From: a virus | Taxonomy: Duplodnaviria; Caudoviricetes | DNA length: 64,000 nucleotides | Reading direction: 5' to 3' (one strand) | Virus record (IMG/VR): IMGVR_UViG_3300025924_000001 | Coordinates: 32,001-96,000 of that record | Shown here: positions 1-64,000 of the stretch, one piece after another | How the letters are laid out: each line of letters starts with the position of its first letter | Numbering within the stretch: the first letter of the stretch is position 1 | The notes under the pieces: model-generated | The model's database searches: none | Told to the model about the DNA's origin: nothing | What the model saw: only the letters and a program-made list of their open reading frames with translations | Translations under genes and position numbers: made by a program

Positions 1-1198
1 CGCTGCTCAACCCCTGACCGGACCTCAGCGTCATCTGAGCCACGTAGACCGTGTCCCACGCCTGAGGGTGGTTGTTGAGAACGAACCCAGCCGCGGCGAG
101 GGCGGCTCCGGTGGGTGCCTGCGCGGTGACGTTCGCGTTCGACCACCCGTTGGGTGTGACGGCGGTGGGGTTGCCGACGCTCGTGGAGATCAGGGAGCCG
201 CCGGCGGTGTACCAGTTGATCTCCACCGCGGTCTGGCTGTAGCCCTGTGGCGCGAAGAGCCAACCCGATGCGGTGTAGAAGCTGCTGCCGGTGACGGGTG
301 ACCGGTTTCCGGAGGAGGCGAGCAGGGTGACGTTGCTCGCCGTCCCGGCCGGCGTGATCTCGATCGCTGGCTGGCCGTTGAACGCGACGTTGGTTACGGC
401 AGCGGCTGACGCGTTGCTGACCGTCCAGCCGTCGAGCGCGGGGTTGTTCGTGAAGAACGGGTTGTAGTTGATCGCCTCCGGCAGGTAGAGCTTCGCCTCG
501 GAGACGTAGAACACGTTCGACGCCGCGGGCGTGCCGGTGAGCTGCACGGTGATCGAGGCCGTTACCGCACCCGATGGGGCGGTCGTCGTGTTCGTCGTCG
601 GCGTCCAGGTGTTCGCGGCCGCCGACTGAGCCGCACCGGTGACCGACGAGATCAGTGAGCCGCCGGCGTCGTAGAACGAGATCACCAGCGAGAACGCGGT
701 CGTCACGGCCTGGGTGAAGTACCCGTACGCCGACGCCGACACGGTGCCACCGGCTCGGGCCTGCACGCTCGCCTTGTTGGAGGTGATCCCCGCCGTCGCG
801 CTCGACCCGTTCGGCGTCACCCGCGCCGCGTAGCCCTGGGGAACGTGCGTCACCGCGCTCTGCACGCTGAGCGCGGAACCGGCGGCCAGCGTCCACGGTG
901 AGGACGCCCCGGTCGCGAAGTTGGGGTTGCCGTTCACCGCGAACGAGTCCTGCGTGGGGTCCGTGGGCGACACGACGACCGGCACCCAGTAGTTCGCCGC
1001 GTCATCGCTGACGCACATCGTGGAGGGAACCTGAGGGAAGGCTCCCCAGCCAACCGTCGCGACGAGCCAGTTGCCGCCGGTGATGCCGGTGATCGGGATG
1101 TTCAGTGCCTGGTTCGCGGGCGCGATGGTCGGTGACGTGCTGCCGTTGGGGTCAACGCTCCACGAGGAGCTCCACGTGTTGGGGTTCGTGACCGTCAC
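1..1198 (-). CDS. Minor tail protein with carbohydrate-binding-like repeats (partial, runs off window)
   Basis: GTG at 1198 overlaps the tape measure stop (GTGA). Manual translation VTVTNPNTWSSSW... contains repeated NGNPNFATG..W / NYNPFF..W motifs typical of CBM-like tail domains; position directly after tape measure. Confidence 0.65.
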   Translation of the reverse strand, partial: MTVTNPNTWSSSWSVDPNGSTSPTIAPANQALNIPITGITGGNWLVATVGWGAFPQVPSTMCVSDDAANYWVPVVVSPTDPTQDSFAVNGNPNFATGASSPWTLAAGSALSVQSAVTHVPQGYAARVTPNGSSATAGITSNKASVQARAGGTVSASAYGYFTQAVTTAFSLVISFYDAGGSLISSVTGAAQSAAANTWTPTTNTTTAPSGAVTASITVQLTGTPAASNVFYVSEAKLYLPEAINYNPFFTNNPALDGWTVSNASAAAVTNVAFNGQPAIEITPAGTASNVTLLASSGNRSPVTGSSFYTASGWLFAPQGYSQTAVEINWYTAGGSLISTSVGNPTAVTPNGWSNANVTAQAPTGAALAAAGFVLNNHPQAWDTVYVAQMTLRSGQGLSS

Positions 1199-4100
1199 GT
1201 CGTCCCCCTTCCGAACAGCGACAACCCGTTGGTGGGATTCCGGTTGTTGTACCGAAGCGTCTGCGTCTGGTTCACCGTGGCGAGCCGGCTCTCCGCGATG
1301 ACCGACCCCTCGACGTTGTTGTTGATGATGAGAACGCCACCGCCGGCGCCGGCAGCGAGCCCGGCGAGGCCACTGGGGATCCCGAGGGACCTCGGGTTGA
1401 GGCCGAGGTTGCCGCCGCGGGTGAGCTCCGACGCGATCGCGTTGACCGCGGATCGGATGGCGGGCATGCCGTTCAGCATGCCCATCGCGATGCCGGTGCT
1501 GAGGTGGATGCCGACCTCGTCGGCCATGCGCTTCGACGGTGAGCCGTGCTTGAACGCGTCCTTGAAGCCCTGAATCACGCCGGCCGCGAAGTTCATGATC
1601 TGGTCGTTCAGCCAGCCGGCAGCGTTCAGCATGCCGTGCACGAGGCCCTGAACGATCGCGAAGCCGGTGTTGATGAGCCAGGTGTTCGCGTTGCTCAGCA
1701 GGTTGAGGATCTTCCCGGGAAGGTCGCGGAACCACTTCCAGATGGCGTCGGCCGCCTGGTTGACGCCGTTGAGGAAGCCGGCGATGACCTCCATCGACCG
1801 GGCGAAGAGCCAGTTGCTGGCTCCCGTGAGGAAGTCGTCGATCCTCTTGGGCAGGTCGTTGAACCACTTCCAGAGCTCGAGAGCCTTCTTCTCGATCCCG
1901 TTCAGGAAGCCGTTGATCACGTCCTGGCCGTTCTTGTCGATCCAGTCCTTCGCGGTTGAGGTCGAGTCCTTGATCTTCTTAGGCAGGTCGACGCTGAAGT
2001 ACTTGACGACGGCCTCCGACGCCGACTTGATCCCGTCGATGATCGCCTGGCCGAGCTTGTTGCCCTCGCGCTGAATCGTTCCGACGAGCTCACCGAGCGC
2101 GTAGCCGATCTTGTAGGGCAGGTTGTTGAACGTGTCGATAACCAGCTTGCCGGCGTCGCTCGCCTTTCGCTGCAGCGTCCTCATCGCCTCGTCCCACTTC
2201 GAGCTGAGGCTGCTGCCAAGGCTGTTGAGGGCGTCACTGATCTTCTTCGGAAGACCCTGGGCCCACTGAATGAGGGACAGGCTCAGGTCGCCGAGCTTCT
2301 TCGGCAGGCTGACGAGCCACTCGCCAACCGCGGCCTCGTTCTTCATGAAGTCGGCGAAGCCCTTGCCGGCCTTGTCGAACGCCCACACGAGCCCCTCGAT
2401 CAGCTTGACCGAGATCAGGGTGATCACCTCGAGGAGGGGAACCATCTGCTTGACCAGGTCGGTGACGACCGGGATCAGTGGGGCAAGCGCTGGGATGATC
2501 TGCATCCACGCCTTACCGAGGTCCTCGAGCGCGGGCGACAGCTTCTTGATCATGTCAAGCGCCTCAGCGAGGAGGACCTTGACGAGCTGGGTGAGGGGTG
2601 GCAGCAGCGGCTTGATCGCCTCGACGAACGTCTTCATGTTCGTCCCGAGTTCCTCGCCGAACGCCTTCGCGATGTCGCTGATGAGCGGCAGCAGGGGAAT
2701 GATCGCCTTCGCGATGGCGTCGAGGCCGTCGAACAGTGCGCCGAGCGCCGGTGAGACCGCCGCGAGCACGTCGACGAGCAGCTCGCCGATCACCTTGACG
2801 AGGTCGCGGAACAGGTTAGCGAGCGGGGCCATCATCGGTTCCATGGCCTTGAAGGCCTCACCGATGACGACGACGACCTCCTTGAACGCCTCGCCGATCG
2901 CGTTGTTTCCCGACATGGACTTGAAGGTGCCGTCGAGCAGCTTCAGGAGGTCGATCATCGCCGGCATCATCACGTTGCCGATGCTGATGGCGGTCGCCTC
3001 GAGCTGAGCCTTGAACTTTGCGAACGCGAAGCTGAGGTTGCCCTGGACCTCGGAGAAGCCGAGAACGTCACCGTTCGCGTCCGTCGTCGCCGCACCCACG
3101 GCCTTGATCGCGTTGGTCAGCGAGTCGGCGCCGTCACCGGTTGCCTCCAGGGCCGCCTGCAGGCCGGGTGACGTGCCGATCAGCTTCTTCATCGCCTCGG
3201 GAACGGACTGCCCGACGGCGGCGGCGTTCTTCTCCGCAACCTGTCGCAGGTACTCGAGGGTGCCGGCGAGGCCGTCGGTGCCGAGGTGCTTCTTCACCTC
3301 GTCCTCCGAGGTGCCGAGCTCGGCGAACTCCTTCTTCATCTGCGTCGTGGGTGCGATGATGCTCTTGATCGCCGCGGCGACGTCCTGCGCGGCGCGCTGT
3401 GCGGTGGTGCCGTGGGCGGTCATCGCGGCCTCAACCGAGGCGACGTCGGCGAACGACAGGCCGACCGACGCGGCGATGGGCAGCACGGTGGCGAGGGACT
3501 TCGAGAAGGCGTCGAAGTTGGTCTTACCGAAGGAGATCGCCTCAACCATCTTGCTGGTGATGTCACCCGCGTCGCTGGCGGTGAGGTTGTAGTCCTTCAT
3601 GACCGTGGTGACGGCGTCCGCGACGTGGGACAGGTCGGCGCCCTCGTCCCTCGCGCCCTGCGCCGCGGCCTGCATCACCTTGAGACCATCCGCGGCGTGG
3701 TAGCCGGCGGACTCGATCGGGTACATCGCCTGAGCCATCTCGTTGGCCGTGAAGCCAACCTTCGTGGACATGTCCAGCAGGCCCTGGCTGACCAGGCCCA
3801 CGGCGCTCGACGACTCACCCGCGCTGGTCACGAGCCGGGTCACCGCGGCCTGGAAGTCACCGGCCATCGTGAGGCTCGCGGCACCGACCGCGGCGACCGC
3901 GAGGCCGGCCTTCTCCGCGATGGAACCGATGGAGGCTCCCGCGGCACCGAACGCCTCGCTCGAGCCCGCGGTCTTCGCGGCGGCTCCCTCGGACGCGGCC
4001 GCGGCCGCGTCCTGCGCCGCCGCGGCCGCGTCCGCGGCCTCACCGAGACGCGCGAGGGCGGCTGAGGCCTCGTCGGAGGACAGGACGATGCTCGCCGCGG

Positions 4101-4293
4101 CCTCGTCCATCGCGGCCGCGGCCTCGGTGGCGCCGGCGGTCAGCGCCTCCGAGAAGTCCGCGGCCATGGCCACGGTCTCGGTGATCGCGGCGTCGAGCTC
4201 CTCGAGGGACGCGATCGACGTCTGCAGGCTCTCCACCCACTGAGCCGTGTTGACGATCAGGTCGAGGACCGCGGGTGGAAGCTCCTCAGCCAA
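1195..4293 (-). CDS. Tape measure protein
   Basis: 1032 aa, Ala-rich helical, TP901-type core (AGDFQAAVTRL...), periodic Trp repeats, C-terminal GSPSKRM motif; follows tail chaperones. Confidence 0.92.
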   Translation of the reverse strand: MAEELPPAVLDLIVNTAQWVESLQTSIASLEELDAAITETVAMAADFSEALTAGATEAAAAMDEAAASIVLSSDEASAALARLGEAADAAAAAQDAAAAASEGAAAKTAGSSEAFGAAGASIGSIAEKAGLAVAAVGAASLTMAGDFQAAVTRLVTSAGESSSAVGLVSQGLLDMSTKVGFTANEMAQAMYPIESAGYHAADGLKVMQAAAQGARDEGADLSHVADAVTTVMKDYNLTASDAGDITSKMVEAISFGKTNFDAFSKSLATVLPIAASVGLSFADVASVEAAMTAHGTTAQRAAQDVAAAIKSIIAPTTQMKKEFAELGTSEDEVKKHLGTDGLAGTLEYLRQVAEKNAAAVGQSVPEAMKKLIGTSPGLQAALEATGDGADSLTNAIKAVGAATTDANGDVLGFSEVQGNLSFAFAKFKAQLEATAISIGNVMMPAMIDLLKLLDGTFKSMSGNNAIGEAFKEVVVVIGEAFKAMEPMMAPLANLFRDLVKVIGELLVDVLAAVSPALGALFDGLDAIAKAIIPLLPLISDIAKAFGEELGTNMKTFVEAIKPLLPPLTQLVKVLLAEALDMIKKLSPALEDLGKAWMQIIPALAPLIPVVTDLVKQMVPLLEVITLISVKLIEGLVWAFDKAGKGFADFMKNEAAVGEWLVSLPKKLGDLSLSLIQWAQGLPKKISDALNSLGSSLSSKWDEAMRTLQRKASDAGKLVIDTFNNLPYKIGYALGELVGTIQREGNKLGQAIIDGIKSASEAVVKYFSVDLPKKIKDSTSTAKDWIDKNGQDVINGFLNGIEKKALELWKWFNDLPKRIDDFLTGASNWLFARSMEVIAGFLNGVNQAADAIWKWFRDLPGKILNLLSNANTWLINTGFAIVQGLVHGMLNAAGWLNDQIMNFAAGVIQGFKDAFKHGSPSKRMADEVGIHLSTGIAMGMLNGMPAIRSAVNAIASELTRGGNLGLNPRSLGIPSGLAGLAAGAGGGVLIINNNVEGSVIAESRLATVNQTQTLRYNNRNPTNGLSLFGRGTT

Positions 4294-4711
4294 GGCTCAC
4301 CGCCTCCGAGATGATCTCGAGCGCGACCTGGTACGCCTCCACGGCGGCGAGCTCCCACGCGGGGATGAGGTAGGGACGCGACGGCACCTCGGTCGCGCCA
4401 CCGGGACCGGCGGTGCCGCCCAGCTCCTGGATGCGCGAGTACGCGGTCGTCGCACCGACCTGAACCGTGCCCGGCCCGAGGACCTTCACCTCGATGCTTC
4501 CCGCGAGCCGACCGGTGATCATCGACGGCGGCTCACCGGGCGGGGCGGGGCTCGGCGTTCCCGGTGCGTGCGAGGACCGGCTCAGCTGAGCTCTCGCCTC
4601 GCGCGCCACGGCCTCACCCATCGCCTCCGCGGCCGGCTCGGCGGCGGCGACACCCGCGGTCATGATCAGGCCAAGCGCGTCGATCGCACCCTTCGCGCCG
4701 CTCGTCGCCAC
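4286..4711 (-). CDS. HK97 gp10-like neck/tail-completion protein
   Basis: Motifs TGRLAGSI, YSRIQELGG, PSRPYL. Confidence 0.7.
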   Translation of the reverse strand: MATSGAKGAIDALGLIMTAGVAAAEPAAEAMGEAVAREARAQLSRSSHAPGTPSPAPPGEPPSMITGRLAGSIEVKVLGPGTVQVGATTAYSRIQELGGTAGPGGATEVPSRPYLIPAWELAAVEAYQVALEIISEAVSLG

Positions 4712-4717
4712 GGTCGG

Positions 4718-4981
4718 TCACCTCCTGGGTCCCATGCTTGTCTGGGTAGCTCGACGGCTGAGGAACTCGCTCGCCTCGTGCGCCGCCTCCTCGATCACGG
4801 GAAGCCAGTCCAGTGCCTCGAGCGGTAGGTTCTCAACCTGTTCGGGTGTCCAGCCGTAGACCTTCGCGTACCACCGCCACGTCAGCAGGATCGTCGGTAG
4901 GTCGCTGGGAAGGGGCACGTCCTGCTGTCCCTGCGCCAGGTAGAACGCGACGAGCTGCCGACGGGCGGACCTCAGTTTGGG
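4718..4981 (-). CDS. Tail assembly chaperone, -1 frameshift extension (lambda gpT-like)
   Basis: Open -1 frame from slippery C CCA AAC at 4975-4981; contains GWTPEQVENLP. Confidence 0.75.
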   Translation of the reverse strand, partial: PKLRSARRQLVAFYLAQGQQDVPLPSDLPTILLTWRWYAKVYGWTPEQVENLPLEALDWLPVIEEAAHEASEFLSRRATQTSMGPRR

Positions 4982-5292
4982 GCCTTGAAGTTCACCTTCT
5001 TCATCAGATCCGCGGTCTTCAGGTGAAGCTCGTTGTAGTCGTCGATGTCGAGGTCGGCGACCGCGTCGGCGCCGCCCTGCTCAGCCGGGATGGGAGCCTC
5101 GAGGGACCAGGCGGTGATGATGTTGGCCAGCAGCGAGTCGTGCATGCGGTCCGACAGGTCCGCGCCGACCTCCTGCCCCTGCTGGCCCTCCTTGACGGTG
5201 ATCCGAAGCGCGGCGTGCACCGCGGTTCGATCACGCCCCTTGAGGTTGTCCCTCATCTCAACCCAGTTGCCGCTGGGCAGCTCGACGCGCAT
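4972..5292 (-). CDS. Tail assembly chaperone (lambda gpG-like)
   Basis: 106 aa between tail tube and tape measure, AGGAG RBS, ends in a slippery heptamer. Confidence 0.8.
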   Translation of the reverse strand: MRVELPSGNWVEMRDNLKGRDRTAVHAALRITVKEGQQGQEVGADLSDRMHDSLLANIITAWSLEAPIPAEQGGADAVADLDIDDYNELHLKTADLMKKVNFKAPN

Positions 5293-5304
5293 AGCTCCTC
5301 CGAC

Positions 5305-6531
5305 CTAGTACGGTGCGTAGTTGTTGGTGACGATGACGGTGATGGGACCGAGGCCGCCCGAGCCGCCGACGTTGCTCGTGTTCGCGACGGTCTGCACGTC
5401 GTCGTCGTAGCCGACGAGGACGCCGCTTCGCGTGATCTTCGACTTGACGAACGCGGCCTGAGCGAGCACGAACGTGTAGTTGATGTGGTTCGTCCCGCTG
5501 AGGCCGTTGTCGACGTTGATGACCACGGACGGCTGAGTGTTGTTCAGGAACTGCAGGAGCGCGGTCTCGTCGTAGGCGACGCTGAAGTTCAGGGTCGCCG
5601 TGGCGTCCAGGGTGCCGCGGGCGATGATGTACGGGTTCTGGAAGCCCTGGTTGGTCCAGTAGACCTGCAGCTGGCGCTTGATGGCGACCGCCCACTGGCC
5701 GATGTCGTAGATGGCCGACGAGCCGATGGTGAGGTTGGTGCGCCAGGCGGGGATGGGGACCACGAAGTTCGTCGAGTTCGTCGGCGTCGACGCTGCCGGC
5801 TGGCTGATCCACGAGTTGCCGGTGACCTTCGCCATGAACAGGGCCTCGGCGCTGCCGGTGAAGTCGACCTGAGAGACGCAGAGGGACGGGTAGGAGCGAG
5901 CCCCCACGGTCGTCGTCAGCGCCGTGTAGTCCGTGGCGGTGTGGGTCGGCGGCTGACCGGTGCCGCTGTTGAGAAGGTTGAACCGGTGGGTGTAGGACCC
6001 GGTGACCGTCTGGACGGTCGCGTTGTTCGCGTGGTTGAACCGCAGCGGGTAGCCGGTGAACGTGATCGAGTTGCCGGCCGCGGCGGACAGCTTGACCACC
6101 TCAGCGAGGGTGCCGCTGTCGATCTGCACGTTCTGGTTGGCGGCGAAGCCGGCGGTCGTGCCCACCGTGACGTTCGTGTTGCCGGCAGACGAGGCGGCCG
6201 ACGTGTTGGAGGTGCCGCCGATCGCGGGCTGGCCACTGGTGGAAAGGTCGCCGAAGGCGTTGTCGAGGAAGTACCCGTAGACGTCGCCGAAGACGGGGCC
6301 GCCGTAGTTGAACGACGCGTCCTCGACGCCCTGGATCTCGGCATACATGAGGGCCATGTAGCCGCGGATCGCCTCATCCGGAAGGTACTTGATCAGGTCC
6401 TCAGGCTCGTACGTGCCCTTGTCGAGGGGGATGGTGACCACCGGGAGGACCGGGGTGCCAACGACCGTTTCACGGGCGATCCCCAGCCAGTTCTTGGTGG
6501 AGGGAGAGACGAAGGGGGGAACGTTGCTCAT
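5305..6531 (-). CDS. Major tail tube protein
   Basis: 408 aa beta-rich, N-terminal WLGIARETVVGT and YTHRF motif, strong RBS, upstream of chaperones. Confidence 0.8.
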   Translation of the reverse strand: MSNVPPFVSPSTKNWLGIARETVVGTPVLPVVTIPLDKGTYEPEDLIKYLPDEAIRGYMALMYAEIQGVEDASFNYGGPVFGDVYGYFLDNAFGDLSTSGQPAIGGTSNTSAASSAGNTNVTVGTTAGFAANQNVQIDSGTLAEVVKLSAAAGNSITFTGYPLRFNHANNATVQTVTGSYTHRFNLLNSGTGQPPTHTATDYTALTTTVGARSYPSLCVSQVDFTGSAEALFMAKVTGNSWISQPAASTPTNSTNFVVPIPAWRTNLTIGSSAIYDIGQWAVAIKRQLQVYWTNQGFQNPYIIARGTLDATATLNFSVAYDETALLQFLNNTQPSVVINVDNGLSGTNHINYTFVLAQAAFVKSKITRSGVLVGYDDDVQTVANTSNVGGSGGLGPITVIVTNNYAPY

Positions 6532-6595
6532 CGAGCTCCTCCGGTGGGGGTGAAGAGCGCCGCGCGCTCGCTGGCTGAGATCACACAGCTCCTCA

Positions 6596-7114
6596 TCAGG
6601 CCGCGAAGACCTCGTTGATGACGCACGTGATCAGGGCGTCGTATCGGTTGTAGCGCTGGTCGGTGAGGGCGCGCACGGTGATTTGATAGCTCATGTCCTC
6701 GCCGATGTCGATCAGGTAGCTCTCCCGGTTCGTCCACGGGTCGAGCAAAGCCGGCGTGGTGTCGGGGGCGAGCCGAAGCTTCTCCATCACCCAGTCGACC
6801 ATGCCGGGAAAGAGGGTGTCGGCCTCGGGGTCGTCGTCCTGACCGAACCACACGAGGTAGACGTCGAGGCGGTGCTGCTGGGTCTTGAGCCCGGAGGGCG
6901 AAGTCGCGGACGTCGCGCGGGGAACGGTGCCGCCGCGAGCTGGGTTGCGGTCCTCCCGACCGCGGGACGGCCACACGTACGCCTGAGGGATGTTCGCGTC
7001 AACGTTGGGGTCGGGCGGCGTGATCTGGCTCTGCAGCGGCGGCAGGTTCGTGATCGGCCACACCAGGCCGTTGATCAGGTCGTTGACGTAGACCTGGGTG
7101 GTATTGATCGGCAC
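6596..7114 (-). CDS. Putative tail terminator / head-tail connector protein
   Basis: 172 aa directly upstream of tail tube; synteny only. Confidence 0.5.
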   Translation of the reverse strand: MPINTTQVYVNDLINGLVWPITNLPPLQSQITPPDPNVDANIPQAYVWPSRGREDRNPARGGTVPRATSATSPSGLKTQQHRLDVYLVWFGQDDDPEADTLFPGMVDWVMEKLRLAPDTTPALLDPWTNRESYLIDIGEDMSYQITVRALTDQRYNRYDALITCVINEVFAA

Positions 7115-7132
7115 CGAACGCTCCCCTCAGCC

Positions 7133-7558
7133 TCACCGGCGCCGTCGGTGACGGCGGCCGTGGTAGCCCGCGTGCTTGCGGTGCGCGTGGTGAACGACGT
7201 GGGAGTGCTTGACGTGGTGGAAGCCGTGCTTCACGATGCGACGCTTGGTGTAGTGAGCCGCCTTGCGGTCCACGTGCGCGGCGCGTCGTCGCTGCCGCTG
7301 CGTGTGCTTGCGACGAGAGTAATGCTGACGCACGTCTCGGTGAGCGAACGCGTGACGGGTGCCGCGACGCTCCCGGTGGGGGTGCGGTCGACCAGCGACG
7401 CGGTGGACCCGCTGACCCCGGTGCGACGACGCTCGTCGGGACGCGGCTCCCCGGCCGCGGGCGAGCTGGTGACCGCGCAGCCGGCGCTTGAAGAGGTGAC
7501 GGCGACGCAGCGTGGTCTGCCTGGCGAACGAGGGCCGGTGGATTCGGAGGTACGCCAC
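7133..7558 (-). CDS. Arg/His-rich very basic protein
   Basis: GTG overlaps upstream TAG (TAGTG), codons end mostly in G/C, fills the gap in the operon. Confidence 0.65.
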   Translation of the reverse strand: MAYLRIHRPSFARQTTLRRRHLFKRRLRGHQLARGRGAASRRASSHRGQRVHRVAGRPHPHRERRGTRHAFAHRDVRQHYSRRKHTQRQRRRAAHVDRKAAHYTKRRIVKHGFHHVKHSHVVHHAHRKHAGYHGRRHRRRR

Positions 7559-8505
7559 TAGACCGTTCGCCGGAAGGGGTTCAGGAGCAGCTCGGCCTCA
7601 CCCGCGAGGTCGGCGGGGCTCTTCACGCCGGAGCCACCGCTGCCGCCGCCGGGAATGGACTGCACCGTGGTGGAGGTCGCGCCGCGGGTCAGGGCCATGG
7701 AGCTGCCGAACAGGATGACCGCCCAGATCGCGGACTGCGGCAGCGTCGACACCATGACCCCGCTGCCGTGCCCGTACTGCAGCGGCGCGGCGAGGGTGAG
7801 GGTGCCGGGTCCCGCGGTCGCGGAGGCGCCGGTGACGTGCACGACCTCCTGGTTGCCGGAGTCGAACACGGTGCCGGTCGCACCGGTGACGCCGAGCGCC
7901 TCCGACGTGATCGCCCAGCCCGTGCAGTCGTCGACGTTGAGGACCATCGCGCCGGCGGAGGTGGGCTGCGTCAGGGACGTGTGCGGCCAGCCGTTGACGT
8001 ACTGGCACTTGACGACGTAGCCGTTGCGGCCGAGCGCCCAGTTGATGTACGCGCCGGAGAAGACGATGGACTGGCCGCCCTCGCCCGCGGCGGACGGCGC
8101 GTTGGAGCCGTAGACGCCGATGACGGGGTGCTCGATGTCGTACGCCGTGGCTGGCACGGTGACGTAGCTGCGGGGGAAGGTGTTGGGGGAGACCGCGAGG
8201 CTGACGATCTGCAGGACCGGCCAGCGCTGCAGGATGAAGCGGCCGTTGCCGGTGCCGTTCTGGATCGTGATGCGGAAGTCAGGCCCCTGCTGGATCTCCG
8301 TGTCGAGGGTCGCGCGGAGAACCTGATTGCAGTACGTGTCGGCCTGCGCGGTCGCGCGGGCGCAGATGTTGGCCTGCTCCGCGAGCTGCTGCGCCGGCGT
8401 GGTGCCACGGCCTGGTGGGATCGTGGACCACGAGATGCCGGTGGGCGCGGACGTGAGCAGCTCGGGCGTGACGTAGGGGGTGAGGGGTCCAACGGGCAGC
8501 GTCAC
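7558..8505 (-). CDS. Putative head-tail adaptor
   Basis: PYVTPELL start, ATAQADTYC, YVNGW, AELLLNPFRR end are adaptor-like; start set at the GTGA overlap. Confidence 0.6.
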   Translation of the reverse strand: MTLPVGPLTPYVTPELLTSAPTGISWSTIPPGRGTTPAQQLAEQANICARATAQADTYCNQVLRATLDTEIQQGPDFRITIQNGTGNGRFILQRWPVLQIVSLAVSPNTFPRSYVTVPATAYDIEHPVIGVYGSNAPSAAGEGGQSIVFSGAYINWALGRNGYVVKCQYVNGWPHTSLTQPTSAGAMVLNVDDCTGWAITSEALGVTGATGTVFDSGNQEVVHVTGASATAGPGTLTLAAPLQYGHGSGVMVSTLPQSAIWAVILFGSSMALTRGATSTTVQSIPGGGSGGSGVKSPADLAGEAELLLNPFRRTV

Positions 8506-8690
8506 GTGATCACCGTCCTCTTGGGCTTGCACTTACGGCACAGGTAGCCGTCGCGGTCGGTGGTCCAGATCGCGTGCTTGACGCAGAGCGGGGTCTGGCA
8601 ACTCACGCACTGAGTGAACGGTTGGGTGGAGGCGGCGCGTCTGCCTCGTCGGATGGTGCCACACCGGCCGCAGACGCCCCGCCTCGACAC
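8502..8690 (-). CDS. Small zinc-finger protein
   Basis: CxxC, CxxC, CxxH, CxxC in 62 aa; coupled to next gene. Confidence 0.55.
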   Translation of the reverse strand: MSRRGVCGRCGTIRRGRRAASTQPFTQCVSCQTPLCVKHAIWTTDRDGYLCRKCKPKRTVIT

Positions 8691-8693
8691 CCT

Positions 8694-9350
8694 CTATCCA
8701 GCCTGAGTCAGCCGCTTGAGGAGCACGGCGCGAACGCCGGTGTCGGCCAGGCCGCGGTTCCGCGCGACCTGCCTCAGGTCCTTGACGGTGAGCTTGCTGA
8801 GGTCCTGAGCCTGCTCGCCACCGTCGTTGGGGTCGGCCGGCGTCGCGTCGTCCTCGAGCAGGTCGTCGACGAGCTCGGCGCGCTCGACCTCGAGCGCGTC
8901 GACCCGCGTTCGGGTGGGCGATGCGATGCCGGTGGGATTGTCCCTCGTTCCGTGCATCACCGGCTCAACGGTCAGGGCCGTGAGGGCCTTCGTGACCTCC
9001 GGGTTCAGGCCGGCGAACGCCGTGGTCATGATCGCCATCAGCTTCTGCATGCCCTCCTGGGAGGACGCGAGGCTGGCGATGGAGGCCTGCAGGCTCGAGG
9101 CGATGTTCTTCTCGCCGCGCTTCTCCTGGTTCTCGCGCAGGCGCACCTCGTCGGGGGTCTCCGGGATCTCCTCCGGGTCCACCGCCCAGTTCGGGTCGCC
9201 GCGCAGGTGGTTCTCGCAGGCGTGGCAGTCCAGCACCCACACCTTGACCGGTGAGCCGTGGGTCACCGGACGCGAGTGCGTGGCTCCACACCCCCCGTGG
9301 TCCCTCGACACGGCGACCCCCATGAGGTCGCTGCGTGCGTGCAGGGTCAT
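8694..9350 (-). CDS. Protein with C-terminal SAP-like DNA-binding motif
   Basis: LSKLTVKDLRQVARNRGLADTGVRAVLLKRL; AGGAGG RBS. Confidence 0.65.
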   Translation of the reverse strand: MTLHARSDLMGVAVSRDHGGCGATHSRPVTHGSPVKVWVLDCHACENHLRGDPNWAVDPEEIPETPDEVRLRENQEKRGEKNIASSLQASIASLASSQEGMQKLMAIMTTAFAGLNPEVTKALTALTVEPVMHGTRDNPTGIASPTRTRVDALEVERAELVDDLLEDDATPADPNDGGEQAQDLSKLTVKDLRQVARNRGLADTGVRAVLLKRLTQAG

Positions 9351-9365
9351 GCTTCCTCCTTTAAA

Positions 9366-9662
9366 TCAAACGGTACGAATCGGAATGCCTGTAAGGGGCA
9401 CCGCCAATACACACATACCAGTGTCAAACATGGTGACACGCTCGATTTTGATGATCGATCGCGTGATGGGATTGCGACATTCAGTCACATTTGGAAACAT
9501 TCCATTTGGAACCCGAATGACGCAAATTTCGTTGCGTCCGCCTTCCCACGCCGCTTTGCACGCTTCGGTGATCTCGTTCATGAAATCGGTTAGCGTATAA
9601 GGCGGAACGATTTCGTCCTGACTTCCATAGCGCACGCACGGGCTTCCGTCCAGGCTCACCAC
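9366..9662 (-). CDS. Hypothetical protein, low GC
   Basis: 98 aa ORF in a visibly AT-richer patch; overlaps upstream stop. Confidence 0.45.
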   Translation of the reverse strand: MVSLDGSPCVRYGSQDEIVPPYTLTDFMNEITEACKAAWEGGRNEICVIRVPNGMFPNVTECRNPITRSIIKIERVTMFDTGMCVLAVPLTGIPIRTV

Positions 9663-10279
9663 CGGTCACCGCGACCGGACGTGTTTCCTTGAACGCCGGG
9701 CGCGCCCACACCGTGGTGGTACCAGTACCATGTCCGACGGGGCACGTGGTGCACCCGCGCACCCAGCTGGCAGCAGTTCACGGTGAACTGGAAGTCCTCA
9801 CCGTAGACCTGCCCGTCAACCTCGTCGGCCTCGGGCGGGGTGAACCGGGCGGCCTGCGCGAGCTCGGTGCGAACGAGGGTGGTGACCGTCGTCTGGTGCG
9901 GGTCGGCGGGGTCGAACGGTCGGCCGAGGTGGCCGAGCGGGTCGATCTCCGGCCGGTCGTTGTTAGCGCCATCGCGCACCATGTAGTAGCTGTAGACGTA
10001 GTCGGCGTTCGTCTCGAGCGCGGCGCAGTACAGGATCTCGAGGTGGTTGGGCATGAACGCGTCGTCGTCGTCGAGAAACGCGACCCACTCGGTGCGGACC
10101 GCGTCGAGCGCCCGCTGCCGGGTGACGCCGGCACCGGCGTGGTTGACGTCCTGCGCGACCGACACGTTCCACGCGGGAAGGGTCTGCGTGCTGACCGACT
10201 GCAGGGCCCGGAGAAGGTGGTCTCGCCGCGGTGGGATCGTGGGGACGCAGACCGTGATGTCACCCTTGCCTGCCGCCAT
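9656..10279 (-). CDS. Glycosyltransferase, GT-A/GT2-like
   Basis: ITVCVPTIP, WVAFLDDDD, GEDFQF; ATG overlaps upstream TGA. Confidence 0.88.
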   Translation of the reverse strand: MAAGKGDITVCVPTIPPRRDHLLRALQSVSTQTLPAWNVSVAQDVNHAGAGVTRQRALDAVRTEWVAFLDDDDAFMPNHLEILYCAALETNADYVYSYYMVRDGANNDRPEIDPLGHLGRPFDPADPHQTTVTTLVRTELAQAARFTPPEADEVDGQVYGEDFQFTVNCCQLGARVHHVPRRTWYWYHHGVGAPGVQGNTSGRGDRW

Positions 10280-10923
10280 CACGTCGCGTCTCCCCTCACC
10301 GCGAGAACCACCTGGAACATCGACCACGTCTCGTGTCGAAGGATCACGTAGCCAGCCTGCTCCAGCAGCGACCGGTAGCCGTCCTGATCCCACGCCCAGG
10401 TGTGGTACCCGTAGTGTGACCGGTCGGTCTCAACGTGGGGGCTCGACGCGACCAGGTAGCGAGAGCGACGCGCGACCCGTCGAACGAACTCGTGCGGGTC
10501 GAGCAGGTGCTCCAGCATCTCCGTCGCGATCGCGAGGTCACCCCACGTCACCGACCGAGGATCGGTGACCACGTCCAGGTAGGAGACGTTGGTGAGGCCT
10601 CGCTTCGATCGTGCGGCTTCCACGTTGGCCGGCGCGAGGTCGTAGCCCCACGCCGTCCAGGGGAGAACAATCTCGCCCCTCGCGGCCTCCTCAGCCAGGC
10701 GGTCCGAGATCAGCTTCAGCAGTCCACCGTCGCCACAACCCAGGTCCACGACGGTTGAGGCACCGAGGCGCAGAATGGCGTACGTCGCGAGGTCGCAGGC
10801 GAGATCCAGTCGTCCCCGGTGCTCCGCCTGGTCCACGTGCGGGGCGCTCTCTCGATCCTCGTACCAGCCGGGCGTGGTCCACTCGGGAAGCGTTCCAGGC
10901 TCGAACAGCTGCCACTCGGTCAC
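10279..10923 (-). CDS. Class I SAM-dependent methyltransferase
   Basis: VVDLGCGDG, EMLEHLLDP. Confidence 0.85.
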   Translation of the reverse strand: MTEWQLFEPGTLPEWTTPGWYEDRESAPHVDQAEHRGRLDLACDLATYAILRLGASTVVDLGCGDGGLLKLISDRLAEEAARGEIVLPWTAWGYDLAPANVEAARSKRGLTNVSYLDVVTDPRSVTWGDLAIATEMLEHLLDPHEFVRRVARRSRYLVASSPHVETDRSHYGYHTWAWDQDGYRSLLEQAGYVILRHETWSMFQVVLAVRGDAT

Positions 10924-11486
10924 CGGGACCGCCAGCAGGCGTGAATCTGGTAGTCGTAGGTGAAGTGTGGTCGCAGCTTGAGCTCGATGGTTGAGTGAGG
11001 CTCCCAGCCGGCGCCGCGAAGCATCGCCTTGACGTCGTCGACGCCCCACCCCCAGTAGTGCTCAGGGTTGCCGTCGTCTGCCTCATCGATGGGGGTCGAC
11101 ACGATGAGGTGGTGGGCGCGGCCGTGGATCCGACGAAGGACCGCGTCGGGGTCGTCGAGGTGCTCGATCGTCTCGGAGCAGATGAAGAGGTCGACCCCGC
11201 CGAGCTCCTCGAGGGTCTCCTCGATCGGCCCCACGTGAAGGTAGCCGGGCGCGTAGTCACCGAAGCTCTTGGTCACGCCCCGAAGCGACTCGAGGATCGC
11301 ACCGTCGCCGCAGGACAGGTCGGCGGCGGACGTGCAGCCGTGCTGGTCAATGACCCACTGCGCGAGCTCGGCGGTGACCCGCACGCGAACGAGGTGATCG
11401 GCCCAGCGCGTGTGGTTGTGCGGCGTCGCGTAGATCCGGGCGAGCTCGGCGTCGGAGTGCTTGGGACGCAACCGAACGCGGGTCAC
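10920..11486 (-). CDS. Class I SAM-dependent methyltransferase
   Basis: AADLSCGDG, DLFICSETIEHLDDP, VSTP. Confidence 0.8.
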   Translation of the reverse strand: MTRVRLRPKHSDAELARIYATPHNHTRWADHLVRVRVTAELAQWVIDQHGCTSAADLSCGDGAILESLRGVTKSFGDYAPGYLHVGPIEETLEELGGVDLFICSETIEHLDDPDAVLRRIHGRAHHLIVSTPIDEADDGNPEHYWGWGVDDVKAMLRGAGWEPHSTIELKLRPHFTYDYQIHACWRSR

Positions 11487-12154
11487 AGGGCGTTCCTCAT
11501 CGTCGCGAGGTCGTCGTTGAGCTGGGTCACGCAGTACGTCTGATAGGCCGCCTGGTCGCGGTTGAACATGGTTCCCGTGTTCACGGCCTGGTAGCGCTCG
11601 TCGTTCTCGGCCTTGCCCACGATGGGGTGCAGGTGCTCGATGACGACGTCGTTGAGGTACGCGAGCCGACCGAGGCCGTAGCCCCAGTCCTTCCACACGT
11701 TGTCGACGTAGAGGTGCCTCAGCGTGGGCGGGGCCATGTAGCCGAGGGCCTGAACCAGCCGGGCGTCGAGCGCGACCGCGGTGGGCAGGTTGATCCCGTG
11801 CACGAGGTCGTTACCGTAGGCGACGCCACCGCCCATGAGAGCGATCGCGTCGACGAGCCGGGCGTCCCAGCCCTCGGTGCGCGGCACGTGGTCGTCGCCG
11901 AGGAACGCGAGGCAGGTGCTGTCCGCGGCGTGTCGCGCGACGAGCTGGTTGAGCGCGCCCACCATGCCGGGTCCCGCGGGCTCAACGACGGTGACCGGCG
12001 CGGCCTTGCGGTAGGCGTCGAGGTCCTCGTCATCGGCGTCGACGCCGAGCACGAGCTGCGTGTCGGCGCGGTTGAGCGCGGTCATCGCCTCCGCGAGGCG
12101 GATCGCGTTCGCGACGCGGCCTCGGGTGGGCACGAGAACGGTGAGATCGGTCAT
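11483..12154 (-). CDS. Glycosyltransferase, GT-A/GT2-like
   Basis: LTVLVPTRGR, FLGDDH, HLYVD, IEHLHP. Confidence 0.8.
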   Translation of the reverse strand: MTDLTVLVPTRGRVANAIRLAEAMTALNRADTQLVLGVDADDEDLDAYRKAAPVTVVEPAGPGMVGALNQLVARHAADSTCLAFLGDDHVPRTEGWDARLVDAIALMGGGVAYGNDLVHGINLPTAVALDARLVQALGYMAPPTLRHLYVDNVWKDWGYGLGRLAYLNDVVIEHLHPIVGKAENDERYQAVNTGTMFNRDQAAYQTYCVTQLNDDLATMRNAL

Positions 12155-13068
12155 ACCAGTGACCTTAACGCACGGCTGATGCCGTCCTCGAGGGTGACCT
12201 TGGGAGCGTAGAACTTGAGCATCTCGGTGGGGTCGCCGACGCGGCTGGTGACCCCCACGGGCGCCTCGGTGAGGTGCTTGAGCTGGGGGCTGTAGCCGGC
12301 CGCCGTGGTGACGAGGCGCGCGAGCTCGTTGAACGACGTCGCGCGGCCGGTGCACAGGTTGACGGTGTCGGTGAAGCCCTGATCGACCGCGGCGAGGACC
12401 GCGCCGACAACGTCGTCGACGTGGATGAAGTCGCGAAGCTGCTCCCCGTTGCCCCAGACCTCGAACGGGTCATCTCGACGCAGGGCCCGGTGAATGAACG
12501 ACGGGAAGGGGTAGTCGAGGTCCTGATCGGTGCCGTAGCCGCTGAACGGTCGAAACACGTGGACCCGCAGGCCAGCGGCTCGTGCGTGCTCAGCGAGCAC
12601 CTCGCCGGTCAGCTTGGCCCAACCGTAGGTGAGGTCGGGCCTGCCGAACGCGTCATCCTCATGGTTGATCCACTTCTCGATCAACGGCATGCCGCGCATG
12701 AGGTCGTTCTCCCACGCCCGCGGCGAGAGGCCCTGCAGGTTCGTGGGGTAGGCAGCGGAGCTCGAGAAGTAGACGACCGCGCCGGGTTGGGTTCGCAGCG
12801 CCCACTGGAAGAGCTCGGCGTCGATCGCGAGGTCGACGGCGACCCTCAGCGGCGCGCCCTCGATCGTCGTGCGGCCACCGACCACGGCGGCGCAGTGGAT
12901 GACGAGGTCGTAGTGCCGCGAGTTGAAGCGGAAGAAGTCGCGGGCGTCGACGCGGTAGGCGTCCCGGACGTCGAAGCCGGTGACCGAGTAGCCGAGGGCG
13001 GTCAGTCGGTTCAGCATGTGACGGCCGATGAAGCCCTGATGACCGGTGACCAGCGCCCGCTTGCTCAC
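12151..13068 (-). CDS. NAD-dependent nucleotide-sugar epimerase/dehydratase
   Basis: LVTGHQGFIG Rossmann motif, FSSSAAY, YGWAK (YxxxK), RDFIHVDD. Confidence 0.9.
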   Translation of the reverse strand: MSKRALVTGHQGFIGRHMLNRLTALGYSVTGFDVRDAYRVDARDFFRFNSRHYDLVIHCAAVVGGRTTIEGAPLRVAVDLAIDAELFQWALRTQPGAVVYFSSSAAYPTNLQGLSPRAWENDLMRGMPLIEKWINHEDDAFGRPDLTYGWAKLTGEVLAEHARAAGLRVHVFRPFSGYGTDQDLDYPFPSFIHRALRRDDPFEVWGNGEQLRDFIHVDDVVGAVLAAVDQGFTDTVNLCTGRATSFNELARLVTTAAGYSPQLKHLTEAPVGVTSRVGDPTEMLKFYAPKVTLEDGISRALRSLV

Positions 13069-14048
13069 GTCAGCAGCACCCTCTCCCACCGCCACAGGTT
13101 GTCCTCGATCAGGCTATTCGCAGCGACGTAGCTGCGGGCGTGCGCGCTCATCTTCTCGCGGAGCCGCGCGTCACCGAGCAGCTCGCGCAGGTAGATCGCC
13201 CACTCGTGCGGTCGGTCCACCAGGAAGCCGGTCTCGCCGTGACGAACGTAATCCGCGTAGGGGCCGCAGTTCGACGCGATGATGGGGATGCCGAGCGCGC
13301 CGTACTCCATCGCCTTCAGCGCCGACTTTGACTTGTTGAACAACGACGGCCGTAGGGGAGCGAGGCCGAGGTCGAAGTCGATCGACCGCAGGTAGTCGTC
13401 GATCTCGCCGTGCCACTCCGAGTGGCGCCACAGGTTCTTGGGCCACTTCTCGACGAGGTTGTGACCCATGATGTGCAGCTCCGCCTGGGGCACGCGAGTG
13501 AGAAACCGCCGCAGCTCGCTGCTGAGCTCGGTCCAGTCACCGACGTGCGTGGCGCTGCCCGCGTAGCCGACCGTCACGCGGTCGCTGACGTGCTCCCGCT
13601 CGTGGTCGATGAGCCAGCTCGAGACGTGGTTCGGGATCACCTCGATGGGCGCGGTGGTGTACTCGCTGAGCCGGTTCGCGAGGTGATCCGTCGTCGTCGT
13701 CACGACGTCGGCGACCGCGAGGTTCCGCTTGGCTCGTTCCTGCATCTCAGGCTTGAAGAAATTGTGCGCGATCGCGTTCGAGCCCTCGATGTTCCATAGG
13801 TCGTCATCGAACTCGAGAACGACCTTGACACTGCCCTTGCGGGCCGTCCTCTGGATCCACTCCGTGGGTCCCTCGAGGACCACGCGCTGCGCGATCACGA
13901 CGTCGACGTTGCCGAGCGCGACGTCCGCGGGCATGCTGCCATCGTAGAAGACGTCGTAGCCACGGGCCTTGAGCGCGTTGAACGGCTGCTTGACCCGATA
14001 GTAGCCGCAGCCGCTGTGGTCGCAGAGCCAGCCGAAGACGCGGGTCAC
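13065..14048 (-). CDS. Glycosyltransferase, GT-B/GT4-like
   Basis: GCGYYR, EFDDDLW, VGYAGS.TH, FNKSKSALKAMEYGALGIPIIAS, ETGFLV. Confidence 0.85.
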   Translation of the reverse strand: MTRVFGWLCDHSGCGYYRVKQPFNALKARGYDVFYDGSMPADVALGNVDVVIAQRVVLEGPTEWIQRTARKGSVKVVLEFDDDLWNIEGSNAIAHNFFKPEMQERAKRNLAVADVVTTTTDHLANRLSEYTTAPIEVIPNHVSSWLIDHEREHVSDRVTVGYAGSATHVGDWTELSSELRRFLTRVPQAELHIMGHNLVEKWPKNLWRHSEWHGEIDDYLRSIDFDLGLAPLRPSLFNKSKSALKAMEYGALGIPIIASNCGPYADYVRHGETGFLVDRPHEWAIYLRELLGDARLREKMSAHARSYVAANSLIEDNLWRWERVLLT

Positions 14049-14386
14049 GGCTCGCTGACCGTTCTCACCGGCTCACGGGGCACCCAACGGCCGCGCGTCT
14101 CCCAGCTGTGCCTGATCCACTGCCACCACGAGCCATCCGTCGTGACGGTGATCTCACCGCAATCACCGTCCTGGTCGGGGTATCGGCTGACCATGAACGC
14201 GTGGGCCCAGTTCTGGGTGTACCGACAGTCGCTCTCGCGGCAGACCCACCCGTTGAGAACAGGAATCAGGGGGCCGTGGTCCGAGTCAATCCCACACGTG
14301 AACGGGTGAAAGTGGCCGCGCCGCTGAAAGGCGTCGAGGGCGTCGACCACCTCGCGGGACCACGGTGCGTAGACCTTGACGCTCAC
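14045..14386 (-). CDS. Hypothetical protein
   Basis: Coupled ORF (GTGA overlaps), HPFTC and YTQNWAH motifs. Confidence 0.6.
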   Translation of the reverse strand: MSVKVYAPWSREVVDALDAFQRRGHFHPFTCGIDSDHGPLIPVLNGWVCRESDCRYTQNWAHAFMVSRYPDQDGDCGEITVTTDGSWWQWIRHSWETRGRWVPREPVRTVSEP

Positions 14387-14670
14387 TCGTCATCCTCCGT
14401 GACGGTGGCTTCACCGCACCTGGGGCACTCGTGGCTCCACGCGTTCCACAGTCGAGCGCACGCGACGCACCAGCGACCGCGCTTGGTTCCGAGGAAGCCG
14501 CGGAAGCCGCCGGCGAACGCGAGGCCGCCCTCGCCGCCGACCTGCTTCTGAACCGCGGTCGCGTGGCGGTCCGAGACCTCGACGCTGCCGCGACTGTTGC
14601 GCGTGTACCGGGTGCCGTCCTCCATGTTGAGGCCGTCGCAGCCCGGCGGGAGGTTGACGCGGACGCTCAC
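14383..14670 (-). CDS. Hypothetical zinc-ribbon protein
   Basis: CxxC...CPRC; coupled ORF. Confidence 0.6.
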   Translation of the reverse strand: MSVRVNLPPGCDGLNMEDGTRYTRNSRGSVEVSDRHATAVQKQVGGEGGLAFAGGFRGFLGTKRGRWCVACARLWNAWSHECPRCGEATVTEDDE

Positions 14671-14891
14671 TCGTCGACCTCATCATCGACGGTGAAGGTC
14701 AGAGTGTACGCCTTGCCGACCTCGAACAGGTTGGCGTCCTTGACGGAGATGTTGACCGACAGCGTGGGGGTCGCGGCGGCCCACGCCTTGTTGCGGCCGT
14801 CGGCGTAGTCGACACCGAACTCGAACGCGGCGCCCTCGCTGCCCCAGATCTTCTTGCTGTTACACTTGACCTTCGCGGTCACCTGAGCCAT
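14667..14891 (-). CDS. Hypothetical protein
   Basis: MAQVTAKVKC... with GAGG RBS. Confidence 0.6.
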   Translation of the reverse strand: MAQVTAKVKCNSKKIWGSEGAAFEFGVDYADGRNKAWAAATPTLSVNISVKDANLFEVGKAYTLTFTVDDEVDE

Positions 14892-14907
14892 CGTCGCCCT
14901 CGATTCG

Positions 14908-15483
14908 CTAAAAGTTGATGTGCTTCGGGTGGCAGTCACCGCGAACCACCCTCACCGGGATCCCGAGGCGCTTGGCGAGACGGTGCATGTTCAGGTCCAC
15001 GTAGGGGTAGTGCCACTCCTTGAGGCCCTCGATCACCGCCGCATCCACGAGTCGCCGCGGTAGGTAGGTGAAGCAGAAGGTGAACCAGTCGGGGTCGTCG
15101 ACGTCGGTCTGCCAGAGCCTGATCGTGTCCTGTCCGGTGGCTCCCGGTGACGGCTCCTTGCGGTGACCCCAGACCCAACTCGGCAGGTGGGTCGAGCGCG
15201 GCCACAGCTTCGCGGGGGCGGTCCACACCGAGGTGGTGTCTCGACCCACGTGAGAGATCATCGCTCCCAGGTCGGTGGGCTCGATCGCGACGTCCGAGTC
15301 GAGCAGCAGCATGCCGACGTCCGCGGGGGTCGCCATCTGTCGCCACGCGGAGGCGAGCACGAGGCCCTTGCGCCCCTTGGGGTGCGCCGGCTCCGGGTTG
15401 ACCTCGATGACGTGAAACGGGTGCTCGACGCTGGGGATCGTGCGGCCTCGCCACGCGACCTTGACGCAGATGAGATTGACCAC
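14908..15483 (-). CDS. Putative GT-A-fold protein
   Basis: Hydrophobic strand followed by DSD (DxD), C-terminal His; start uncertain. Confidence 0.45.
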   Translation of the reverse strand: MVNLICVKVAWRGRTIPSVEHPFHVIEVNPEPAHPKGRKGLVLASAWRQMATPADVGMLLLDSDVAIEPTDLGAMISHVGRDTTSVWTAPAKLWPRSTHLPSWVWGHRKEPSPGATGQDTIRLWQTDVDDPDWFTFCFTYLPRRLVDAAVIEGLKEWHYPYVDLNMHRLAKRLGIPVRVVRGDCHPKHINF

Positions 15484-15610
15484 GGCGCCGGCGGCACTCG
15501 TCTCCGGACCTGTCACGCGACGCTCCCAGCTCGGGATTGAAGCGACGGCTCTCCCGTCGGCTTCACTATATCGCGTACCAAGATGGCGGAGACGAGATGC
15601 CGTCGGGCTG

Positions 15611-15895
15611 TTATCGAGGTGTCGTGAGAACGTAGCCAACGGTGCCCGACACGGCACCGCTGGCCACCGTGACGTACAGGTCCGTCGTCGACCCGGCTCC
15701 CTGACCGGTCAGCTTGATGGACTGACCGTTGGGGATGGGGCAACCGTTGCTCGACGACACCCGGCTGCTCGTGCCGAGGAACACGACGGCGCCGGCGTTG
15801 TTGCTGATGACCAGGTCGTACACGTCCCCCGGCGCGGACACCAGGAGAACCCCACTTCCGCTCACGGGGATCGCGACGTTCGTGATGACGGCCAC
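15611..15895 (-). CDS. Small beta-rich virion protein (decoration-like, paralog 3)
   Basis: ISNNAGAVVFLG...VSSSNG motif shared with two neighbours. Confidence 0.55.
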   Translation of the reverse strand: MAVITNVAIPVSGSGVLLVSAPGDVYDLVISNNAGAVVFLGTSSRVSSSNGCPIPNGQSIKLTGQGAGSTTDLYVTVASGAVSGTVGYVLTTPR

Positions 15896-15897
15896 GG

Positions 15898-16401
15898 CTA
15901 CGACGTTCCCGCGACCGTCTTCACGGTTCCCGTCGAGGCCCCGGTCACCACCGCCACGGCGGCCCCGGCACGGTGGTCGTAGACCACCGCCGCGGCCAGC
16001 GTGAGGTGAGTGCTGTCCGGGATCGACGCGATGGTGCCGACCTCGCTGGTGCCACCGGTGCCGACCTGCACGAGGTTGCCGGCCGCGAAGTTCGCCGTCG
16101 TGCCGACGCTGATGTTGCTGGTCAGGCCGCCGGTTGCCGCCGCGGTCAGGTTGGTCGTCGCCGTGCCGCTGACGGTGACGCCGCCCGCGGCCGCGTAGAT
16201 CGCGTTGACGCCGTTCGCGAAGCTGAGCTCCGTCTGCGGCGGCAGCGCGAGGCCGCTCGAGGCGGTGACGCCGGCACCGCCGACGTACACCGTCGACGGC
16301 CCGGCGTTGAAGACCACGACGTGTGGCCTGCCGACGCTCGCGGGAGTGTAGACCTGGACCGGCGCCGCTCCCACGGGCGTGTAGATGGAACGGCTGGCCA
16401 C
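15898..16401 (-). CDS. Small beta-rich virion protein (decoration-like, paralog 2)
   Basis: VFNAGPSTVYVG...VTASSG motif plus an inserted module. Confidence 0.55.
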   Translation of the reverse strand: MASRSIYTPVGAAPVQVYTPASVGRPHVVVFNAGPSTVYVGGAGVTASSGLALPPQTELSFANGVNAIYAAAGGVTVSGTATTNLTAAATGGLTSNISVGTTANFAAGNLVQVGTGGTSEVGTIASIPDSTHLTLAAAVVYDHRAGAAVAVVTGASTGTVKTVAGTS

Positions 16402-16402
16402 G

Positions 16403-16756
16403 TCACACCACCGACGGGTTGGACGCCAGCGCGGCGAGGATGGTCGCGGACTGCCCGTTGGCGACCGCGGCGTACAGGTTGTTGACGAGGCCCTGAACGG
16501 TCAGCTGCTCGCCCGGGTTGAGCTGAATGCCCGCGGCCGTGGCGGTGATGCCGGAGGCACCCAGGTAGGCGGTGTTCGGCCCCGTGTTGATCACGGTGTA
16601 GGCCTGCTGGGCCGGCGTGGACGTCTGGAAGTTCCAGGTGTAGCTCTTGCCGCCGTGGCTGACGTTGCCGCCGGTGACGGCGAAGACCTGGGTGGCACCC
16701 GACACGCTGACCGTGGTGTTCTGAAGCTGGGGGTAGTCCCCCTCGAAGATTGCCAC
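16403..16756 (-). CDS. Small beta-rich virion protein (decoration-like, paralog 1)
   Basis: VINTGPNTAYLG...ITATAAG motif; directly after capsid gene; AAGGA RBS. Confidence 0.55.
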   Translation of the reverse strand: MAIFEGDYPQLQNTTVSVSGATQVFAVTGGNVSHGGKSYTWNFQTSTPAQQAYTVINTGPNTAYLGASGITATAAGIQLNPGEQLTVQGLVNNLYAAVANGQSATILAALASNPSVV

Positions 16757-16823
16757 TTTCGTTCCTTTCGAGGACGAAGGTCGAGGAAGGCGCGACGGCT
16801 CGTGAGAGCCGTCGCGCGACCGA

Positions 16824-18629
16824 TCACGTGTAGGGAGTGGTGCTGGTCTTCTGCAGGCCGGCCAGGTGCGCGGAGTACTGCGGCGCGTGAGCCACCATCG
16901 CCCCGTACAGGAAGATGCTGTAGCGGAAGGTGGCGTCGATGACCGGCCACGCGATGGACACGTAGTCCTGGACCGTGGTCATCTCCCAGGCGTTCGCGAC
17001 GTTCGTCCACGTCTGCGGGAGCTGGTAGGTCATGAGGTCGGCGTTGCCCTGCTTGTACCAGGGGTGAACGACCATCTTCATGATCGAGCGGGTGAACGGG
17101 TTGCGGAACTCGTCGACCGCGGCACCGGTCTGGATGCCACCGGTCTCCGACTGCTGGATGAACAGACGGTAGTTGGTGGCGGAGCCCTGCGCGATGACGT
17201 CGTCGGACAGGTTCGCGATGTCGGTCGCCGAGCTGAGCAGCTCGGCCGGGTCGGCCTTGAACGCGCCGGGGTTGTTGGACGAGCTGTCCCACAGCGCCTT
17301 CAGGGTCGTGTTGATGACGTTGTAGTTCAGCGTCGAGCCGACCGCGTTGTTGACGTAGCCGCCCTGCCAGCCGGACGGGTAGATGCCAGCGTTGGCCGAC
17401 ACGCCGGCGAGCGTCGGGATGACGCCCTCCATGCGGGTGCCCTTGCCGGTGCCGGTGTCGGCGGCCGGGACGGCGACCGTGGTCGCGGCGGTGCCCTGCA
17501 GGGTGAAGCGGGTGCCGCCGACCTGAGCCTGCTGCAGGAAGTAGCCGGCGCTCGCGTTGTTGGTGTAGATGTTCGTGAACAGCGCGCCCGCGACCGTGGG
17601 GATGGTCACGTCCACGACCTGGCCGGCGCCGACGGTGACGCTGTTGCTCGCCACGGACGGGGCGGTCTCACCCCAGTAGTTGCCGGCGGTGATCTCGACG
17701 GTCAGGGTGCCGGTGGTGAACGCGGTCTCGTTGCTGCCCGCGGTCCGGAGCGTGATGGTCGGCGCGGCCGGCGCGGCCAGGTTGATCGAGGTGCCCGCGA
17801 TCATCTGGTACTCCTCGCCGAGCATCATCTCCTGGAGGAGGATGAGGTTCGCGAGGGCCGAAACGTCCTCGAATCCCTGGCCACTGAACTGGGCCAGCCA
17901 GGACAGCTGCTCGGTGATGCCGAAGAACCGGTAGGGCACGTTGAGGGTGACCTCGGTCTGGCTACCCGACGGCGGCAGGTTCAGCGGCCAGGAGCTGAAC
18001 GAGCCCCCGGACGTGACCAGCTCGTCGATCGAGATGTCGAGGACGCCCTGCCCGCCGGTCTGGGAGCCGCTGATGCCAGTGAAGACGCGCTCGATGCGGC
18101 TGAGACCCTGACCCGCAGGACGGGGGAACTTGTTGCGGTACAGGGTGTAGACGGGGTAGATCAGTCGGGACGGCGCGAGCAGGTCGAACGGCACGAGGCC
18201 GTAGATGCTGCCGATGCCGAGGTTGCCGGCGGTGAAGCTCTTGTCCGCGCCGGGGATGCCCTGCAGCAGCTGGCCGATCTGCTCCCCGATGGACGGCGCG
18301 GTCAGCGCCGTCTTCAGGTTGCCGAACTGGTTGAGGAAGCCCTGGTTCATGGACTTCACGACCGAGCTACGGTTCTGGTAGCCCTGCATCGTCGCGGTGC
18401 GCAGGTCCAGGGCGGCCTGGTGCGCGCGGTAGGTGATGTCGGCCTGGTCCTCCAGCGGCTTGTTGGAGCCGATGGTCGCGAGGCCGGCGCCCTTCACCAG
18501 GTTCGGCAGCTGCGCCTTGATCGCGTCGCCGGTGGTGTTGCAGCGCGAGACGGTGTCCTGCAGGCCCGCCTTGAGCTCGTTCATGTCCGTGGGCGTCTGG
18601 GTGTCGGCGCCCTCGAGGAGTGCAGCCAC
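16824..18629 (-). CDS. Major capsid protein (probable)
   Basis: 601 aa directly after protease/scaffold, strong codon bias, EMMLGEEYQMIAG helix and MVVHPW motif resemble the HK97 fold; central Thr-rich insertion. Confidence 0.7.
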   Translation of the reverse strand: MAALLEGADTQTPTDMNELKAGLQDTVSRCNTTGDAIKAQLPNLVKGAGLATIGSNKPLEDQADITYRAHQAALDLRTATMQGYQNRSSVVKSMNQGFLNQFGNLKTALTAPSIGEQIGQLLQGIPGADKSFTAGNLGIGSIYGLVPFDLLAPSRLIYPVYTLYRNKFPRPAGQGLSRIERVFTGISGSQTGGQGVLDISIDELVTSGGSFSSWPLNLPPSGSQTEVTLNVPYRFFGITEQLSWLAQFSGQGFEDVSALANLILLQEMMLGEEYQMIAGTSINLAAPAAPTITLRTAGSNETAFTTGTLTVEITAGNYWGETAPSVASNSVTVGAGQVVDVTIPTVAGALFTNIYTNNASAGYFLQQAQVGGTRFTLQGTAATTVAVPAADTGTGKGTRMEGVIPTLAGVSANAGIYPSGWQGGYVNNAVGSTLNYNVINTTLKALWDSSSNNPGAFKADPAELLSSATDIANLSDDVIAQGSATNYRLFIQQSETGGIQTGAAVDEFRNPFTRSIMKMVVHPWYKQGNADLMTYQLPQTWTNVANAWEMTTVQDYVSIAWPVIDATFRYSIFLYGAMVAHAPQYSAHLAGLQKTSTTPYT

Positions 18630-18669
18630 GGTGGTTCCCTTCCGGAAAGCAGCGGTTAGCGGTTGTGAT

Positions 18670-21570
18670 CTACTTGAAACCGGTCATCTTCTTCAGCTCC
18701 CGCCACGCAACTTCCCGCTGCATCGGGTCGGGGTCGTTCCGCCACTGGTGGTGCAGTGCCTGGAACACGGACTCCTGAGCGCGCTCCGCGCGGCTCACGG
18801 ACGGCAGCACCTCCGGTGCCACCGCCTTGTTGATCTGGTCGAACGCGACGCCGCGGTAGGGACCCACCGGGTCCGGCTGCTCGGCGAGCGCCTCCAGCTT
18901 CTTGCGGGTCTTCTTGAGGTCCTTCCGAAGGTCGGCGACCTCGGCGTCTCGGGCCGCGTTGACGTCGGCGACGGCCTTCGTGATCATCTCCTGGACGGTC
19001 ACGAGGTCGAGGGTGACGGCCTTGGTGACCTCGGTCGTGACGGTCTTCTCGGCCTCAACGACCTCGGTCGCCGCGGCCTCGACCCTCACCTTCTTGGGCT
19101 TGGCGGCCTTGGCCGCACCGGCACCGTGCGGTGCTGGGCCGCCGACCCCCACCGGCACCGGACGAGAGCCCGGCAGCGAGCCGCCGTAGGGGCTGCCGCT
19201 GGGCGCGGTTGGGCAGAGGTCGGGGAAGGTCTGCGCGATGTGGTCGTGCATGGCCAGCATGGCCTGCCGCGCGTTGTCCTTCATCGCGTTGGTGTAGTAG
19301 GTGCGGGTGGGGACGCCGGTCACCGACGGTGGGCTCACCGGTCGCATCGGGTTGCTGCCGCTCGCGGGTGTCTCGGAGGCGCGACCCGCGGTGAGGTAGC
19401 CGTGGTTGAACTGCGCCGCGGAGATCGACCCGAACGGGTTGGGCGCGGTGTTGGGGCCGCCGTGGCCCGGCGACGCGGCCTCGTGACCGGCCGTGACGAG
19501 CGGACGGTTGTAGGAGCGGCCGTTCATCGAGCCCGGGGCGGGGAAGGTGCCGGGACCGGGGTTCGCGTCGCGGAACTCCTTGTACAGCTCCGACTTCGCC
19601 TCGAGCAGGTAGCGCGGGTCGGTTCCCTTGAGGGTGACCACGTGCTGCCACAGGTCGTTCGCCTTGCGGGCCTGGTCGAGCGGCGCGGACGCGGCCATCT
19701 CGAAGGCCTTGCGCTGCCAGTGGTTCGGGTCGAGGCTGGACAGGTCGTAGCTGGGGTAGCTCTTCGCGACGTCGTCTGGGTGGAAGCACGGGCAGGTCAG
19801 GTCGTGCAGCACGCCGTAGTCCGCGGGAACGTTGAGCATCTTCAGCCGCATCGACGCCGAGCCCTCGTGGTCGCCGGGGAAGATGAGGTCCGCGGTCTTC
19901 ACGCTCGAGTCGGGAACGGTGGGCAGCTTCGCGTCGTGCTCGAGGGCCTCGATCGCGGGGCCGTCCGGCTCGCGGTGCGCCGGCACCGGGTCGGCGTCCT
20001 CGGTCTCCTCGACGCCGTCGGTGGGCGTCGCCTTCTTCTCGGCCTTCACCTTCTTGCCCTTGTGGCTCGCCCGGATCTTGCCGCCGGTGGCCTCGTCGTC
20101 ATCCCCACCGTCGCCGTTCTCACCGCCGGCGGCCTTGACCTTGCTGTCCGCCTCCGGCAGGTAGCCGGGGTGGGCCTTGCCGCAGGACGGGCAGAACTTC
20201 TCGCCCTTGTCGAGCTGGTAGCCGCAGCCGAGGCACGTGAAGTCGTGGTTCTTCTTGACCGCGAGCGCGCCCTTGAGCTTGCCGCCGCACTCGGGGCAGA
20301 AGTTGTGCTCGGCGTGCAGGTTCGCCCCACAGCCGGGGCACATGACCTTGTCCTTCTTCTCGACGGTGACGACCTTCTCGACGGTCGGCTCGACGGCCTT
20401 CTCGCCGTCGTCGCACTTCTCCGTCTCGTTCTCGTCCTCGTCGTCGGCCTTGGCGCTGCCGGCGCCGCCGGTCCCGGCACCGGCGGTGCCGCCGCCGGCC
20501 TCACCCGCGCCGGCGCTGCCGCCGCTCGTGCCGCTGCCGCCACCGGTGGAGCCGGCCTTCGCCTCGTCGGGCTCCTCGTCCTTCGTGGCGTCCGGCTCGT
20601 CCATGGTCTTCGCCTCGGTGACGTCGTCCTCGACGGTGTCGACGTCGATCACCTTCTCGCTGTCGCTCATGCCGAGCTCCTTCTTCCAGCTCTCGGGGAG
20701 CCGGGCCACGAAGGCGGCACCCTTGCGTCGGGCGATGCGAATGATGCTGCTCTTCAGGTCCTCGGGCGACTTGTTGTCGTCGCCGGCGCGGCCGATCGAG
20801 GTCGCGGCGTCGTGCACGTCCTGAGGGGTGACGATGGGGAAGGAGCGGTCGGTGCCCGCGAAGTCACCGGCGGGGATCGCGTCGCGATCGGTGCCGCCAC
20901 CCACGTTGGGGTCCACGTCGCGCTTCACGACGCCCTCGTGACCGGTGAGTGCCTTAGCGACGTCGGCCGGGGTGACGCGCTCACCCTCGTACGTGACGCC
21001 GCGCTTCACGACGATCTCGGTGACGTCGCCCAGCATCTTGCCCACGAACTCGGGGTCACCGTCGGCGCCGGCGGCCTTCACGAGCTGGAACTTCGAGTTG
21101 AAGTTGCTGCCGCGGTCGACGAGGCTGATCTCACTGATCTTGGTGAGGCCGTCGCGGCGGCCGCGGATGATGCCGTTCATGGCCTTGCCGGTGGGGTCCG
21201 GCACGATGTCCGGGTGCGTGATGCCCACCGAGTAGCAGGTCAGGACGCCCTTGCGAACGAGCTCCTTGGCCACGGGCTCCACGACGAGGGACTTGACCCA
21301 GTGCCCGTCGGGGGTCGCCTCCACCTCGAGGCCCCTGCCGGCCGGGTCCCGGCGAGCCTGGTGCTGCACCCGCACGTTGCCGCCGGTCTCGAGCCACTCG
21401 TGGATCGCCTTCGCGGACCAGTCCTGGTCGACGATCTGCAGGTCGCTGTCGACGGTGCCGTCGGTGGCCTTGCCGTAGACGATGAGGTCGCCGTCGGCCG
21501 TCTCCTCGGTCTTCTCGATGGGGAACGAGAAGTAGGTCAGCTCGCCGTCGGGGGTGAGGGTTGCGGCCAC
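18670..21570 (-). CDS. Prohead protease fused to zinc ribbons and scaffold-like region
   Basis: YGKATDGTVD, QH, YSVG, EISLVDRGSN (HK97 protease motifs); four CxxC motifs in tandem; C-terminal coiled coil. Confidence 0.8.
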   Translation of the reverse strand: MAATLTPDGELTYFSFPIEKTEETADGDLIVYGKATDGTVDSDLQIVDQDWSAKAIHEWLETGGNVRVQHQARRDPAGRGLEVEATPDGHWVKSLVVEPVAKELVRKGVLTCYSVGITHPDIVPDPTGKAMNGIIRGRRDGLTKISEISLVDRGSNFNSKFQLVKAAGADGDPEFVGKMLGDVTEIVVKRGVTYEGERVTPADVAKALTGHEGVVKRDVDPNVGGGTDRDAIPAGDFAGTDRSFPIVTPQDVHDAATSIGRAGDDNKSPEDLKSSIIRIARRKGAAFVARLPESWKKELGMSDSEKVIDVDTVEDDVTEAKTMDEPDATKDEEPDEAKAGSTGGGSGTSGGSAGAGEAGGGTAGAGTGGAGSAKADDEDENETEKCDDGEKAVEPTVEKVVTVEKKDKVMCPGCGANLHAEHNFCPECGGKLKGALAVKKNHDFTCLGCGYQLDKGEKFCPSCGKAHPGYLPEADSKVKAAGGENGDGGDDDEATGGKIRASHKGKKVKAEKKATPTDGVEETEDADPVPAHREPDGPAIEALEHDAKLPTVPDSSVKTADLIFPGDHEGSASMRLKMLNVPADYGVLHDLTCPCFHPDDVAKSYPSYDLSSLDPNHWQRKAFEMAASAPLDQARKANDLWQHVVTLKGTDPRYLLEAKSELYKEFRDANPGPGTFPAPGSMNGRSYNRPLVTAGHEAASPGHGGPNTAPNPFGSISAAQFNHGYLTAGRASETPASGSNPMRPVSPPSVTGVPTRTYYTNAMKDNARQAMLAMHDHIAQTFPDLCPTAPSGSPYGGSLPGSRPVPVGVGGPAPHGAGAAKAAKPKKVRVEAAATEVVEAEKTVTTEVTKAVTLDLVTVQEMITKAVADVNAARDAEVADLRKDLKKTRKKLEALAEQPDPVGPYRGVAFDQINKAVAPEVLPSVSRAERAQESVFQALHHQWRNDPDPMQREVAWRELKKMTGFK

Positions 21571-21585
21571 ACGGCTTCCTTTCCG

Positions 21586-24500
21586 TCAGTCCGTCGTCTT
21601 GTTGAGGTGATCGCTGCCGTGGTGAATCTGGAACGAGTGCGCCTCGTCCCACGGCCCGACCACGGAGTGGACGGTGCCGACGTACGCGTTGAGGGGCTTG
21701 CCGAGGCGCTGGGCGGCCAGGGCGCGGTGGTGACCGTCGATCACCTTGAGCTTGGGGTCACCGGGGGTGTCGACGAGGATCGCGGGGTGCAGGGTTTCGC
21801 CGGCCCTCAGTCGCTCCACGAAGCGGTCGACGGCGGCGGCCTCGTGGTGAGCCGCCCACCGAGCCTCGTTGCTGAAGTCGAGCAGGCTCGTGGGGACGTC
21901 GGTGGGGCCAACCCACCTCGCGTCGTCAACCCACGCGTAGCCCTCAGCGCTGAAGTTCCGGCTCATCAAGGCCGCGACCTCGTCGGCGGTCGCCGATCGC
22001 GTCCCATCCAGGTAGGTGTCTCGACCCAGCGCGCTGAGCACGAGCTGCAGGTCGTCACGGAGCTCGGCGCGAACCGAGGGGTTGTCGACCAGGTGAGCCG
22101 GGTCCCACCACGCGAGCGCCTCAACCTGGTCCCCGTCGGGGTCGTCGGGGTTGGTGACGCGGTCGCGGCCGTCGAAGATCGGCACGTCGGCCTCGGACGC
22201 AACCTCGTAGACGAAGCCCAGCCAGCGACCGCTCTCCGTTCCCCAACCGGGAACGAACCGCCCGACGGGGAGGACGCAGCCGGTCTCCTCCTGCCACTCC
22301 CGAACCGCGGCGCTGCGCGGCTGCTCACCGGGTTCCAGGCAGCCGCCGGGAAACTCCCACGTGCCGGCGGCCCGGTCGGGCGGCTCAGTTCCGACGAGGT
22401 CGGACACGCTCTGGTCACCGTAGGGCACGTCGTGGCTGATGGAGCCGTCGGCGTGGGACCACCAGTCACCGCTGTCCAGCCCCCACGCGAGCGGCAGACC
22501 GCAGGGGCAGTGCGTGGGACCAACCGCGCGCTGCAGCATGAGCACGCGACCGGTGTCGGCGGCGCGCACCGCGAGCCCGGCGGCGACGCAGGCGCCCTTG
22601 GTCGCGGTGCGACCCTCCCACCGGTCGCACACGTCGATCAGGTCGATCGAGCCCCACACGAGGTCGCACTCGTGGGTGTCGAGGTGGAACATCACGCAGG
22701 TGCCGCAGGATCGAGCGCGGCTCTCAGCCGGCCGGTAGTGAACCGACTCCTTGGACACCTTGACGCGCTTGCCGAGATCGCTCACGCTCGGCGCGCGGCC
22801 CCGGTCGTTCACGTCACCGGGAACGTCGCTGATCGCGGCCTGGCCGGCGCCGTGGCCACCCTGCGGCCAGTAGCCAGTGGGTCGCGCGTCGACGTCGGTT
22901 TGGTGGCCCTGGGTCAGGGGTACCCGGTCGTCGCGACCGCCGGAGGGGTGATGCGCTTGAGATCGGTCGGAACCATCGTAGAAGCCACCCATGTAGCCGT
23001 TGGGCGGCTGTGAGGTCCACCGTGGGGGCTCACCCCCGGCCGTGCCTCCCGGGACCCCACCGGGCACCTCGGTGCCGTCTCCCAGGTGCCGGACCGGGGA
23101 TCGACCGCCGCCGCCGGCCGCGTTGAGCGGCACGGCCGAGTCGATCCAGCTCTCCTGACCGTTGAGGCTGACCACGCGGCGGGTCGCCTTGACCACGCGG
23201 ATCGCGTCGTCGATCTCCAGGCCCTCAGCCAGGTGCTGAGCGATGCGAGCGAGCGCCGCCTGGTTGACGTTCCGCGGCACCCACGTGCTGACCTGCCGGC
23301 CCTTCTTGACGTGACGGCTCAAGGCCTCGAGCTCGCTGCTCACGGCCTTCGCGAGGGACGCCGCGTCCGCCTTCTTTGCGGGCGCGGCGGCCTGCGGCTT
23401 GGCCGCGGAGCGCGGCGGCGTCTTCTGGTCGCCGGTCGCCGAGGCGTGACCCGGCGTCTCGGGGTGCTGCGGTGCCGCTGCCTGGGTCGGAACGTCGGCC
23501 TGGCCGGTGCTCTGGGTCTGGGCGGTGCCGGTCGCGGTGACCGGCAGCTCCGGCTTCAGGCCCGACAGGGAGAGCTGGCCGGGGTCGCCGACACCGGGCT
23601 CGTCGGTCGTGCCAGCGGTGACCGCACCGAACGGCACGGGACCGTTCTTGCTGAGGAAGACGGGGCCGCTCGTCTCCGGTAGGCCCCACGGTTGCAGGTT
23701 GAGCTTGTCGCGGGCCTCGTCGACGCTGCGCAGCCCGTTCTCGACCTGCTTGATGAGCAGGTCGGTGATGAGGGCCTCGTCCTCCTCCGCCTCGAGGCCC
23801 TCGAAGACGAACTGCATGTCGTCCTGGCCACAGACGTACTCGAGGATGTTGTTGATGATGTCCGCGATGAACATGAGCGTCGGCTTGGTTGCCTTGCGCT
23901 CGCCCACGTTCTCGGCCATCTTCGCCATCTGGTGGGACGCGCCGGGCGACATCGACGTGCTGACCTTGGGGGCGATGCCCAGCTCCATGGGCATGATGTC
24001 GAACGCCATGCAGACCTGGGTCATGACGATCTCGTCGAACGCGTCGGCGAGCTGGACGCCGCGCTGCGGCTCCACCTTCGTCCCCGGCGGCAGAACAATG
24101 ATCTTATGGTGCCAGGCGGGGTCGCCGGCGAACGCGTTGAGCGCGTCCTGCAGCTCCCGAATCTGGTTCGGCGTCATGTTCTCGTCGCCGGGCGACATGT
24201 AGACGGCCGGGACGGTGCCCTCACGGAAGTAGTCGAGCTGGTAGCCCTGCTTCTGCAGCCCGGACAGAACGGGGATCATCGCGCGTTCGATGGGCGGGAA
24301 GCCGTACGGCGTCCACCGGCGAGGAACCATCGGCACATACAGCAGCTGGTCGCCCCGGAACTGACCGACCTCGCTGCCGCGGAGGCCGCCATCCTGGATG
24401 TCCATGTCCGTCAGCATTTTGATGAAATCGCTGCGGGGGACGCCGTAGAGGTACTGCTGGTAGGCCGGCGCCGGCGGAGCCGGGTAGCCGCCGTGCATGT

Positions 24501-25212
24501 CGTAGAGCGGGCGGATGGTCGGGCCGCTGATCAGGTTCAGGCTGTCGAGGTCGCTGCCGAGCAGGCCCTTCCGCATGCCACGGCCGCGCTTCGGCCGGAG
24601 GAACAGGGACAGGGCGTCGAACACGAACACCTCCTCGAGGAAGGCGTCGATGAACGTGCTCCAGCTGTAGTAGTCCGGGTCGGGCCGCTTGAAGAACTTC
24701 TTGGCCTTGGCGCGGCGCTCACCGAAATCCTTGAACCACGCCTTGTCGCCGCGGTTTGCCTTGGCGGCCTCCTGCGTGGGCAGGATGTCCCACTCGAGGC
24801 CGCGGATCTCCGACTTGCGAAGCTGAATGCAGGCCCGGGCCACGGAGTAGAGATCGGCGAGGGTCCGCAGGGTACTGAAGCTAGCGAGCTTGAGGCCCTC
24901 CGAGCCGGGCGTGCCGACGGGGAGGTTCCACCCGACGCGGTACTCCTCGCGGCGAGGGTCGGCGCGGCCGGACGCGGGATCCGGCTCGTCGACCGGCACC
25001 GGCAGGATCGGGCTGAACGGCCCGAACGCGCCCTGCGTGAAGGTCGCGGTTGGCCGTGGCAGGAAGCCGGCGTAGGCGTTGGCGTAGCCGTGCTGGTCAG
25101 CCAGCTGCATCGCGAGCGGTGAGATCGCGCCGGTGCCCTGCGGCGGTGGCGTGGGTCGGGCGCCGCCGGGTGAGTACCGCGCGGCGCGCAGGATGGACCT
25201 AGTTGACGCCAC
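21586..25212 (-). CDS. Portal protein with C-terminal HiPIP-like, Nudix and ParB/Srx-like domains
   Basis: Portal motifs (VARACIQLR, YGFPPIE, YFREGTVP, SVDEARDKLNL); Nudix box GGCLEPGEQPRSAAVREWQEETG; VIDGHHRALAA. Confidence 0.85.
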   Translation of the reverse strand: MASTRSILRAARYSPGGARPTPPPQGTGAISPLAMQLADQHGYANAYAGFLPRPTATFTQGAFGPFSPILPVPVDEPDPASGRADPRREEYRVGWNLPVGTPGSEGLKLASFSTLRTLADLYSVARACIQLRKSEIRGLEWDILPTQEAAKANRGDKAWFKDFGERRAKAKKFFKRPDPDYYSWSTFIDAFLEEVFVFDALSLFLRPKRGRGMRKGLLGSDLDSLNLISGPTIRPLYDMHGGYPAPPAPAYQQYLYGVPRSDFIKMLTDMDIQDGGLRGSEVGQFRGDQLLYVPMVPRRWTPYGFPPIERAMIPVLSGLQKQGYQLDYFREGTVPAVYMSPGDENMTPNQIRELQDALNAFAGDPAWHHKIIVLPPGTKVEPQRGVQLADAFDEIVMTQVCMAFDIMPMELGIAPKVSTSMSPGASHQMAKMAENVGERKATKPTLMFIADIINNILEYVCGQDDMQFVFEGLEAEEDEALITDLLIKQVENGLRSVDEARDKLNLQPWGLPETSGPVFLSKNGPVPFGAVTAGTTDEPGVGDPGQLSLSGLKPELPVTATGTAQTQSTGQADVPTQAAAPQHPETPGHASATGDQKTPPRSAAKPQAAAPAKKADAASLAKAVSSELEALSRHVKKGRQVSTWVPRNVNQAALARIAQHLAEGLEIDDAIRVVKATRRVVSLNGQESWIDSAVPLNAAGGGGRSPVRHLGDGTEVPGGVPGGTAGGEPPRWTSQPPNGYMGGFYDGSDRSQAHHPSGGRDDRVPLTQGHQTDVDARPTGYWPQGGHGAGQAAISDVPGDVNDRGRAPSVSDLGKRVKVSKESVHYRPAESRARSCGTCVMFHLDTHECDLVWGSIDLIDVCDRWEGRTATKGACVAAGLAVRAADTGRVLMLQRAVGPTHCPCGLPLAWGLDSGDWWSHADGSISHDVPYGDQSVSDLVGTEPPDRAAGTWEFPGGCLEPGEQPRSAAVREWQEETGCVLPVGRFVPGWGTESGRWLGFVYEVASEADVPIFDGRDRVTNPDDPDGDQVEALAWWDPAHLVDNPSVRAELRDDLQLVLSALGRDTYLDGTRSATADEVAALMSRNFSAEGYAWVDDARWVGPTDVPTSLLDFSNEARWAAHHEAAAVDRFVERLRAGETLHPAILVDTPGDPKLKVIDGHHRALAAQRLGKPLNAYVGTVHSVVGPWDEAHSFQIHHGSDHLNKTTD

Positions 25213-25402
25213 CGGTGACCCCCGTCTCAGCCTCGGCCCAGAGCTCGCGCTGCAGCCGTCGCGCCGTGACCTTGACCTCGTTCTTGAGCGCCTTCGCGCT
25301 CGCGTACCCCAGCGCCCTCGCGATCTCGGCCCACGTGGCGCCCCGCTCCTGCGCGTCGTTGATCAGGCGCAGCTTGAGCATGAGCTCGTCACGTGGGGTC
25401 AC
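25199..25402 (-). CDS. Small HTH protein
   Basis: AQERGATWAEIARALG. Confidence 0.6.
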   Translation of the reverse strand: MTPRDELMLKLRLINDAQERGATWAEIARALGYASAKALKNEVKVTARRLQRELWAEAETGVTGGVN

Positions 25403-25412
25403 GGGGCTCCTC

Positions 25413-26183
25413 TCACGAGCAGTAGGCGTAGAACGTGGGGCCGATCGCGGTGGGCGCGATGTAGGTGGTCGTTCCCACGGTTCCGGGCGTGCTCAACCCG
25501 GTGCTGCTGGTGCCGCCGAGCAGCGGCGTCGGCACGTTGGCGCCGGTGATGAACTGAGCTGAGGGGCTGAACGTGGGCGCGAGGACGCTCGGCCTCGTCC
25601 CGGAGAAGTTGAACATGAGCCCGATGTAGTGCTGACCCGTCGTGCGAGACTGGTATTGGCTGGCGAGTGCGAGCTTGTACCACGTGTTCGCGGCGACCGG
25701 CGTCGTCAGCTGGTCCGCGGTCACGGCCCGCAGCTGATAGGACGAGTTGAGGATGCAGGCCCACCAGTTGAGGGGACCGACGCCGGAGGTTGAGCCGGTG
25801 CAGAACCCGATGTTGCTCAGGGTCATGCCGGCGGTGAGGGTGATCGACATGAGGTACAGGGTGGCGTTGTTGGGGGTGCTCGGCACGCCGACCGTGTAGC
25901 GGTGGCAGGTCTCGGTGATCGCACCCGGCGTCGGCGCGGACTGATCGAGCGAGGGTGACTGCATCGTGTAGACGGCGCCGGTGCTGTCCTTGACGAACAG
26001 GCCGCCGCCGTACGCGAAGACCACGCTTCCATCCGGCGTGCCAGGCTGGGTCGGCAGGTTCGGCAGGTAGTGCTGCTGCGAGGTGAAAGCGGTGCCCGGT
26101 CGCACCTGAACGTCGTTGTCGAACCAGGTTCCCGACTTGATGAGCTGCGTGCCGGGAGGCGCGCTGCTGTCGGCTCCGCTCAC
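25413..26183 (-). CDS. Beta-rich putative virion protein
   Basis: 256 aa, Thr/Gly/Ser rich; C-terminal part resembles the C-terminus of 26524-27924. Confidence 0.55.
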   Translation of the reverse strand: MSGADSSAPPGTQLIKSGTWFDNDVQVRPGTAFTSQQHYLPNLPTQPGTPDGSVVFAYGGGLFVKDSTGAVYTMQSPSLDQSAPTPGAITETCHRYTVGVPSTPNNATLYLMSITLTAGMTLSNIGFCTGSTSGVGPLNWWACILNSSYQLRAVTADQLTTPVAANTWYKLALASQYQSRTTGQHYIGLMFNFSGTRPSVLAPTFSPSAQFITGANVPTPLLGGTSSTGLSTPGTVGTTTYIAPTAIGPTFYAYCS

Positions 26184-26524
26184 GGTTCCTCGGTCTCCTC
26201 GCTGGGATCGTCGACGTCCTCGGGATAGACCACGCGGCTCGCGTCCCAGGTCGGCCAGTACGTGAACTCGGTGACGTCACCGTCGCCGTTGAGCTTGCCG
26301 CTCGCGAGCCTGGGGCACGCGGGGGTTGAGGAGCCGGCGTGGATGCCGGCGCAGAAGCGGCAGAGGCCGCCGTCGGCGGCGACCTTCTCGAGCTCCTCGC
26401 GCTCAGCCCGGCTGATCGGCAGGCGAGGTTGGCTGCCGAGCAGGCGCTGTGCGCTGCTGACCGCGGCGAGCGCGGCGAGGTCGAGCTGCGAGTGCGGTGA
26501 GGGGCTCGCGCCGGGCATCGTCAT
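26180..26524 (-). CDS. Hypothetical protein
   Basis: ATG overlaps upstream TGA; CRFCAGIH...CPR motif. Confidence 0.55.
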   Translation of the reverse strand: MTMPGASPSPHSQLDLAALAAVSSAQRLLGSQPRLPISRAEREELEKVAADGGLCRFCAGIHAGSSTPACPRLASGKLNGDGDVTEFTYWPTWDASRVVYPEDVDDPSEETEEP

Positions 26525-27924
26525 CAGTACGCTCCCACGAGGGGAATGAAGCCGGTGTTGGTGCCGACGCTGGTTGGGTTGAATGACGCCGGTAAACCAG
26601 ACTGGCCGTTGAGATAGAACGAGCGACGGTTGCCGGCGTTGCTGACGCCGAGGCCGAGCCACGGGGCGTTGAGGTCGTTGGCGCCGAGCGCGTACGGGAC
26701 GTTGACGCCCGTGAAGCCACCGAGGATGTAGAGGATGTAGACGAAGCGGCCGGTTCCCTGCGCGGCGACCGTGGTGATGCCGCCGCTGGTCCAGCCCGCG
26801 AGGTTCCACAGGTTGTTGTCGTTGGGCGACACCTGCAGCTGCGTGCCGCTGTCGTTGTAGATGCCGAGCTGGTTGGGCACCGCGGAGGAAGAGTAGGTGC
26901 CACCGGTCCGCACGGCCGCGACGAGCGTTGACAGCGCGGTGTTGGCCGGCACGTAACACCGCGCACCGAAGACGGTGCCGCTGGCGAGACCGGAGATGTT
27001 CTGGAACAGCATCGGGTCATCGCTCGCGGTCAGCAGGCCATAGCCGCTGAGGGGGTAGACGGGTCCACCGGCCGCGGCTGGTGCGGCCCACTTGACGCCG
27101 ACGGTCTGAGCGGCGTCCGCGGTGAGGACGAAGGTGTCGGTGCCGACCGGGAGGTGGACGGGCGCGCCGCCACTGATCGCGACGATCAGGTCACCCTTGG
27201 CGGTGAGGAGCGTGTTCTCGATGGCGTTGACGATGCGGCTGTCGTTGCCGGCCGCCACGGTTCCACCCGTGGTTCCCACGTTCAGGGTTGCGGCCCCACC
27301 GAGCCCCAGGCTGCCTCGGGCCCCGGTGACGCTGACGACGTCCGACAAGTTGTTGGCTGCCTGCAGGGACCCAGTGATGCGAGAGTCGTTCCCGGCTGCG
27401 ACCGTCCCAGCGGTCGTACCGACGCTCAACACCGCAGCGCCGCCGAGACCGAGGTTCGCGCGAGACCCGCTCGGACTGGCCACGTCGGACAGGTTGTTCG
27501 CGGCCTGGAGCGCGCCAGTGATGCGGCCGTCGTTGCCGGCGGCCGCAGTGCTCGAGCTCGTGCCGAGCTGGTAGAGCTGGTACCAGATCGCGGCGTTGGT
27601 CACGACGCTCTCGGCGACGAAGTACGCGGACGTGCTCGTGTTGAGCCACACCGACGTGATCGAGTAGCCCTGGGTGCCGTCGTCCGTCGCGGTGGGGTTT
27701 CGCGTCGCGGTGAAGTTGTTCTGAACGCCACTTCCGCCGCCGAACGGGGTGGGTGCCGGCCAGGCGCCGTTGGCCTTGGGACCATAGAACACGGACGTGT
27801 TGGACGTGTTGAGGTAGAAGTCGCCGTTGAAACCGAGCGAGTTGCTGGGGGCTCCCACCCCGGACAGCCAGCCGGTGCCGCGGGGACCGGAGGTGCCAGC
27901 GGTCGTGATGGTGACGTTGACCAC
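26524..27924 (-). CDS. Tail-fibre-like repeat protein
   Basis: Repeats of AAGNDxRI and [10 protein letters not shown]...R..LGLG, G.GAP...G.NGDFYL motif, KGDLIVA repeat. Confidence 0.7.
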
Positions 27925-27936
27925 CCGTGGTCCTCC

Positions 27937-28311
27937 CTAGGGCTGCGCGACCGTGCGGCCGTAGAAGACGCCGGCGACGAGCGCCGTGGCGTCGCTCAGG
28001 TTGGGGTCCATCCAGAGCGTGTAGCTCGCGCCGTACTCCGAGAGCAGGTTGGTCGCCGTGGGGGTCAGAACGACCTGCAGGGTCGACGTGCTGCTCGTGA
28101 CGGTGATCGTGCCGGCGCTCGTGGAGGCGGTGCTGTTGACGAGGAAGACGGTTGCGCCGGACTGGTTGCTGCGAACGACGAGCTCAAACGTCTTGTTGGT
28201 GATGTTCGTCAGGGAGCCGTCGTCGTTGGTGACCTGGTAGCTCTGCGCCCACTGCGAGCCGATGGGTGCGATGGCCTGGAAGAAGTTGGGCAGGGGAGCC
28301 GGCTGGGTCAC
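27937..28311 (-). CDS. BppU-like/Ig-like virion protein
   Basis: SYQVTNDDGSLTNITNKTFELVVR...GTITV...LTPTAT pattern; GTGA overlap with terL. Confidence 0.5.
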   Translation of the reverse strand: MTQPAPLPNFFQAIAPIGSQWAQSYQVTNDDGSLTNITNKTFELVVRSNQSGATVFLVNSTASTSAGTITVTSSTSTLQVVLTPTATNLLSEYGASYTLWMDPNLSDATALVAGVFYGRTVAQP

Positions 28312-29810
28312 GCGGCCTCCTCGATGCCGGCCCCGCAGTGCGGGCACTTGTCGCGGGCGACGCCGCCGCTGGTCTTGGTGAACGGCTTCTCGCACCGGTG
28401 GCACTTGACGACGCCGTAGGCGTCGAGCCACGAGCCGCCGATGAGGTCCTTGAGGTCGTAGAACGCCCAGACGCAGGCGTCCATTCGGTCCGGGGACTCG
28501 GGGTCACCCGGCGCCCAGGTACACATCTCGTCCTCGAGCTGGGGGAAGATCCCCACGTGGTGGATGCGGTGCTGCTCGTAGAGGGCGGAGACGGGCTCGG
28601 CGCGGGTGTTCTTGCCGCGGCTCGCCCGCACCGATCGGAACGACACGTTGTTGTCGACGGCGCGAAGGACCGTGCCGATGTAGTCGCCGCCGTTGTTGAC
28701 CTCGGCGACGATCCGGTCGGCCTCGAACTCGTGGTAGGCGTCCACGGCGCGGCGCATGCACTGCTGTGGGGTGCCGCGCATCGTGTAGTCGGCGAGGACG
28801 TAGCCGTTTCCCTCGCGGTCCGCGGCCGCGACGACGATGCCGGTGAGGTCGCTGGTCTCGCCGCTCGTGACGGAGGGGTCGACGCCGACGACGACGCGCA
28901 CCAGGTCGAGGTTCTCGCGGGCCTCAACGGGTAGACGGTCGTTCTCGAGCCACTCGCGCTTCCACAGGGCGTTGTCCCGGTTCTCGAGGATCTCGGCGTC
29001 GAGCTCCTGCAGGCCGAGCTGGGTGCCGAGCATCGGGGCGATGACGTTGGCCTTGTAGCTGTCGCTGAGGTTCTCGAGGTTGTCGACGGTGCGGCCGCGG
29101 GTGACGATGACGTTGTCGCGCTGCATGAGCCCCGGCGTCGCGAGCTTCGTGTCGGAGACACGGAGCAGGGCCACGGGGCGGGGCGTGGTGGCGACGACGA
29201 TCCGGCTCACGTAGTCGAGCGGCCAGTCGGGGCGGCGGGGAAGGCGGGTCGCGATGGTCAGGTTGGACCACGTGGTGTCGGCCGCGGTGCCCTTGTGGGC
29301 GTCGGCCCAGAAGCAGGACTCGTCGCCCCACCCGAAGTGAAACTGCGGACCGCGGAGCTGCCAGGGCTTCTCCGCGGAGTACGTGAAGAACTTGCTGCCG
29401 TTCTCGAGGTAGAGCTCACCGAGGGAGCGGTTCCACGCGCCGTTGATCTTGCCGCCGCGGAGCTCGGTCTGCTTGAAGCAGTTGAGCAGCCCCGAGTCGC
29501 CCTCGATCATGGTGTCGCGGGTGTCGCCGATGGTGCGGGCGACGAGCGCGATGCGGCAGCCGGGGTACCGCCGGGCCTTCTCCGCCATGAGCTCGGCGGC
29601 GGTGCGGGACTTGCCCCAGCCACGGCCGGCGAGGATCAGCCAGACGAACCAGTTTCCCTCGGGCTCGAGCTGGTCGGGGCGGGCGGTCTCGCGCCAGGTG
29701 CGCTTGTGACCGTCACCGTTGTCGATGTCGGTCTTCTTCTGCTGCAGCTCGCGGAGGCGACGCAGCTTGTCGAGCTTGACCTCCAGGAGAGTGTCGACCA
29801 CGGCGCTCAC
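28308..29810 (-). CDS. terL: Terminase large subunit
   Basis: AGRGWGKS Walker A, LRGPQFHFGWGDE Walker B, GVDPS, EVNNGG, SPDRMDA nuclease motifs. Confidence 0.95.
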   Translation of the reverse strand: MSAVVDTLLEVKLDKLRRLRELQQKKTDIDNGDGHKRTWRETARPDQLEPEGNWFVWLILAGRGWGKSRTAAELMAEKARRYPGCRIALVARTIGDTRDTMIEGDSGLLNCFKQTELRGGKINGAWNRSLGELYLENGSKFFTYSAEKPWQLRGPQFHFGWGDESCFWADAHKGTAADTTWSNLTIATRLPRRPDWPLDYVSRIVVATTPRPVALLRVSDTKLATPGLMQRDNVIVTRGRTVDNLENLSDSYKANVIAPMLGTQLGLQELDAEILENRDNALWKREWLENDRLPVEARENLDLVRVVVGVDPSVTSGETSDLTGIVVAAADREGNGYVLADYTMRGTPQQCMRRAVDAYHEFEADRIVAEVNNGGDYIGTVLRAVDNNVSFRSVRASRGKNTRAEPVSALYEQHRIHHVGIFPQLEDEMCTWAPGDPESPDRMDACVWAFYDLKDLIGGSWLDAYGVVKCHRCEKPFTKTSGGVARDKCPHCGAGIEEAA

Positions 29811-29842
29811 CCCCGCTGTTGACCTGAAGTCAGCCTAGATCG

Positions 29843-30394
29843 TTAGGTCAGGTTGATCCGCTTGGCCTCCGCGAGCTCCGCCTCGAGCTTCGCGATCTCC
29901 GCGTCGACGCTGTCGACGGTGAGGATCTCGGCCTTGGTGGGCGCGTCGAGCCCGAGGAGCCGCGCGCGCCGTTCCTTGATCTTGAGGATGCGGTCGACGA
30001 TCTCCATCAGGAGGCGCTTGTCCGGGACCGCGAACCCCTCCTCATCGACGATGATCCGACCCTGCTGCACGAGGCGGGGGTTGGCCTGCAGCTCGCGCCA
30101 GCAGATCGCCTCGAGCTCGTCGTAGCTCTGCAGCTCGAGCGCCCGGGTCTCATCCGCGGCGAATCGCACGGCGCGGGCCATGGCTCGCTTGACCGCGGCG
30201 CCGGCGCGGTCCGGTGAGGGACCGCTCTCTCGCTTGCCGTCGACCCACAGCTCGAGCCGTACCGCGATCTGCTCGAGGGACCAACCGAGCGCCTTGAGGC
30301 GCGCGGCCTCGGAGTCACGGGCGCGGCCGTAGCTGTCGACGGGGCCGATGGGCAGGGGGACCAGGAGCTGGTCGTCACCGTTGCGGTCGCTCAC
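29843..30394 (-). CDS. Terminase small subunit (probable)
   Basis: N-terminal HTH (LGWSLEQIA), RRARLLGLDAP motif, directly upstream of terL; GAGGAGG RBS. Confidence 0.7.
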   Translation of the reverse strand: MSDRNGDDQLLVPLPIGPVDSYGRARDSEAARLKALGWSLEQIAVRLELWVDGKRESGPSPDRAGAAVKRAMARAVRFAADETRALELQSYDELEAICWRELQANPRLVQQGRIIVDEEGFAVPDKRLLMEIVDRILKIKERRARLLGLDAPTKAEILTVDSVDAEIAKLEAELAEAKRINLT

Positions 30395-30426
30395 CGGGCC
30401 TCCTCGTTGGTCGTTCAGTTGACACA

Positions 30427-30467
30427 GGACAGCCCCACCTCTCGGGGGTGGAGAGGTGGGGCTGTCC
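30427..30467. terminator. Strong hairpin between rpf-like gene and terS
   Basis: GGACAGCCCCACCTCTC / GAGAGGTGGGGCTGTCC inverted repeat. Confidence 0.6.
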
Positions 30468-30486
30468 CGTTGAGCCGTCGCGATCC

Positions 30487-31212
<726 letters not shown>

Positions 31213-31406
31213 TCACCCGCTGACGTCGCCATCGACGCGCTGGGGTGCTGACCGCAACCACCGGCTTCCGTGTCTCGTGAGACAGGTCACCTCTTGGCGA
31301 TAGTATACCTCGTCACAACGGACGTTGCCATCAACCGGTGCTTGCGGTCCAAAACCTACCAACCATTGAAGATCAAGTAAACAGTTGAGGTACGATTAAT
31401 ATCAAA

Positions 31407-31697
31407 TCAGTCCGCGACGCCCGTGAGGGCTGCGATCTTGTCGTACGCCTCGATCAGGTTCTCAGCCAGGTAGACCCGGATGTGTCGCCGCCTCGACCCG
31501 TTGTGGCGCTTCCCCGCCGGCTCCAGACCTGCCAGGTGGATCAGGTTCCGAACCTGGCCCTCGGTGAGCCTCGGCGGCCCGAGCAGGCTGGCCGCGTCGA
31601 ACACCGACCAGTACCTGGGATCGAGCAGGGGAACGACCTCGAGGTCCCTGGAGGACCAGCCGCGTCGCGGCTGGTTGGTCTTGTCTTCATCACTCAC
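31407..31697 (-). CDS. Hypothetical, possible HTH protein
   Basis: WSVFDAASLLG...QVRNLI; coupled to upstream gene. Confidence 0.5.
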   Translation of the reverse strand: MSDEDKTNQPRRGWSSRDLEVVPLLDPRYWSVFDAASLLGPPRLTEGQVRNLIHLAGLEPAGKRHNGSRRRHIRVYLAENLIEAYDKIAALTGVAD

Positions 31698-32359
31698 GAT
31701 GCGATCCCTACGTTGACGTCGTCGATGGTGGGCGGCGGAAGCCCCACGCTGCCGTCACGCCAGGCGAGAACCCAGCCCTGGATGACCGGCGAGTAGTCCA
31801 TGCGCGCGACCGGGCGGCGGTCGTCGCCGTCGCGGCAACCCGGGTTGACGCACCGGACCTCACCGCGGCTGGACCAGAAGCGCAGGGTGAGCTGGCCGCA
31901 GTAGGGGCACCGTGCCTCCGCCTGGCCGACGTTTCGGGGAAGCCGTTGAGGCAGGTCCCGCTCGCCGAGGACGATGAGGGAGCGCGCGCACCAGCCGCCC
32001 AGCTCACGGGCCGGCTCGAAGAGCCAGTCGTCGTGGATGGCCTCGGCGAGGCTCACGATCGCTCGCAGGGCGAAGATCGTGTTCGCGTCGTCCCCACCGC
32101 GCCGCAGCCAGCTCATGCCGGCGAGGTCGCGCAGGTCGTTCTCGAGGTAACGCGCCGTCGCGTGGATCTCGAGAACGAGGTGGGCGACGGGGGCGTTCCA
32201 CGGTGGCTGCGAGTGGTCGATCCGACCGGTGCGACCGCGGCCGCCGAGGCGGCTCGTGGGCGTCGCGATGATCGCGTCGAGGCGGTCGACGAGGGTGACG
32301 GCGTCGGTGACCGCGGCGCTCAGCCGCTCCCGAACGGTCGATCTTACGGGCTCCACCAT
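31694..32359 (-). CDS. Hypothetical zinc-binding phage protein
   Basis: 221 aa, SQPPWN and CPYC...C..P.C motifs. Confidence 0.6.
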   Translation of the reverse strand: MVEPVRSTVRERLSAAVTDAVTLVDRLDAIIATPTSRLGGRGRTGRIDHSQPPWNAPVAHLVLEIHATARYLENDLRDLAGMSWLRRGGDDANTIFALRAIVSLAEAIHDDWLFEPARELGGWCARSLIVLGERDLPQRLPRNVGQAEARCPYCGQLTLRFWSSRGEVRCVNPGCRDGDDRRPVARMDYSPVIQGWVLAWRDGSVGLPPPTIDDVNVGIAS

Positions 32360-32650
32360 GGTGCGATAGTATCATCGCACTGGTTTTCTCAGCTGAGATC
32401 AACGTTACCGTTCGATACCTGACCCTGGACACGACGATGGGGCCGGGTTGACCCGACCCCACCGTCTCTACGCTGAGACCATCATACCACCAGTTGAGGT
32501 TCCCCTACCAGCGGCTCGCTCGCCGCAGCAGCCAGAGCCAGAACCCCAACCGACGGTGTCGACCGCGACGGTGTCGCCGTCGCAGGGGCGGCAGGACCTG
32601 GCACTTCGGGAACGTGCAGCCACCGGCGCACCAGGTGGAGCACCGGGGGT

Positions 32651-34399
32651 TCACCCCTCCCACGGCCACCGCCCCGCCTGCCGGTCCTCCCACGGCCACC
32701 GCCCCGCCTGCCGGGCCTCGAGGGTCGGGATCAGACCGAACGTCGCGTCGGTCAGGCCGCCGAGCTCGTAGCGGTTGGTGCCCGGCTGCGTCGGCAGCGC
32801 GGACGCCGTGTAGGCGGCGACGTTGAAGGCGTAGATCGGCACGCCGCGGGGCGCCGAGGCGTCGACGTCACCGATGTGGTAGCCGTGCATGACGTTGCCG
32901 AACGTCTGCAGGTCGGTGAGGATGATGACCCGTCGGTGGTCGTCCCGCAGGGTCTCGCTCACGGCCCGGGCGATCTCGGTGCCGCCGCCGACGCTGCCGA
33001 TGCTCTTCCGGAACGTCTCCACGGCCCGCAGCAGGCTCGTGCCGCGGTCGACGCCGGTGACGTGGAACTGCCGGTTCGCGAAGCCCCACAGGTCGACGCC
33101 GGCGGGGTTCCGGATCTTCAGGGCGAGCCCAAAGATCGCGGCCGCGGTCGCGTAGTCCATCTTCGACTTGCTGGACAGCTCGCCGTAGGTCATCGAACCG
33201 GAGGTGTCGACGAGCACGAGCGTCCGCCCGTCGAGGATCGGCACGTTCGCGAGCGAGTGGCTCAGGGCCTGCTCCAGGGCGTGACCCCACCGCAGGGACT
33301 GCACCTCCCGGTAGGCGGACCAGAACCGGAACGGCAGTTGCCGGCTCCGCTTGACCTGCTCCGGGTCGGCGAGCCGCGTGATCAGCGGCCCGGCCACGGA
33401 GTCCGGGACCCCGGCCTCGTCGAGGTTGCGAAGGTTCCGCAGCAGGGCCATGTAGCCCATGGTCGGTGCGGCGAGCTGCCAGATCTCGGCGTTGGTGATC
33501 GGTTCAACCCTGGTCGGCTTCTCACCGAGCCACGGCTTGAGCCACTCCCACTGCCCGACCATCGCACCCTGGATCAGGTCCAGGGAGACCTGGTTGCCTC
33601 GCAGGGCACCCCAGGCGAGCTCGTGCCGCTCGTCGGGCGCGTAGCGCGACAGGGTGTGCCGCAGGTGGACCTTGGTCAGGGACTCCGGCGGCTCCGCGTC
33701 GTCGCGACCCTGCCGCGCTGTGATCGCCCACCGGAACAGGTCGTCCTGCCACGAGCGCTCGGCACCGGGGACGCGGACGTTCGCGTGGGTCAGCTCGAGC
33801 ACGTCACCGAACCGGACGGCCTTGGCCTCACCGTCGTAGCGCAGGAACGCGGCCTCGTCGTAGAGGCGGGTGACGGCGTCGGCGACGCCGCGCTTGACCG
33901 GCTTCGGCAGCCGGAGCTGCGCGGTGCCGTCGTCGCGGATGACGCCCCAGCGGTGCTTCCAGTAGGCGAGCAGCTCGCCGGGCTCGTCCGCGCGCTGCAG
34001 GACGGACGTGATGAGCTCGCGGTTGCCGTCACCAACCTTGCCGGCAGCGAGCCGCGCGTGCACGGCCTCCGCGGCGAGCAGCAGGGACGCGGTGCGGATG
34101 TTGCCCGGGCCGCGCAGCCAGGAGAGGAAGGCACGCACCCACGGCCACGTCTCATCGTCGGTCGCGAGGCCGCGCACGAGCTCGCGGAGCCGGTCCGTGC
34201 CCTCATCCGCGGTCTCGTAGAACGCCTTCTCGCCGGCGAACCGCGTGGTTGCGCGGAGGAACAGCTCCGATCGAGCGTCGCGCGTGTAGCCCGGGGCGCC
34301 CTCGTGGGTCACGGTGTCGGGGGTCGAGCTGACCGTCCGCAGCGGGCCGCCGGGGGCGACGCGTCGCGGCTGGGTCGCTGCCTTGTTGAATCCTGCCAC
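32651..34399 (-). CDS. Ro60/Rsr TROVE-vWA RNA-binding protein
   Basis: THEGAPGY..D.RSELF, RADEPGELLAY, KPVKRGVADA, MGYMALLRNLRN, SRQLPFRF, MIDAS LVDTSGSM, GGT, IILTD; GTG at 34399 has GAGGAG RBS. Confidence 0.93.
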   Translation of the reverse strand: MAGFNKAATQPRRVAPGGPLRTVSSTPDTVTHEGAPGYTRDARSELFLRATTRFAGEKAFYETADEGTDRLRELVRGLATDDETWPWVRAFLSWLRGPGNIRTASLLLAAEAVHARLAAGKVGDGNRELITSVLQRADEPGELLAYWKHRWGVIRDDGTAQLRLPKPVKRGVADAVTRLYDEAAFLRYDGEAKAVRFGDVLELTHANVRVPGAERSWQDDLFRWAITARQGRDDAEPPESLTKVHLRHTLSRYAPDERHELAWGALRGNQVSLDLIQGAMVGQWEWLKPWLGEKPTRVEPITNAEIWQLAAPTMGYMALLRNLRNLDEAGVPDSVAGPLITRLADPEQVKRSRQLPFRFWSAYREVQSLRWGHALEQALSHSLANVPILDGRTLVLVDTSGSMTYGELSSKSKMDYATAAAIFGLALKIRNPAGVDLWGFANRQFHVTGVDRGTSLLRAVETFRKSIGSVGGGTEIARAVSETLRDDHRRVIILTDLQTFGNVMHGYHIGDVDASAPRGVPIYAFNVAAYTASALPTQPGTNRYELGGLTDATFGLIPTLEARQAGRWPWEDRQAGRWPWEG

Positions 34400-34432
34400 G
34401 TTCCTGACTCCTCTTCCTCGTTGGTCAGACAA

Positions 34433-34476
34433 CACGAGACCCTCAGCTCGACAGGGAGTGAGCTGAGGGTCTCGTG
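34433..34476. promoter_or_regulatory. 17-bp perfect hairpin between ncRNA array and Ro60 start
   Basis: CACGAGACCCTCAGCTC / GAGCTGAGGGTCTCGTG. Confidence 0.55.
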
Positions 34477-34548
34477 GTGGTGTGGTTCACCCCGTCACGG
34501 GTCAACCACGGTGCTCGTCACGGCGACTGATTGGACGAGGTCACGCCG

Positions 34549-34622
34549 TTGCGGGGACGGGATTTGAACCCGCGACCTGTGGGTTATGAGCCCAACGCGC
34601 TACCGAGCTGCGCCACCCCGCT
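34549..34622 (-). tRNA. tRNA-Met(CAT), initiator-type
   Basis: Cloverleaf, GGG-CT-CAT-AA-CCC anticodon arm, 1:72 mismatch, TTCAAAT T-loop; CCA not encoded. Confidence 0.9.
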
Positions 34623-34628
34623 AGGGCT

Positions 34629-34732
34629 TCGTGAGCTGGACCGGGACGAGACCTGAGGTTGACGATCGGCAATGAGGCGCAACCAATTTGCGAAGTAGCC
34701 GGTCGTCAGCGCACCGTCCCGGTCGCTCACGA
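34629..34732 (-). ncRNA. Y-RNA-like unit A (short)
   Basis: Terminal stem GACCGGGACG/CGTCCCGGTC, CGGTGCG, GGCTACTTC, GGTCTCG motifs. Confidence 0.7.
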
Positions 34733-34734
34733 GG

Positions 34735-34823
34735 TTCACCACGAGACCGGAGGTTGGCTGACGGACCGTCGCTACCGATTAAGAGTCGATTGAAGTATCC
34801 GTCGGCCTTCGCACCGTGGTGAA
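34735..34823 (-). ncRNA. Y-RNA-like unit B (short, Lys anticodon-like hairpin)
   Basis: TTCACCACG/CGTGGTGAA stem, CGGTGCGAAG, GGATACTTC, CGGTCTCG. Confidence 0.75.
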
Positions 34824-34840
34824 GATCATGTAGTTGTGGG

Positions 34841-34985
34841 TCGTCGCGAGACCGAGGCCGCTCACGGTTGATTCAGTAACGTGCTACCGATTACACTACA
34901 GCCCGAGGGGCCGACGGGACTCGAACCCGTACCTCAACCTTACGAGGGTTGTATTGAAGTAGCCGCTCGCTTCGCACCGCGACGA
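34841..34985 (-). ncRNA. YrlA-like Y RNA unit C
   Basis: Shared scaffold plus permuted tRNA domain: T arm ACGGG-TTCGAGT-CCCGT, loop-closed acceptor stem, D arm GTGT-AATCGGTA-GCAC. Confidence 0.82.
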
Positions 34986-34997
34986 TGAAGTTGTGGC

Positions 34998-35132
34998 TCA
35001 CCTCGAGACCGAAGCGCCGATCGGGGTATGCCGCTTGGCCGCTGCGGCTAACGACCGGGGTTGAGACCGGTCGATGGGATTCGAACCCACGATTCCACCA
35101 GGAAGTACCCGCTCAGCTTCGCACCGAGGTGA
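34998..35132 (-). ncRNA. YrlA-like Y RNA unit D
   Basis: Shared scaffold; T arm GTGGG-TTCGAAT-CCCAT, closed acceptor CGACCGG/CCGGTCG, D-like arm. Confidence 0.8.
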
Positions 35133-35162
35133 AGTTGTCGTGAGGGGTTGCCCTCTCACTCG

Positions 35163-35236
35163 TGGCTACCGCTGGGTTCGAACCAGCGACCTCCCCGGTT
35201 TCAACGGGGCGCTCTCCCAGCCTGAGCTAGGCAGCC
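35163..35236 (-). tRNA. tRNA-Phe(GAA)
   Basis: Cloverleaf, CCCCG-TT-GAA-AC-CGGGG. Confidence 0.9.
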
Positions 35237-35240
35237 AGGT

Positions 35241-35342
35241 GCACGATGCGGGGTCATCCCCCGCTTGAGCTCGTCTCATGGCCGAGCCCTTTCAGCGGTA
35301 CAGGAACTCGAGTACTTGTCAGCTGAAGGTTCGCCGTCGTGC
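35241..35342 (-). ncRNA. Unassigned multibranch structured RNA
   Basis: GCACGA/TCGTGC closing stem with three internal hairpins, between two tRNAs. Confidence 0.4.
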
Positions 35343-35352
35343 CGGCACCCCG

Positions 35353-35423
35353 TACCCCACGCCGGGATTGAACCGGCGCCAGCCGCTTGAGGGGCGGCCG
35401 TGCTACCACTACACCAGTGGGGC
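35353..35423 (-). tRNA. tRNA-Glu(CTC), atypical (C33)
   Basis: Cloverleaf, GCCGC-CC-CTC-AA-GCGGC. Confidence 0.75.
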
Positions 35424-35427
35424 GTGC

Positions 35428-35544
35428 GTTGATGTTGCTAAGCTGAATAGTACCACCAGGTGGGAATTGAACCCCGACCGCCCGTACGTTGCGGCTCCAT
35501 CCAGGAGGGAATTGAACCCCGACATCAGCTAGTTCAACATCAAC
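35428..35544 (-). ncRNA. Unassigned RNA with twin T-loop repeats
   Basis: 10-bp terminal stem, inner AGCTGA/TCAGCT stem, two copies of GTCGGGGTTCAATTCCCwCCTGG. Confidence 0.6.
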
Positions 35545-35569
35545 TTGCGACGGCGTACGACCGTCACCG

Positions 35570-35641
35570 CGCCGGAGACGGGGATTGAACCCGCGACCTC
35601 TCCCTCGACAGGGGAGCGCTCTTCCATTGAGCTACTCTGGC
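35570..35641 (-). tRNA. tRNA-Asp(GTC)
   Basis: Cloverleaf, CTCCC-CT-GTC-GA-GGGAG; one A:C mismatch in acceptor stem. Confidence 0.87.
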
Positions 35642-35645
35642 TTGA

Positions 35646-35791
35646 CCTCACCGAGACCGAGTGATCGCTCCCGGTTCCTATTGACTCATGCTCTGCCAAC
35701 TGAGCTACCGACTGCCTAGGCCGAAGGACGGGATTCGAACCCGTGACCCTGAGTTCCGCTGAAGTATCCGAGTGCGTTCGCACCGGTGAGG
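35646..35791 (-). ncRNA. YrlA-like Y RNA unit E
   Basis: CCTCACCG/CGGTGAGG stem, GGTGCGAA, GGATACTTC, T arm ACGGG-TTCGAAT-CCCGT, D arm GCTC-AGTTGGCA-GAGC, ACTCA/TGAGT stem. Confidence 0.82.
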
Positions 35792-35858
35792 CTCGTGCTG
35801 ATCGCTGGTTGAGCCGGCGAGCGTCGGGGGGTCTTAAACCCGCCGGTTGAACTGGCGA

Positions 35859-35956
35859 TGGTGAAACCGTACCATCCGTCGTCGAGCGCTGTCCAGGGCT
35901 ATTCTCAACAACTTTTACTGTTTACAAGCGACCCTCAGCGTGGTACGGTTTCACCA
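35859..35956. promoter_or_regulatory. Divergent promoter pair
   Basis: Minus: TGGACA-N18-TACGGT; plus: TTTACA-N17-TACGGT; both share TGGTACGGTTTCACCA. Confidence 0.7.
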
Positions 35957-35985
35957 GTCAAGGCGACCGAGCGAGGAGCGAGAGC

Positions 35986-36249
35986 GTGAACGAGGGCAGT
36001 GAGGTCTACCTGAGAACCGACGCGAGGCGTCGGACCATGGGCATCATCGTCAAGGACCTGGGCGGCAAGCCGGGCAAGCGTCGGTTCACGGTCGCGTGGA
36101 TCGACACCGGCGGCAAGCCCACCGATCACCTGGAAGCGGACCTCGTCGAGGTTCCGAGCGCGATCAACACCGTGACCGGCAACGTTGCCGGCAACGTCAT
36201 CCAGACGAGCACCTTCAACGGCTCCATCACCTTCAACCAGCGCGGCTGA
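35986..36249 (+). CDS. Hypothetical protein
   Basis: GAGGAG RBS, first gene after promoter. Confidence 0.65.
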   Translation: MNEGSEVYLRTDARRRTMGIIVKDLGGKPGKRRFTVAWIDTGGKPTDHLEADLVEVPSAINTVTGNVAGNVIQTSTFNGSITFNQRG

Positions 36250-36284
36250 ACGACGTCAACCGAGTGGAACAGGAATGAGGAACC

Positions 36285-36740
36285 ATGAGCGATGACCAAC
36301 TGAGGCTCGGCACCCGCATCAGGGTCAATGACACAAACCGTCTCGAGAGCCTGCACGGTCTCAAGGGAACGATCGTCGCCACGCAGCCTGGTGGCTCGTA
36401 CCTCGCGTGGATCGACGAGGAGGCTGAGGTGTTCGACTTCAACCGAGGCGAGATCGACGTCCACGTCGAGCCGACGGTCGTGCGGATCCGGAGTCGCGAT
36501 CGGCTGCTCGAGCTGAAGGCTCAGCTGGGCGTCCGGGACGACTGGCACGAGCCGAGCGAGCGGCTCGTGACCGCCGAGGTTCGAGGCAAGTGCTTCGACA
36601 ACGCCGGCACTTGGGGCCGGAGCGACCTTCGTGGGAAGAGCCACGAGGAGGTGCACATCGTGCTTCGTCAGGACGGCGACGAGGTCGCGATCGTCAACCT
36701 CGCGACCCTGTTCGCGTTCGCGACGGGCTACGAGGGATGA
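36285..36740 (+). CDS. Hypothetical protein
   Basis: GAGGA RBS, 151 aa. Confidence 0.65.
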   Translation: MSDDQLRLGTRIRVNDTNRLESLHGLKGTIVATQPGGSYLAWIDEEAEVFDFNRGEIDVHVEPTVVRIRSRDRLLELKAQLGVRDDWHEPSERLVTAEVRGKCFDNAGTWGRSDLRGKSHEEVHIVLRQDGDEVAIVNLATLFAFATGYEG

Positions 36741-36979
36741 GGCGTGGCGTCGCGATCCTGGACTGCGGCCGGAAGGCCGTGACGGTCACGTCGACCGGCG
36801 GCGTCTACGAGGGAACCTGGTCGGGGGCCTTCTCCCGAGACAAGGCGATCAACCTGATCGCGAGCGCCGGCTGGCGCGAGGCTCCCGGTGAGGACTGGAC
36901 GGTGTCACCGGCGGACAACGGGTTCAGCCTCAACGTAATCCACGACCTGGTCTTGGTCGCGGTTCGGCGAGGTCGATGA
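36737..36979 (+). CDS. Hypothetical protein
   Basis: ATGA overlap. Confidence 0.55.
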   Translation: MRRGVAILDCGRKAVTVTSTGGVYEGTWSGAFSRDKAINLIASAGWREAPGEDWTVSPADNGFSLNVIHDLVLVAVRRGR

Positions 36980-37163
36980 GGAAGAGGGGAGGTTGGGGCG
37001 CGCGCCCTGACCTCCCCTCTCGCCGTCGAGAAGCAGAGCGATGATCATCGTCAGGAAGACGACCAGCATCGTCAGCACCCACTCAACCGCGCCCACCCGA
37101 CACGTCCCCCGCTCGTTCCAGCTTCCTCAACCGTGATCAAGCTTAGCGGGTGGCTGGGCTCAA

Positions 37164-37805
37164 TCACCACCGGGGCTTGGACCGCACCCGGTTGACCTCC
37201 TGAAGGACGGCGAGCGGCTGGGTGAGGTCCCGACTGGTGTCGAAGAGGTCCTGCCAGCAGCCGGCGCCGAACCCCACCGCGACCGCGTTCAGCAGGCTGA
37301 TCCGTCGCTCCTCGTCGAGGTGGACCCACTCGACGTGCGACTTGTCGGGGTCGTAGACGACGTTCACGGCTCCCGAGTCGCCGATGGAGATCTCGACGTC
37401 GTGCCGCTCATCGACGACCGTCTCGACGTGGTACTCCTGAAGGAGCTCGTGGTCGAGGAGACCGTCGCTTACGTGGGTGATCCGGTAGGGCAGCTGCTCG
37501 GGGTCGGTCGCGCTGGCGCAGACGATGAGGAACCCCACGTCGCGCTGGTCGCTCTCGACGTTGACCGCGACCGCGAGGTGCGGCGCGCCCACGAGGTGGC
37601 TCACCTCGGTCGCGGGAACGGTCACGACCGCGGTGAGGTCACCCGCGTCGTCGAGGCTGAGGGCGGCCTCGCCCACGAGCTCGTCCCACAGGGTCTTGAC
37701 GGGAACGGACGGCTGGGGGATCGCAACGCCGCCGGCGAGGTTGGCCGTGCGGTCGGCGTGCTCACCCCGCAGGGCGACGCCGCGAAGGGTCAGGTAGTCG
37801 GTCAC
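37164..37805 (-). CDS. Hypothetical protein
   Basis: 213 aa, GTGA overlap. Confidence 0.55.
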   Translation of the reverse strand: MTDYLTLRGVALRGEHADRTANLAGGVAIPQPSVPVKTLWDELVGEAALSLDDAGDLTAVVTVPATEVSHLVGAPHLAVAVNVESDQRDVGFLIVCASATDPEQLPYRITHVSDGLLDHELLQEYHVETVVDERHDVEISIGDSGAVNVVYDPDKSHVEWVHLDEERRISLLNAVAVGFGAGCWQDLFDTSRDLTQPLAVLQEVNRVRSKPRW

Positions 37806-38233
37806 GAGAGCCTCACGTGGATGTCGGTGTCGGGGTCGCAGTGGTAGGCGGCGCAGATGCGGTGGTAGCCCTCGACGATGGTCGGGGGTCGGCCGCGGAG
37901 GACGAGCACGGGGCTGAGCTTGACGCCGTTAGCGATCTGACTGAGCTCGCCGGTGACGTGGGGGTCCTCGCGCTTGAGGATCGGCAGGCTCGCGGCGCGC
38001 AGCAGGTCCACCGTTTTCCACGTGCGCGTGGCGCACGGCTCGAGAAGACCGCCGAGAACGAGCGCCGCCACGTCGTCATCCATCAGAAGCGCGAGGAACT
38101 TTCGCGCCGCGAGAACCGCGTCCTTGGTCGGTTCAGCTCGCCAGCGAGGGAGCCGGGAGGTGAGGGGGTCAGGGACCCGTCGCGCGGTCCGGCTCTCGCG
38201 CTTAACCACGGTTTCGTCGCTCGCCGAGCTCAA
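37802..38233 (-). CDS. ParB/Srx-like small protein
   Basis: LSPVLVLRG...IVEGYHRICAA; start uncertain. Confidence 0.55.
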   Translation of the reverse strand: MSSASDETVVKRESRTARRVPDPLTSRLPRWRAEPTKDAVLAARKFLALLMDDDVAALVLGGLLEPCATRTWKTVDLLRAASLPILKREDPHVTGELSQIANGVKLSPVLVLRGRPPTIVEGYHRICAAYHCDPDTDIHVRLS

Positions 38234-38387
38234 CGAGGTAGGTGATCGCCTGTCGCTCCGTCCAGCCGCCCTTCATCAGGGCCGTGAGGATCTCGTGCAT
38301 CGCGATCGCGTCCGACACCAGCTTCGACACCTCACCAGTCTCGAAGCCACTGAGGTCGTCCGGGATCTCATCGCGGTTCTCAGGCAC
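38202..38387 (-). CDS. Hypothetical protein
   Basis: GGGAGG RBS; AMHEILTALMKGGWTERQAI. Confidence 0.55.
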   Translation of the reverse strand: MPENRDEIPDDLSGFETGEVSKLVSDAIAMHEILTALMKGGWTERQAITYLVELGERRNRG

Positions 38388-39042
38388 CAGCCGCCTCCCT
38401 CGCGGGTCGCCGACGGCCCTTGCCGCGGTTGGGGTAGGCGGTGAGGACGTCCGCGTTGAAGAGGTCGCGGGGCTCGACGTTGAGGAGCGCGCAGGCGCGG
38501 GTCACGAGGGACTCTGCCGGCAGGCAGCCGCCGTAGGCCCACGCGATGTAGTTCCCCTGGTTGAAGCCGTCGACGGGCAGGTTGAGCGCGTTGGCTTCCT
38601 CCGTGAAGCGGCGCGCGGTGTAGCCGCGGTCGCGCACGAGCTCGCGGATCGGCTGCCAGCCCCACTTCGTGCGGTTCGGGTTGGGCGCGCGGTGACCGGT
38701 GCGGTGCGGTGAGAGCTCGGTCTCCACCCACGCGACGAACCGGGAACGCTCGGGGTCACCGTTGAGGCTCGCGAGCTGGCGGACGCCATCGGTGGTCAGC
38801 AACACGGAGCGCTCGAGGTTGCCGCCGTCATAGATGGCGAGCTCGACCCGCTCCTCGGTGCTGACGGTGTCGAGCTCCTCGGTGGTCGCGCCGATCGCGA
38901 GGCAGGCGTCGATCGCGTGAACGAGAACCCGTCCCGAGCTCTCGTTCGACGGGTCGACAGCGACGTACCGCACGGACAGCAGGTTGAGGGGGTAGTTGGC
39001 GGTGAGGCTGGTGGGCGGTGGCTGAGACATCTCGTCATTCAT
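38380..39042 (-). CDS. BRO-N-like + C-terminal HTH regulator
   Basis: LLTTDGVRQL...RFVAWV (BRO-N-like); RACALLNVEPRDLF (XRE-like). Confidence 0.6.
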   Translation of the reverse strand: MNDEMSQPPPTSLTANYPLNLLSVRYVAVDPSNESSGRVLVHAIDACLAIGATTEELDTVSTEERVELAIYDGGNLERSVLLTTDGVRQLASLNGDPERSRFVAWVETELSPHRTGHRAPNPNRTKWGWQPIRELVRDRGYTARRFTEEANALNLPVDGFNQGNYIAWAYGGCLPAESLVTRACALLNVEPRDLFNADVLTAYPNRGKGRRRPAREAAGA

Positions 39043-39100
39043 GGTGGTACCCTACCAGTGATGCGAGGTTGATGACAACGGTGTTCATCCAAGTTTGTTG

Positions 39101-39129
39101 TTTACATCTCACCCCACGGGTGGTACGGT
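39101..39129 (+). promoter_or_regulatory. Promoter TTTACA-N17-TACGGT
   Basis: Exact copy of the motif at 35921-35949. Confidence 0.7.
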
Positions 39130-39166
39130 ACTTCCAGGAACGAGGAACCACGGAAGGGAGCCCCAG

Positions 39167-39532
39167 GTGAGCAACAGGGCAGAGCGCACCCGCCTCCGGA
39201 AGCTGCGACGGCTCCAGGAGCAGGCCAACCGCCGCGCGAACCGCACGCACCGGCTGACTCACAGCGGCCGCCCGCAGGCGGCGCGGATCTGGCTCGAGGA
39301 GGTCGGCGTCTCCAGCGAGACCGCGAAGCGGTTCGCGTCGGCGTTCTCGCTCGGCGTTCAGCCGACCGAGATCGGCACGACCGAGATCAAGACGCACCCT
39401 CACTCCCGCTTCACCAAGACCGTGCCGGTGAAGAGGTACGATCGCACCACGTTTCTCGCGCGGCTGCGCCAGTACCGACCCAAGGACCCGACCGCGGCGA
39501 GCGAGTTCGACCGCGCCGCAGCTGCCTACTAG
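39167..39532 (+). CDS. Hypothetical basic protein
   Basis: GGGAG RBS after promoter. Confidence 0.6.
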   Translation: MSNRAERTRLRKLRRLQEQANRRANRTHRLTHSGRPQAARIWLEEVGVSSETAKRFASAFSLGVQPTEIGTTEIKTHPHSRFTKTVPVKRYDRTTFLARLRQYRPKDPTAASEFDRAAAAY

Positions 39533-39675
39533 ATAAGGAGCGTCGACGATGCCGACCGCGCTGAGCGCCAAGCTGAAGAAGCTGAAGACCGACGGGATGT
39601 CCCGGGTGGGACGCCGCCGGGGAACGAAGAGCGTGCGCCACGGGCGCACCAAGGTCAACGCGAAGAAGCGCTGAC

Positions 39676-40152
39676 GTGAGCCAGAACGCGAGCGCCGACC
39701 TCGTGTTCGGGGTGCCGCTCGGCGGCAGCGACGAGGGCTGGCTGCTGACCGGGCCCAAGGACCGGTGGGGTGAGGTTCGGCTCGAGGCCGAGCACCTGCC
39801 GTGGCTCACCCCCGCCGAGGCTGAGGAGTTCGACAACCTCGGCTACGGCGAGATCCTCGAGCTCGGTCTCGCGCACCTCGCGACCCTGACGAGCCCCACC
39901 TCCGGGGACCCGCTGAGCCTGGGTCTCACGGTTCACTACCACGGCTACGAGCTCAACTCGTTCGCCCTCGTGCTCCGGGAACCGCAGTACAACGTGTCGT
40001 GGGGCGGCACGACCCACGTCGACTACCAGCTGCTTCGGGACACGAGGCACCTCGGCGCCCACCACCTGCTGTTCGCGGAGGCCTTCGCGGCCCTCAACCT
40101 CCAGCCCGAGGACCCCGAGCCGCGGTGGTTCATGACCTGCGAGTACTGCTAG
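39676..40152 (+). CDS. Hypothetical protein
   Basis: 158 aa, typical codon usage. Confidence 0.6.
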   Translation: MSQNASADLVFGVPLGGSDEGWLLTGPKDRWGEVRLEAEHLPWLTPAEAEEFDNLGYGEILELGLAHLATLTSPTSGDPLSLGLTVHYHGYELNSFALVLREPQYNVSWGGTTHVDYQLLRDTRHLGAHHLLFAEAFAALNLQPEDPEPRWFMTCEYC

Positions 40153-40160
40153 GAGGCAGC

Positions 40161-40430
40161 GTGCCCCGACCCCGCCACCACGCCGTTCGCCACACCGAGC
40201 TTCCCGCCTGGTGGCGAAAGGCGAGCCGGGTGAAGACCGACTACGAGGTTCAGGTGGAGCCGCCCGACGGCCCCTGGCGCCCGGTCAAGCGCAAGCAGCA
40301 CGACCGGGATCACGGGATCGTGCTGTTCACGTTCGAGGACGACACGCAGCTGCGCGTCGCCAGCGAGGACAAGATCATGGCTCGGCGCATCGCGCCCGAG
40401 ACCGCACCCGAGGAAGGACCCGAGGAATGA
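40161..40430 (+). CDS. Hypothetical protein
   Basis: AGGAGG RBS. Confidence 0.55.
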   Translation: MPRPRHHAVRHTELPAWWRKASRVKTDYEVQVEPPDGPWRPVKRKQHDRDHGIVLFTFEDDTQLRVASEDKIMARRIAPETAPEEGPEE

Positions 40431-41029
40431 AGCTGACCCGCCGCCAGCGCACGCTGGCGATCCTGACCGCGGTGGGCGTCCTGCCCATCGCCCTGATGGC
40501 CGATTCGTGCGGCTCGAGCACCGCGCAGAACAAGTCGCAGGCCGTCATCGACCAGGCGTCCCAGGCCGCGCAGGACGCGGTGCCGTACCCGCTGGACGCG
40601 ATGAAGCGCAGCGGTTGGACCGAGCGCAAGCTGCTCACCGAGAACTTGCTGCGCGAGACCGACCCGAACGCCATCCACTACGTCTACTGGTTGACCATGG
40701 ACGGCCGGTTGATCGCTCAGTACACGATCAAGGGCAAGGTCTTCGACCCGAACTCGCAGCTGACCAACACGCAGTCGATCACCTACGCGACGACCAGCTC
40801 CACGCCCGAGGTTGTGGACGCCCCCGGCGACAACGGCACGTGGGGTCCCGAGCCGTTCTGCTACGGCTTCTTCCTGACCTCCGGCGCGGAGAAGAAGCTG
40901 CCGTGCCAGGGGCTCGTCGAGGACTCGGACACGCCGGAGACCTTCAGCACCCCGCCGATCCTGACCTACGACGTCAACCAGAAGTCGCCGATCGACAAGG
41001 GCAACCTGGCTGGAATGGGTGGTCACTGA
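40427..41029 (+). CDS. Putative lipoprotein
   Basis: MKLTRRQR, hydrophobic stretch, ADSC lipobox-like Cys. Confidence 0.6.
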   Translation: MKLTRRQRTLAILTAVGVLPIALMADSCGSSTAQNKSQAVIDQASQAAQDAVPYPLDAMKRSGWTERKLLTENLLRETDPNAIHYVYWLTMDGRLIAQYTIKGKVFDPNSQLTNTQSITYATTSSTPEVVDAPGDNGTWGPEPFCYGFFLTSGAEKKLPCQGLVEDSDTPETFSTPPILTYDVNQKSPIDKGNLAGMGGH

Positions 41030-41508
41030 TGAACGACGACTTCGCCGAGCGGCACCCGGTCGCGTACGTGCTGACGTGGGTGTTCAGCATCATCTTCGTC
41101 GTGTTCGTGATCGCCGCGGTGATCATGGGTATCAAGACCAGCTTCTCGTACTGGTGGGGCCAGCAGGGCGCGCAGCAGGAGAAGAACTCGTCGTCGAACT
41201 GGACGTCGGCGCAGGTCTCGTTCCACCGACAGGCGAACGACTACGACGGCTACCTCAAGAAGATCGCGCAGGCCAGGCAGGCCCTCGCCGACTTCGACAA
41301 GCTGCACCCGAACCTCGCCGGCGAGGACGGCCTCGTGGGGATGCAGGACACGCAGGCCCGACAGTCCCTGACGGTCAACCTGACCGGCGTCCAGCAGCAG
41401 TGCGTCAACACCGTCAACGACTACAACACGGCGTCGGAGGGCTTCCTGACCGCGGACTGGAAGGACGCCGACCTGCCGTCCCGGCTCGACGCGAGCGCCT
41501 GCGGCTGA
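41029..41508 (+). CDS. Single-pass membrane protein with coiled coil
   Basis: TGATG overlap; N-terminal TM; C...VNDYN motif. Confidence 0.6.
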   Translation: MNDDFAERHPVAYVLTWVFSIIFVVFVIAAVIMGIKTSFSYWWGQQGAQQEKNSSSNWTSAQVSFHRQANDYDGYLKKIAQARQALADFDKLHPNLAGEDGLVGMQDTQARQSLTVNLTGVQQQCVNTVNDYNTASEGFLTADWKDADLPSRLDASACG

Positions 41509-41926
41509 GGGAGGTTGACGTGCCTGATCAGCTGCGATTCGTGTCGGTGCAGCCGAACACGTGGACGGTGGTGACGGAGGTGGGCGTCGAGGTGATGCAC
41601 GACAGCTCCCAGATCGAGAACGCCCACGTGCTCTACGACTCCCTTCACCTTCCCACGACGCTGACCCGAGAGGGGTACCGAACGCCCTCCTGGTACGTCC
41701 GGGCGGTGGGGTCGTGAGCCCCTGGAAGTGGTGCCTGCGGCGAATGAAGCGGATCGCGGCAGCTCTTCGTGACGAGCGAGCGCACAACCGGCACCTCGCG
41801 CGAACCAACGAGAAGCTGACCAGTCAGAACGATACCCTCCGGTTGAAGCTGATCGACCTGGGGATCAACCCCAACGAGGTTGACGACCCCGACGACCGAG
41901 AGAGACCGATCTAGACACCTACCACG

Positions 41927-41959
41927 ACGAGGGGCGGGCCCGAGCGGCCCGCCCCTCGT
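41927..41959 (+). terminator. Hairpin terminator
   Basis: ACGAGGGGCGGGCC / GGCCCGCCCCTCGT. Confidence 0.65.
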
Positions 41960-42027
41960 TGTATCTCTGCAAGTTAATGTGATATTGTAAACTCCTATCG
42001 GAACGGAAGCGAGGAAGGAGAGAACCC

Positions 42028-43272
42028 GTGAACCTGTCCGACCTGGAGGCCATCCTGGGCGTCCTCAACCCGTGGCTGATCGGCCTCGCGTACGGCGCGC
42101 TGGGACTGCTCGCGCTGTGGTTCATCCGCTCCACGGTGAGGTCGCTCGCGGCGTGGACGCACCGTGCGCGCTCGGTCGAGACCACGGTCGCCGGCACCCG
42201 GGTGTTCTACGTCGCGGCCCTCGCCGGCATGCTCGTGTCCCTGAACACGAGCTGGAACTACTTCGGCTCGGTGCTCGGCGTGATTGACGTCGTGGAGCGC
42301 GGCGTCATGTTCTTCGTGCTCGAGCTCGCGCAGGTTGCCTGCGGCTGGGGGATGCGTTCCTCCATCCGCGAGCACGGCAAGCCCGGCCCGGCTCGACTGA
42401 TCGCGTGGTTCCTCTGCGCGATCTCCGCGTACATGGCGTGGAGCCTGAGCGGCGTCTGGGTCGGCGTCGCGCGAGTGGTGCTCGGACCCGTCCTGAGCCT
42501 CGTGATGCTTCACCTCGCCCTGGGCATCGAGATCCGCAGCCTGCGGGTCAAGACCGACTCAGTCTGGGTCCGCGTCGCTCGAGAGCTGCGGGAGCGCCTG
42601 CTCGCGTTCCTGGGGTTGAGCGACGAGGAGCGTGACGCGAGGACGATCGCTCGTCAGCGAGCCCTCCTGAAGGCGACCCGCATCCGCATGACCGGTGACG
42701 GCTCGGAGCGGTCGCAGCGACGCTTCATCGAGCAGCTCGCGCGCGCGGACGTCGCGAACGACGCCGAGGCGCTCGAGAGCTTCGTCAACTCGATGAAGCT
42801 CGCGGCGAACGCGAGTGCGGTGTTTGACCTGCGGTACCCGATGCCATTTCAGGTGACACCTGATGGTGCCAACGAGGTGGACGTGGCACCTGACACTGAC
42901 ACTGACACTGACACCGAGGAAGTGACACCCACCGAGGTTGACACCGAGGAAGTGGCACCTGACACCTGGCTATCGGGTGACACTGACACTGACACTGACA
43001 CTGACACTGACACTGACACTGACACTGACACTGACACTGACACTGACACTGACACTGACACTGACACTGACACTGGCAAAGTGCCGACGGCACCGGTGTC
43101 ACTGGCACCTCGAAGTGGCAGGGCTCAGGCTGAGGTCGACACCATCCTCGAGCTGATTCGAGACCAGGGCGTGGACGCGATCTCCATCGAGGTCGTCAAG
43201 ACGAAGCTTGGTCTCAAGCACTCAACCGCGGCGCGTCGCCTTCGCGCCGCGAGGGATCAGCTGGCATCCTGA
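42028..43272 (+). CDS. Multi-TM protein with (DT)n linker and C-terminal HTH (DUF2637/Spd-like)
   Basis: About five hydrophobic segments, acidic repeat, ISIEVVKTKLGLKHSTAARRLRAAR. Confidence 0.65.
   Translation: MNLSDLEAILGVLNPWLIGLAYGALGLLALWFIRSTVRSLAAWTHRARSVETTVAGTRVFYVAALAGMLVSLNTSWNYFGSVLGVIDVVERGVMFFVLELAQVACGWGMRSSIREHGKPGPARLIAWFLCAISAYMAWSLSGVWVGVARVVLGPVLSLVMLHLALGIEIRSLRVKTDSVWVRVARELRERLLAFLGLSDEERDARTIARQRALLKATRIRMTGDGSERSQRRFIEQLARADVANDAEALESFVNSMKLAANASAVFDLRYPMPFQVTPDGANEVDVAPDTDTDTDTEEVTPTEVDTEEVAPDTWLSGDTDTDTDTDTDTDTDTDTDTDTDTDTDTDTDTGKVPTAPVSLAPRSGRAQAEVDTILELIRDQGVDAISIEVVKTKLGLKHSTAARRLRAARDQLAS
42979..43074. repeat. (GACACT)16 perfect hexamer tandem repeat
   Basis: Counted directly. 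Confidence 0.95.
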
Positions 43273-43277
43273 CACCG

Positions 43278-43312
43278 GGTGCCACCTGCCACGATCAGTG
43301 GCAGGTGGCACC
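43278..43312. terminator. Hairpin built from TGCCA/TGGCA motifs
   Basis: GGTGCCACCTGCCAC / GTGGCAGGTGGCACC. Confidence 0.6.
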
Positions 43313-43383
43313 TCAGCGCGTGGCACCGACGACGTGACTTCCACCTTCATCAGTTGATGTGATATGGTGGTACCACCGAGGAG

Positions 43384-44952
43384 GTGATGACGGTGAGCGA
43401 GGAGCTCGAGAACGACGAGACGAGGGTGTTCGCGACCGCGGCCCCGGTTGAGGCGTCTGACCTGGTCGAGGACTCGACCGCCTCAATCAAGGAGCCTGCG
43501 ACCGCGTCCCAAGAGACCGGGATCGACAGGCCACCGGGTCCCGCGACGACCGTCAAGGCTCGGTCGAGCGCCGGTCGCCCCACGTGGCACCTGTCCCTGA
43601 CGCTGGGCCTGGTGATCGCCCTGGTCGGCGGCATCCTGCTGTGGATGCAGTCACCGGAGCTGGCCCTGCTGGTCGCCGGCGGCCTGATCATCCTGGTTGG
43701 TCTCGCGCTCGCCCTGTGGTACCTCTTCGGTTCCGGTACGCTGAGCCGTCGGGGTGCCACGGCTCGGCGAGATGCCAACCGCGGTGGCACGCCGGGTGCC
43801 AACCGCGGTGGCAGTGCCAGTGACACCGGTCGAGGTAGTGCCAACCGCCGTGGCAGTGCCAACCGTGAGGATGGCACCAGCCGACGGCGACGCGGTGACA
43901 CCGGTGATCGCGGTGACACCCGATCGCGGCGACCGGGACGCGGTGACACCGACCGTGGTGCCACGGGTGCCAACCGGCGTGCCAATCGAGATGGCACTAC
44001 CAACCGGGGTGCCAACGGCAATCGGAACGGTGCCAACTCAGGTGCCAACGGTAATCGGAACGGCGGTGGCAAACCGGCGGCACCGGGTGCCACGAGGCCG
44101 AGCCAGCCGGCCGGTGGCAAGCCGCCGACAGACCGGAAGCCGAACGCGAACGGCGGTCGGCAACCCCTCGTCGGCGACCAGGCGGCGAGTCGGCCCGACC
44201 GTCTCACGGCGGCTGACCGGCGAGCTCAGCGGCGGCGAGCCGCCGGGTACCCGCAGTCCAGGGTCATCACGTGCGGCGGTCGGCCTCCGCTGGCCGCCGT
44301 GAAGACGACCAAGAAGACGGATGAGACGGCCGACGCTGATAAGAAGCGGGTAAGGTTGAAGCCTCTGCGGTGGCGCAGTCGGTCCGGTAAGCTGCCGGTC
44401 CCGAAGCCGCCGCGAGCGACGACGACGAGCGCCCCACCCAAGGCGGCACCGGTGAGACCGACGACGACGACGAAGCCCCAGGTCAAGCCCGACGAGAGGG
44501 TTGAGTGGCCGAACGTGGACCACGACCAGGTGGCGAGCCAGCCGCCGCCGCGGATCACCGTCCCCCGTCGAGCGGTGAGGCTTGAGCCGCGGTACCACGG
44601 TCGCGCGGGTGAGCCGAACTGGCCGACGACCGACCCCGACCGACCGACACCGACACCGAGCATTCCCGACCAACGGAACAGGAGAGGTACCGTGAGCAAC
44701 CCCGATCTGCTGACCCGGGCCGCCCGGGAGCAGCACTTCAGCGACTCCGCGACCGCCGCGGTGAGCGCCGCACAGGCGAAGGACACCCAGGCGAACCAGC
44801 TACTGGCCCTGGCCGGCGAGCTGGATGGCGTGGAGGGCATGGAGCGGGTTCAGGAGGAGCACTACCGGGCCGCGGCCGCGGCCGCGCACGACGCGGAGGT
44901 TCGCCGGGGGAAGGCCGCGATCTACGGCTTCCTGAGCGAAAACCCCGCCTGA
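43384..44952 (+). CDS. Two-TM protein with long low-complexity region (plasmid transfer/spread-like)
   Basis: Two TM segments, ANR/GDT repeats, helical C-terminus. Confidence 0.6.
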   Translation: MMTVSEELENDETRVFATAAPVEASDLVEDSTASIKEPATASQETGIDRPPGPATTVKARSSAGRPTWHLSLTLGLVIALVGGILLWMQSPELALLVAGGLIILVGLALALWYLFGSGTLSRRGATARRDANRGGTPGANRGGSASDTGRGSANRRGSANREDGTSRRRRGDTGDRGDTRSRRPGRGDTDRGATGANRRANRDGTTNRGANGNRNGANSGANGNRNGGGKPAAPGATRPSQPAGGKPPTDRKPNANGGRQPLVGDQAASRPDRLTAADRRAQRRRAAGYPQSRVITCGGRPPLAAVKTTKKTDETADADKKRVRLKPLRWRSRSGKLPVPKPPRATTTSAPPKAAPVRPTTTTKPQVKPDERVEWPNVDHDQVASQPPPRITVPRRAVRLEPRYHGRAGEPNWPTTDPDRPTPTPSIPDQRNRRGTVSNPDLLTRAAREQHFSDSATAAVSAAQAKDTQANQLLALAGELDGVEGMERVQEEHYRAAAAAAHDAEVRRGKAAIYGFLSENPA

Positions 44953-44962
44953 TTTCACCCTC

Positions 44963-44997
44963 GCTCGACCCCCGACCAGGTAGGTCGGGGGTCGAGC
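44963..44997. terminator. Hairpin
   Basis: GCTCGACCCCCGACC / GGTCGGGGGTCGAGC. Confidence 0.6.
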
Positions 44998-45027
44998 CCG
45001 TTCCGGAACGAGGAAGAGGAACCGATC

Positions 45028-47214
45028 GTGGTCCCCCACAAGGTGTTCTTGCCGGTCGCGGGCTCCCTGCTGACGCTCGCCCTGAGCCTCGGCCTGCTCG
45101 TGACGCGGGTCTCGACGCCGCTCGCGGTCACGGGCACCGTGGTCGCGACCGGGCTCGCCGTGCTGCTGGGCGAGCGTCTGGTTCACGTCGCGGACTCGCT
45201 GTCGCACCTCACCCTGGACGCGAAGAGCCTCGCGTTTCGCCTGGTAGCGGTCGCGGTGGTGGGCGATGGGACCGTCGCGGTAACCCTCGAGATCGTGGGC
45301 TTGACCGAGCTGCCCCGCGCCCTGCTGTGGCAGCTCGGCCTCACCGCGGCGCAGGTTGTCGTCGCGGTGATCGCGGACGAGTACCTGTCGCGGGTACGGC
45401 CGCGGCTACGGCAGGTGTCGTGGGAGCGCCGACAGGTTCGAGAGCGCGACCAGGCGGTCGCGCGACGGGACGCGGAGATCGAGGTGGGCGCCGGCGAGGC
45501 CCTGGTCAAGCGCGAGTCGGTGACCCCGGCTCCCACCGAGAGCCACGACATCCGGGTCATGCGCCTGGCGCTCAAGAAGGTGAAGCTCGGCTGGCTGGTG
45601 ATCCTGGACCGGCGGCCCCTGAGCGACGCTCGGGGCCTCTTCGGCATCCAGTTCGACGTCCAGATCACGGCCGAGGCGATGAGCCACAAGGGGCGGCGAA
45701 CGCTGCCGACGGAGGCGGCGGAGCCGATCGCCGTGGCCCTCTCGGAGCTGCTCAACCAGGTGATCGAGAGGAGGTGGGTGGGGATCCAGCGACTTCCCCG
45801 GGCCGGTGGGTACGCGATCACCGTGACCACGCAGGACGTGATGGCCCGGGTCTACCCCTTCGAGGACGAGCTGGAATGGGCGAGCGTTCAGGACCTGGTC
45901 CTGATCGGGTACGGCCTGGACGCTCAGCCGGTTTACCTGCTGCTGCGGCAGCACGGCCAGTTCCTGGGGAAGAGCCGGTCGGGCAAGTCCTCGCTGATCA
46001 ACTGCGTGCTCGCGTACCTGACCCGTTGCCGCGACGCCGTGGTCTGGATCTGCGGCACCGAGAAGCTCTACGACATGCTGGCCGGCTGGCTGGAGATCTA
46101 CCTCGACGAGGACGAGGAGATGCCCTTCGACTGGGTCATGGCCGGCCCGCAGGACACCGCGGAGTGCCTCGCGGCCCTGATGCGCGTGGCTCGGTACCGA
46201 CAGTCGCTGCGGCTCAGCCAGCGGCTGAACCTGCCGGACATCATCTGCGTTCTCGACGAGGCCTCGTTCGCGCTGCGCAACACGACGATCACGGCCGAGT
46301 TCGACGGCCGTGACCTGACGATGTCGACGCTCTGCGGCATGATCACGCAGGGCGCGGGCTCGGCGGGCTGCTGGCTCGAGTACTCCACGCAGCGGGACAC
46401 GAACGACCAGCTCGGTCCCGCCGGCGGCGACATCCAGGCGCAGACGGGGTTTACCGCGGCGTTCGGCAGCCAGGACAACCTGTCCCTGGGGCGGCAGCTC
46501 GGGGACTTCAAGCTGCCGCCGCCGGCGCACAAGGGTGAGTTCTACCTGAAGAACGACGCCGCGGAGGCTCCCTACCCGGTGCTGACGAAGGGCCGCTACC
46601 TGCAGGAGGATGACCCGAGCAAGCCTCGGCTGCACGACGGGTTGACGGTGAGCTCGGTGTCGTGGTCGCGTCGATCGTTCAAGGTCCACCTCGACGAGGG
46701 GTCGGCGCGCGCCGCGGGGGAGCTCTACGTGGCGCGGCCGACGCGGGTCACGGAGCGGTTCCTGGACTACCTCGCGAGCCCCACGTCCGTGGCTGCGCCG
46801 CTGGACATCGTGGGTGCCCGTCGGGCCGTGGCCCCCGCGCCGGCGCTCGACGCGGTGGACGCGGACGCCGCTGACCTCGCGCAACGAATGGGGTTCGACT
46901 TCGCGTCCCTTCCCGGCGCGCAGAAGGAGGCCTACCGGGAGGTGGTACGAGAGCTGCAGACGGCCACGGAGCCGCGAGCGGACCCCGCTCAGGCAGCTTC
47001 CAGTGGGCCGCCGCGGTCCGGTCGGGCGGAGCAGGTGGAGTGGGTGCTGCGCGAGGCGGGGACGCCGCTCACGTCGCGGGAGATCCTCGACGAGCTCCGG
47101 TCCGTCGGCGTCGAGGTCAAGAGCGAGGGGTCGGTGCACAACCTGCTTGGTAGGCTCGTGAGTGACGGGGTCATCGTGAAGGTGAACGGTCGCTTCCAGC
47201 TCCCGGACTGGTAA
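45028..47214 (+). CDS. FtsK/SpoIIIE-family (TraB-like) DNA translocase
   Basis: N-terminal TMs, Walker A GKSRSGKS, Walker B ICVLDE, STQR motif, C-terminal winged HTH. Confidence 0.78.
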   Translation: MVPHKVFLPVAGSLLTLALSLGLLVTRVSTPLAVTGTVVATGLAVLLGERLVHVADSLSHLTLDAKSLAFRLVAVAVVGDGTVAVTLEIVGLTELPRALLWQLGLTAAQVVVAVIADEYLSRVRPRLRQVSWERRQVRERDQAVARRDAEIEVGAGEALVKRESVTPAPTESHDIRVMRLALKKVKLGWLVILDRRPLSDARGLFGIQFDVQITAEAMSHKGRRTLPTEAAEPIAVALSELLNQVIERRWVGIQRLPRAGGYAITVTTQDVMARVYPFEDELEWASVQDLVLIGYGLDAQPVYLLLRQHGQFLGKSRSGKSSLINCVLAYLTRCRDAVVWICGTEKLYDMLAGWLEIYLDEDEEMPFDWVMAGPQDTAECLAALMRVARYRQSLRLSQRLNLPDIICVLDEASFALRNTTITAEFDGRDLTMSTLCGMITQGAGSAGCWLEYSTQRDTNDQLGPAGGDIQAQTGFTAAFGSQDNLSLGRQLGDFKLPPPAHKGEFYLKNDAAEAPYPVLTKGRYLQEDDPSKPRLHDGLTVSSVSWSRRSFKVHLDEGSARAAGELYVARPTRVTERFLDYLASPTSVAAPLDIVGARRAVAPAPALDAVDADAADLAQRMGFDFASLPGAQKEAYREVVRELQTATEPRADPAQAASSGPPRSGRAEQVEWVLREAGTPLTSREILDELRSVGVEVKSEGSVHNLLGRLVSDGVIVKVNGRFQLPDW

Positions 47215-47367
47215 CCGTCAGTTACGGCTTCATGTTTCATATGAAGCCGAGGGGTACCCCCGAGACGGCCTTCTCGCCAGGTCGGAGGCTTCACTTCGGC
47301 TTCACCTTCACATGTGAATTCACATGTGAAGTCACGCAGCGTGACAACGAGACGAGAGGAGAGGCCC

Positions 47368-48138
47368 GTGTGCCTCGGACGAACCCACGCGGTGGGTGGG
47401 GTGACGCTGGGCCTCACGGCGGCCGACCTGGTTGGGAACGTGAGCCTGGTCCAGGCGCTCGCCGGCGCGGCCGTGGCCGCCGGTGCGGCCCTGCTCAACG
47501 ACCTCGACACGCCGTCGAGCACCGTGAGCCACGCGCTGGGGCGGTCCACCCAGCGCCTAGCGAGCGGTGTTCAGCGGCTGTCTCGCGTCGTTTTCGAGCT
47601 GACCGCGACGCCGGCGGACCACCGGTACGCGTCACCCACGCATCGGGCCCTGACGCACACCCTCCTCTTCGCCGTCGCACTGGGGGTTGGGACCTGGGCG
47701 ACGGCGCGGTGGGTCCCCCTCGGGGCCGGCCTGGTCGCCCTCGTGGTCGCCGTGCCGGCGCTGCGCCTGGTGGACCGTCGGCTGCGCGGGGTGAGCCTGC
47801 TCCTGACGGCGCTGGGGGTCGCGGCGCTCGTGACCGCGGCCGCGCCGAGCGCGGTCACGGTGGGGGTCGCGGTGGGGGCTGGGGCGCTCAGCCACGACCT
47901 GCTCGACGGGTGCACCACGATGGGCGTCCCCCTGCTGTGGCCGCTCAAGCTGCGGGGCATGCGGTGGCGGCGGCTGGGGCTGCCGCGGTTCCTGCGGTTC
48001 CACACCGGAGGCCCGGTCGAGCCGTGGGTGCTGTGGCTGCTCGTCGTCATCACCGTGGGGCTCACGCCCCCAGTCCTCAGCTGGCTCGAGGTTGCCGTCA
48101 CACAGCTCATCAATTTAGCTGTTTACATTTGGGGCTGA
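47368..48138 (+). CDS. YdjM-like membrane metal-dependent hydrolase
   Basis: GRTH, LNDLD, HRALTH, SHDLLD..T..GVPLLWP. Confidence 0.85.
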   Translation: MCLGRTHAVGGVTLGLTAADLVGNVSLVQALAGAAVAAGAALLNDLDTPSSTVSHALGRSTQRLASGVQRLSRVVFELTATPADHRYASPTHRALTHTLLFAVALGVGTWATARWVPLGAGLVALVVAVPALRLVDRRLRGVSLLLTALGVAALVTAAAPSAVTVGVAVGAGALSHDLLDGCTTMGVPLLWPLKLRGMRWRRLGLPRFLRFHTGGPVEPWVLWLLVVITVGLTPPVLSWLEVAVTQLINLAVYIWG

Positions 48139-48150
48139 GGATGGTATGGT
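48122..48150 (+). promoter_or_regulatory. Promoter TTTACA-N17-TATGGT
   Basis: Recurrent motif. Confidence 0.65.
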
Positions 48151-48195
48151 TTTCTCAGCGGCTGGAAAACCGGCCAGATGAGAGGAAGACCAACC

Positions 48196-48480
48196 GTGGA
48201 CAAGATCATCCAGAACCTGGGCCCCGTCATCAGCATCGAGATCACCTGGGGAAGCGAGGACAAGATGCCGATGGTGGAGGGAGTTCTGATCGTCAAGACC
48301 GAGACCGAGGTGGAGAGCGGCAACGGGTGGGCCACCTACCGGGTCACCGCGCCGCTCGTGAACCTCGTGCACTGGGTCGCTGAGCACTACAACATGCTGG
48401 ACAAGACGACGGCTCACAACCTGGCTGACGTCTTCATCGACGCCGAGTTCGCGAAGGTCACCACCGCGTTCGGCGGGTGA
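48196..48480 (+). CDS. Hypothetical protein
   Basis: GAGGA RBS; followed by hairpin at 48486-48522. Confidence 0.6.
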   Translation: MDKIIQNLGPVISIEITWGSEDKMPMVEGVLIVKTETEVESGNGWATYRVTAPLVNLVHWVAEHYNMLDKTTAHNLADVFIDAEFAKVTTAFGG

Positions 48481-48561
48481 GAGCCGGCACCTGGAGCCGC
48501 CTAAGGAGCGGCTCCAGGTGCCGAACTACCAGGAACGACCGACCGAGGGAGAGGATCAAGC

Positions 48562-48897
48562 TTGAGCAAGCACGGAGACTACGCGAGCCGGAAGCTCGAC
48601 CAGTGGCAGCCGAAGGGGCTCGGCGGCAAGATCGTGAAGGGCGTCGCGCAGGGTGCCCGGGCGGTGGACCGCGTCGCGAGCCGCGACCCCCACAACGCGA
48701 CCGACGGCGACCCCACGCGCTGCCACATGCGCGCCCGCAGGAACGGCAAGGAGTGCAACACCAAGCTGAACGACAAGCAGCAGCGTGAGGGGCACTGCGG
48801 GAACCACGTCTGCGCGAAGGAGTACATCGCGTACACCAGCGACCCACGCTTCAACGAGTACCGGGACTCCACCCACCGGCAGGTCAAGCGTTGGTGA
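48562..48897 (+). CDS. Hypothetical Cys/His protein
   Basis: GAGGA RBS; followed by hairpin at 48905-48942. Confidence 0.55.
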   Translation: MSKHGDYASRKLDQWQPKGLGGKIVKGVAQGARAVDRVASRDPHNATDGDPTRCHMRARRNGKECNTKLNDKQQREGHCGNHVCAKEYIAYTSDPRFNEYRDSTHRQVKRW

Positions 48898-48945
48898 GGT
48901 AGAGCGAGGCGCGGCCGGGGTGGGGATGCCGGCCGCGCCTCGTTG

Positions 48946-48974
48946 TTTACAGCAAGATGTTGATGAGATACGGT
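48946..48974 (+). promoter_or_regulatory. Promoter TTTACA-N17-TACGGT
   Basis: Recurrent motif. Confidence 0.7.
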
Positions 48975-49004
48975 GAGGTCAAGGAACGAGGAAACGGAGA
49001 TCCC

Positions 49005-49370
49005 ATGAGCGTCAACTACTACGCGTGCGAGAACGACACCCCATCCATCGAGGACGGCCTTCACATCGGCAAGAGCTCCACTGGCTGGGACTTCCTGTGG
49101 CGCGGCCACGAGAAGCTGAACCTGGTGAATCGGGAGAACTGGGAGAGCTACCTCGACCAGCTGGGGATCACCATCGTTGCGGAGCACGGCGTGACGTACA
49201 CGCTCGGTGAGTTCATGCTGAAGATCGTGGACGACCGGCCAATCGACGAGGTACGGCAGCACGCGCACTACTGGCTGCGGCACGGCCGGGACTCGGTCGA
49301 CAACTCGCTGCTGATCACGAACTGGGTCGACGAGGGCGGCTACCCGTTCTGCGGCGTGGAGTTCTGCTGA
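49005..49370 (+). CDS. Hypothetical phage protein
   Basis: MSVNYY...LHIGKSSTGWDF...EF motif pattern. Confidence 0.65.
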   Translation: MSVNYYACENDTPSIEDGLHIGKSSTGWDFLWRGHEKLNLVNRENWESYLDQLGITIVAEHGVTYTLGEFMLKIVDDRPIDEVRQHAHYWLRHGRDSVDNSLLITNWVDEGGYPFCGVEFC

Positions 49371-49902
49371 TGTGGGGCGGCGGGTGGGTCGTGGTCCGTA
49401 GCTCGAGAGGCCGGTTCGTCCGACGGGTCCGGGCCTCGTCGAGCGATCACGCCGAGCACCTCAAGCGCGACCTCGAGCAGAGCTACGACCCCACGCACGT
49501 CGTGACGATCGAGATGGACGAGCGATGACCGGCGACTCACTGCTCGGCGGCCTGCAGCTCGCGTCCGTGATCTTCGCGTTCGTGGTCATCGGCCTCGTGC
49601 TGGCGGTGATCGCCGTGGTTGTCGTCTCGGTGATCGTGGCAACCGTGCGGATGCGGCGTGACCGGCGTCGCCACGAGCGGCTGCTTAACCATGGTCGCCG
49701 GCGACGGTGAGCTCCGCCGCGGCCTGAACCGGGCCGCGGCGGAGTTCCTGCGCGAGATGGCTGACCTCGTGGAGGCGAACGACGCGTACAACCTGAGTTG
49801 GGAGCGACGAACCGACTTCCCGTGGCTGTTGGTTGGACGTCGAGCTGACGAGACGCCGCTCCGGGAAACCTGGGTCATCCAGATTGACGTGCAGCGCGAG
49901 GT

Positions 49903-51054
49903 CTAGTCGCGGTGCCAGCCGCCGAGCCGGGGGTAGATGACGGCTGGGTTCACGCGATCGAGGTGACGCCTCGCGGTCGCGAGGATCCCGTCGATGACCT
50001 CGTTCGTGAGGTAGTGAGGCTCGAGGCCGAGGGCCTCGAGCCCGGTGTGCGTGACGCGATAGTGGTGGCCCATCTCCTCGACGCGGTCACTGACGAAGTG
50101 AGCGACGGTCGCACCGGGCACGCGGCTCGCGACGGCCTCCGCGACGTCGAGGATCGAGATGGACTGGGTGAGCTGGTTGAAGACCCGGAACTCCCCCGGC
50201 TCCGCGGGGTTGAGGCACGCCAGCTCGAGGCACCGCACCGCGTCGCGCAGGTTGATGAAGCCGCGGGTCTGCGAGCCGTCACCGTAGACGGACAGCTCCA
50301 CCCCGAGCGCGGCCTGGACCGCGAAGCGGTTGAGCGCGGTGCCGAAGATCGCGTCGTAGTCGAACCGGGTCGCGAGGTCGGGGTGACGCTGGGTCTGGTC
50401 GGTGTCGACGCCGTAGACGACGCCCTGGTTCAGGTCGGTGACGCGGAGGTTCCAGGCACGGCACGCGAACTCGAGGTTGTGCGAGTCGTGCACCTTGCTG
50501 AGGTGGTACCACGAGCCGGGGCGCTTCGGGTACAGCACGCGGTCGGTGCGACCCTTGTGCGTGACGTCGAGCCAGCCCTCCTCGATGTCGAGGTTGGGGG
50601 TGCCGTACTCGCCGAGGCTTCCGAGCTTGATGACGTGAATGCTGGGGTTGACCGCGTGAACGGCGTGGATCAGGTTGAGGGTGCCGATCACGTTGACGTA
50701 CTGCGTGTAGGTGGCCTGCCGCGAGCCGAGCATGGAGTACGGCGCGGAGCGCTGCTCGGCGAGGTGGATCACGGCGTCTGGCCCGAACTGGACGAGGGCG
50801 CGCTCGAGGTCGCCGGCCCGCGTGGTGTCGCCGCGGTAGAGGTGCAGCCACTCGTCGTGCGCGTCGTGCCAGGCGTCGATGCGGTTCATGAGGGTCTCAA
50901 TGGGCACGAGGCTACTCGTGCCCAGCTCGCGGTCGAGGTCGCGGCGCGCGAGGCTGTCGAAGATTCCCACCTCGAAGCCGGCCGCGGCGAGGTGCAGGAC
51001 GGTGGGCCAACCGAGAAAGCCGTCGCCACCGAGAACGAGGACGCGCACGGACAC
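49903..51054 (-). CDS. sqdB: UDP-sulfoquinovose synthase
   Basis: GGDGFLGWPT, HLAEQRSAPYSM, KLGSLGEYGTPN.DIEEG, YHLSKVHDS, TDLNQGVVYG, RFDYDAIFGTALNRF are SqdB/SQD1/Agl3 signatures. Confidence 0.88.
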   Translation of the reverse strand: MSVRVLVLGGDGFLGWPTVLHLAAAGFEVGIFDSLARRDLDRELGTSSLVPIETLMNRIDAWHDAHDEWLHLYRGDTTRAGDLERALVQFGPDAVIHLAEQRSAPYSMLGSRQATYTQYVNVIGTLNLIHAVHAVNPSIHVIKLGSLGEYGTPNLDIEEGWLDVTHKGRTDRVLYPKRPGSWYHLSKVHDSHNLEFACRAWNLRVTDLNQGVVYGVDTDQTQRHPDLATRFDYDAIFGTALNRFAVQAALGVELSVYGDGSQTRGFINLRDAVRCLELACLNPAEPGEFRVFNQLTQSISILDVAEAVASRVPGATVAHFVSDRVEEMGHHYRVTHTGLEALGLEPHYLTNEVIDGILATARRHLDRVNPAVIYPRLGGWHRD

Positions 51055-51103
51055 CTCCGGGGGTCAAGTTGCTGTCGTGGTACAGTCTACATCACGAACA
51101 GGG

Positions 51104-51133
51104 TTTACATCAAGCGGTTGGTTGTGATACGGT
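51104..51133 (+). promoter_or_regulatory. Promoter TTTACA-N18-TACGGT
   Basis: Recurrent motif. Confidence 0.65.
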
Positions 51134-51161
51134 TTCTCCAGGAACGATGGAAGGAGGAACC

Positions 51162-52579
51162 GTGAGCTACCTGGTCAACGAGCTGGTGCCGCTGCCGCGG
51201 CGGCTCTCCCCGGACAAGCCGAGCTGCGGCGTCATCCGTGAGGTGAACCTGAGCGGCGCCTGGGGCCACTACGCCCGGGTGGAGGTCGCGAGCGAGCTGC
51301 ACCTTCTCTCCTTCGAGGAGCTCGAGGCCGCGGCCGCGAGCCACCTCCGGCAGCTGGGGGTGCTGTGATCGAGCTGACGCCACCGAACGGGTGTCGCCAC
51401 TGCGGCATCGTTCGAACCGAGCACATGAACCTGTGGACCAAGGAGGCCGGGTGGCACACGTGGACGGAACCGAGCGACCGGATGCGGAAGGAGCGGATGA
51501 TCGCGCGCCGGGCGCTGCGAACGGGGACGCTGTGGCGGCGGTGGGGCAGGACGAGCTGACGATCGAGGACATCCTGATCGACGCGGCGCTGAACCACAGC
51601 GCTCGAGGGTGGGGCTACGAGAGCTGGCCGGCCTACGTTCGTGAGGAGCACGCAACCGGGAACGCCAAGCGATCATTCACCATTCACGAAGGCATCTGCG
51701 ACGCCGTTCGCGGCGTCGTGCCCCTCGTGGAGGAGCAGTACGGCATCCTCGAGACCGAGAACGACGACCTGCAGGGCGAGCTGAACGACGTGCGTCAGGT
51801 GCTCGCGGAGCTCAGCGTGCCGGTGAACCCCCTGATGTCGCTGCGACGGCAGGTCAAGTACACGATCAAGAACCTGCGTGCTGAGCTTCAGGCGATCCGC
51901 ACCAAGCTCCGCGAGGCAGGCGTCGACGGCACCCAGTACGAGGACGTGAGCACCCTGGACTGCGTCCAGCAGCTCGTGGACGCTCGCGATGCCGCGGTGG
52001 TGAACCGGAGGCGCTGCCACCAACGGCACCTGGACCTGGAGGGAAACGAGACCGTGATCGAGGGAGATGACGAGGCGTGATGACCGAGACCGACTGGATC
52101 TGGCTGACCGTGATCGTCGCCATCCTCACGATGGGAAACCTCCTGAGGGTGCTGATCGAGCGGCTGCTTCCCAAGCAGAAGAAGGACAACCGATGACCGA
52201 GGTTGAGTTCATCAAGAGGGTGCTCGCGGCGTTCAGCGACTGGTGGAAGGAGGACGTCGGTTGGCGCGTCGACGAGGACGGCGTCCATTTCTTCGCGCTG
52301 GTCAGCGACGTGTTCTGGTGGGGCAGCGCCGACGGCGAGGACATCCTCCCTGAGGACCTGCAGCTGCTGGAGAGGTGCAAGGCCGACCTCGTCGCGCTCG
52401 AGGGCTCGGAGCCGACCTGCCTTTCGGAGCTGTACGCGGCCCGGAAGCGAGGGATGCGGCCGCAGGGAGCGTGGTACGCGGGCTTGGATCCGAGCGTTTA
52501 CCACCTGTTCGACGCCTGTGGCCCGGCTCGGGACGTGGGCCTGGGAAACCCCCGGCGGCACCCCGATGAGGAGGTCTAG
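51162..52579 (+). other. Run of small hypothetical genes (51162-51368, 51365-51559, 51541-52080, 52193-52579)
   Basis: Coupled ORFs with RBS; no recognisable family. Confidence 0.55.
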
Positions 52580-53508
52580 TGACCGAGGAGCTTTCGCCGC
52601 GAGAGGTGATGGCCGTCATCATCGAGCGGTTCATGCGTCGAGAGATCGGTGGGGCCGTGATCGGCAGCCCCGACGTGCTCGACGCGATCCGCGACCAGGC
52701 CAAGGAGCTCACGACGTGGCTCGACGACGCCGGCCTGCTGCGCCGAGCCGCGACGGAGGAGGCCGCGCGTGGCCTGATCTACGTAGAGCTGCGGGACGAG
52801 CCCGCGACGTCGACCCGGGAGATCACGCCCGACGTGTCGGTTGACCTGAACGACGACTTCGAGGTCGTGGGCGTGGAGGTGATCCCGGCGGCGACGGTCA
52901 CGGTGGACGGCGTGCCGGTGACGGTGGACCGGGTCAACCTGACCGAGCTCCCCACAGACCTCTACGATCCCGAGCCGAGCGAGCACCCGCGCGAGGACCG
53001 CGTCGGCGCGCTGCGGGTGTTCAGCGGTGATCACCTGTACCTCAAGCTGGCGCAGCCCAAGGACGAGCCGTGGCACTGCGTGTACGTCGCGGGGCCCCAG
53101 CGGTTCGACGGCTGGCAGAGCGACGAGGACATGGTCGGCACGAAGCTGCTCGACCACGTGCCGGTGGAGCTCGCGTTCCCGGCCAGCCCCGAGGCGGAGG
53201 TCGACGCCGTCGCGCGGGCCCTGCACCGCCACGGCATCCTGAAGAAAACCTGCACCGACAGCTGGCACTACTGGACGACGCACCGTCACCAGGCGTACCT
53301 CGCGCTGCTCGCCGCGCCGCGCCGCGAGACCATCACGCGGGCGCAGCTGAACGTGATCGTGGACGAGTTCAGCCACGCGTGCCCGACCTGCCCCGAGGAC
53401 GAGCGCGAGTGGGTGGTCAACGTGAGTGACCTTCCCGAGATCATCGCCCGGGTGTCCGGGCAGGCAGTTGAGAGCGAACCGATGAGTGAGGAGAGCAACC
53501 GTGGCTAA
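52579..53508 (+). CDS. Mosaic protein with DUF2283-like segment
   Basis: IYVELRDEP...TREITPDVSVDLNDDFEVVGVEVI. Confidence 0.55.
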   Translation: MTEELSPREVMAVIIERFMRREIGGAVIGSPDVLDAIRDQAKELTTWLDDAGLLRRAATEEAARGLIYVELRDEPATSTREITPDVSVDLNDDFEVVGVEVIPAATVTVDGVPVTVDRVNLTELPTDLYDPEPSEHPREDRVGALRVFSGDHLYLKLAQPKDEPWHCVYVAGPQRFDGWQSDEDMVGTKLLDHVPVELAFPASPEAEVDAVARALHRHGILKKTCTDSWHYWTTHRHQAYLALLAAPRRETITRAQLNVIVDEFSHACPTCPEDEREWVVNVSDLPEIIARVSGQAVESEPMSEESNRG

Positions 53509-53739
53509 GACCGGGGAATACCAGTTCGTGCCGCTGACGAAGGGTCAGCTGTACGCGTACGCGAAGGACCTGCAGCGCGCCAACAAGCGGCTGTCGTGGA
53601 AGGACGCCCTGGAGCTCGCGACCCAGCACGAGGCGGATCGAGTCCAGAACTACGCTCAGATCGACGAGAACCTGAGCCGCAAGCGTGGACAGAAAAGGGA
53701 CTGACGGCCCGATCGCGACGAGGGAAGGCAGGTCACCGA

Positions 53740-53976
53740 GTGGGTCAGAAGAAGTACGTTCGCGAGCTAAACGAGCTCGCGGCGAGGTACGGGTTCGGTG
53801 AGGCGGAGCTGACCCGGGGCGGTCACCTCGTGGTTCAGCACCTGACGAACCACCGCAAGGTCTTCGCCGGCTCAACGCAGATGGGCTTCCGGGAGATGCT
53901 GAACTTCGAGACGACGATGCGACGTGTGGCACAGCTACCGCCGCTCAAGCCGGGTGAGCCGGACGAGGCTCGATAG
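53740..53976 (+). CDS. HicA-like small protein
   Basis: RELNELAARYGF...TRGGHLVVQH pattern. Confidence 0.4.
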   Translation: MGQKKYVRELNELAARYGFGEAELTRGGHLVVQHLTNHRKVFAGSTQMGFREMLNFETTMRRVAQLPPLKPGEPDEAR

Positions 53977-53978
53977 GG

Positions 53979-54007
53979 TTTACAACGAGGCGCTCACCTG
54001 ATAGGAT
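53979..54007 (+). promoter_or_regulatory. Promoter TTTACA-N17-TAGGAT
   Basis: Recurrent motif variant. Confidence 0.6.
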
Positions 54008-54040
54008 TGTCTCAGCAAGGAACGAGGAACGGAGGAACCG

Positions 54041-57000
54041 ATGACCGACACACGGGACACCGCGAACGAGGCGGCCGCCCACGGCCACTTCGACGTTCGC
54101 GCCTACGGCCAGGTGTGGCTCGAGGTCTGCCCCGAGCTGGGAACCGTGAGCCTCGTCAGTCGGGTGACCGAGGACGAGATCTGCCTGGAGGTTGACCTGA
54201 TCGACGAGGTCATCACCGCGTTCACCTCCGTCCGTGAGCTGCTGAACGTCGACCCGAGGGAGAAGAAGAAGTGACGGATCGTCAGATCGCGAAGCCCCTG
54301 CCGTTGGAGCTGCGGGCGGCGGTCGACGTCGCGAGCCGCGTGCCCGGCGCCGGCAGGGTGCACGTCACCGACTACGCGGTGTGGGTGGACGGCGCGGAGC
54401 GCTGGGTGTGCCCCAAGTGCCTCAGCGTCTGGGCGAACCACGAGCTGCGCGCCCACCACTACTGCCCGAACCGGCGGTGCGACCACCCGGTCGCGCCCTG
54501 AGGAAGAGATGAGGAACGAATGAGCTTCACTGAGCGAGCCGCGCGAGGCGCGGCTCGGTTCGACCAGGTTCGACCCGGCTGGTCCAGTGGGATCAACCCG
54601 GGAACCGTGGACGTGCGCTCCTTGAACCGGTGCCCCGCCGGCCAGGTGTTCGGCTCCTTCAGCGTCGCGCTCAAGGAGCTGGGGATCAACGGTCAGGATC
54701 AGGAGACCATCGTCGAGCTGGGCCTGGACGTCCACCCGCACGAGAGCACCCGAAACGGCTACGCGGCGCTCTCCGCGGCGTGGGAGAGCGAGATCAACGA
54801 GCGGGTGAACCGCCGGTGAGCGAGGAGCTGATTCCCGTGAACCGGGAGCTGACCGCCGCGGTGCCCCTCGTCGTGAACCACCTGCGCGAGCTGAACCGAG
54901 ACCCCAAGCTGCCCGTCGCCGAGTGCCTCGGCCGGGCGCGGCTGCTGACCGCGGTCGACATCCGCGTCGAGTTCAAGAGCGATCCCAAGCTGCGCGCCGC
55001 GTTCCTGGAGGTCCTGCTCGTCTCGGACGCCGAGATCAAGGAGGTGAGCCGTGGCGCGCGGTGAGCCCAAGCGTCGGCCCACCCGGGACGAGCTGACTCA
55101 GGCCGCGAGCGTCGCGTGGGCGCTGTCCGGGGCGACGAACGTGACCGTGACCGAGTTCGCGGCGTACGCTCACGGAATCGAGGCGTGGGTGTGCCCGCAC
55201 TGCCTCGAGGTCACCGACGTGAGCCAGCGGATGCCGCTCGCGCCCGCGAACTGCGAGAGCTGCGGCGCGCTGCTGCAGCCGTGAGATGAGGGAGGGTGAG
55301 CCGGTGACGCTCGAAGAGGGTCCCCTGACCTACCAGGGGGTTCAGGTGGGTTTTGAGATACGGGAGGCGGACGGCTCGTGGCACCGGGTGACGGGCCACA
55401 CGGTCAGCCGCGGGGGCGGCATCACGCTTCAGCTCGTCGACGCCAGGACGGGGCAACCCAGCGAGGTAAGCGGGCCACCGACCACCGTGGTGACGGCGCG
55501 GTGGCCGGCGTGGTAGCCCCGGGCGAGAACCCGAAGGTTCGAATCTCGAAGCCGACATGCCAGCACGTGGCGAGGGGTTACGTGTGCTGGCCGGCGACGT
55601 TCGACCGCGGCCAGCCGCACGCCTCCACCCACACCTGTGACCGCGCGGCCTGCATCGAGGACGCCGCCCTGTGGGTGGCGGCTCACACGGGCCACCGCGG
55701 TGAGTTCCACCCGTTCAGCTAGGAACGACGAAACCAGACCGAGAAAGACGAGACGAGGGAGACGAGCATGGTGGCGTGGGGACCGCGTGAGGTCGAGTGG
55801 CAGCCGACGACGTCGCGCGACGTTCTGGCGAGGCAGATCAAGCCGGGTGACATCGTGCAGAACAGCACGATGTCCTCGTGGTGGAAGATCGTCAAGATCA
55901 GCCGAGCGGATGGCCTCATCGAGATGGAGGGCTACCAGGTGCTGGGGTCGAACGAGCGGGGCAAGCTGATCATCGGCTCGATTCCCGGCAACCTGACGGC
56001 GGCGAGCAACGAGTCCCGGACCATCGGCTTCGCGTGAGCGTGAGTCCCGGGCGAGCGGTTGGCTCGCCCGGGGCCCTCGAGCACGACGGAGCGAGAGGAG
56101 GACCGCGGTGGAGAGTCGGATCACCCGTCAGGACGTCACCTTCGGGATGACCGTTCCCGAGACGGGAGCGGTGATGGCGGCGTTTGAGATCACGCTGCGA
56201 ACTCAGGACGGTCGCAGCCACCGGTTCTCGTACGGTGGTCGGGTGAGTGAGATGCTCGCGGGCCCGATCAGCGTCACCACGGCGACGATGCTCACGGTCG
56301 AGAGCCGACCGTCACCGCCGAGCTTGCGGCGGCAGCTGACGACGACGCTATGGGACAATCGGAACGCGACCCTGGATGATCAGGTGGCGGCGCTGCTGGA
56401 AGCGATCAGCGAGCGACCGAGCCTGCTGGATGACCTCGAGGAGCTGACGAGCGGTGACCGTGACTGACCACGTCGTCATCGACGGTCGAAACCCCCGGCT
56501 GATGGAGGAGGTGCGGTCGCGGCTGACCTACCTGCGTGAGCTGCACCTCGCCCAGCTCGGTGGGGCTCGTCGAGCCGGCAAGGCAACCGCGCGGCGCGTC
56601 ATCTCGATGACGTACGCCCTGGAAACGGTGGCGCGGTTGCACTACCACGAGGAGGGAACCGACGCGGTTCACTGGGTCACGTGCGAGCTGTGCTACACGG
56701 AGAGCGCGTGCCCCACCCTGCGGCAGGTCGCCGCGGGCGTGGGGATCCAGGTACCGTGAGCGAGCGACGAGAGGAGACGGTGACGTGAGGGTGGTCAAGG
56801 GAGCGTTCGTGGGACTGAGCGTGACGCCGCACCAGTTCTGCAACGACTGGGTGATGGTGAAGGAGTGGCCGAAGGAGGTGTTCTCGCCGCTCATGCTGCG
56901 GCTCGAGTCGGCGGAGGAGCACGACTTCTTTCGGAACGACCCCGAGCCGGGGGTCTTCTGGGACCTGTTCGACATCGCCCGGGACGGCTGCTTCGTGCGG

Positions 57001-57709
57001 AAGGTCACGCGGTGAGCAAGTTCAAGGTGGAGCGGTACTGCCTATGCGGTGCCGAGATGATCATCGAGAGCGACGGCCTCAGCGTCATCCGGGACACCGA
57101 CGTCGAGTTCACGCGACGGCACACCGGCGTCGGTCACGTGCCGTGCACCAAGCGGCAGGCCGCGAGGGCTCGCCGGCGGCAGCTGATCCGGGACGCGGAG
57201 GAGCTGGGACGCGATGAGTGACGACGCGAACGATTGGACCACGGCTCGGCACGACTTCTGGGGCCTGCCGAACGGTGATGTGCTGCAGAGCCACGACGTG
57301 ACCGCGTGCGACGGCTTTCCGTGCCCCCTGCACGACCCGTCGGACCACCCGCTTCGGTACGCGCCGCTGAACTGGCGATCGGACCGCTACCTCATGGAGC
57401 GAATCTGCCCGTGTGGGGTCGGCCACCCCGACCCGGACCACCTGATCCACGTGAGCCGGCTCTACAGCGAGGGCGTCGCGTGGGGTCAGAGCACCCACGG
57501 CTGCTGCCCGCGAGGGTGCTGCCGTGCCTGACGCCGACCACGAGGAGTTCGCGGCGGAGGCGAGTCGACCCGCAGGCTACACCGACCTCGGGCTGTCGGA
57601 CAAGGTGGGCTGGGACGTTCACGGTCACGTCTACGTCAACGACGAGCGGTGCTGCTGCCGCTGGTGGTTGACGCGATACCTGAACCGAGCGGTGGGGTGC
57701 CACCTGTGA
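54041..57709 (+). other. Run of about 14 small coupled hypothetical genes, several Cys/His-rich
   Basis: Head-to-tail ORFs with GTGA/ATGA overlaps (e.g. 54041-54274, 54271-54501, 54520-54819, 55051-55284, 55768-56037, 57214-57531). Confidence 0.55.
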
Positions 57710-57798
57710 ACCCGAGCTAACCCTGGCCAAAAGTGTTTACAACTGGTACGATTGCAGTAGTTGATCGGAACCAGGAACCGAACGAAAGGAGCACGAGA

Positions 57799-58059
57799 AT
57801 GGCGAGCGTGGAGCAGGTACAGGGCCAGATCGGCCTGGCCAAGGAGCAGGCCGACCGCGGCCTGACGGCGCTGCAGGAGGCTGAGACCCAGATCACCCAG
57901 GCCCAGCAGTCCTTCCAGGAGGCCGCGCAGGGCAGCAACCAGTCCGAGGCCAGCGACGTGAACAACGCATTCACGCACGCCCTGCAGAAGATCAGCGAGG
58001 CGCGGGACACGACCATGGCCGCGGTCAGCAACGCCGAGTCCTACGCGGGTCGGCTGTGA
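57799..58059 (+). CDS. WXG100-like helical hairpin protein
   Basis: 86 aa, two amphipathic helices around AQGS, C-terminal Y; AAAGGAG RBS. Confidence 0.5.
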   Translation: MASVEQVQGQIGLAKEQADRGLTALQEAETQITQAQQSFQEAAQGSNQSEASDVNNAFTHALQKISEARDTTMAAVSNAESYAGRL

Positions 58060-58391
58060 ACGCCGGCGAGGGTGCGATCGCGACGGTCACGCGGTCGTCG
58101 GAGCGAGAGCGGGTCGAGCGCGGCGCGGCGCTGCTGAGCGAGCGCCGCCCCGACTGGTACTGGAACGTCAACCTGAGCGACCTCGACATCCAGAGCCTCA
58201 AGCGGTGCGTGCTCGGGCAGCTGTACGGCGGCTACAACGTGGGGCTCAGCGAGCTCAACCTGCGAGCCTACAACGAGGACCGTCACCACGGCTTCGACGC
58301 GTACGCCGAGAACTACTCGAGGGAGGCCCTCCTGGTTCTCACCGACGAGTGGTGTCGAGTGATCACCGAGCTGCGGGCCGCGAACCCGTGA
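58056..58391 (+). CDS. Hypothetical protein, paralog of 54520-54819
   Basis: Shared RGAA...RP.W...D..SL.RC..GQ..G. Confidence 0.6.
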   Translation: MNAGEGAIATVTRSSERERVERGAALLSERRPDWYWNVNLSDLDIQSLKRCVLGQLYGGYNVGLSELNLRAYNEDRHHGFDAYAENYSREALLVLTDEWCRVITELRAANP

Positions 58392-58792
58392 GCGCTCAGG
58401 GTGCGGCGGACGGCCTGCCAACGTGCGACACCTGTGGATCACTCGCGGTCTGGAACGAGACGCTGGGCTGGGTTCACAGCACCGAGCGGTGGCCCCACGG
58501 CGTGCCGCCGCACCTGAACCGTTTCGGCCACGAGGCGACCGCGGTCGCGTGGGTGAGGGGCGAGAGCCGTGGCTAAGATGAAGGCCCGCGTGCGCTGCCC
58601 GTTCTGCAACAAGCCAAACGTCGTCGTGACGATCAGCGCCCGTGAGCGCGGCACCGCCGTCGTCACGAGCCTGCACACGCACACCGGGTTCTACGTCGAT
58701 GAGCGCACCGGCGAGCCGCTGCGCTGCACGGGCGTCGGCAAGTCAATCAGGAATCAGGACCTGCCCCCGATGAACGAGTGGGAGGAGTGGTG

Positions 58793-59020
58793 ATGAGCGA
58801 TCTGCGAGGATCCGACGAGGCGTTCCACGTCAGCAGCTACTGTCAGGATGGTGGCTGCGTGGCCGCGACCCGGGTCGTGACCCTCGACGGTGAGGAGCGC
58901 GTTCACCTGTTCAGCACCGTCGACGGCGGCAACACGTTCACGCGAAACGAGTGGGACGCGTTCGTCGCCGGCGTCGTGAACGGTGAGTTCGACTGGCACC
59001 GCCTGGGCGTGACGCCGTGA
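58793..59020 (+). CDS. DUF397-like protein
   Basis: SSYC..GGCV...FTRNEWDAFVAGV..GEFD. Confidence 0.75.
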   Translation: MSDLRGSDEAFHVSSYCQDGGCVAATRVVTLDGEERVHLFSTVDGGNTFTRNEWDAFVAGVVNGEFDWHRLGVTP

Positions 59021-59367
59021 CGCAGGACGAGGCGTTGCTGGCGTGGCTGCGGGTCGCGCTGACCGCGGCGCGTGAGCTGACTGAGCAGCTCAGCGCGAAC
59101 GGTCGACCCGACCCGCTGTACCGGTTCGAGGACGGTCGGTCGGGTCCAAGCCTCGGTCCCCGGGCGTTCCTCGACGGGGTCAAGGTCGACGAGGCGCTCG
59201 TCGCGGAGCACACCACCGGCGGCAAGCCGTGGTGCTCCCGCTGCGTTCCCGACCGCGACGCGCTCGGTGAGCCCCCGGCCGCGGTGGGACCGTGCCGGAC
59301 GCTCGTGTTCGTGGCCGCCCGGTACCGCAGCGTGATCCCCGGCTGGCGTGGGGAGTGGGCGACGTGA
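59017..59367 (+). CDS. DUF6221-like actinophage protein
   Basis: LLAWLR...PCRTL...A.Y...PGWRGEW. Confidence 0.5.
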   Translation: MTQDEALLAWLRVALTAARELTEQLSANGRPDPLYRFEDGRSGPSLGPRAFLDGVKVDEALVAEHTTGGKPWCSRCVPDRDALGEPPAAVGPCRTLVFVAARYRSVIPGWRGEWAT

Positions 59368-62300
59368 CCCGGGAGGACGGTGGCTCAACGGGCGACGCGT
59401 GCCTCGCCCACGGCGTTCACGAGCCGCTCGGCTCGGACGGGGTGCGCTGCCCGAGCTGCCGTCACGGCTACGCGACCGAGTCGGAGCTGGTCGACGCGTA
59501 CAACCGGGACGTCGTGTGGCTGCTGAACCGGGTTCGAGAGCCCGGCAAGCCGCCCCTGCGAACCGCGCCGAGCGCCCTCTACGTGTCGATCTGCCCGGTC
59601 TGCGGGTCCGAGCTGACCCCGCCCCGGCGGCTGCCGTGATCCTGGTGTGGGCGTACGTCGCCGGTGCGATCGGCTACCTCGCGTCGCGGGTCGTCTACGT
59701 GGCGCAGGAGCCTGGCCAGCTCGCGAACCTGCTGAACACGGTCGACGCCCTGCCGCTGCCGCGGTGGGTCGGCCGCACCATCGTGGTGGGGATGCTGGTC
59801 CTGATGAGCGCCGGTTGGCCGGTGAGCGTCGCGTTCCAGTTCCTGGGACGCGGCAAGCGGAACGGAACGAGGGGAGAGAACGAGTGAGCGTGGAGACCGC
59901 GATCCTCAGCCAGCTGCTGCGGGGCATGGCGCGCCGCAGCACGTACTGGCGACGCCAGCGGAACCACGCGCTCGGCAAGCGCGACCAGGCGTTGCGCGAC
60001 ACCCGCAGTGCGCTCGCCGCGACCGGGAACGCGCTCGGCCTGCGCGTGGTGGCGCACCCCAGTGACCTTCGTCGTGCGGCCCTGGAGCTGCGCGCGAACC
60101 TGCTTGAGCGGGACGAGCGGCTTCGGCAGTGCTACGACGCGATCACGACACTTCTCGGGGACGGCGGGGACGGACCGGCCGCGCGTCGCGAGGCCGAGCT
60201 GCTCGAGGTCGGGGTTGAGGACCTCAGTCACGAGGAGCTGCGCGGCCTGGTTGCGGAGCTTCGGGAGGCGCTCGACACGTGCCGCGAGCTGAACCGGGGC
60301 TGGGCGCGGTACGGCGAGCGAGTCCGCGAGGAGCGGCGCAGCCACGCGGAGCTGACCCGGGAGCTGCGCGAGCTTAAGGCGGAGCGAGAGGGTGAGGCAC
60401 GATGACCGACGCTCAGTTGGAGCGCGCGACCGAGGCGGTGCGGCGCTGCCACGGACCCAACGCCGAGGTGGAACCGACCGCATCCACCGAGTTCTACCGC
60501 TACGTGGCGGCTGAGGCGCTTCGGGCGGCGCGGCCGACGAGCGTGCACGACCGTGCCGTCGCGGCGCTCGCCGCGTGGCTGAACGGCTCCGACCACGAGG
60601 TGGAGAACCACCTGTACCACGCCGCGGAGGCCGCGCTGCGGCTGCTGAACCGCGAGGAGCTCGGCTGGCTCGGGGTTCACCTCGAGGCACGAGCCGAGAC
60701 GTCCCTGCACGAGGATGAGGAGACACCGTGACGAGGCACCACCGGGCCCGGATCGAGACGGCCTCCCGGAACCTGCGTAGCGCGCGGTGCGTGGGCGGCC
60801 CGCACCACGGTGAGCGCCGCCTGCTCGCGGCGGGCGAGACGTCCCTCGTGGTTCCCGGGTGGACGACGTTCCGGTACGAGCTGCGCGAGACGACCCGCGG
60901 TGAGGCGGTCCTGGAGTGGTCCTTCGTGCACCAGCCGAGCGAGGACGAGGGGCGGCGCTGAGCGTGCGGATCAGGCACACGGCCGCGGTCGCGCGGCACC
61001 CCTGGCCCGAGGGCACGTTCCTGCAGGGCGGCGAGCGCGGCCTCGTGCTCACGGTGGAGGGCTCCTACCGCACCGCATTCGTGGAAGGGTCCCCGCCGGA
61101 TGGCCCAGGGCCGGGGACGTTTCTGCGCGGCGAGGGCGCGACGCTCAGCGAGGCGGAGGACGCCTGCTGGGCGAGGTACCAGGCAATCGTCACCTGTCCA
61201 GCGCACCCGAGCCACGGGCCGTTCGAGCGCCGACACTACCGCAACGGCGCGGGGTTCTGCGAGCGGTGTGGCAGCTGGTTCTCGAGGGTGCTACCGCCGC
61301 TGGGTGAGAGCCAGGCTTACGGGCTGAGCGCCTTGGAGCGCGCCCTGACCGACGTGACCGGGGAGGCCGCCGTCGAGCTGCTGCGGCGGTACGCCGCCCC
61401 GGATGATGAGGAGCCGACCGGTGACCCTGGAGCGGTGTGAGGTCTGCGGCGGCGCGAACGTCACCTACGCGGCGTTCAGCGGCGGCCGCGAGTACTGGTG
61501 CGGAACCTGCGAGAGCAACCACCCGTGGCCCGAGGAGCAGCTGCCGCCGCGGCTCAAGCTGCTGCGGGCGGGCCGCCACGCGGAGCTGCGCGAGCTGATG
61601 CACCGCGAGCTGCACGACGCGCCCCAGGGCGTGAACGCGATCCGCACCTACTACCAGTGGCTGCGGTCCAGCGACGAGATCGAAACCAACGAGACGAGGG
61701 AGACGACGTGACGAAGCAAGCGAGCGAGGGCCAGGGCAACGAGCGGGGCGACGAGGGCGCCCCCGGCAGCGGCAAGGTCGGCGCGATCCGGGGCACGACC
61801 CGCGTGGTCGTGCACAACGCCAAGCACCTGGCCGGCAAGGCCAAGGGCAAGCTCGGTGGGACCGGCAAGTGAGCGAGAACCGGCACGGCTCGGCGACCGT
61901 CGAGCTGCACGACTGCCACGGTGACCCGGGTTGCTGCGGGTCGCCGGGCGACGCAACCGAGGGGGACGAGTGAGCGAGAAAACGATGCGACAGCCAGCAG
62001 CTGAGACCGCTCGGGAGGTACTGGATGAGGTACGGGAGAGCCTGCGCTACCGTGACAGTTGGGTAAGCCGGGACCGCGAGACCGAGCTGAAGCTGAGGCT
62101 CGCGGGCGAGCTGACGCGCCTCGCTCTCCTGGAGCTCGAGGTGGCCCGCGACGCACGAGCCGCGACGTGGCCGGGTCCGACCGCGTTCCTTGGGACGGGG
62201 CTGCCGACGTGAGCGGCGCCTGGGACGGGACCCGAATCCTGCGCTGCCAGGACGGGCCGTGGCACGGTGAGGAGCGCGTGTGGTCCGGGGAGGACCTCGA

Positions 62301-62830
62301 GGTGGAGGGCCGCACGGACGGGCTCTACGTGGCGTGGCCGAGCCGGGACCCGAACCGCCTGATCTGGTCGATCGAGCGGCGGCCGGGGTGGAACCGGTGA
62401 GCGCCGTCGACGCCCGTCCCGAGACGGAGCTGGCGGACGCCCTGTGGCGAGCCGCCGCAACCGCGATGTACGGAGCGGCGCACGGTCCCGCGACGAGCCG
62501 CAAGGCACGGCTCGCCACGGCTGCAGTCCTGCGTGAGCTCGCCACGGAGTCACGGCGGGCTGAGTCGAACGCGCACGAGTGGCTGAGCGGGCTCGCGACG
62601 GCCGTGACGACGGGGGAGGACCGGTGAGCGCGCCTGACGCGCCGTACCTGACCGTCGGTCGGCTCCGGGCGCGGCTCGCGGAGCTCGAGGCGGCGTTCCC
62701 GGAGCAGGACGTGAACGAGTGGGCGGTGGGCGCGGGAACGCCGACGTCGTTTCAGCTCGGCAGCGGTGACGTCGTCCACGTCAACCTGCCGCACCTGCGC
62801 TGCGTGGAGGTGCGGCTTCTTGAGCTCTAG
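59364..62830 (+). other. Run of small coupled hypothetical genes
   Basis: GTGA-overlapping ORFs, several with CxxC motifs. Confidence 0.5.
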
Positions 62831-63248
62831 CGGTGAGACCGAGTGCGCCCGCTGCGGGGACTGCTGCGACCCCGTGACCGTGAGCTTCCACGTGGAGACG
62901 TACGCGCCGCGTCGGCTCGCCGAGCCGGACCTGAGCCCCGAGGCCCGCGAGAACTGCGAGTTCATGCTCGCGCACTGGACGACCACGGCCAGCCTCGTCC
63001 GGGAGGGCGAGGCTGGCGAGGTGACGGTCGGGTACGAGGTGCGGTGCGACGCGTTCGACCCGGCGGCGCGGCTCTGCGGGGCGCACGAGGCGCGGCCCCC
63101 GGTGTGCCGGGACTTCCCGTGGTACGGCCGCGCCGTGGACGACGTCGAGGGCCGCGCGGTCGTGGCGGACGGCCTGTCGCCGCGGTGCTCGTTCAACCGG
63201 GACGTGCCCGGCCGCACGTTCCTTCCCCTGACGGTGGTGACCCGGTGA
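62820..63248 (+). CDS. YkgJ/CxxCxxCC cysteine-cluster protein
   Basis: CARCGDCC...CDAFD...LCGAHEARPPVCRDFP. Confidence 0.8.
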   Translation: MSSSGETECARCGDCCDPVTVSFHVETYAPRRLAEPDLSPEARENCEFMLAHWTTTASLVREGEAGEVTVGYEVRCDAFDPAARLCGAHEARPPVCRDFPWYGRAVDDVEGRAVVADGLSPRCSFNRDVPGRTFLPLTVVTR

Positions 63249-63634
63249 CGGAGACGAAGGTGGAGGCGGAAGTGGAAGCGGAATCGAAGACGGAAGTGGA
63301 GCCGACGGTGACGCCGACCGAGGACGAGCGTGAGCTGGCCCGGCGGGTCCTCGCCGCGCCCCTCGACGAGCGCGCGGCCGGGATCGGCGGCGCGACGACG
63401 GTGCGCGGGTACCTGGTGGCGCTGCTGTGGACGCTGTGGGACGAGAACGAGGGCTTCTCCCCGAAGCGCCCGTTCGGGGACAGCAACTGGGAGCTCGACC
63501 TTCACGGGTCGCTGTGGGCGGCCGGCCTCGTCCGCGGCGAGACCGACGAGGACGGTGACCTGGCGGACGTCGACGAGGACGAGGCGGACCGCCTGGTGCG
63601 GCTCGCGATCCGGGAGCTGGGTGAGCCGACGTGA
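63245..63634 (+). CDS. Hypothetical phage protein
   Basis: TVRGYL..LL.TLW.E.EGFS.KRPFG.S.W motif. Confidence 0.6.
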   Translation: MTETKVEAEVEAESKTEVEPTVTPTEDERELARRVLAAPLDERAAGIGGATTVRGYLVALLWTLWDENEGFSPKRPFGDSNWELDLHGSLWAAGLVRGETDEDGDLADVDEDEADRLVRLAIRELGEPT

Positions 63635-63864
63635 CCGTCTACCGCCGCGTGGTGAACCAGAACGTGGGCAACCAGACCGTCGTGGAGACCCTCGAGTGCG
63701 GGCACGACCTGACCCTGTACCGCCAGGTCCGGGGCGGCCGCGTGACCTGGGCCACGACGCGCGGCCAGGCGACGGGCCTGAGCACGAAGAGCCGGGAGTG
63801 CGAGCCGTGCACCGCCGAGGCGGCGCGCGCCGACGAGGAGCGGACGCGGGGGTGGCGCGAGTGA
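63631..63864 (+). CDS. Hypothetical protein
   Basis: LECGH...C..C; GTGA overlap. Confidence 0.5.
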   Translation: MTVYRRVVNQNVGNQTVVETLECGHDLTLYRQVRGGRVTWATTRGQATGLSTKSRECEPCTAEAARADEERTRGWRE

Positions 63865-64000
63865 GCGACGGGAGGCACCCCTACACGTGCGCGCGGTGCG
63901 GGGCGCGGGGCGTGCGGATCTTCCGCCCCGGCGGGACCTTCTTCCGGCCGGCGGACCTGCGGTGCGCGGAGTGCGTGGTCCTGGGGTCGGGCGCGGACCC

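What the first reader, a model, noticed from the sequence alone, without database searches (positions are those of the whole stretch)
32651..35791. Ro60 with a five-member modular Y RNA array interleaved with tRNAs
Seen: upstream of and co-oriented with the TROVE gene, five units (34629-34732, 34735-34823, 34841-34985, 34998-35132, 35646-35791) each have a different but fully paired terminal stem, which amounts to internal covariation. All carry CGGUGCG(AA)...GGNUACUUC...GGUCUCG, and the apical module differs in every unit. Known: bacterial Ro60 binds adjacent Y RNAs (typically one or two described, e.g. YrlA/YrlB), YrlA has a tRNA-like domain, and GGUGCGAAG is one base from the GGUCCGAAG Ro-binding strand of vertebrate Y RNA. 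Inference: one phage Ro60 loaded with a repertoire of interchangeable RNA adaptors or decoys, i.e. a constant protein-binding handle with variable cargo.
Basis: partly seen in the sequence, partly recalled or inferred. Interest (0 to 1): 0.92.

Follow-up and report, generated by a model that had tools for sequence, protein, structure and literature searches.

The report
Phage Ro60 with five Y RNAs
A 112-kb actinobacterial phage carries a Ro60 RNA-binding protein gene preceded by five small Y-RNA genes and four tRNA genes. The locus is real, but it is a large example of an arrangement that I found to be routine, though unannotated, beside Ro60 genes in Actinomycetota and their phages.

Summary
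Five co-oriented units on the minus strand share CGGUGCG...GGNUACUUC...GGUCUCG, and each is closed by a different, fully paired stem. The compound motif occurs 5 times, only here, against 0.03 expected.

A covariance model built only from distant viral and phage units finds exactly these five places in the whole 111,864-bp genome (79.5, 75.3, 62.0, 31.6 and 22-25 bits). Units 5, 3 and 4 are YrlA-like, with T arm, closed acceptor-like stem and D arm. Units 2 and 1 are short, YrlB-like hairpins. The downstream ORF is a bona fide Ro60 (TROVE plus vWA).

The array is not exceptional:
- The same unit type forms unannotated arrays of 3-6 beside Ro60 in the 9 GenBank actinophages examined.
- It forms arrays of 2-6 in IMG/VR contigs.
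- It forms arrays of mostly 2-4 upstream of Ro60 in 76 actinobacterial genomes.

Phage Ro60 with adjacent Y RNAs is already published (Chen 2014; phiLo 2025). The "repertoire of adaptors or decoys" idea is untested but fits the modular Y RNA model. Recurring subtypes in distant arrays give it some support. No expression or binding data could be obtained.

Verdict: a new, large member of a known kind, of moderate interest. Other first-stage notes in this scan describe the same stretch of this same genome, not other DNA.

The parts
32651..34399 (-). Ro60/Rsr gene (TROVE + vWA). The ORF is open up to 34435, but the conserved start is the GTG at 34399.
   Evidence: Pfam TROVE 5.1e-12, 46.2 bits against a cut-off of 23, with weak vWA hits. 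PDB phiLo Ro60 9KOP/9L5Y 7e-25 and D. radiodurans Rsr 2NVO 3e-11. 35-40% identity to actinophage 'Ro-like RNA binding protein'. Invariant DxSxS (MIDAS) in alignment A5. Start conserved in L007 and L009.
34432..34477 (-). Strong 17-bp hairpin between tRNA-Met and the Ro60 ribosome-binding site. Candidate U-poor terminator or attenuator, or a processing or 5'-protecting hairpin.
   Evidence: The 34425-34547 stretch folds with z = -5.4. Hairpins with U-tracts sit at the same place in phages Satis, VanLee and BRock. The consensus terminator scan did not call it.
34548..34622 (-). tRNA-Met (CAU)
   Evidence: ARAGORN; Rfam tRNA 60.8 bits.
34629..34732 (-). Y RNA unit 1: short, YrlB-like. Double closing stem, handle GGUGCGCUG...GGCUACUUC...GGUCUCG, small apical hairpin. 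Core 34644-34719.
   Evidence: Fold z = -5.2. R2 matches the handle only: 22.1 bits and 25.1 bits. Orthologues in L009 and L007 carry A-U to G-C and G-U changes in the stem.
34735..34823 (-). Y RNA unit 2: short, YrlB-like. Its apical 5-bp stem carries the 7-nt loop CUCUUAA.
   Evidence: R2 31.6 bits, E 1.4e-4, handle only. Fold. P2 helix covaries in alignment A3.
34841..34985 (-). Y RNA unit 3: YrlA-like. V stem-loop (loop CUCGUAA), T arm, closed acceptor-like stem, D arm of the GUGU/GCAC subtype.
   Evidence: R2 75.3 bits, E 3e-13. Rfam YrlA partial match 32.9 bits, E 7e-5, and tRNA model 24.3 bits, below its threshold of 29. Closing stem has a compensatory U-A to A-U change in L009 and L007.
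34998..35132 (-). Y RNA unit 4: YrlA-like with T arm and acceptor-like stem, but a non-canonical D arm (GCCGC...GCGGC).
   Evidence: R2 62.0 bits, E 1.4e-10, with low alignment confidence in the D arm. Fold z = -2.6. The orthologue in L009 and L007 has the same variant arm.
35162..35236 (-). tRNA-Phe (GAA)
35237..35351 (-). Spacer RNA with a hairpin whose loop (AGUACUCGAGUYCCUG) is conserved in L009 while its stem differs.
   Evidence: Read by eye. Fold z = -2.1. Not analysed further.
35352..35423 (-). tRNA-Glu (CUC)
35428..35545 (-). Rod-like RNA closed by a 10-bp stem and enclosing two T-arm-like hairpins (GGGGUUCAAUUCCC twice). It has no Ro handle.
   Evidence: The stretch containing it (35424-35568) folds with z = -3.9. 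The L009 counterpart (about 4068-4160) has a completely different but complementary 10-bp closing stem. R2 does not match it.
35569..35641 (-). tRNA-Asp (GUC)
35646..35791 (-). Y RNA unit 5: canonical YrlA-like. T arm, acceptor-like stem and D arm of the GCUC/GAGC subtype. An ACUCA/UGAGU stem leads into the handle.
   Evidence: R2 79.5 bits, E 5e-14. Rfam YrlA partial match 29.1 bits, E 9e-4, model positions 23-85.
35858..35956 (.). AT-rich island, conserved in L009, between two 17-bp inverted repeats (GGTGAAACCGTACCA-type). Candidate divergent promoter/operator for the ncRNA operon.
   Evidence: Inverted repeat visible (spurious mir-9413 match). Island conserved in L009 3330-3400. The sigma-70 consensus scan found nothing, so this is inference only.

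Best explanation
The locus is a phage copy of the actinobacterial Rsr (Ro60)/Y RNA module.

Transcription and processing (inferred). An ncRNA operon of about 1.4 kb on the minus strand, roughly 35,930 down to 34,430, is transcribed as one precursor. It holds five Y RNAs, four tRNAs and at least two other structured RNAs. Host RNase P and RNase Z would cut at the tRNAs. RNase E would cut at single-stranded ACAA|CUUCA-type spacers. A strong hairpin separates the operon from the Ro60 gene.

Unit anatomy (shown). Each Y RNA has the same handle:
- a closing stem P1;
- an internal loop whose 5' strand is the conserved GGUGCG(A)AG;
- a second helix P2 ending in CGG;
- the invariant NUACUUC.

Ro60 binding (inferred by homology). 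The phage Ro60 ring is expected to bind this handle, as Ro60 binds the GGUCCGA strand of vertebrate Y RNA.

Distal modules. Three are tRNA-like L-shapes of different subtypes (units 5, 3, 4) and two are simple hairpins (units 2, 1). By analogy with D. radiodurans, Salmonella and Thermus phage phiLo, the tRNA-like Y RNAs would tether Ro60 to a host effector such as PNPase, or to a protein that binds the tRNA elbow. The short ones would gate or regulate Ro60. The RNP would then reshape structured-RNA turnover or quality control during infection, possibly of the phage's own tRNAs.

Shown versus inferred. Shown: motifs, helices and covariation, family membership, strict linkage to Ro60. Inferred: co-transcription, processing, Ro60 binding and the effector.
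For: - Motif statistics: 5 matches against 0.03 expected.
- Five different, perfectly paired closing stems in a fixed register.
- Ro60 identity.
- Partial YrlA hits in units 3 and 5.
- Relatives with 75% identical Ro60 (L009, L007) keep orthologues of all five units, with compensatory or G-U-compatible changes.
- On 28 short units from many genomes, P1+P2 are 89.7% paired against 66.8% in shuffles and 29-47% in slid controls. Covariation is 0.552 against 0.154, with 0 of 500 shuffles reaching it. P2, which my unit finder did not select for, is 92.6% and 84.5% paired.
- On 28 long units, RNAalifold recovers P1, P2, T arm, acceptor-like stem and D arm, and 19 of 24 pairs show compensatory changes.
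- Model R2, built without any window-clade sequence, hits exactly the five units in the window and in the whole genome.
- In IMG/VR, every locus with two or more units has a Ro60 homologue immediately downstream on the same strand.
- The same arrays sit upstream of Ro60 in 75 of 76 actinobacterial genomes.
- Published precedent: Y RNAs lie within 4 kb of Ro60 on the same strand, only the 5' strand is conserved, and M. smegmatis YrlA and YrlB are processed from one precursor (PMC4201824; bioRxiv 312249).
- Phage phiLo Ro60 binds two upstream Y-like RNAs and assembles with host PNPase (PMC12135203).
- The spacer motif AACUU is enriched about 9-fold upstream of units, 19% against 2%. It fits the mycobacterial RNase E preference RN|CNU (PMC10641625).
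Against:
- No unit reaches the Rfam YrlA gathering score (32.9 and 29.1 bits against 69).
- Unit 1 lacks CGAA.
- The published motif GNCGAAN0-1G is matched only as UGCGAAG.
- The acceptor-like stem of unit 5 pairs poorly in this phage, although it pairs well in L009.
- No consensus promoter or terminator was found.
- The host is unknown, so the RNase E argument borrows mycobacterial data.
- The phage encodes no RtcB or CCA-adding enzyme that would point to an RNA-repair context.
- P1 covariation in my alignments is partly circular, because units were picked by requiring a closing stem.
Confidence: 0.78

Rival explanations
1. Decoy reading. The units are Y-RNA-shaped, but their main role is to act as non-chargeable tRNA mimics, some displaying anticodon-like 7-nt loops. 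They would soak up or misdirect host nucleases or toxins that target tRNA, with Ro60 merely stabilising them.
For: - Three units carry tRNA-like cores.
- Units 2 and 3 have 5-bp stems with CU-NNN-AA loops.
- Similar loops (CUGCUAA, CUGUUAA, CUCUUAA, CUCAUAA) recur in other arrays.
- The array is embedded in a tRNA cluster, and phage tRNA clusters are often interpreted as a counter-defence.
Against: - The same arrays are standard in cellular actinobacterial Ro60 loci, where a phage counter-defence role makes no sense.
- The loops are not conserved as anticodons between close relatives: unit 3 is CUCGUAA here and CUGAUUA in L009; unit 2 is CUCUUAA here, CUGCUAA in L009 and CACCAAU in L007.
- One loop, CUGCUAA, dominates across the family, which looks more like a binding motif than a set of mimics.
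- Canonical YrlA units (unit 5) have no anticodon loop.
Confidence: 0.1
2. Redundancy reading. The five units are functionally equivalent Ro60 ligands kept for dosage. The variety in the distal modules is neutral drift after duplication.
For: All units share one handle. Array size varies freely, from 2 to 6, among related genomes.
Against: - Distinct subtypes recur together in very distant arrays: D arm GCUC/GAGC, D arm GUGU/GCAC, and short hairpins.
- Orthologues of each of the five units are kept one-to-one at 75% Ro60 identity.
- Module helices covary rather than decay.
Confidence: 0.08
3. The units are not stable RNAs. They are cis-acting leader or processing structures of the tRNA/Ro60 transcript, or decaying tRNA pseudogenes.
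For: They lie upstream of Ro60 on the same strand, within a tRNA cluster. ARAGORN calls some homologous units tRNAs in bacterial loci. GenBank annotates a 'tRNA' at such positions in Alone3 and Frankenweenie.
Against: - The conserved non-tRNA handle, with covariation, is shared by units that have no tRNA-like part.
- In Arthrobacter phage Atuin, units lie both upstream and downstream of Ro60.
- Homologous M. smegmatis RNAs are stable and bound by Rsr.
- ARAGORN finds no tRNA in the five units here.
Confidence: 0.04

Closest known systems
Bacterial YrlA/YrlB Y RNAs with Rsr (Chen et al. 2014, RNA 20:1715; Rfam RF02553), e.g. the M. smegmatis YrlA-YrlB-rsr locus
   Same: - Encoded just upstream of Ro60 on the same strand.
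- The 5' and 3' ends pair into a long stem.
- A conserved 5'-strand CGAA-type motif.
- One class has a T arm, closed acceptor stem and D arm; another class is a simple hairpin.
- Several Y RNAs per locus.
- In M. smegmatis, processing from one precursor.
   Different: - Five units rather than the two characterised.
- Rfam scores are far below the gathering threshold.
- The motif reads GGUGCG(A)AG rather than GNCGAAN0-1G.
- An invariant NUACUUC element closes P2.
- A 3'-strand motif (GGUCUCG) is conserved within the clade.
- tRNA genes and other structured RNAs lie within the operon.
- The carrier is a lytic-type 112-kb phage genome.
Thermus phage phiLo Ro60 with Yrl1 and Yrl2 (NAR 2025, PMC12135203; PDB 9KOP, 9L5Y)
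   Same: A phage-encoded Ro60 with Y-like RNA genes immediately upstream. It is the best PDB match of the protein (E 7e-25). It provides experimental precedent for binding and for a Ro60-Y RNA-PNPase complex with host PNPase.
   Different: Two RNAs rather than five. The host lineage differs. The tblastn match to the phiLo Ro60 gene shows only 27% protein identity. Nothing has been tested for this phage.
Unannotated Y RNA arrays beside 'Ro-like RNA binding protein' genes of cultured actinophages (Streptomyces Alone3, pSt2308, BRock and Satis; Gordonia VanLee and Neville; Arthrobacter Atuin)
   Same: Same unit architecture and NUACUUC element. Arrays hold 3-6 units, often inside tRNA clusters, with a terminator-like hairpin before Ro60.
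   Different: Ro60 is only 35-40% identical. The 5' and 3' handle motifs are lineage-specific (GAUGCGUAG...CUUUUUCUAG, GGAGCGUU...UGUUGGCC and others). These phages are in culture, so they are the practical test systems.
Vertebrate Y RNAs (hY1, hY3, hY4, hY5; X. laevis Y3)
   Same: Modular design: a terminal stem carrying the Ro60 site plus a variable effector loop, with 2-4 paralogues per species. GGUGCGA differs by one base from GGUCCGA.
   Different: The Rfam Y_RNA model gives no detectable match. The bulged-C helix is absent. The effector modules here are tRNA-like.

Membership tests
Ro60 / Rsr (TROVE + vWA ring protein) | TROVE domain | tested here: met
   Pfam PF05731, E 5.1e-12, 46.2 bits against a cut-off of 23.
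Ro60 / Rsr (TROVE + vWA ring protein) | C-terminal vWA domain with MIDAS DxSxS | tested here: met
   The vWA-type Pfam hits at residues 404-508 are below their cut-offs (20-21 bits). However, D398, S400 and S402 are invariant in the 13-sequence alignment A5.
Ro60 / Rsr (TROVE + vWA ring protein) | Sequence homology to solved Ro60 rings | tested here: met
   phiLo Ro60 9KOP/9L5Y, E 7e-25. D. radiodurans Rsr 2NVO, E 3.4e-11.
Bacterial Y RNA (YrlA, RF02553) | Encoded within about 4 kb of Ro60 on the same strand | tested here: met
   All five units lie 230-1,390 nt upstream of the Ro60 start on the minus strand.
Bacterial Y RNA (YrlA, RF02553) | 5' and 3' ends pair into a stem carrying the conserved 5'-strand motif GNCGAAN0-1G | tested here: inconclusive
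   The stem is present in 5 of 5 units. The motif reads UGCGAAG or UGCGAAC in four units and UGCGCUG in unit 1, so the CGAA core is met in 4 of 5 but the published pattern is not matched exactly.
Bacterial Y RNA (YrlA, RF02553) | tRNA-like module: T arm, closed acceptor stem-loop, UA, D arm | tested here: met
   Met for units 3 and 5 (Rfam partial alignments; R2). Unit 4 has the T arm and acceptor-like stem but an aberrant D arm. Units 1 and 2 lack the module and are YrlB-like.
Bacterial Y RNA (YrlA, RF02553) | Score at or above the Rfam gathering threshold (69 bits) | tested here: not met
   The best scores are 32.9 and 29.1 bits, as local matches to the tRNA-like core only. Cultured actinophage units also stay below threshold (33-47 bits). 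The Rfam model therefore under-covers this clade.
Bacterial Y RNA (YrlA, RF02553) | Bound and stabilised by Ro60 | not testable with these tools
   Needs RIP, EMSA or Northern blots.
Actinomycetota/actinophage Y RNA clade (model R2, built here) | Full-length match to a covariance model built from units of other genomes | tested here: met
   Scores are 79.5, 75.3 and 62.0 bits for units 5, 3 and 4. Units 2 and 1 match through the handle only, at 31.6 and 22-25 bits. There are no other hits in the 111,864-bp genome.
tRNA | Cloverleaf with a free acceptor end, detected by ARAGORN or the Rfam tRNA model | tested here: not met
   ARAGORN finds only the four real tRNAs. Unit 3 scores 24.3 bits against a threshold of 29, and its acceptor is closed by a loop.

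The most novel reading that the evidence does not exclude
The array is a true functional repertoire. The subtypes are the GCUC-type tRNA-like unit, the GUGU-type tRNA-like unit, the variant D-arm unit, and hairpins carrying anticodon-like CU-NNN-AA loops. Each would couple the single phage Ro60 ring to a different host partner or target. At least one would act as a tRNA decoy or adaptor that protects or polices the phage-encoded tRNAs against host systems that target tRNA. Ro60/Y RNA modules would then be a general companion of tRNA arrays in Actinomycetota and their phages.
Probability: 0.15. Interest if true: 0.8.

Novelty: new member of a known kind. Interest (0 to 1): 0.4.

Why it matters
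For this locus alone, little changes. Phage Ro60 genes with adjacent Y RNAs were reported in 2014, and one was characterised biochemically in 2025.

The follow-up does add four things:
- A covariation-supported model of an actinobacterial and actinophage Y RNA clade that Rfam's YrlA model misses at its threshold.
- Evidence that arrays of 3-6 Y RNAs, with recurring subtypes, are the norm next to Ro60 in these lineages. In GenBank phage records they are unannotated, and some are mis-annotated as small ORFs or tRNAs.
- An invariant NUACUUC element of unknown role.
- A frequent physical link between Ro60/Y RNA modules and tRNA clusters or arrays.

Several of the phages are in culture with tractable hosts (Streptomyces, Gordonia, Arthrobacter). 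The open question of what bacterial Y RNA modules recruit could therefore be addressed there.

Tried and rejected
- Megablast of the locus against GenBank phages gave no match.
- Rfam at gathering thresholds found only the four tRNAs.
- A plain MAFFT plus RNAalifold run on ragged short units failed to recover P1, because the ends were out of register. I fixed this by trimming every unit to a 6-bp P1.
- Model R1, built from short units, does not find the long units because of the large insert. I replaced it with R2.
- The consensus promoter and terminator scan found nothing in 34300-36100.
- The supplementary tables of Chen 2014 and two Wolin-lab reviews are not held. I could not check how many Y RNAs per phage were listed there.
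- Searches of the phage genome for RtcB and a CCA-adding enzyme were negative.
- Pfam and PHROGs gave no function for the immediate protein-coding neighbours, apart from terminase and tape measure further away.
- Most single-match loci from the IMG/VR pattern scan have no Ro60 nearby. I treated them as chance matches.
- I considered a mobile-repeat (MITE/REP) explanation and rejected it, because units occur only beside Ro60 and nowhere else in the genome.

Full report
What is there. The window is bases 32001-96000 of a 111,864-bp IMG/VR virus record with direct terminal repeats. It has 68.5% G+C and encodes a tape measure protein and a large terminase.

On the minus strand an ORF at 32651-34435 encodes a Ro60/Rsr protein:
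- Pfam TROVE scores 46.2 bits against a cut-off of 23, with weak vWA hits.
- The best solved relatives are the Ro60 of Thermus phage phiLo (E 7e-25) and D. radiodurans Rsr (E 3e-11).
- It is 35-40% identical to the 'Ro-like RNA binding protein' of Gordonia, Streptomyces and Arthrobacter phages.
- It is 44-50% identical to chromosomal Ro60 of Actinomadura, Streptosporangium, Lentzea and Streptomyces.
- The conserved start is the GTG at 34399, seen as ATG or GTG at the homologous place in relatives.

Upstream, still on the minus strand and reading 5' to 3', lie:
- unit 5;
- tRNA-Asp;
- a rod-like RNA with two T-arm-like hairpins;
- tRNA-Glu;
- a spacer hairpin;
- tRNA-Phe;
- units 4, 3, 2 and 1 in tandem;
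- tRNA-Met;
- a 17-bp hairpin;
- the Ro60 ribosome-binding site.

Check of the observation. The compound motif CGGTGCG-N10-30-TACTTC occurs five times in 64 kb, against 0.03 expected. All five are at the stated units and on the Ro60 strand. Each unit ends with GGTCTCG. The six to eight bases flanking these fixed motifs are perfectly complementary in every unit, and the sequences differ between units. Two details need correcting. Unit 1 has GCGCUG instead of GCGAAG. Only unit 5 is separated from the rest by tRNAs.

Are they Y RNAs? The Rfam YrlA model gives sub-threshold local matches to the T arm, acceptor-like stem and D arm cores of unit 3 (32.9 bits) and unit 5 (29.1 bits). The gathering score is 69, so Rfam membership is formally not met. 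I therefore tested the units against relatives.

Close relatives. Three IMG/VR contigs with 75-76% identical Ro60 retain orthologues of the units that their sequence covers, all five in L009. The closing stems show compensatory or G-U-compatible changes. For example, UCGUCG/CGACGA becomes UCGACG/CGUCGA in unit 3.

Cultured actinophages. In nine GenBank actinophages, the unannotated gap before the Ro60 gene holds three to six units of the same build. Each has:
- a closing stem;
- G(G/A)(U/A)GCG(N)AG;
- a second helix ending in CGG;
- an invariant NUACUUC;
- a variable module;
- a lineage-specific 3' motif.
Only the 5' strand is conserved across lineages. This is what Chen et al. and Wang et al. 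report for bacterial Y RNAs.

IMG/VR scan. A pattern scan of IMG/VR followed by tblastn showed that every contig with two or more units has a Ro60 homologue (36-50% identity) immediately downstream on the same strand. Isolated single matches lack one and look like chance.

Covariation. I aligned 28 short units, each trimmed to a 6-bp closing stem. The P1+P2 structure is 89.7% paired, against 66.8% in shuffles and 29-47% when partners are slid. The covariation score is 0.552 against 0.154, with 0 of 500 shuffles reaching it. P1 was a selection criterion of my unit finder, so that part is circular. P2 was not selected for, and it is 92.6% and 84.5% paired, with many double changes.

On 28 long units, none from the window clade, RNAalifold recovers P1, P2, T arm, acceptor-like stem and D arm. 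Compensatory changes occur at 19 of 24 pairs.

The covariance model from that alignment (R2) finds exactly five places in the window and in the whole phage genome:
- unit 5: 79.5 bits, E 5e-14;
- unit 3: 75.3 bits;
- unit 4: 62.0 bits;
- unit 2: 31.6 bits, through the handle only;
- unit 1: 22-25 bits, through the handle only.
E-values from this model are rough, but the bit scores and the absence of other hits are clear. Unit 4 aligns poorly in the D arm, and its orthologues share the same variant arm.

How unusual is five? Not very. With R2 and motif counts, array sizes are:
- Satis 3, Frankenweenie 3, JustBecause 3;
- VanLee 4, BRock 4, Neville 4;
- pSt2308 5, Alone3 5;
- Atuin 6;
- 2-6 in IMG/VR contigs.

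In 76 actinobacterial genomes with a Ro60 of 43-50% identity, the 1.6 kb upstream holds the following:

| Units | 0 | 1 | 2 | 3 | 4 | 5 |
|---|---|---|---|---|---|---|
| Genomes | 1 | 4 | 26 | 36 | 8 | 1 |

Mixed arrays of short and long units are the rule. The long units include two recurring D-arm subtypes, GCUC/GAGC and GUGU/GCAC (a crude classifier). The window phage has one of each subtype, one variant and two short units. Multiplicity with subtype diversity is therefore a property of the whole actinobacterial Ro60 module, which phages carry. This phage sits at the upper end.

In several Micromonosporaceae genomes the module directly follows a tRNA array of 20-30 genes that ends in tRNA-Met. 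This echoes the tRNA context seen here and in BRock, pSt2308, Alone3 and Atuin.

Mechanism. The anatomy, the helices and the linkage to Ro60 are shown. The rest is inferred from published systems:
- M. smegmatis YrlA and YrlB are processed from one precursor and bound by Rsr.
- Y RNAs tether Ro60 to PNPase in D. radiodurans and Salmonella.
- The Ro60 of phage phiLo binds two upstream Y-like RNAs and assembles with host PNPase.

I therefore read the locus as a polycistronic ncRNA operon. Its tRNAs would give RNase P and RNase Z entry points. Its single-stranded spacers would be RNase E sites. ACAACUUCA precedes units 4 and 3, and ACAACUACA precedes unit 2. AACUU is enriched about 9-fold before units across the family, and it fits the mycobacterial RNase E preference RN|CNU.

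The 17-bp hairpin before the Ro60 ribosome-binding site lies where Satis, VanLee and BRock have hairpins followed by U-tracts. It probably uncouples RNA and protein dosage. Neither it nor a promoter was called by the consensus scans. The AT-rich island flanked by 17-bp inverted repeats at 35858-35956 is only a candidate promoter/operator.

The decoy version is weakened in two ways. The same arrays occur in cellular genomes. The anticodon-like loops also change between close relatives.

Novelty and score. Phage Ro60 with Y RNAs is known: 22 phages in Chen 2014, and biochemistry for phiLo in 2025. This is a new, large member of that kind. I found no paper describing 3-6 member arrays, the NUACUUC element or the subtype structure.

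Earlier first-stage notes of this scan concern this same stretch of the same genome. They gave me the leads on the spacer motif, the anticodon-like loops and the twin T-loop RNA, each of which I checked only partly.

Noticed in passing
window 35428-35545 (-); L009 about 4068-4160: A rod-like RNA lies between tRNA-Asp and tRNA-Glu. It is closed by a 10-bp stem and encloses two near-identical T-arm-like hairpins (GGGGUUCAAUUCCC), each followed by a short stem. It has no Ro handle and model R2 does not match it. The L009 counterpart has a completely different but complementary 10-bp closing stem and ends in the same GGUGGUA.
   Followed up: partly
window 35290-35330 (-); L009 about 3725-3760: A hairpin lies between tRNA-Glu and tRNA-Phe. 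Its loop (AGUACUCGAGUYCCUG) is conserved in L009, while its stem differs (UUCAGC/GCUGAA here, CCACGG/CCGUGG in L009).
   Followed up: no
window 34824-34840, 34986-34997, 35133-35145 (-); also bacterial and phage loci: The spacer motif ACAACU(U/A)CA lies just 5' of units 2, 3 and 4. AACUU occurs within 40 nt upstream of 19% of 306 units across viral and bacterial loci, against 2% background. It fits the mycobacterial RNase E preference RN|CNU.
   Followed up: partly
window 34774-34790 and 34935-34951 (-); alignments A3 and A4: Units 2 and 3 carry 5-bp stems with 7-nt CU-NNN-AA loops (CUCUUAA, CUCGUAA). Such loops recur at this position in many family members, with CUGCUAA the most frequent, alongside a second loop class (UUUGGGA, UCUGGA). 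They are not conserved as anticodons between close relatives.
   Followed up: partly
L142, L154, L168, L201, L152 (Micromonosporaceae and related genomes), 0-3.2 kb upstream of Ro60: In these genomes, tRNA arrays (20-30 genes in four of them, six genes in L152) end in tRNA-Met and run directly into the Y RNA array and the Ro60 gene. The two tRNA-array papers that surfaced in my searches do not mention this link between tRNA arrays and Ro60/Y RNA modules.
   Followed up: no
L016 (Gordonia phage Neville) 2376-2786; L017 (Alone3) 2774-2847; L015 (Frankenweenie) 2778-2868: GenBank annotations overlap Y RNA units. Three small 'hypothetical protein' CDS in Neville, a 'tRNA-Ser' in Alone3 and a 91-nt 'tRNA-Pro' in Frankenweenie coincide with R2 or motif hits. 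They are probably mis-annotations.
   Followed up: partly
L018 (Streptomyces phage JustBecause) 2229-2981: An annotated RNA ligase gene sits between the three-unit Y RNA array and Ro60. This recalls the rsr-yrlBA-rtcBA operon of Salmonella. The window phage has no RtcB or CCA-adding enzyme.
   Followed up: partly
window 35858-35875 and 35940-35956: Seventeen-bp inverted repeats (GGTGAAACCGTACCA-type) flank a conserved AT-rich island between the ncRNA operon and the divergent plus-strand genes. This is a possible operator pair around a divergent promoter.
   Followed up: no
window 30487-31191 (-): Earlier first-stage notes flag a secreted Rpf-LysM gene just downstream of the Ro60 block. I did not examine it here.
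   Followed up: no

What the first reader, a model, noticed from the sequence alone, without database searches (positions are those of the whole stretch)
34841..34985. Y RNA unit C contains a complete circularly permuted tRNA-Thr(CGU)
Seen in order: anticodon arm CAACC-CTCGTAA-GGTTG (34935-34951), variable AGGT, T arm, acceptor stem closed by a short loop, TA, D arm. All four tRNA arms are present, opened between the D and anticodon arms. Units D and E lack the anticodon arm. Inference: a non-chargeable full tRNA mimic, or less likely a permuted tRNA precursor; it also hints at how YrlA arose from tandem tRNAs.
Basis: partly seen in the sequence, partly recalled or inferred. Interest (0 to 1): 0.82.

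Follow-up and report, generated by a model that had tools for sequence, protein, structure and literature searches.

The report
Phage Y RNA with anticodon-like arm
A small RNA gene in front of a phage's Ro60 gene is one of the known tRNA-mimicking Y RNAs, and it also has a hairpin built like a tRNA anticodon arm; its three "anticodon" letters differ between related phages, so it is a shape mimic and not a threonine tRNA.

Summary
On the minus strand, 34985-34841 has a paired terminal stem with a Ro60-type handle. It is followed by a 5-bp/7-nt hairpin (34951-34935, loop CUCGUAA), a 4-nt linker, a T arm, a loop-closed 6-bp acceptor stem, UA and a D arm.

RNAalifold on five orthologues predicts this layout without being given it. 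The terminal, T and acceptor stems carry compensatory changes.

It is a YrlA-class Y RNA in a complete 112-kb phage genome, one of five Y-like units lying among four tRNAs upstream of a Ro60 (TROVE) gene.

The "Thr(CGU)" label does not hold. Relatives read UGU, CGC or GAU in an unchanged stem.

The hairpin is widespread. A perfect copy occurs in 33 of 72 phage tRNA-like Y modules (controls 0-3) and in 67 of 120 cellular YrlA-like hits, mostly beside Ro60. Loops follow anticodon-loop rules (Y32, U33, R37, A38, often U36-A37-A38), and positions 34-35 vary freely.

Chen et al. 2014 drew this element as a "V" (variable-arm) stem-loop. The permuted-tRNA view and the dimeric-tRNA origin are also in print. 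What may be new is reading V as an anticodon arm.

One caveat: folding this one sequence alone favours a competing helix.

The scan has reported other rewired YrlA forms on other DNA.

The parts
34841..34985 (-). Y RNA unit C as a whole: a YrlA-class, tRNA-like Y RNA
   Evidence: Sequence. RNAalifold consensus of 5 orthologues. Covariance model R1 match.
34978..34985 (-). 5' strand of the terminal stem (P1), UCGUCGCG
   Evidence: Pairs with 34841-34848. All 8 pairs are kept in 5 orthologues, with one compensatory U:A to A:U change.
34841..34848 (-). 3' strand of the terminal stem (P1), CGCGACGA
34970..34978 (-). Ro60-handle motif GGUGCGAAG, close to the published GNCGAAN0-1G motif
   Evidence: Shared by the Y-like units of the array. 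The published motif is described in Chen 2014. Binding to Ro60 is inferred.
34956..34962 (-). CUACUUC, the conserved YUAY-type motif that precedes the hairpin
   Evidence: Chen 2014 place YUAY at the start of their V region.
34935..34951 (-). Anticodon-arm-like hairpin: 5 bp (CAACC/GGUUG) and the 7-nt loop CUCGUAA. It corresponds to the 'V' stem-loop of Chen 2014.
   Evidence: Stem invariant and loop variable in the orthologues. The same element is in 33 of 72 phage modules, against 0-3 in controls.
34931..34934 (-). 4-nt linker AGGU, like a class I tRNA variable loop. Its last U can pair with A15 of the D loop (Levitt pair).
   Evidence: Invariant in the orthologues. The Levitt pairing is inferred from the A15:U48 / G15:C48 rule in Chen 2014.
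34914..34930 (-). T arm: ACGGG, loop UUCGAGU, CCCGU
   Evidence: Two compensatory pairs among the orthologues. Rfam YrlA and tRNA alignments.
34899..34913 (-). Loop-closed acceptor-like stem: 6 bp, loop CUC
   Evidence: One pair takes G:C, U:A and A:U among the orthologues.
34881..34896 (-). D arm: GUGU, loop AAUCGGUA, GCAC. It is preceded by UA at 34897-34898.
34849..34880 (-). 3' linker and upper 3' strand of P1, including the conserved GGUCUC
   Evidence: The RNAalifold pairs here are less certain because the alignment is poor in this stretch.
32651..34435 (-). Ro60 / TROVE-vWA protein gene (594 aa) downstream on the same strand
   Evidence: Pfam TROVE, E 5e-12. PHROG 850, RNA-binding protein, E 7e-38. 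36-40% identical to annotated Ro-like proteins of actinophages.
34548..35791 (-). The surrounding array: Y-like units A (34629-34732), B (34735-34823), D (34998-35132) and E (35646-35791), and tRNAs Met, Phe, Glu and Asp

Best explanation
Unit C is a YrlA-class Y RNA gene of an uncultured phage with 68.5% G+C. It lies in a tRNA/Y RNA array upstream of the phage's Ro60 gene, on the same strand.

Its paired 5' and 3' ends carry the GGUGCGAAG / GGUCUC handle and form the stem that should dock on Ro60. The rest of the RNA is a tRNA look-alike in permuted order: anticodon-like arm, 4-nt variable loop, T arm, loop-closed acceptor stem, UA, D arm.

The break in the tRNA circle therefore lies at the position-26 hinge between the D arm and the anticodon arm. 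In canonical YrlA, including unit E of this same array, the break lies in the anticodon loop.

The most likely function is a non-chargeable, non-decoding, full-length tRNA shape mimic that presents a tRNA surface on the Ro60 particle. It could tether Ro60 to a tRNA-binding factor, or gate Ro60.

Shown here: the sequence layout, conservation of the arms, compensatory changes in three stems, membership of a widespread class with the same layout, and linkage to Ro60.

Inferred: Ro60 binding, an L-shaped fold, the hairpin stacking under the D stem, and the function.
For: - Layout at the stated coordinates.
- RNAalifold on five orthologues predicts the terminal stem, hairpin, T arm, acceptor and D arm on its own.
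- On my stated structure, 100% of cells pair, against 26-46% when partners are slid. Four pairs carry compensatory changes, in the terminal, T and acceptor stems.
- A model built from 31 unrelated modules matches unit C end to end at 58.4 bits. Unit E scores 45.1 and unit D 30.5.
- Class-wide, 33 of 72 phage modules have a perfect 5-bp/7-nt hairpin 4-5 nt before the T stem. Shifted controls give 0-3 and shuffles 1.5. Only 11 of 72 have the canonical long-range 27-31:39-43 stem.
- In hairpin-bearing modules, the inner two pairs of the long-range alternative form at chance level: 10 and 15 of 33.
- The loops follow anticodon-loop rules. Viral set: Y32 42/43, U33 40/43, R37 38/43, A38 40/43. Cellular set: 58/60, 57/60, 55/60, 45/60.
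- The linker to the T stem is 4-5 nt, mostly AGGUC-like, as in class I tRNAs. By textbook knowledge, a class II variable arm is followed by only 1-2 nt.
- Ro60 gene downstream. 84 of 120 cellular loci with such RNAs hold a Ro60 homologue within 8 kb.
- Published work shows that YrlA RNAs fold like tRNA and are bound by Rsr/Ro60 (Chen 2014; Wang 2018).
Against: - Folding the window's sequence alone puts the hairpin at only 3-6% probability. The MFE (-54.0 kcal/mol) uses a competing helix, ACUUCAAU with GUUGAGGU. The best cloverleaf-like fold is -51.2 kcal/mol. The whole unit is no more stable than shuffles (z = -0.6). In the orthologues the hairpin has 0.4-0.86 probability.
- The hairpin stem never varies among the five orthologues, so it has no covariation of its own there. 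Its support comes from the wider class.
- The class sets were picked by my own patterns, and many members are related.
- Un-permuting in silico makes ARAGORN of 33 modules as tRNAs. It.5 of 33 when the arm is shuffled, so that test does not discriminate.
- Topologically, the hairpin sits where a class II variable arm would sit, which is the published drawing.
- The three bases after N26 are complementary to 41-43 more often than chance: 33, 27 and 23 of 33. A partial long-range alternative cannot be dismissed.
- There are no expression, binding or structure data for this phage.
Confidence: 0.72

Rival explanations
1. The published drawing is right. The hairpin is the equivalent of a class II variable arm ('V' of Chen 2014). 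The top of the Ro60-binding stem takes the place of the anticodon stem under the D stem, so the RNA has no anticodon-arm mimic.
For: Going round the five-way junction, the order D arm, terminal stem, hairpin, T arm, acceptor maps one-to-one onto D, anticodon, variable, T, acceptor of a class II tRNA (my reasoning). Chen 2014 drew it this way. In the solved S. Typhimurium YrlA, the 5'/3' stem does occupy the anticodon-stem position. Bases 27-29 after the D arm are often complementary to 41-43.
Against: - The hairpin has a 5-bp stem and a 7-nt loop with Y32, U33, R37 and A38. By textbook knowledge, variable arms have 3-5-nt loops without that signature.
- It is followed by a 4-5-nt AGGUC-type linker, not 1-2 nt.
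- The D arm is separated from the terminal stem by about 5-6 nt, not 1 nt.
- Unit D of the same array shows what a variable-arm-like element looks like: 4 bp, a 4-nt loop and a 2-nt linker.
- The solved YrlA has no such hairpin.
Confidence: 0.15
2. In this particular phage the hairpin does not form. The RNA adopts the thermodynamically favoured alternative, in which ACUUCAAU pairs with GUUGAGGU, and the tRNA likeness of that segment is a relic.
For: The single-sequence MFE and ensemble give hairpin pair probabilities of 0.03-0.06, and the alternative is favoured by 2.8 kcal/mol. ACUUCA and UGAGGU are invariant in all the orthologues, so a 6-bp version of the alternative helix is always possible.
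Against: - RNAalifold on the orthologues chooses the hairpin. In three orthologues the hairpin is in or near the MFE, with P = 0.4-0.86.
- CAACC and GGUUG are invariant while the flanks diverge.
- The alternative would consume the variable-loop bases that make the conserved tertiary contacts in YrlA and tRNA (Wang 2018).
- Energy models ignore tertiary contacts, and real tRNAs often fail to give a cloverleaf as the MFE (general knowledge).
Confidence: 0.07
3. It is a genuinely permuted tRNA gene. The transcript is opened in the acceptor loop, receives CCA, is rejoined or used as two pieces, and serves as tRNA-Thr(CGU) in translation.
For: M. smegmatis YrlA is cut by RNase P and gains CCA in vivo (Chen 2014). 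[quoted passage not shown] The phage encodes no tRNA-Thr.
Against: - The triplet differs in every lineage: CGU, UGU, CGC, GAU with U37.
- The acceptor stem is only 6 bp, which the cited work treats as a poor RNase P substrate.
- No CCA is encoded.
- No RtcB or CCA-adding enzyme is found in the complete phage genome.
- No bacterial equivalent of the splicing endonuclease is known.
- The break lies between the D and anticodon arms, so a two-piece molecule would still carry the Ro60 stem.
Confidence: 0.02
4. The hairpin is a bait for host enzymes that act on anticodon loops. It could be a decoy for anticodon nucleases, or a substrate or tether for the t6A37 synthase TsaBD, held on Ro60.
For: [quoted passage not shown]
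- The window's loop CUCGUAA and the L010 loop CUUGUAA carry UAA.
- In 25 Streptomyces/Kitasatospora copies, positions 34 and 35 are the most variable in the hairpin, linker and T arm (1.3-1.4 bits; three other columns reach 1.0-1.2 bits); 32, 33, 36 and 38 are nearly fixed and 37 is mostly A.
- The only difference between the window and L010 within unit C is at position 34.
Against: - UAA is present in only 20 of 43 viral and 34 of 60 cellular hairpins. 86 of 206 ARAGORN-called tRNAs in the same loci also end in U36, so the enrichment is modest and confounded by relatedness.
- Two of the four unit C lineages lack UAA: CAA in L077 and UUA in L005/L006.
- The unit C D stem (GUGU/GCAC) is not the GCUC/GAGC stem of t6A substrates.
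- A free-running triplet argues against a decoy for any one anticodon nuclease. Another follow-up reached the same view for unit B.
Confidence: 0.15

Closest known systems
YrlA (Y RNA-like A; Rfam RF02553; Chen et al. 2014, PMC4201824; crystal structure in Wang et al. 2018, doi 10.1101/312249)
   Same: - Encoded next to a Ro60 gene on the same strand, in a phage, alongside tRNAs.
- A paired 5'/3' stem carries a GNCGAA-like handle.
- The effector domain has a T arm, then a loop-closed acceptor-like stem, then a D arm, with UA before the D arm and a Levitt-pair partner before the T stem.
- A fourth stem-loop upstream of T ('V') is reported for many YrlA RNAs.
- YrlA is already described as a circularly permuted tRNA, with a proposed origin from dimeric tRNAs.
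   Different: - Unit C scores only 32.9 bits against RF02553 (gathering score 69), and only over the T, acceptor and D part. None of 12 other hairpin-bearing YrlA-like RNAs tested reached the gathering score.
- The solved S. Typhimurium YrlA has no such hairpin and is said to lack the anticodon loop.
- In unit C the hairpin has the dimensions, loop signature and spacing of an anticodon arm, so the opening of the tRNA circle is best placed at position 26 and not in the anticodon loop.
M. smegmatis YrlA (Chen et al. 2014)
   Same: An actinobacterial YrlA upstream of Ro60. A primer printed in the paper (CACTTCTAATGGAATGGTCGC) implies a loop CUUCUAA, a 3' stem strand UGGAA and the linker UGGUC before the T stem. 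That is the same hairpin type (my inference).
   Different: It has a 7-bp acceptor stem, is cut by RNase P and gains CCA in vivo. Unit C has a 6-bp stem. I could not retrieve the M. smegmatis locus to check the full hairpin.
Circularly permuted tRNA genes of Cyanidioschyzon merolae and some archaea (Soma et al. 2007, as cited in Wang 2018)
   Same: The 3' half of the tRNA is encoded before the 5' half. The acceptor stem is first a closed loop, and the ends pair.
   Different: Those genes are processed by the splicing endonuclease and a ligase into working tRNAs with fixed anticodons. No such pathway is known in bacteria or phages, the triplet here is not conserved, and the paired ends carry a Ro60 handle.
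Canonical tRNA (Rfam RF00005)
   Same: A 5-bp/7-nt anticodon-type arm with Y32, U33, R37 and A38; a 4-nt variable loop; a T arm with UUCGAGU; a D loop with GG; and UA at positions 8-9.
   Different: The order is permuted. The acceptor is closed by a loop, has 6 bp and no CCA. The score is 24.3 bits, below the gathering score of 29, and that match uses a spurious acceptor stem. ARAGORN does not call it.

Membership tests
YrlA-class Y RNA (RF02553; Chen 2014) | Encoded within a few kb of a Ro60/TROVE gene | tested here: met
   The Ro60 gene is at 34435-32651(-), about 400 nt downstream on the same strand.
YrlA-class Y RNA (RF02553; Chen 2014) | The 5' and 3' ends pair into a stem that carries a GNCGAAN0-1G-like Ro60 motif | tested here: met
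   An 8-bp terminal stem with one compensatory change. The motif is GGUGCGAAG, which is one base longer than the published pattern.
YrlA-class Y RNA (RF02553; Chen 2014) | T arm, loop-closed acceptor-like stem and D arm, in that order, with tRNA-type loops | tested here: met
   Rfam YrlA alignment over model positions 30-81. Compensatory changes in the T and acceptor stems.
YrlA-class Y RNA (RF02553; Chen 2014) | Reaches the Rfam gathering score (69 bits) | tested here: not met
   32.9 bits, E 7.6e-5 in the local search. The model has no position for the hairpin, and 12 other hairpin-bearing examples also fail. I treat this as a limit of the model and not as an exclusion.
YrlA-class Y RNA (RF02553; Chen 2014) | Bound by Ro60/Rsr in vivo and carries tRNA-type modifications | not testable with these tools
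   This needs immunoprecipitation and modification mapping.
Hairpin-bearing ('complete cloverleaf') YrlA subclass, defined here | A 5-bp/7-nt hairpin 4-5 nt upstream of the T stem, plus T, closed acceptor and D arms, matching model R1 | tested here: met
   58.4 bits, rough E 5e-12, end to end. R1 was built without unit C or its orthologues.
Functional tRNA-Thr(CGU) | Anticodon conserved among orthologues | tested here: not met
   CGU, UGU, CGC and GAU in four lineages.
Functional tRNA-Thr(CGU) | Free 7-bp acceptor stem with a 3' end for CCA and aminoacylation; detected by tRNA finders | tested here: not met
   A loop-closed 6-bp stem. ARAGORN makes no call. Rfam tRNA scores 24.3 bits, below 29.
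Permuted pre-tRNA (C. merolae type) | A processing pathway (splicing endonuclease plus ligase, then opening of the acceptor) that yields a mature tRNA | tested here: inconclusive
   The complete phage genome has no RtcB and no CCA-adding enzyme. Host enzymes are unknown, and processing cannot be tested here.
Substrate of bacterial t6A37 synthase TsaBD (PMC13276492) | 36-UAA-38 in a 7-nt anticodon loop | tested here: inconclusive
   Present in the window and in L010. Absent in L077 (CAA) and in L005/L006 (UUA). Class-wide it is in 20 of 43 viral and 34 of 60 cellular hairpins.
Substrate of bacterial t6A37 synthase TsaBD (PMC13276492) | A D stem placed next to the anticodon arm as in a full-length L-shaped tRNA | not testable with these tools
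   This depends on the 3D arrangement of the five-way junction.

The most novel reading that the evidence does not exclude
The 'V' stem-loop of many bacterial and phage YrlA RNAs, unit C included, is a working anticodon-stem-loop mimic. That would make these Y RNAs complete tRNA cloverleaves hinged to Ro60 at position 26.

The conserved frame is C32-U33-N-N-U36-A37-A38 with freely varying positions 34-35. This is what the bacterial t6A synthase TsaBD reads, together with the D stem. Such RNAs would then be modified at A37, or would tether or sequester an enzyme that binds anticodon loops on the Ro60 particle.

This would name a candidate for the long-sought effector of the YrlA tRNA-like domain.
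Probability: 0.2. Interest if true: 0.75.

Novelty: new member of a known kind. Interest (0 to 1): 0.5.

Why it matters
What binds the tRNA-like domain of bacterial and phage Y RNAs is still unknown. The published view is that YrlA lacks an anticodon loop.

In a large share of these RNAs, including this phage's unit C and by inference the experimentally studied M. smegmatis YrlA, the element drawn as a variable arm has the size, loop signature and spacing of an anticodon arm. If so:

- The mimic is more complete than thought.
- The list of candidate partners widens from enzymes that bind the tRNA elbow to enzymes that read anticodon loops.
- The dimeric-tRNA origin model gains a concrete intermediate, one that keeps the first tRNA's anticodon arm intact.

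There is also a practical point. These RNAs escape the Rfam YrlA model, and one of them is called a tRNA by the Rfam tRNA model, so they are likely to be missed or mis-annotated.

Tried and rejected
1. ARAGORN on sequences un-permuted in silico. It called 32 of 33 hairpin-bearing modules as tRNAs, unit C as Thr(CGU). It also called 25.5 of 33 with the arm shuffled and 23 of 39 modules without the hairpin. The test does not discriminate and I do not use it as support.

2. Downstream CAACC (34870-34866) as a long-range partner of GGUUG. It is not conserved; L005 and L006 have CACGCC there. Rejected.

3. Canonical 27-31:39-43 closure for unit C. Four of five pairs are possible in the window and L077, but only two of five in L005 (sequence). 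Rejected as the conserved fold.

4. Retrieving M. smegmatis YrlA with the published primer. There was no exact match in genome contigs, and none with up to 2 mismatches in 401 genomes sampled from the order of a Nocardia genome. The link to M. smegmatis therefore rests on the primer sequence alone.

5. Supplements of Chen 2014 and the 2020 Annual Review are not held. I cannot exclude that the anticodon likeness of V is mentioned there or in Sim and Wolin 2018.

6. Strong U36 enrichment. It looked striking in Streptomyces. It shrinks to 53-67% against 42% in ARAGORN-called tRNAs of the same loci.

7. Promoter and terminator scans of 34300-36300 found nothing.

8. The metagenome scan with the Ro60 protein added only two close relatives.

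9. The phage nucleotide search found no close relative of the array.

Full report
**Context**

The window is part of a complete virus record of 111,864 bp with direct terminal repeats and 68.5% G+C. It carries a terminase, a portal and a tail-fibre gene.

On the minus strand, a 594-aa TROVE/vWA protein gene lies at 34435-32651. It matches Pfam TROVE at E 5e-12 and PHROG 850 at E 7e-38, and is 36-40% identical to annotated Ro-like proteins of Gordonia, Streptomyces and Arthrobacter phages. Upstream of it lies an array of four tRNAs (Asp, Glu, Phe, Met) and five units. Each unit begins GGUGCG...YUACUUC and ends GGUCUC plus a complement of its own 5' end.

**The observation**

Reading 34985 down to 34841 gives, in order:
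- terminal-stem strand UCGUCGCG;
- GGUGCGAAG;
- CUACUUC;
- AAUA;
- CAACC, loop CUCGUAA, GGUUG (34951-34935);
- AGGU;
- ACGGG, loop UUCGAGU, CCCGU;
- CGGCCC, loop CUC, GGGCUG;
- UA;
- GUGU, loop AAUCGGUA, GCAC;
- a 32-nt 3' segment;
- CGCGACGA.

Rfam matches the T, acceptor and D part to YrlA (32.9 bits; gathering score 69). It matches the hairpin, linker and T part to tRNA (24.3 bits; gathering score 29), using a spurious acceptor stem. ARAGORN calls nothing here.

**Orthologues**

Ro60-anchored and pattern searches gave the following relatives:
- L004, whose unit C is identical;
- L010, about 99% identical over the region;
- L005, L008 and L009, plus L006, with Ro60 about 75% identical;
- L077.

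In the five distinct sequences:
- The hairpin stem CAACC/GGUUG and the linker AGGU are invariant.
- The loop reads CUCGUAA, CUUGUAA, CUCGCAA or CUGAUUA.
- The T stem changes A:U to G:C and C:G to U:A.
- One acceptor pair takes G:C, U:A and A:U.
- One terminal-stem pair flips U:A to A:U.

All 140 cells of my stated structure pair, against 26-46% when partners are slid. RNAalifold, given no structure, predicts the same five helices.

So the arm is conserved but the "anticodon" is not. The name tRNA-Thr(CGU) has no support. The downstream CAACC that could compete for GGUUG is not conserved.

The only difference between L010 and the window inside unit C is at position 34. At about 1% divergence this is a single event and proves little.

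**Thermodynamics**

Folded alone, the window's unit C prefers a competing helix, ACUUCAAU with GUUGAGGU. The MFE is -54.0 kcal/mol, against -51.2 for the best fold that contains all five helices. The hairpin pairs have only 3-6% probability, and the unit is no more stable than shuffles. In L077, L005 and L006 the hairpin has 0.4-0.86 probability.

The comparative evidence contradicts it. This is the main open point.

**The class**

A pattern scan of viral contigs for the Y handle followed by a T loop returned 119 stretches. Among 72 distinct modules with a parsable T arm, closed acceptor and D arm:
- 33 have a perfect 5-bp/7-nt hairpin 4-5 nt before the T stem. Shifted controls give 0-3 and shuffles 1.5.
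- 11 have the canonical long-range 27-31:39-43 stem instead. Controls give 0-2.

In the hairpin class, the inner two pairs of the long-range alternative form at chance level. The outer three bases are complementary more often than chance (33, 27 and 23 of 33). I cannot explain this.

A second scan, of cellular genomes, gave 120 distinct hits in Streptomyces, Kitasatospora, Nocardia, Bradyrhizobium, Acidobacteriota, Bacteroidota and others. Of these, 67 carry the hairpin, and 84 of the 120 loci hold a Ro60 homologue within 8 kb.

The loops obey anticodon-loop rules: Y32 97-98%, U33 93-95%, R37 88-92%, A38 75-93%. The signature belongs to hairpins that abut a T arm. Hairpins found elsewhere after the handle occur at about the chance rate and lack the signature.

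In 25 Streptomyces/Kitasatospora copies, positions 34 and 35 are the most variable in the hairpin, linker and T arm (1.3-1.4 bits). Only the first linker base, one T-loop base and the last T-stem base also vary much (1.0-1.2 bits).

A covariance model built from 31 such modules, none of them a unit C orthologue, matches 34953-34879(-) end to end at 58.4 bits. This is above unit E (45.1) and unit D (30.5).

**Literature**

- Chen et al. 2014 described YrlA next to Ro60 in more than 250 bacteria and phages. [quoted passage not shown] They also showed that M. smegmatis YrlA is cut by RNase P and gains CCA.
- A primer printed in that paper implies that M. smegmatis YrlA has the loop CUUCUAA, the strand UGGAA and the linker UGGUC. 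That is the same hairpin type. This is my inference; I could not fetch the locus.
- Wang et al. 2018 solved the S. Typhimurium effector domain. They state that YrlA "lacks the anticodon loop", call most YrlA RNAs circularly permuted tRNAs with closed acceptor stems, and cite the dimeric-tRNA origin model.

The permuted-tRNA idea and the evolutionary hint are therefore already in print.

I found no paper in the held library that reads V as an anticodon arm. Two relevant reviews are not held.

**Anticodon arm or variable arm?**

Round the five-way junction, the hairpin sits where a class II variable arm sits. Three features argue for an anticodon arm:
- It has the 5-bp/7-nt format and the loop signature.
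- It is followed by 4-5 nt of AGGUC type, as in class I tRNAs. By textbook knowledge, a variable arm is followed by 1-2 nt.
- The D arm is 5-6 nt away from the terminal stem, not 1 nt.

Unit D of the same array carries a properly variable-arm-like element (4 bp, 4-nt loop, 2-nt linker). Unit E is canonical, with ACUCA pairing UGAGU one base after the D arm.

Only a 3D structure can settle it.

**Function**

A decoding or chargeable tRNA is very unlikely. The triplet varies, the acceptor is a closed 6-bp stem, and the phage has no RtcB or CCA-adding enzyme.

The best-supported mechanism is the published one for YrlA: a Ro60-bound RNA whose tRNA-shaped domain engages a tRNA-binding partner. Here the mimic extends to the anticodon end.

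One lead is worth testing. [quoted passage not shown] That is the conservation pattern of many of these hairpins, the window's included.

The enrichment is modest, however. UAA is in 47-57% of the hairpins, and 42% of the tRNAs in the same loci also have U36. Two unit C lineages lack UAA. I put this lead at about 0.2.

**Verdict**

Unit C is a new phage member of the known YrlA family. The possibly new point is family-wide: its "V" arm looks like an anticodon arm.

Noticed in passing
L005:2874-2959, L077:7749-7829, L010:1703-1787: Relatives carry an extra module with a T arm, a closed 7-8-bp acceptor and a D arm (CCUC...GAGG). It is flanked by GGUGG and CCAC and has no Ro60 handle. It scores 45-51 bits with model R1. 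The window lacks it: L010 has about 150 extra bases at the point that matches window 35641.
   Followed up: partly
window 34735-34823 (-), unit B; L077:8487-8570: Unit B is a short Y RNA with no T, acceptor or D arms. It still has a 5-bp/7-nt hairpin, AUCGA + CUCUUAA + UCGGU. In L077 the loop is CUGUUAA, so the triplet varies here too, in line with another follow-up's verdict.
   Followed up: partly
window 34998-35132 (-), unit D: Unit D has a mini-hairpin (UUCC, loop UGGU, GGAA) only 2 nt before its T stem. It also has a 7-bp acceptor closed by an 8-nt loop and an odd D arm. This looks like a variable-arm-type variant of the same design.
   Followed up: partly
window 35646-35791 (-), unit E: Unit E is a canonical YrlA in which ACUCA pairs with UGAGU one base after the D arm. 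In the window I could not draw a clean acceptor hairpin for it, whereas the L077 orthologue has a 10-bp one.
   Followed up: no
window 35428-35544 (-) and 35241-35342 (-): Two further structured non-coding stretches lie between the tRNAs: twin T-loop hairpins, and a possible four-way junction. Other notes of this scan already flag them.
   Followed up: no
window 34432-34477 (-): A long perfect hairpin (GAGACCCUCAGCUC ... GAGCUGAGGGUCUC) lies between tRNA-Met and the Ro60 start. It may be a terminator or attenuator without a U tract. The consensus scan did not call it.
   Followed up: no
L141:4550-4617 (-): A native hairpin-bearing YrlA-like RNA of an acidobacterial MAG is called 'tRNA' by Rfam at 33.1 bits, above the gathering score of 29. 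None of the 12 such RNAs tested reaches the YrlA gathering score, so there is a risk of mis-annotation.
   Followed up: partly
33 hairpin-bearing modules in loci L004-L129: The three bases after N26, usually C-Y-U, are complementary to positions 43-41 in 33, 27 and 23 of 33 modules, well above chance. The next two bases are not. This could be a relic of the canonical closing stem or a second conformation.
   Followed up: partly
window 34986-34998 and 34826-34840 (-): A conserved spacer, CCACAACUUCAUCG / CCACAACUACA, precedes units C and B and is kept in L005, L006 and L077. It may be a processing site.
   Followed up: no

What the first reader, a model, noticed from the sequence alone, without database searches (positions are those of the whole stretch)
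35428..35544. Twin T-loop RNA
Seen: a rod closed by GTTGATGTTG/CAACATCAAC and AGCTGA/TCAGCT encloses two 23-nt copies (35456-35478 and 35501-35523, one mismatch) of a T-arm-like GGG-UUCAAUU-CCC followed by CUGG. It is not a cloverleaf. Known: paired T-loops in T-box RNA, RNase P and the L1 stalk recognise the tRNA elbow. Inference: an unknown ncRNA that mimics two elbows or binds tRNA, possibly a sixth divergent Ro60 ligand.
Basis: partly seen in the sequence, partly recalled or inferred. Interest (0 to 1): 0.72.

Follow-up and report, generated by a model that had tools for sequence, protein, structure and literature searches.

The report
Phage twin T-loop structured RNA
Between two tRNA genes, next to the Ro60 gene of an uncultured phage, lies a gene for a small folded RNA of an undescribed family that carries two copies of the tRNA T-arm on a rigid scaffold; it looks like a new kind of tRNA mimic, but its job is unknown.

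Summary
The RNA lies on the minus strand and fills the whole spacer from tRNA-Asp to tRNA-Glu (35424-35568, 145 nt).

I found six further sequence versions in related ~110-kb uncultured viruses (Ro60 68-84% identical). In every one the element directly follows tRNA-Asp. One fold fits all seven:
- a 5' hairpin (H0);
- a long closing rod;
- five hairpins in a row: T-arm 1, a GG pentaloop hairpin, a central hairpin (Hc), T-arm 2 and a GG mini-hairpin.

The stems change by compensatory substitutions. The H0 loop is perfectly complementary to the Hc loop in four different sequence versions, which indicates a kissing-loop pseudoknot. So this is a selected, compactly folded RNA and not tRNA debris.

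It has no Rfam match. It is not a tRNA. It lacks the Ro60-binding motif of the five neighbouring Y RNAs and the purine signature of the tRNA-elbow-docking double T-loop module. The 23-nt near-identical repeat is peculiar to this lineage.

Best reading, inferred: a double tRNA-elbow mimic released by processing of the flanking tRNAs. Function and expression are untested. The scan had flagged this same stretch once more in the same genome, but nothing like it on other DNA.

The parts
35424..35568 (-). Whole RNA element: the complete spacer from the 3' end of tRNA-Asp to the 5' end of tRNA-Glu (145 nt)
   Evidence: Homologous spacers that follow tRNA-Asp in six other sequence versions. Fold z = -3.90. 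The core covariance model R1 scores 71.5 bits here, against 24 bits or less for non-members.
35547..35567 (-). H0: 5' hairpin, 8 bp, loop CGUAC at 35555-35559
   Evidence: Five different stem versions, all fully paired. The loop is complementary to the Hc loop.
35535..35544 (-). P1, 5' strand (GUUGAUGUUG) of the closing rod
   Evidence: Pairs with 35428-35437. Five stem versions in the family: 51 Watson-Crick and 1 G-U cells, none unpaired.
35428..35437 (-). P1, 3' strand (CAACAUCAAC)
35525..35530 (-). P2, 5' strand (AGCUGA)
   Evidence: Pairs with 35441-35446. The three long-type members have three unrelated, perfectly complementary versions: AGCUGA/UCAGCU, GACCG/CGGUC and GCUCAC/GUGAGC.
35441..35446 (-). 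P2, 3' strand (UCAGCU)
35507..35519 (-). T-arm 1: GGG / UUCAAUU / CCC
   Evidence: T-loop consensus G53-U54-U55-C56-R57-A58-Y-U-C61 is met. The third stem pair is G-C, A-U or C-G in different members.
35496..35506 (-). D1: 3-bp mini-hairpin UCC[UGGAU]GGA, with a GG pentaloop (YGGRY in all seven)
   Evidence: Stems are UCC/GGA, GGC/GCC, GUC/GAC and ACC/GGG. Two of the three pairs show changes on both sides.
35477..35495 (-). Hc: central hairpin GCCGC / AACGUACGG / GCGGU
   Evidence: Six stem versions. Its loop is the only Watson-Crick partner of the H0 loop of that length (5 nt, GUACG) anywhere in this RNA.
35462..35474 (-). T-arm 2: GGG / UUCAAUU / CCC
   Evidence: Invariant GGG/CCC stem and T-loop consensus in all seven versions.
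35451..35461 (-). D2 or tail 2: ACC[UGGU]GGU-A. The conserved strand is CCYGRUGGUA, with UGGUA invariant (one member, L132, carries a 2-nt CA insertion before UGGUA)
   Evidence: Conserved in all seven versions. CC/GG never varies, so the hairpin is compatible with the data but not proven.
35569..35641 (-). tRNA-Asp (GUC), the invariable 5' neighbour
   Evidence: tRNA-Asp precedes the element in all seven versions, while the 3' neighbour is Glu, Ile or Phe.
35352..35423 (-). tRNA-Glu (CUC), the 3' neighbour in this phage; it starts 4 nt after P1

Best explanation
The stretch is the core of a 145-nt gene for a compactly folded non-coding RNA on the minus strand (35424-35568). It belongs to a small, undescribed family found only in a sub-clade of ~110-kb uncultured actinophage-like viruses. 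There it always sits directly 3' of tRNA-Asp, inside the tRNA/Y-RNA array upstream of the Ro60 (rsr) gene.

Shown:
- The fold is a 5' hairpin (H0), a long closing rod (P1, plus P2/P3 in some members) and five consecutive hairpins.
- The five hairpins are T-arm 1, a GG-pentaloop hairpin (D1), a central hairpin (Hc), T-arm 2 and a GG mini-hairpin or tail (D2).
- The H0 loop base-pairs with the Hc loop, forming a kissing-loop pseudoknot.

Inferred:
- The RNA is cut out of a polycistronic precursor by the enzymes that trim the flanking tRNAs (RNase Z or exonucleases at tRNA-Asp, RNase P at the next tRNA).
- Each tRNA-type T-loop (UUCRA) is capped by one of the conserved GG loops, as D-loop G18-G19 caps the T-loop in tRNA.
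- The molecule therefore displays two tRNA-elbow look-alikes on a rigid scaffold.
- It acts in trans as a tRNA mimic. It would engage a factor that reads the T-loop or elbow: a tRNA modification or processing enzyme, or a tRNA-targeting host nuclease. It is not decoded, and it does not dock tRNA.

It most likely arose from duplicated tRNA 3' halves.
For: 1. Family and synteny. There are seven sequence versions (nine loci were fetched; two pairs are near-identical or overlap), and all lie between tRNA-Asp and the next tRNA.
2. One secondary-structure model fits all seven, within 3-11 kcal/mol of each unconstrained MFE. Of 275 modelled pair cells, 243 are Watson-Crick, 27 G-U and 5 other. The 27 G-U pairs would be A-C on the other strand, which fixes the RNA strand.
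3. Whole-helix covariation. H0 has 5 versions, P1 5, P2 3 unrelated versions, Hc 6 and D1 4.
4. The small core helices scored on the MAFFT alignment A4 are 93.9% paired, against 49-64% when the partners are slid. 0 of 500 shuffles reach the observed covariation score.
5. The H0 loop is perfectly complementary to the Hc loop in every member, in four sequence versions: CGUAC/GUACG, GUACGA/UCGUAC, CCACGA/UCGUGG and CGCGA/UCGCG. The Hc loop is the only partner of that length in five RNAs and one of two in L007 and L135. Composition-preserving shuffles of the two loops reach this in 0.5-3% of trials per sequence.
6. Both T-loops meet the tRNA T-loop consensus. The GG of D1 (YGGRY) and the UGGUA of tail 2 are invariant.
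7. L135 alone has C56 to U in T-loop 1 and G to A in the first GG of tail 2. This is what a C56-G19-like tertiary pair would predict, but it is a single case.
8. Covariance model R1 separates members (67-94 bits) from everything else (24 bits or less).
9. T2 plus its tail shares CCCACCUG with a real tRNA-Ala T-arm and acceptor strand in a related phage, which fits a tRNA-derived origin.
Against: - There are no expression data.
- The T-stems have only three solid pairs. Positions 49-50/64-65 of T2 pair in a minority of members.
- D2 and T2 never vary at their paired positions, so they carry no covariation evidence.
- The T-loop to GG-loop contacts rest on sequence conservation plus one co-variation event.
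- RNAalifold offers competing pairings. One is T-loop 1 with T-loop 2, since the UUCRA motif is partly self-complementary. The other is a CRGG/CCYG helix, seen only in the short type.
- The family is narrow. It is absent from phages whose Ro60 is 54-57% identical, and from the two GenBank Streptomyces phages I scanned, BRock and pSt2308.
- No partner protein is identified.
Confidence: 0.45

Rival explanations
1. Cis-acting structured spacer. The element would serve the array itself. It could act as a folding insulator, as a processing guide for the 3' end of tRNA-Asp and the 5' end of the next tRNA, or as a stabiliser. It would have no function in trans.
For: It is always fused to tRNA-Asp, 1-2 nt after the discriminator, and it ends 4-5 nt before the next tRNA. 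A second conserved companion RNA follows tRNA-Glu in the same way, so 'tRNA plus companion' looks like a building principle of these arrays.
Against: A mere spacer does not need two invariant T-loops, invariant GG loops and a covarying kissing loop. Related phages process tRNA-Asp without it; a Y RNA occupies that place instead.
Confidence: 0.2
2. Ro60 (Rsr) partner. The element would be either a sixth, divergent Y RNA whose rod binds the outside of the Ro60 ring, or a dedicated substrate or regulator of the phage Ro60-Y RNA particle.
For: It is co-oriented with, and 1 kb upstream of, the TROVE gene, in one array with five Y RNAs. It has a long rod with an internal loop in the long-type members. 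The L132 rod contains GGUCCGAUGG, which from memory resembles the metazoan Y RNA 5' strand; this was not tested.
Against: The GGUGCGAA...UACUUC motif shared by the five Y RNAs is absent, and the Rfam YrlA model gives no hit on the element in this window or in five homologues. The rod is not conserved in sequence, length or internal loop. The short type has a plain 10-bp stem.
Confidence: 0.12
3. tRNA-elbow receptor. The two T-loops would interdigitate head-to-tail, as in T-box Stem I, RNase P J11/12-J12/13 and the L1 stalk, and stack on the elbow of a tRNA, for example tRNA-Asp.
For: Two T-loops lie 45-50 nt apart on one scaffold. Interdigitated T-loops are the recurrent RNA solution for docking the elbow (PMC4810234, PMC3664808). 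The linkage to tRNA-Asp is constant.
Against: The defining core of that module is purine-rich AG..A plus UG..A, with different 5' closing residues (PMC3664808). Both loops here are tRNA-type UUCRA with U at position 2. The conserved GG loops are the natural partners of tRNA-type T-loops.
Confidence: 0.07
4. Non-functional debris: two decaying 3' halves of tRNA genes left by duplication or recombination in a tRNA array.
For: The T-arms look tRNA-derived. T2 plus its tail resembles a tRNA-Ala 3' half. Many metagenomic twin-T-arm hits are a tRNA plus a partial tRNA duplicate. The 23-nt repeat of this window looks like recent homogenisation.
Against: The element is retained at one position in seven diverged versions, with compensatory changes in H0, P1, P2, D1, Hc and the H0-Hc loop pairing. 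Debris has no closing rod and no kissing loop.
Confidence: 0.04

Closest known systems
YrlA / bacterial and phage Y RNAs with a tRNA-like domain (Rfam RF02553; Chen et al. 2014, PMC4201824)
   Same: It is encoded upstream of a Ro60 (rsr) gene in one array with tRNAs. It is tRNA-derived and contains a consensus T-arm. It is probably released from a common precursor. YrlA is known to be modified and processed by tRNA enzymes.
   Different: It has no Ro60-binding helix motif and gets no YrlA model hit. It has two T-arms rather than one. Its GG loops are 4-5 nt on 3-bp stems, not a real D-arm. It has no acceptor-like hairpin between T and D. It has a kissing-loop pseudoknot that is not described for YrlA.
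tRNA (Rfam RF00005): the T-arm and the D-loop/T-loop elbow
   Same: Both hairpin loops meet the T-loop consensus (G53, U54, U55, C56, R57, A58, C61). GG-containing loops are conserved, as in the D-loop. The tail UGGUA followed by a helix strand resembles G18-G19-U20-A21 plus the 3' strand of the D-stem.
   Different: It has no acceptor stem, no anticodon arm and no cloverleaf, and ARAGORN and the Rfam tRNA model do not detect it. Its T-stems have 3 solid pairs rather than 5. It has two T-arms.
Head-to-tail (interdigitated) double T-loop module of T-box Stem I, RNase P and the 23S L1 stalk (PMC3664808, PMC4810234)
   Same: Two T-loops in one compact RNA, and a link to tRNA biology.
   Different: That module has AG..A and UG..A purine cores in internal or apical loops and docks onto tRNA. 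Here both loops are tRNA-type UUCRA hairpin loops with adjacent GG loops, so the element looks like the thing recognised, not the recogniser.
Viral and cellular tRNA-like structures that copy the elbow (the TYMV TLS and the lncRNA 3'-end tRNA mimics are described in PMC4810234; mascRNA and the tmRNA tRNA-like domain are named from my own knowledge)
   Same: A T-loop/D-loop-type elbow rebuilt in a non-cloverleaf topology in order to engage tRNA-binding host factors.
   Different: Those RNAs carry one elbow and usually an aminoacylatable or RNase P-cleavable acceptor end. This RNA has two elbow candidates and no acceptor-like 3' end.

Membership tests
tRNA (RF00005) | Cloverleaf with a 7-bp acceptor stem, D-arm, anticodon arm and T-arm that tRNA models can detect | tested here: not met
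   ARAGORN finds four tRNAs and none in 35424-35568. The Rfam tRNA model gives no hit there even at E up to 10, and none in five homologues at E up to 1.
tRNA (RF00005) | T-loop sequence G53-U54-U55-C56-R57-A58-N-N-C61 | tested here: met
   Both loops meet it in all seven versions, except that T-loop 1 of L135 has U56.
YrlA / Y RNA (RF02553) | Ro60-binding bulged helix with the conserved motif (GNCGAA-type; in this phage GGUGCGAA...UACUUC) | tested here: not met
   The motif copies lie at about 34692-34717, 34792-34824, 34956-34995, 35102-35134 and 35761-35793 only (families D4-D6 and D15). None lies in 35424-35568.
YrlA / Y RNA (RF02553) | Permuted tRNA-like domain, T-arm then acceptor-like hairpin then D-arm, detectable by the YrlA covariance model | tested here: not met
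   YrlA hits fall at 34881-34931 and 35686-35752 only. None falls on the homologous elements.
YrlA / Y RNA (RF02553) | Physical binding to Ro60/Rsr | not testable with these tools
   This needs a pull-down or gel shift. Complex prediction takes proteins only.
[quoted passage not shown] | Two T-loops with conserved AG..A and UG..A cores and different 5' closing residues (PMC3664808) | tested here: not met
   Both loops read U-U-C-R-A, with U at positions 1 and 2.
[quoted passage not shown] | Reciprocal intercalation of residue 5 of each loop into the 4-5 gap of the other | not testable with these tools
   This needs a 3D structure or probing.
tRNA-elbow mimic (T-loop capped by a GG loop) | A conserved GG available for each T-loop (G18-G19 analogues) | tested here: met
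   The D1 pentaloop is YGGRY in 7 of 7. Tail 2 is CCYGRUGGUA with UGGUA in 7 of 7; L132 has a 2-nt insertion before UGGUA.
tRNA-elbow mimic (T-loop capped by a GG loop) | Tertiary pair C56-G19 supported by covariation | tested here: inconclusive
There is a single event: L135 has U56 in T-loop 1 and A in place of the second G of the first GG of tail 2.
Structured ncRNA (general) | Helices kept through compensatory changes, beyond shuffled and slid controls | tested here: met

The most novel reading that the evidence does not exclude
The RNA is a new class of phage tRNA decoy. A rigid scaffold locked by a kissing loop presents two tRNA elbows at a fixed spacing. These would trap or recruit a dimeric factor that reads the elbow or T-loop, for example RNase Z, a CCA-adding or T-loop-modifying enzyme, or an anti-phage tRNA nuclease. 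In that way it would work alongside the phage's own tRNAs and Ro60-Y RNA particles to protect or re-tune the tRNA pool during infection.
Probability: 0.2. Interest if true: 0.85.

Novelty: new variant of a known kind. Interest (0 to 1): 0.6.

Why it matters
tRNA mimicry by small RNAs next to Ro60 is known from YrlA, but its purpose is still open. This family shows that the phage arrays hold further modules that are elaborately folded, tRNA-derived and lack a Ro60-binding site.

The family is a compact RNA of about 125-150 nt with two T-loops, two GG loops and a covarying kissing loop. That makes it an attractive target for structure determination. It is also a direct handle on the question of which host tRNA-reading factor these phages are addressing.

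If it is a double-elbow decoy, it would add an RNA-based tool to the phage repertoire against tRNA-targeting defences. It would also be the first case I know of (from my own knowledge; no literature search tested this) of one RNA displaying two tRNA elbows.

If it is only a processing aid, it is still a new conserved RNA family for Rfam.

Tried and rejected
- Exact and degenerate DNA patterns in IMG/VR found only three distinct versions and one chance hit in a coding region (L011).
The hits were mostly a tRNA followed by a partial tRNA duplicate, permuted tmRNAs or repeats, with no member of this family. The look-ups through Ro60 homologues were far more productive.
- The pattern scan of prokaryotic genomes gave two partial matches covering only T2 and the tail, and neither is a member.
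- The simple promoter and terminator scans found nothing. Actinobacterial signals are not covered by them.
- MAFFT alignments of the full element mis-register P1, P3 and the Hc loop between the long and short types. I therefore scored the outer helices and the kissing loop on explicit per-sequence models in a script.
- A tail 1/tail 2 helix (CCNGG with CCNGG) and a CRGG/CCYG helix are possible only in the short type, so I rejected them as family features.
- I considered and rejected reading Hc as an anticodon arm. L008 has a 7-nt CUCGUAC loop, but the loop differs in length and sequence between members and is used in the kissing pair.
- I considered and rejected reading the T2 tail (CUGGUGG-U) as an acceptor 3' strand, because no complementary 5' strand exists in any member.
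- An attP-like tRNA fragment is unlikely in a DTR phage, and it does not explain the covarying helices.
- The pairing of T-loop 1 with T-loop 2 proposed by RNAalifold follows from the self-complementarity of UUCGAA-type loops and shows no change on both sides.

Full report
**What is there**

The window is part of a 111,864-bp virus record with direct terminal repeats. All relevant features lie on the minus strand:
- a TROVE/Ro60 (rsr) gene at 32651-34435;
- four tRNAs: Met 34548-34622, Phe 35162-35236, Glu 35352-35423 and Asp 35569-35641;
- five Y-RNA-like units that share a GGUGCGAA...UACUUC motif, two of which give weak Rfam YrlA hits.

The finding lies in the spacer between tRNA-Asp and tRNA-Glu.

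The two 23-mers (35456-35478 and 35501-35523) differ at one base, and the motif has 2 matches in the window against 0.00 expected. The two closing helices are present, and the stretch folds better than shuffles (z = -3.67 for 117 nt; z = -3.90 for the whole 145-nt spacer). No tRNA or other Rfam family matches it, even at E up to 10.

**Relatives**

GenBank phages hold nothing close. The best Ro60 match is 39% identical, and blastn with the array hits only tRNA-Met and YrlA.

IMG/VR and public assemblies, reached by DNA patterns and through Ro60 homologues, gave six further sequence versions:
- L008:7911-8058;
- L132:2639-2787;
- L007:3040-3164 (L004 gives the same tRNA coordinates and model score; L009 and L010 come from the same two contigs);
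- L133:2482-2606;
- L134:2571-2695;
- L135:605-730.

L002 is a near-identical copy of the window's own version.

The Ro60 proteins of these viruses are 68-84% identical to the window's. In all seven versions the element starts 1-2 nt after tRNA-Asp. The downstream tRNA is Glu, Ile or Phe, and the upstream neighbour of tRNA-Asp also varies. So tRNA-Asp and the element travel together as a unit.

The element is absent elsewhere. Phages whose Ro60 is 54-57% identical lack it: L137, L138 and L142-L146 give at most 24 bits, on real tRNAs. There the place after tRNA-Asp is taken by a Y RNA. Streptomyces phages BRock and pSt2308 also lack it. A pattern scan of 185,579 prokaryotic species genomes gave only two partial chance matches. 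None of five homologues has an Rfam hit at E up to 1.

**Fold**

I wrote one explicit model for each sequence and checked it by script. The model has these parts:
- H0, a 5' hairpin of 7-8 bp;
- a closing rod: P1, plus P2 and mostly P3 in the three long-type members, or a single 10-bp stem in the four short-type members;
- five hairpins with 0-5 nt between them:
  - T1, 3 bp plus the loop UUCRAYU;
  - D1, 3 bp plus the pentaloop YGGRY;
  - Hc, 5-8 bp;
  - T2, GGG/CCC plus the loop UUCRAYU;
  - D2, NCC[YGRU]GGU followed by A.

The model lies within 3-11 kcal/mol of each unconstrained MFE, although the energy model knows nothing about T-loop tertiary contacts.

Of 275 modelled pair cells, 243 are Watson-Crick, 27 G-U and 5 other. 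The G-U pairs fix the minus strand as the RNA strand.

The helices differ in sequence between members but stay paired. H0 has 5 versions, P1 5, Hc 6 and D1 4. P2 has 3 unrelated versions: AGCUGA/UCAGCU, GACCG/CGGUC and GCUCAC/GUGAGC.

The four small core helices were also scored on the MAFFT alignment A4. They are 93.9% paired, against 49-64% when the partners are slid by 1-3 columns. Three pairs show changes on both sides, and 0 of 500 shuffles reach the observed covariation score.

**A pseudoknot**

The H0 loop is perfectly Watson-Crick complementary to the Hc loop in every member, over 5-6 bp and in four different sequence versions:
- window: CGUAC/GUACG;
- L008: GUACGA/UCGUAC;
- L132: CCACGA/UCGUGG;
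- short type: CGCGA/UCGCG.

The Hc loop is the only partner of that length in five of the RNAs, and one of two in L007 and L135. Composition-preserving shuffles of the two loops reach this in 0.5-3% of trials per sequence.

Three positions of this loop-loop helix change on both sides between versions. Both hairpin stems also covary, so this is a kissing-loop interaction and not an alternative long-range helix. It makes the 5' hairpin (35547-35567) part of the element, and it indicates a compact three-dimensional fold.

**The T-arms**

Both loops meet the tRNA T-loop consensus (G53, U54, U55, C56, R57, A58, C61). The one exception is U56 in T-loop 1 of L135.

Each T-arm is followed by a conserved GG-bearing loop. 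The GG of D1 and the UGGUA of tail 2 are invariant. UGGUA followed by the helix strand GGAUC reads like G18-G19-U20-A21 plus the 3' strand of the D-stem.

L135 is also the only member in which the first GG of tail 2 reads GA. This is the change expected if that G pairs with C56 of T-loop 1. It is a single, post hoc observation.

The T-stems are weak, with three solid pairs each. T2 and D2 never vary at their paired positions.

The 22/23 identity of the two units is peculiar to the window's lineage. The other members show 10-14 of 23, almost all in the T core. The repeat is therefore a local homogenisation and not the defining feature of the family.

**What it is not**

- It is not a tRNA.
- It is not a Y RNA. 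The Ro60-binding motif is missing, there is no YrlA model hit, and the rod is not conserved in length, sequence or internal loop.
[quoted passage not shown] That module has conserved AG..A and UG..A cores (PMC3664808; PMC4810234), whereas both loops here are UUCRA.
- It is not debris, because debris would not keep a rod, five hairpins and a kissing loop through compensatory change.

Chen et al. 2014 (PMC4201824) describe YrlA and YrlB in bacteria and mycobacteriophages. My term search of that paper found no mention of an RNA with two T-arms.

**Most likely mechanism (inferred)**

The RNA would be transcribed with the array and released by the trimming of its neighbours. It would fold into a scaffold locked by the H0-Hc kiss. 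Each tRNA-type T-loop would be capped by a GG loop, giving two elbow look-alikes. It would then engage a factor that reads the T-loop or elbow.

Two pieces of context make tRNA mimicry aimed at host or phage RNA enzymes plausible. M. smegmatis YrlA is cleaved by RNase P and receives CCA, and bacterial Y RNAs carry pseudouridine 55. A phage Ro60-Y RNA complex attenuates host PNPase (PMC12135203).

I give this reading 0.45. Within it, I hold the statement 'real, conserved, compactly folded RNA' at about 0.9.

The rivals are:
- a purely cis role in processing, 0.2, helped by a second companion RNA that always follows tRNA-Glu;
- a Ro60 partner, 0.12;
- an elbow receptor, 0.07;
- debris, 0.04.

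**Novelty**

This is a new RNA family relative to Rfam 15. It is a new architectural variant of the known theme of tRNA-mimicking small RNAs in Ro60 loci. It is known so far from seven sequence versions in uncultured viruses only.

Noticed in passing
window 35237-35351 (-); L007:2696-2815; the first ~120 nt of L008:7469-7685; L132:2453-2565; L134:2389-2497; L135:138-248: A second conserved companion RNA of about 110 nt always follows tRNA-Glu. It has the closing stem GCACGA/UCGUGC, a conserved 5' GGGGUGCCGGCACGACGGCGAACC and a 3' GGGGAUGACCCCGCAUCGUGC. It has no Rfam match. Together with the pair tRNA-Asp plus twin T-loop RNA, this suggests the arrays are built from units of one tRNA and one companion RNA.
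   Followed up: partly
L007:2891-2966 and L008:7762-7837 (also L133, about 2333-2408): A stand-alone permuted tRNA-like module lies just upstream of tRNA-Asp in some relatives. It runs T-arm, then a 7-bp acceptor-like hairpin, then a D-arm, and it has no Ro60-binding stem. It gives weak YrlA or tmRNA-like Rfam hits. The window phage has no counterpart at that place.
   Followed up: partly
L140:2500-2615 (Streptomyces phage BRock) and L141:2310-2420 (phage pSt2308): In these GenBank phages the spacer after tRNA-Asp holds a different RNA-like sequence of about 110 nt. It begins CCGGCAUAGAAGAGGCGCAGACAAGGGAAGGGCCUCC, is conserved between the two phages, and carries no annotation.
   Followed up: no
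window 35859-35956 (-): A perfect 16-nt inverted repeat (TGGTGAAACCGTACCA / TGGTACGGTTTCACCA, I2) brackets a 66-nt segment. That segment carries the motif GTAAACA...AAAGTTGTTGAGA...CCCTGGACA, which is conserved at the head of the array in all relatives. It is probably the array's promoter or operator region. The sigma-70 consensus scan does not see it.
   Followed up: partly
window 34430-34479 (-): A 20-bp near-perfect hairpin lies between tRNA-Met and the start of rsr (I1). It has no U-tract. It is a possible terminator or attenuator that would separate the RNA array from rsr.
   Followed up: no
L132:5365-5820, L133:5454-5909, L137:5722-6174, L142:4446-4892: Several relatives encode a HAD_PNKP (polynucleotide kinase-phosphatase type) protein directly after Ro60, which hints at RNA-end repair. 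The window's 152-aa ORF at the corresponding place (32004-32462, minus strand) has no Pfam hit.
   Followed up: partly
L132:8353-8743: The large terminase gene of this relative carries an intein (Hint_2 and Intein_splicing hits; a 775-aa product against about 500 aa elsewhere).
   Followed up: no
short-type members, e.g. L007:3101-3104 with 3141-3144: A possible extra helix, CRGG with CCYG, would enclose Hc and T2. It has one pair that changes on both sides: G-C in L007 and L133, A-U in L134 and L135. It competes with D2 and the outer Hc pairs, and it has no counterpart in the long type. It may be an alternative conformation.
   Followed up: partly
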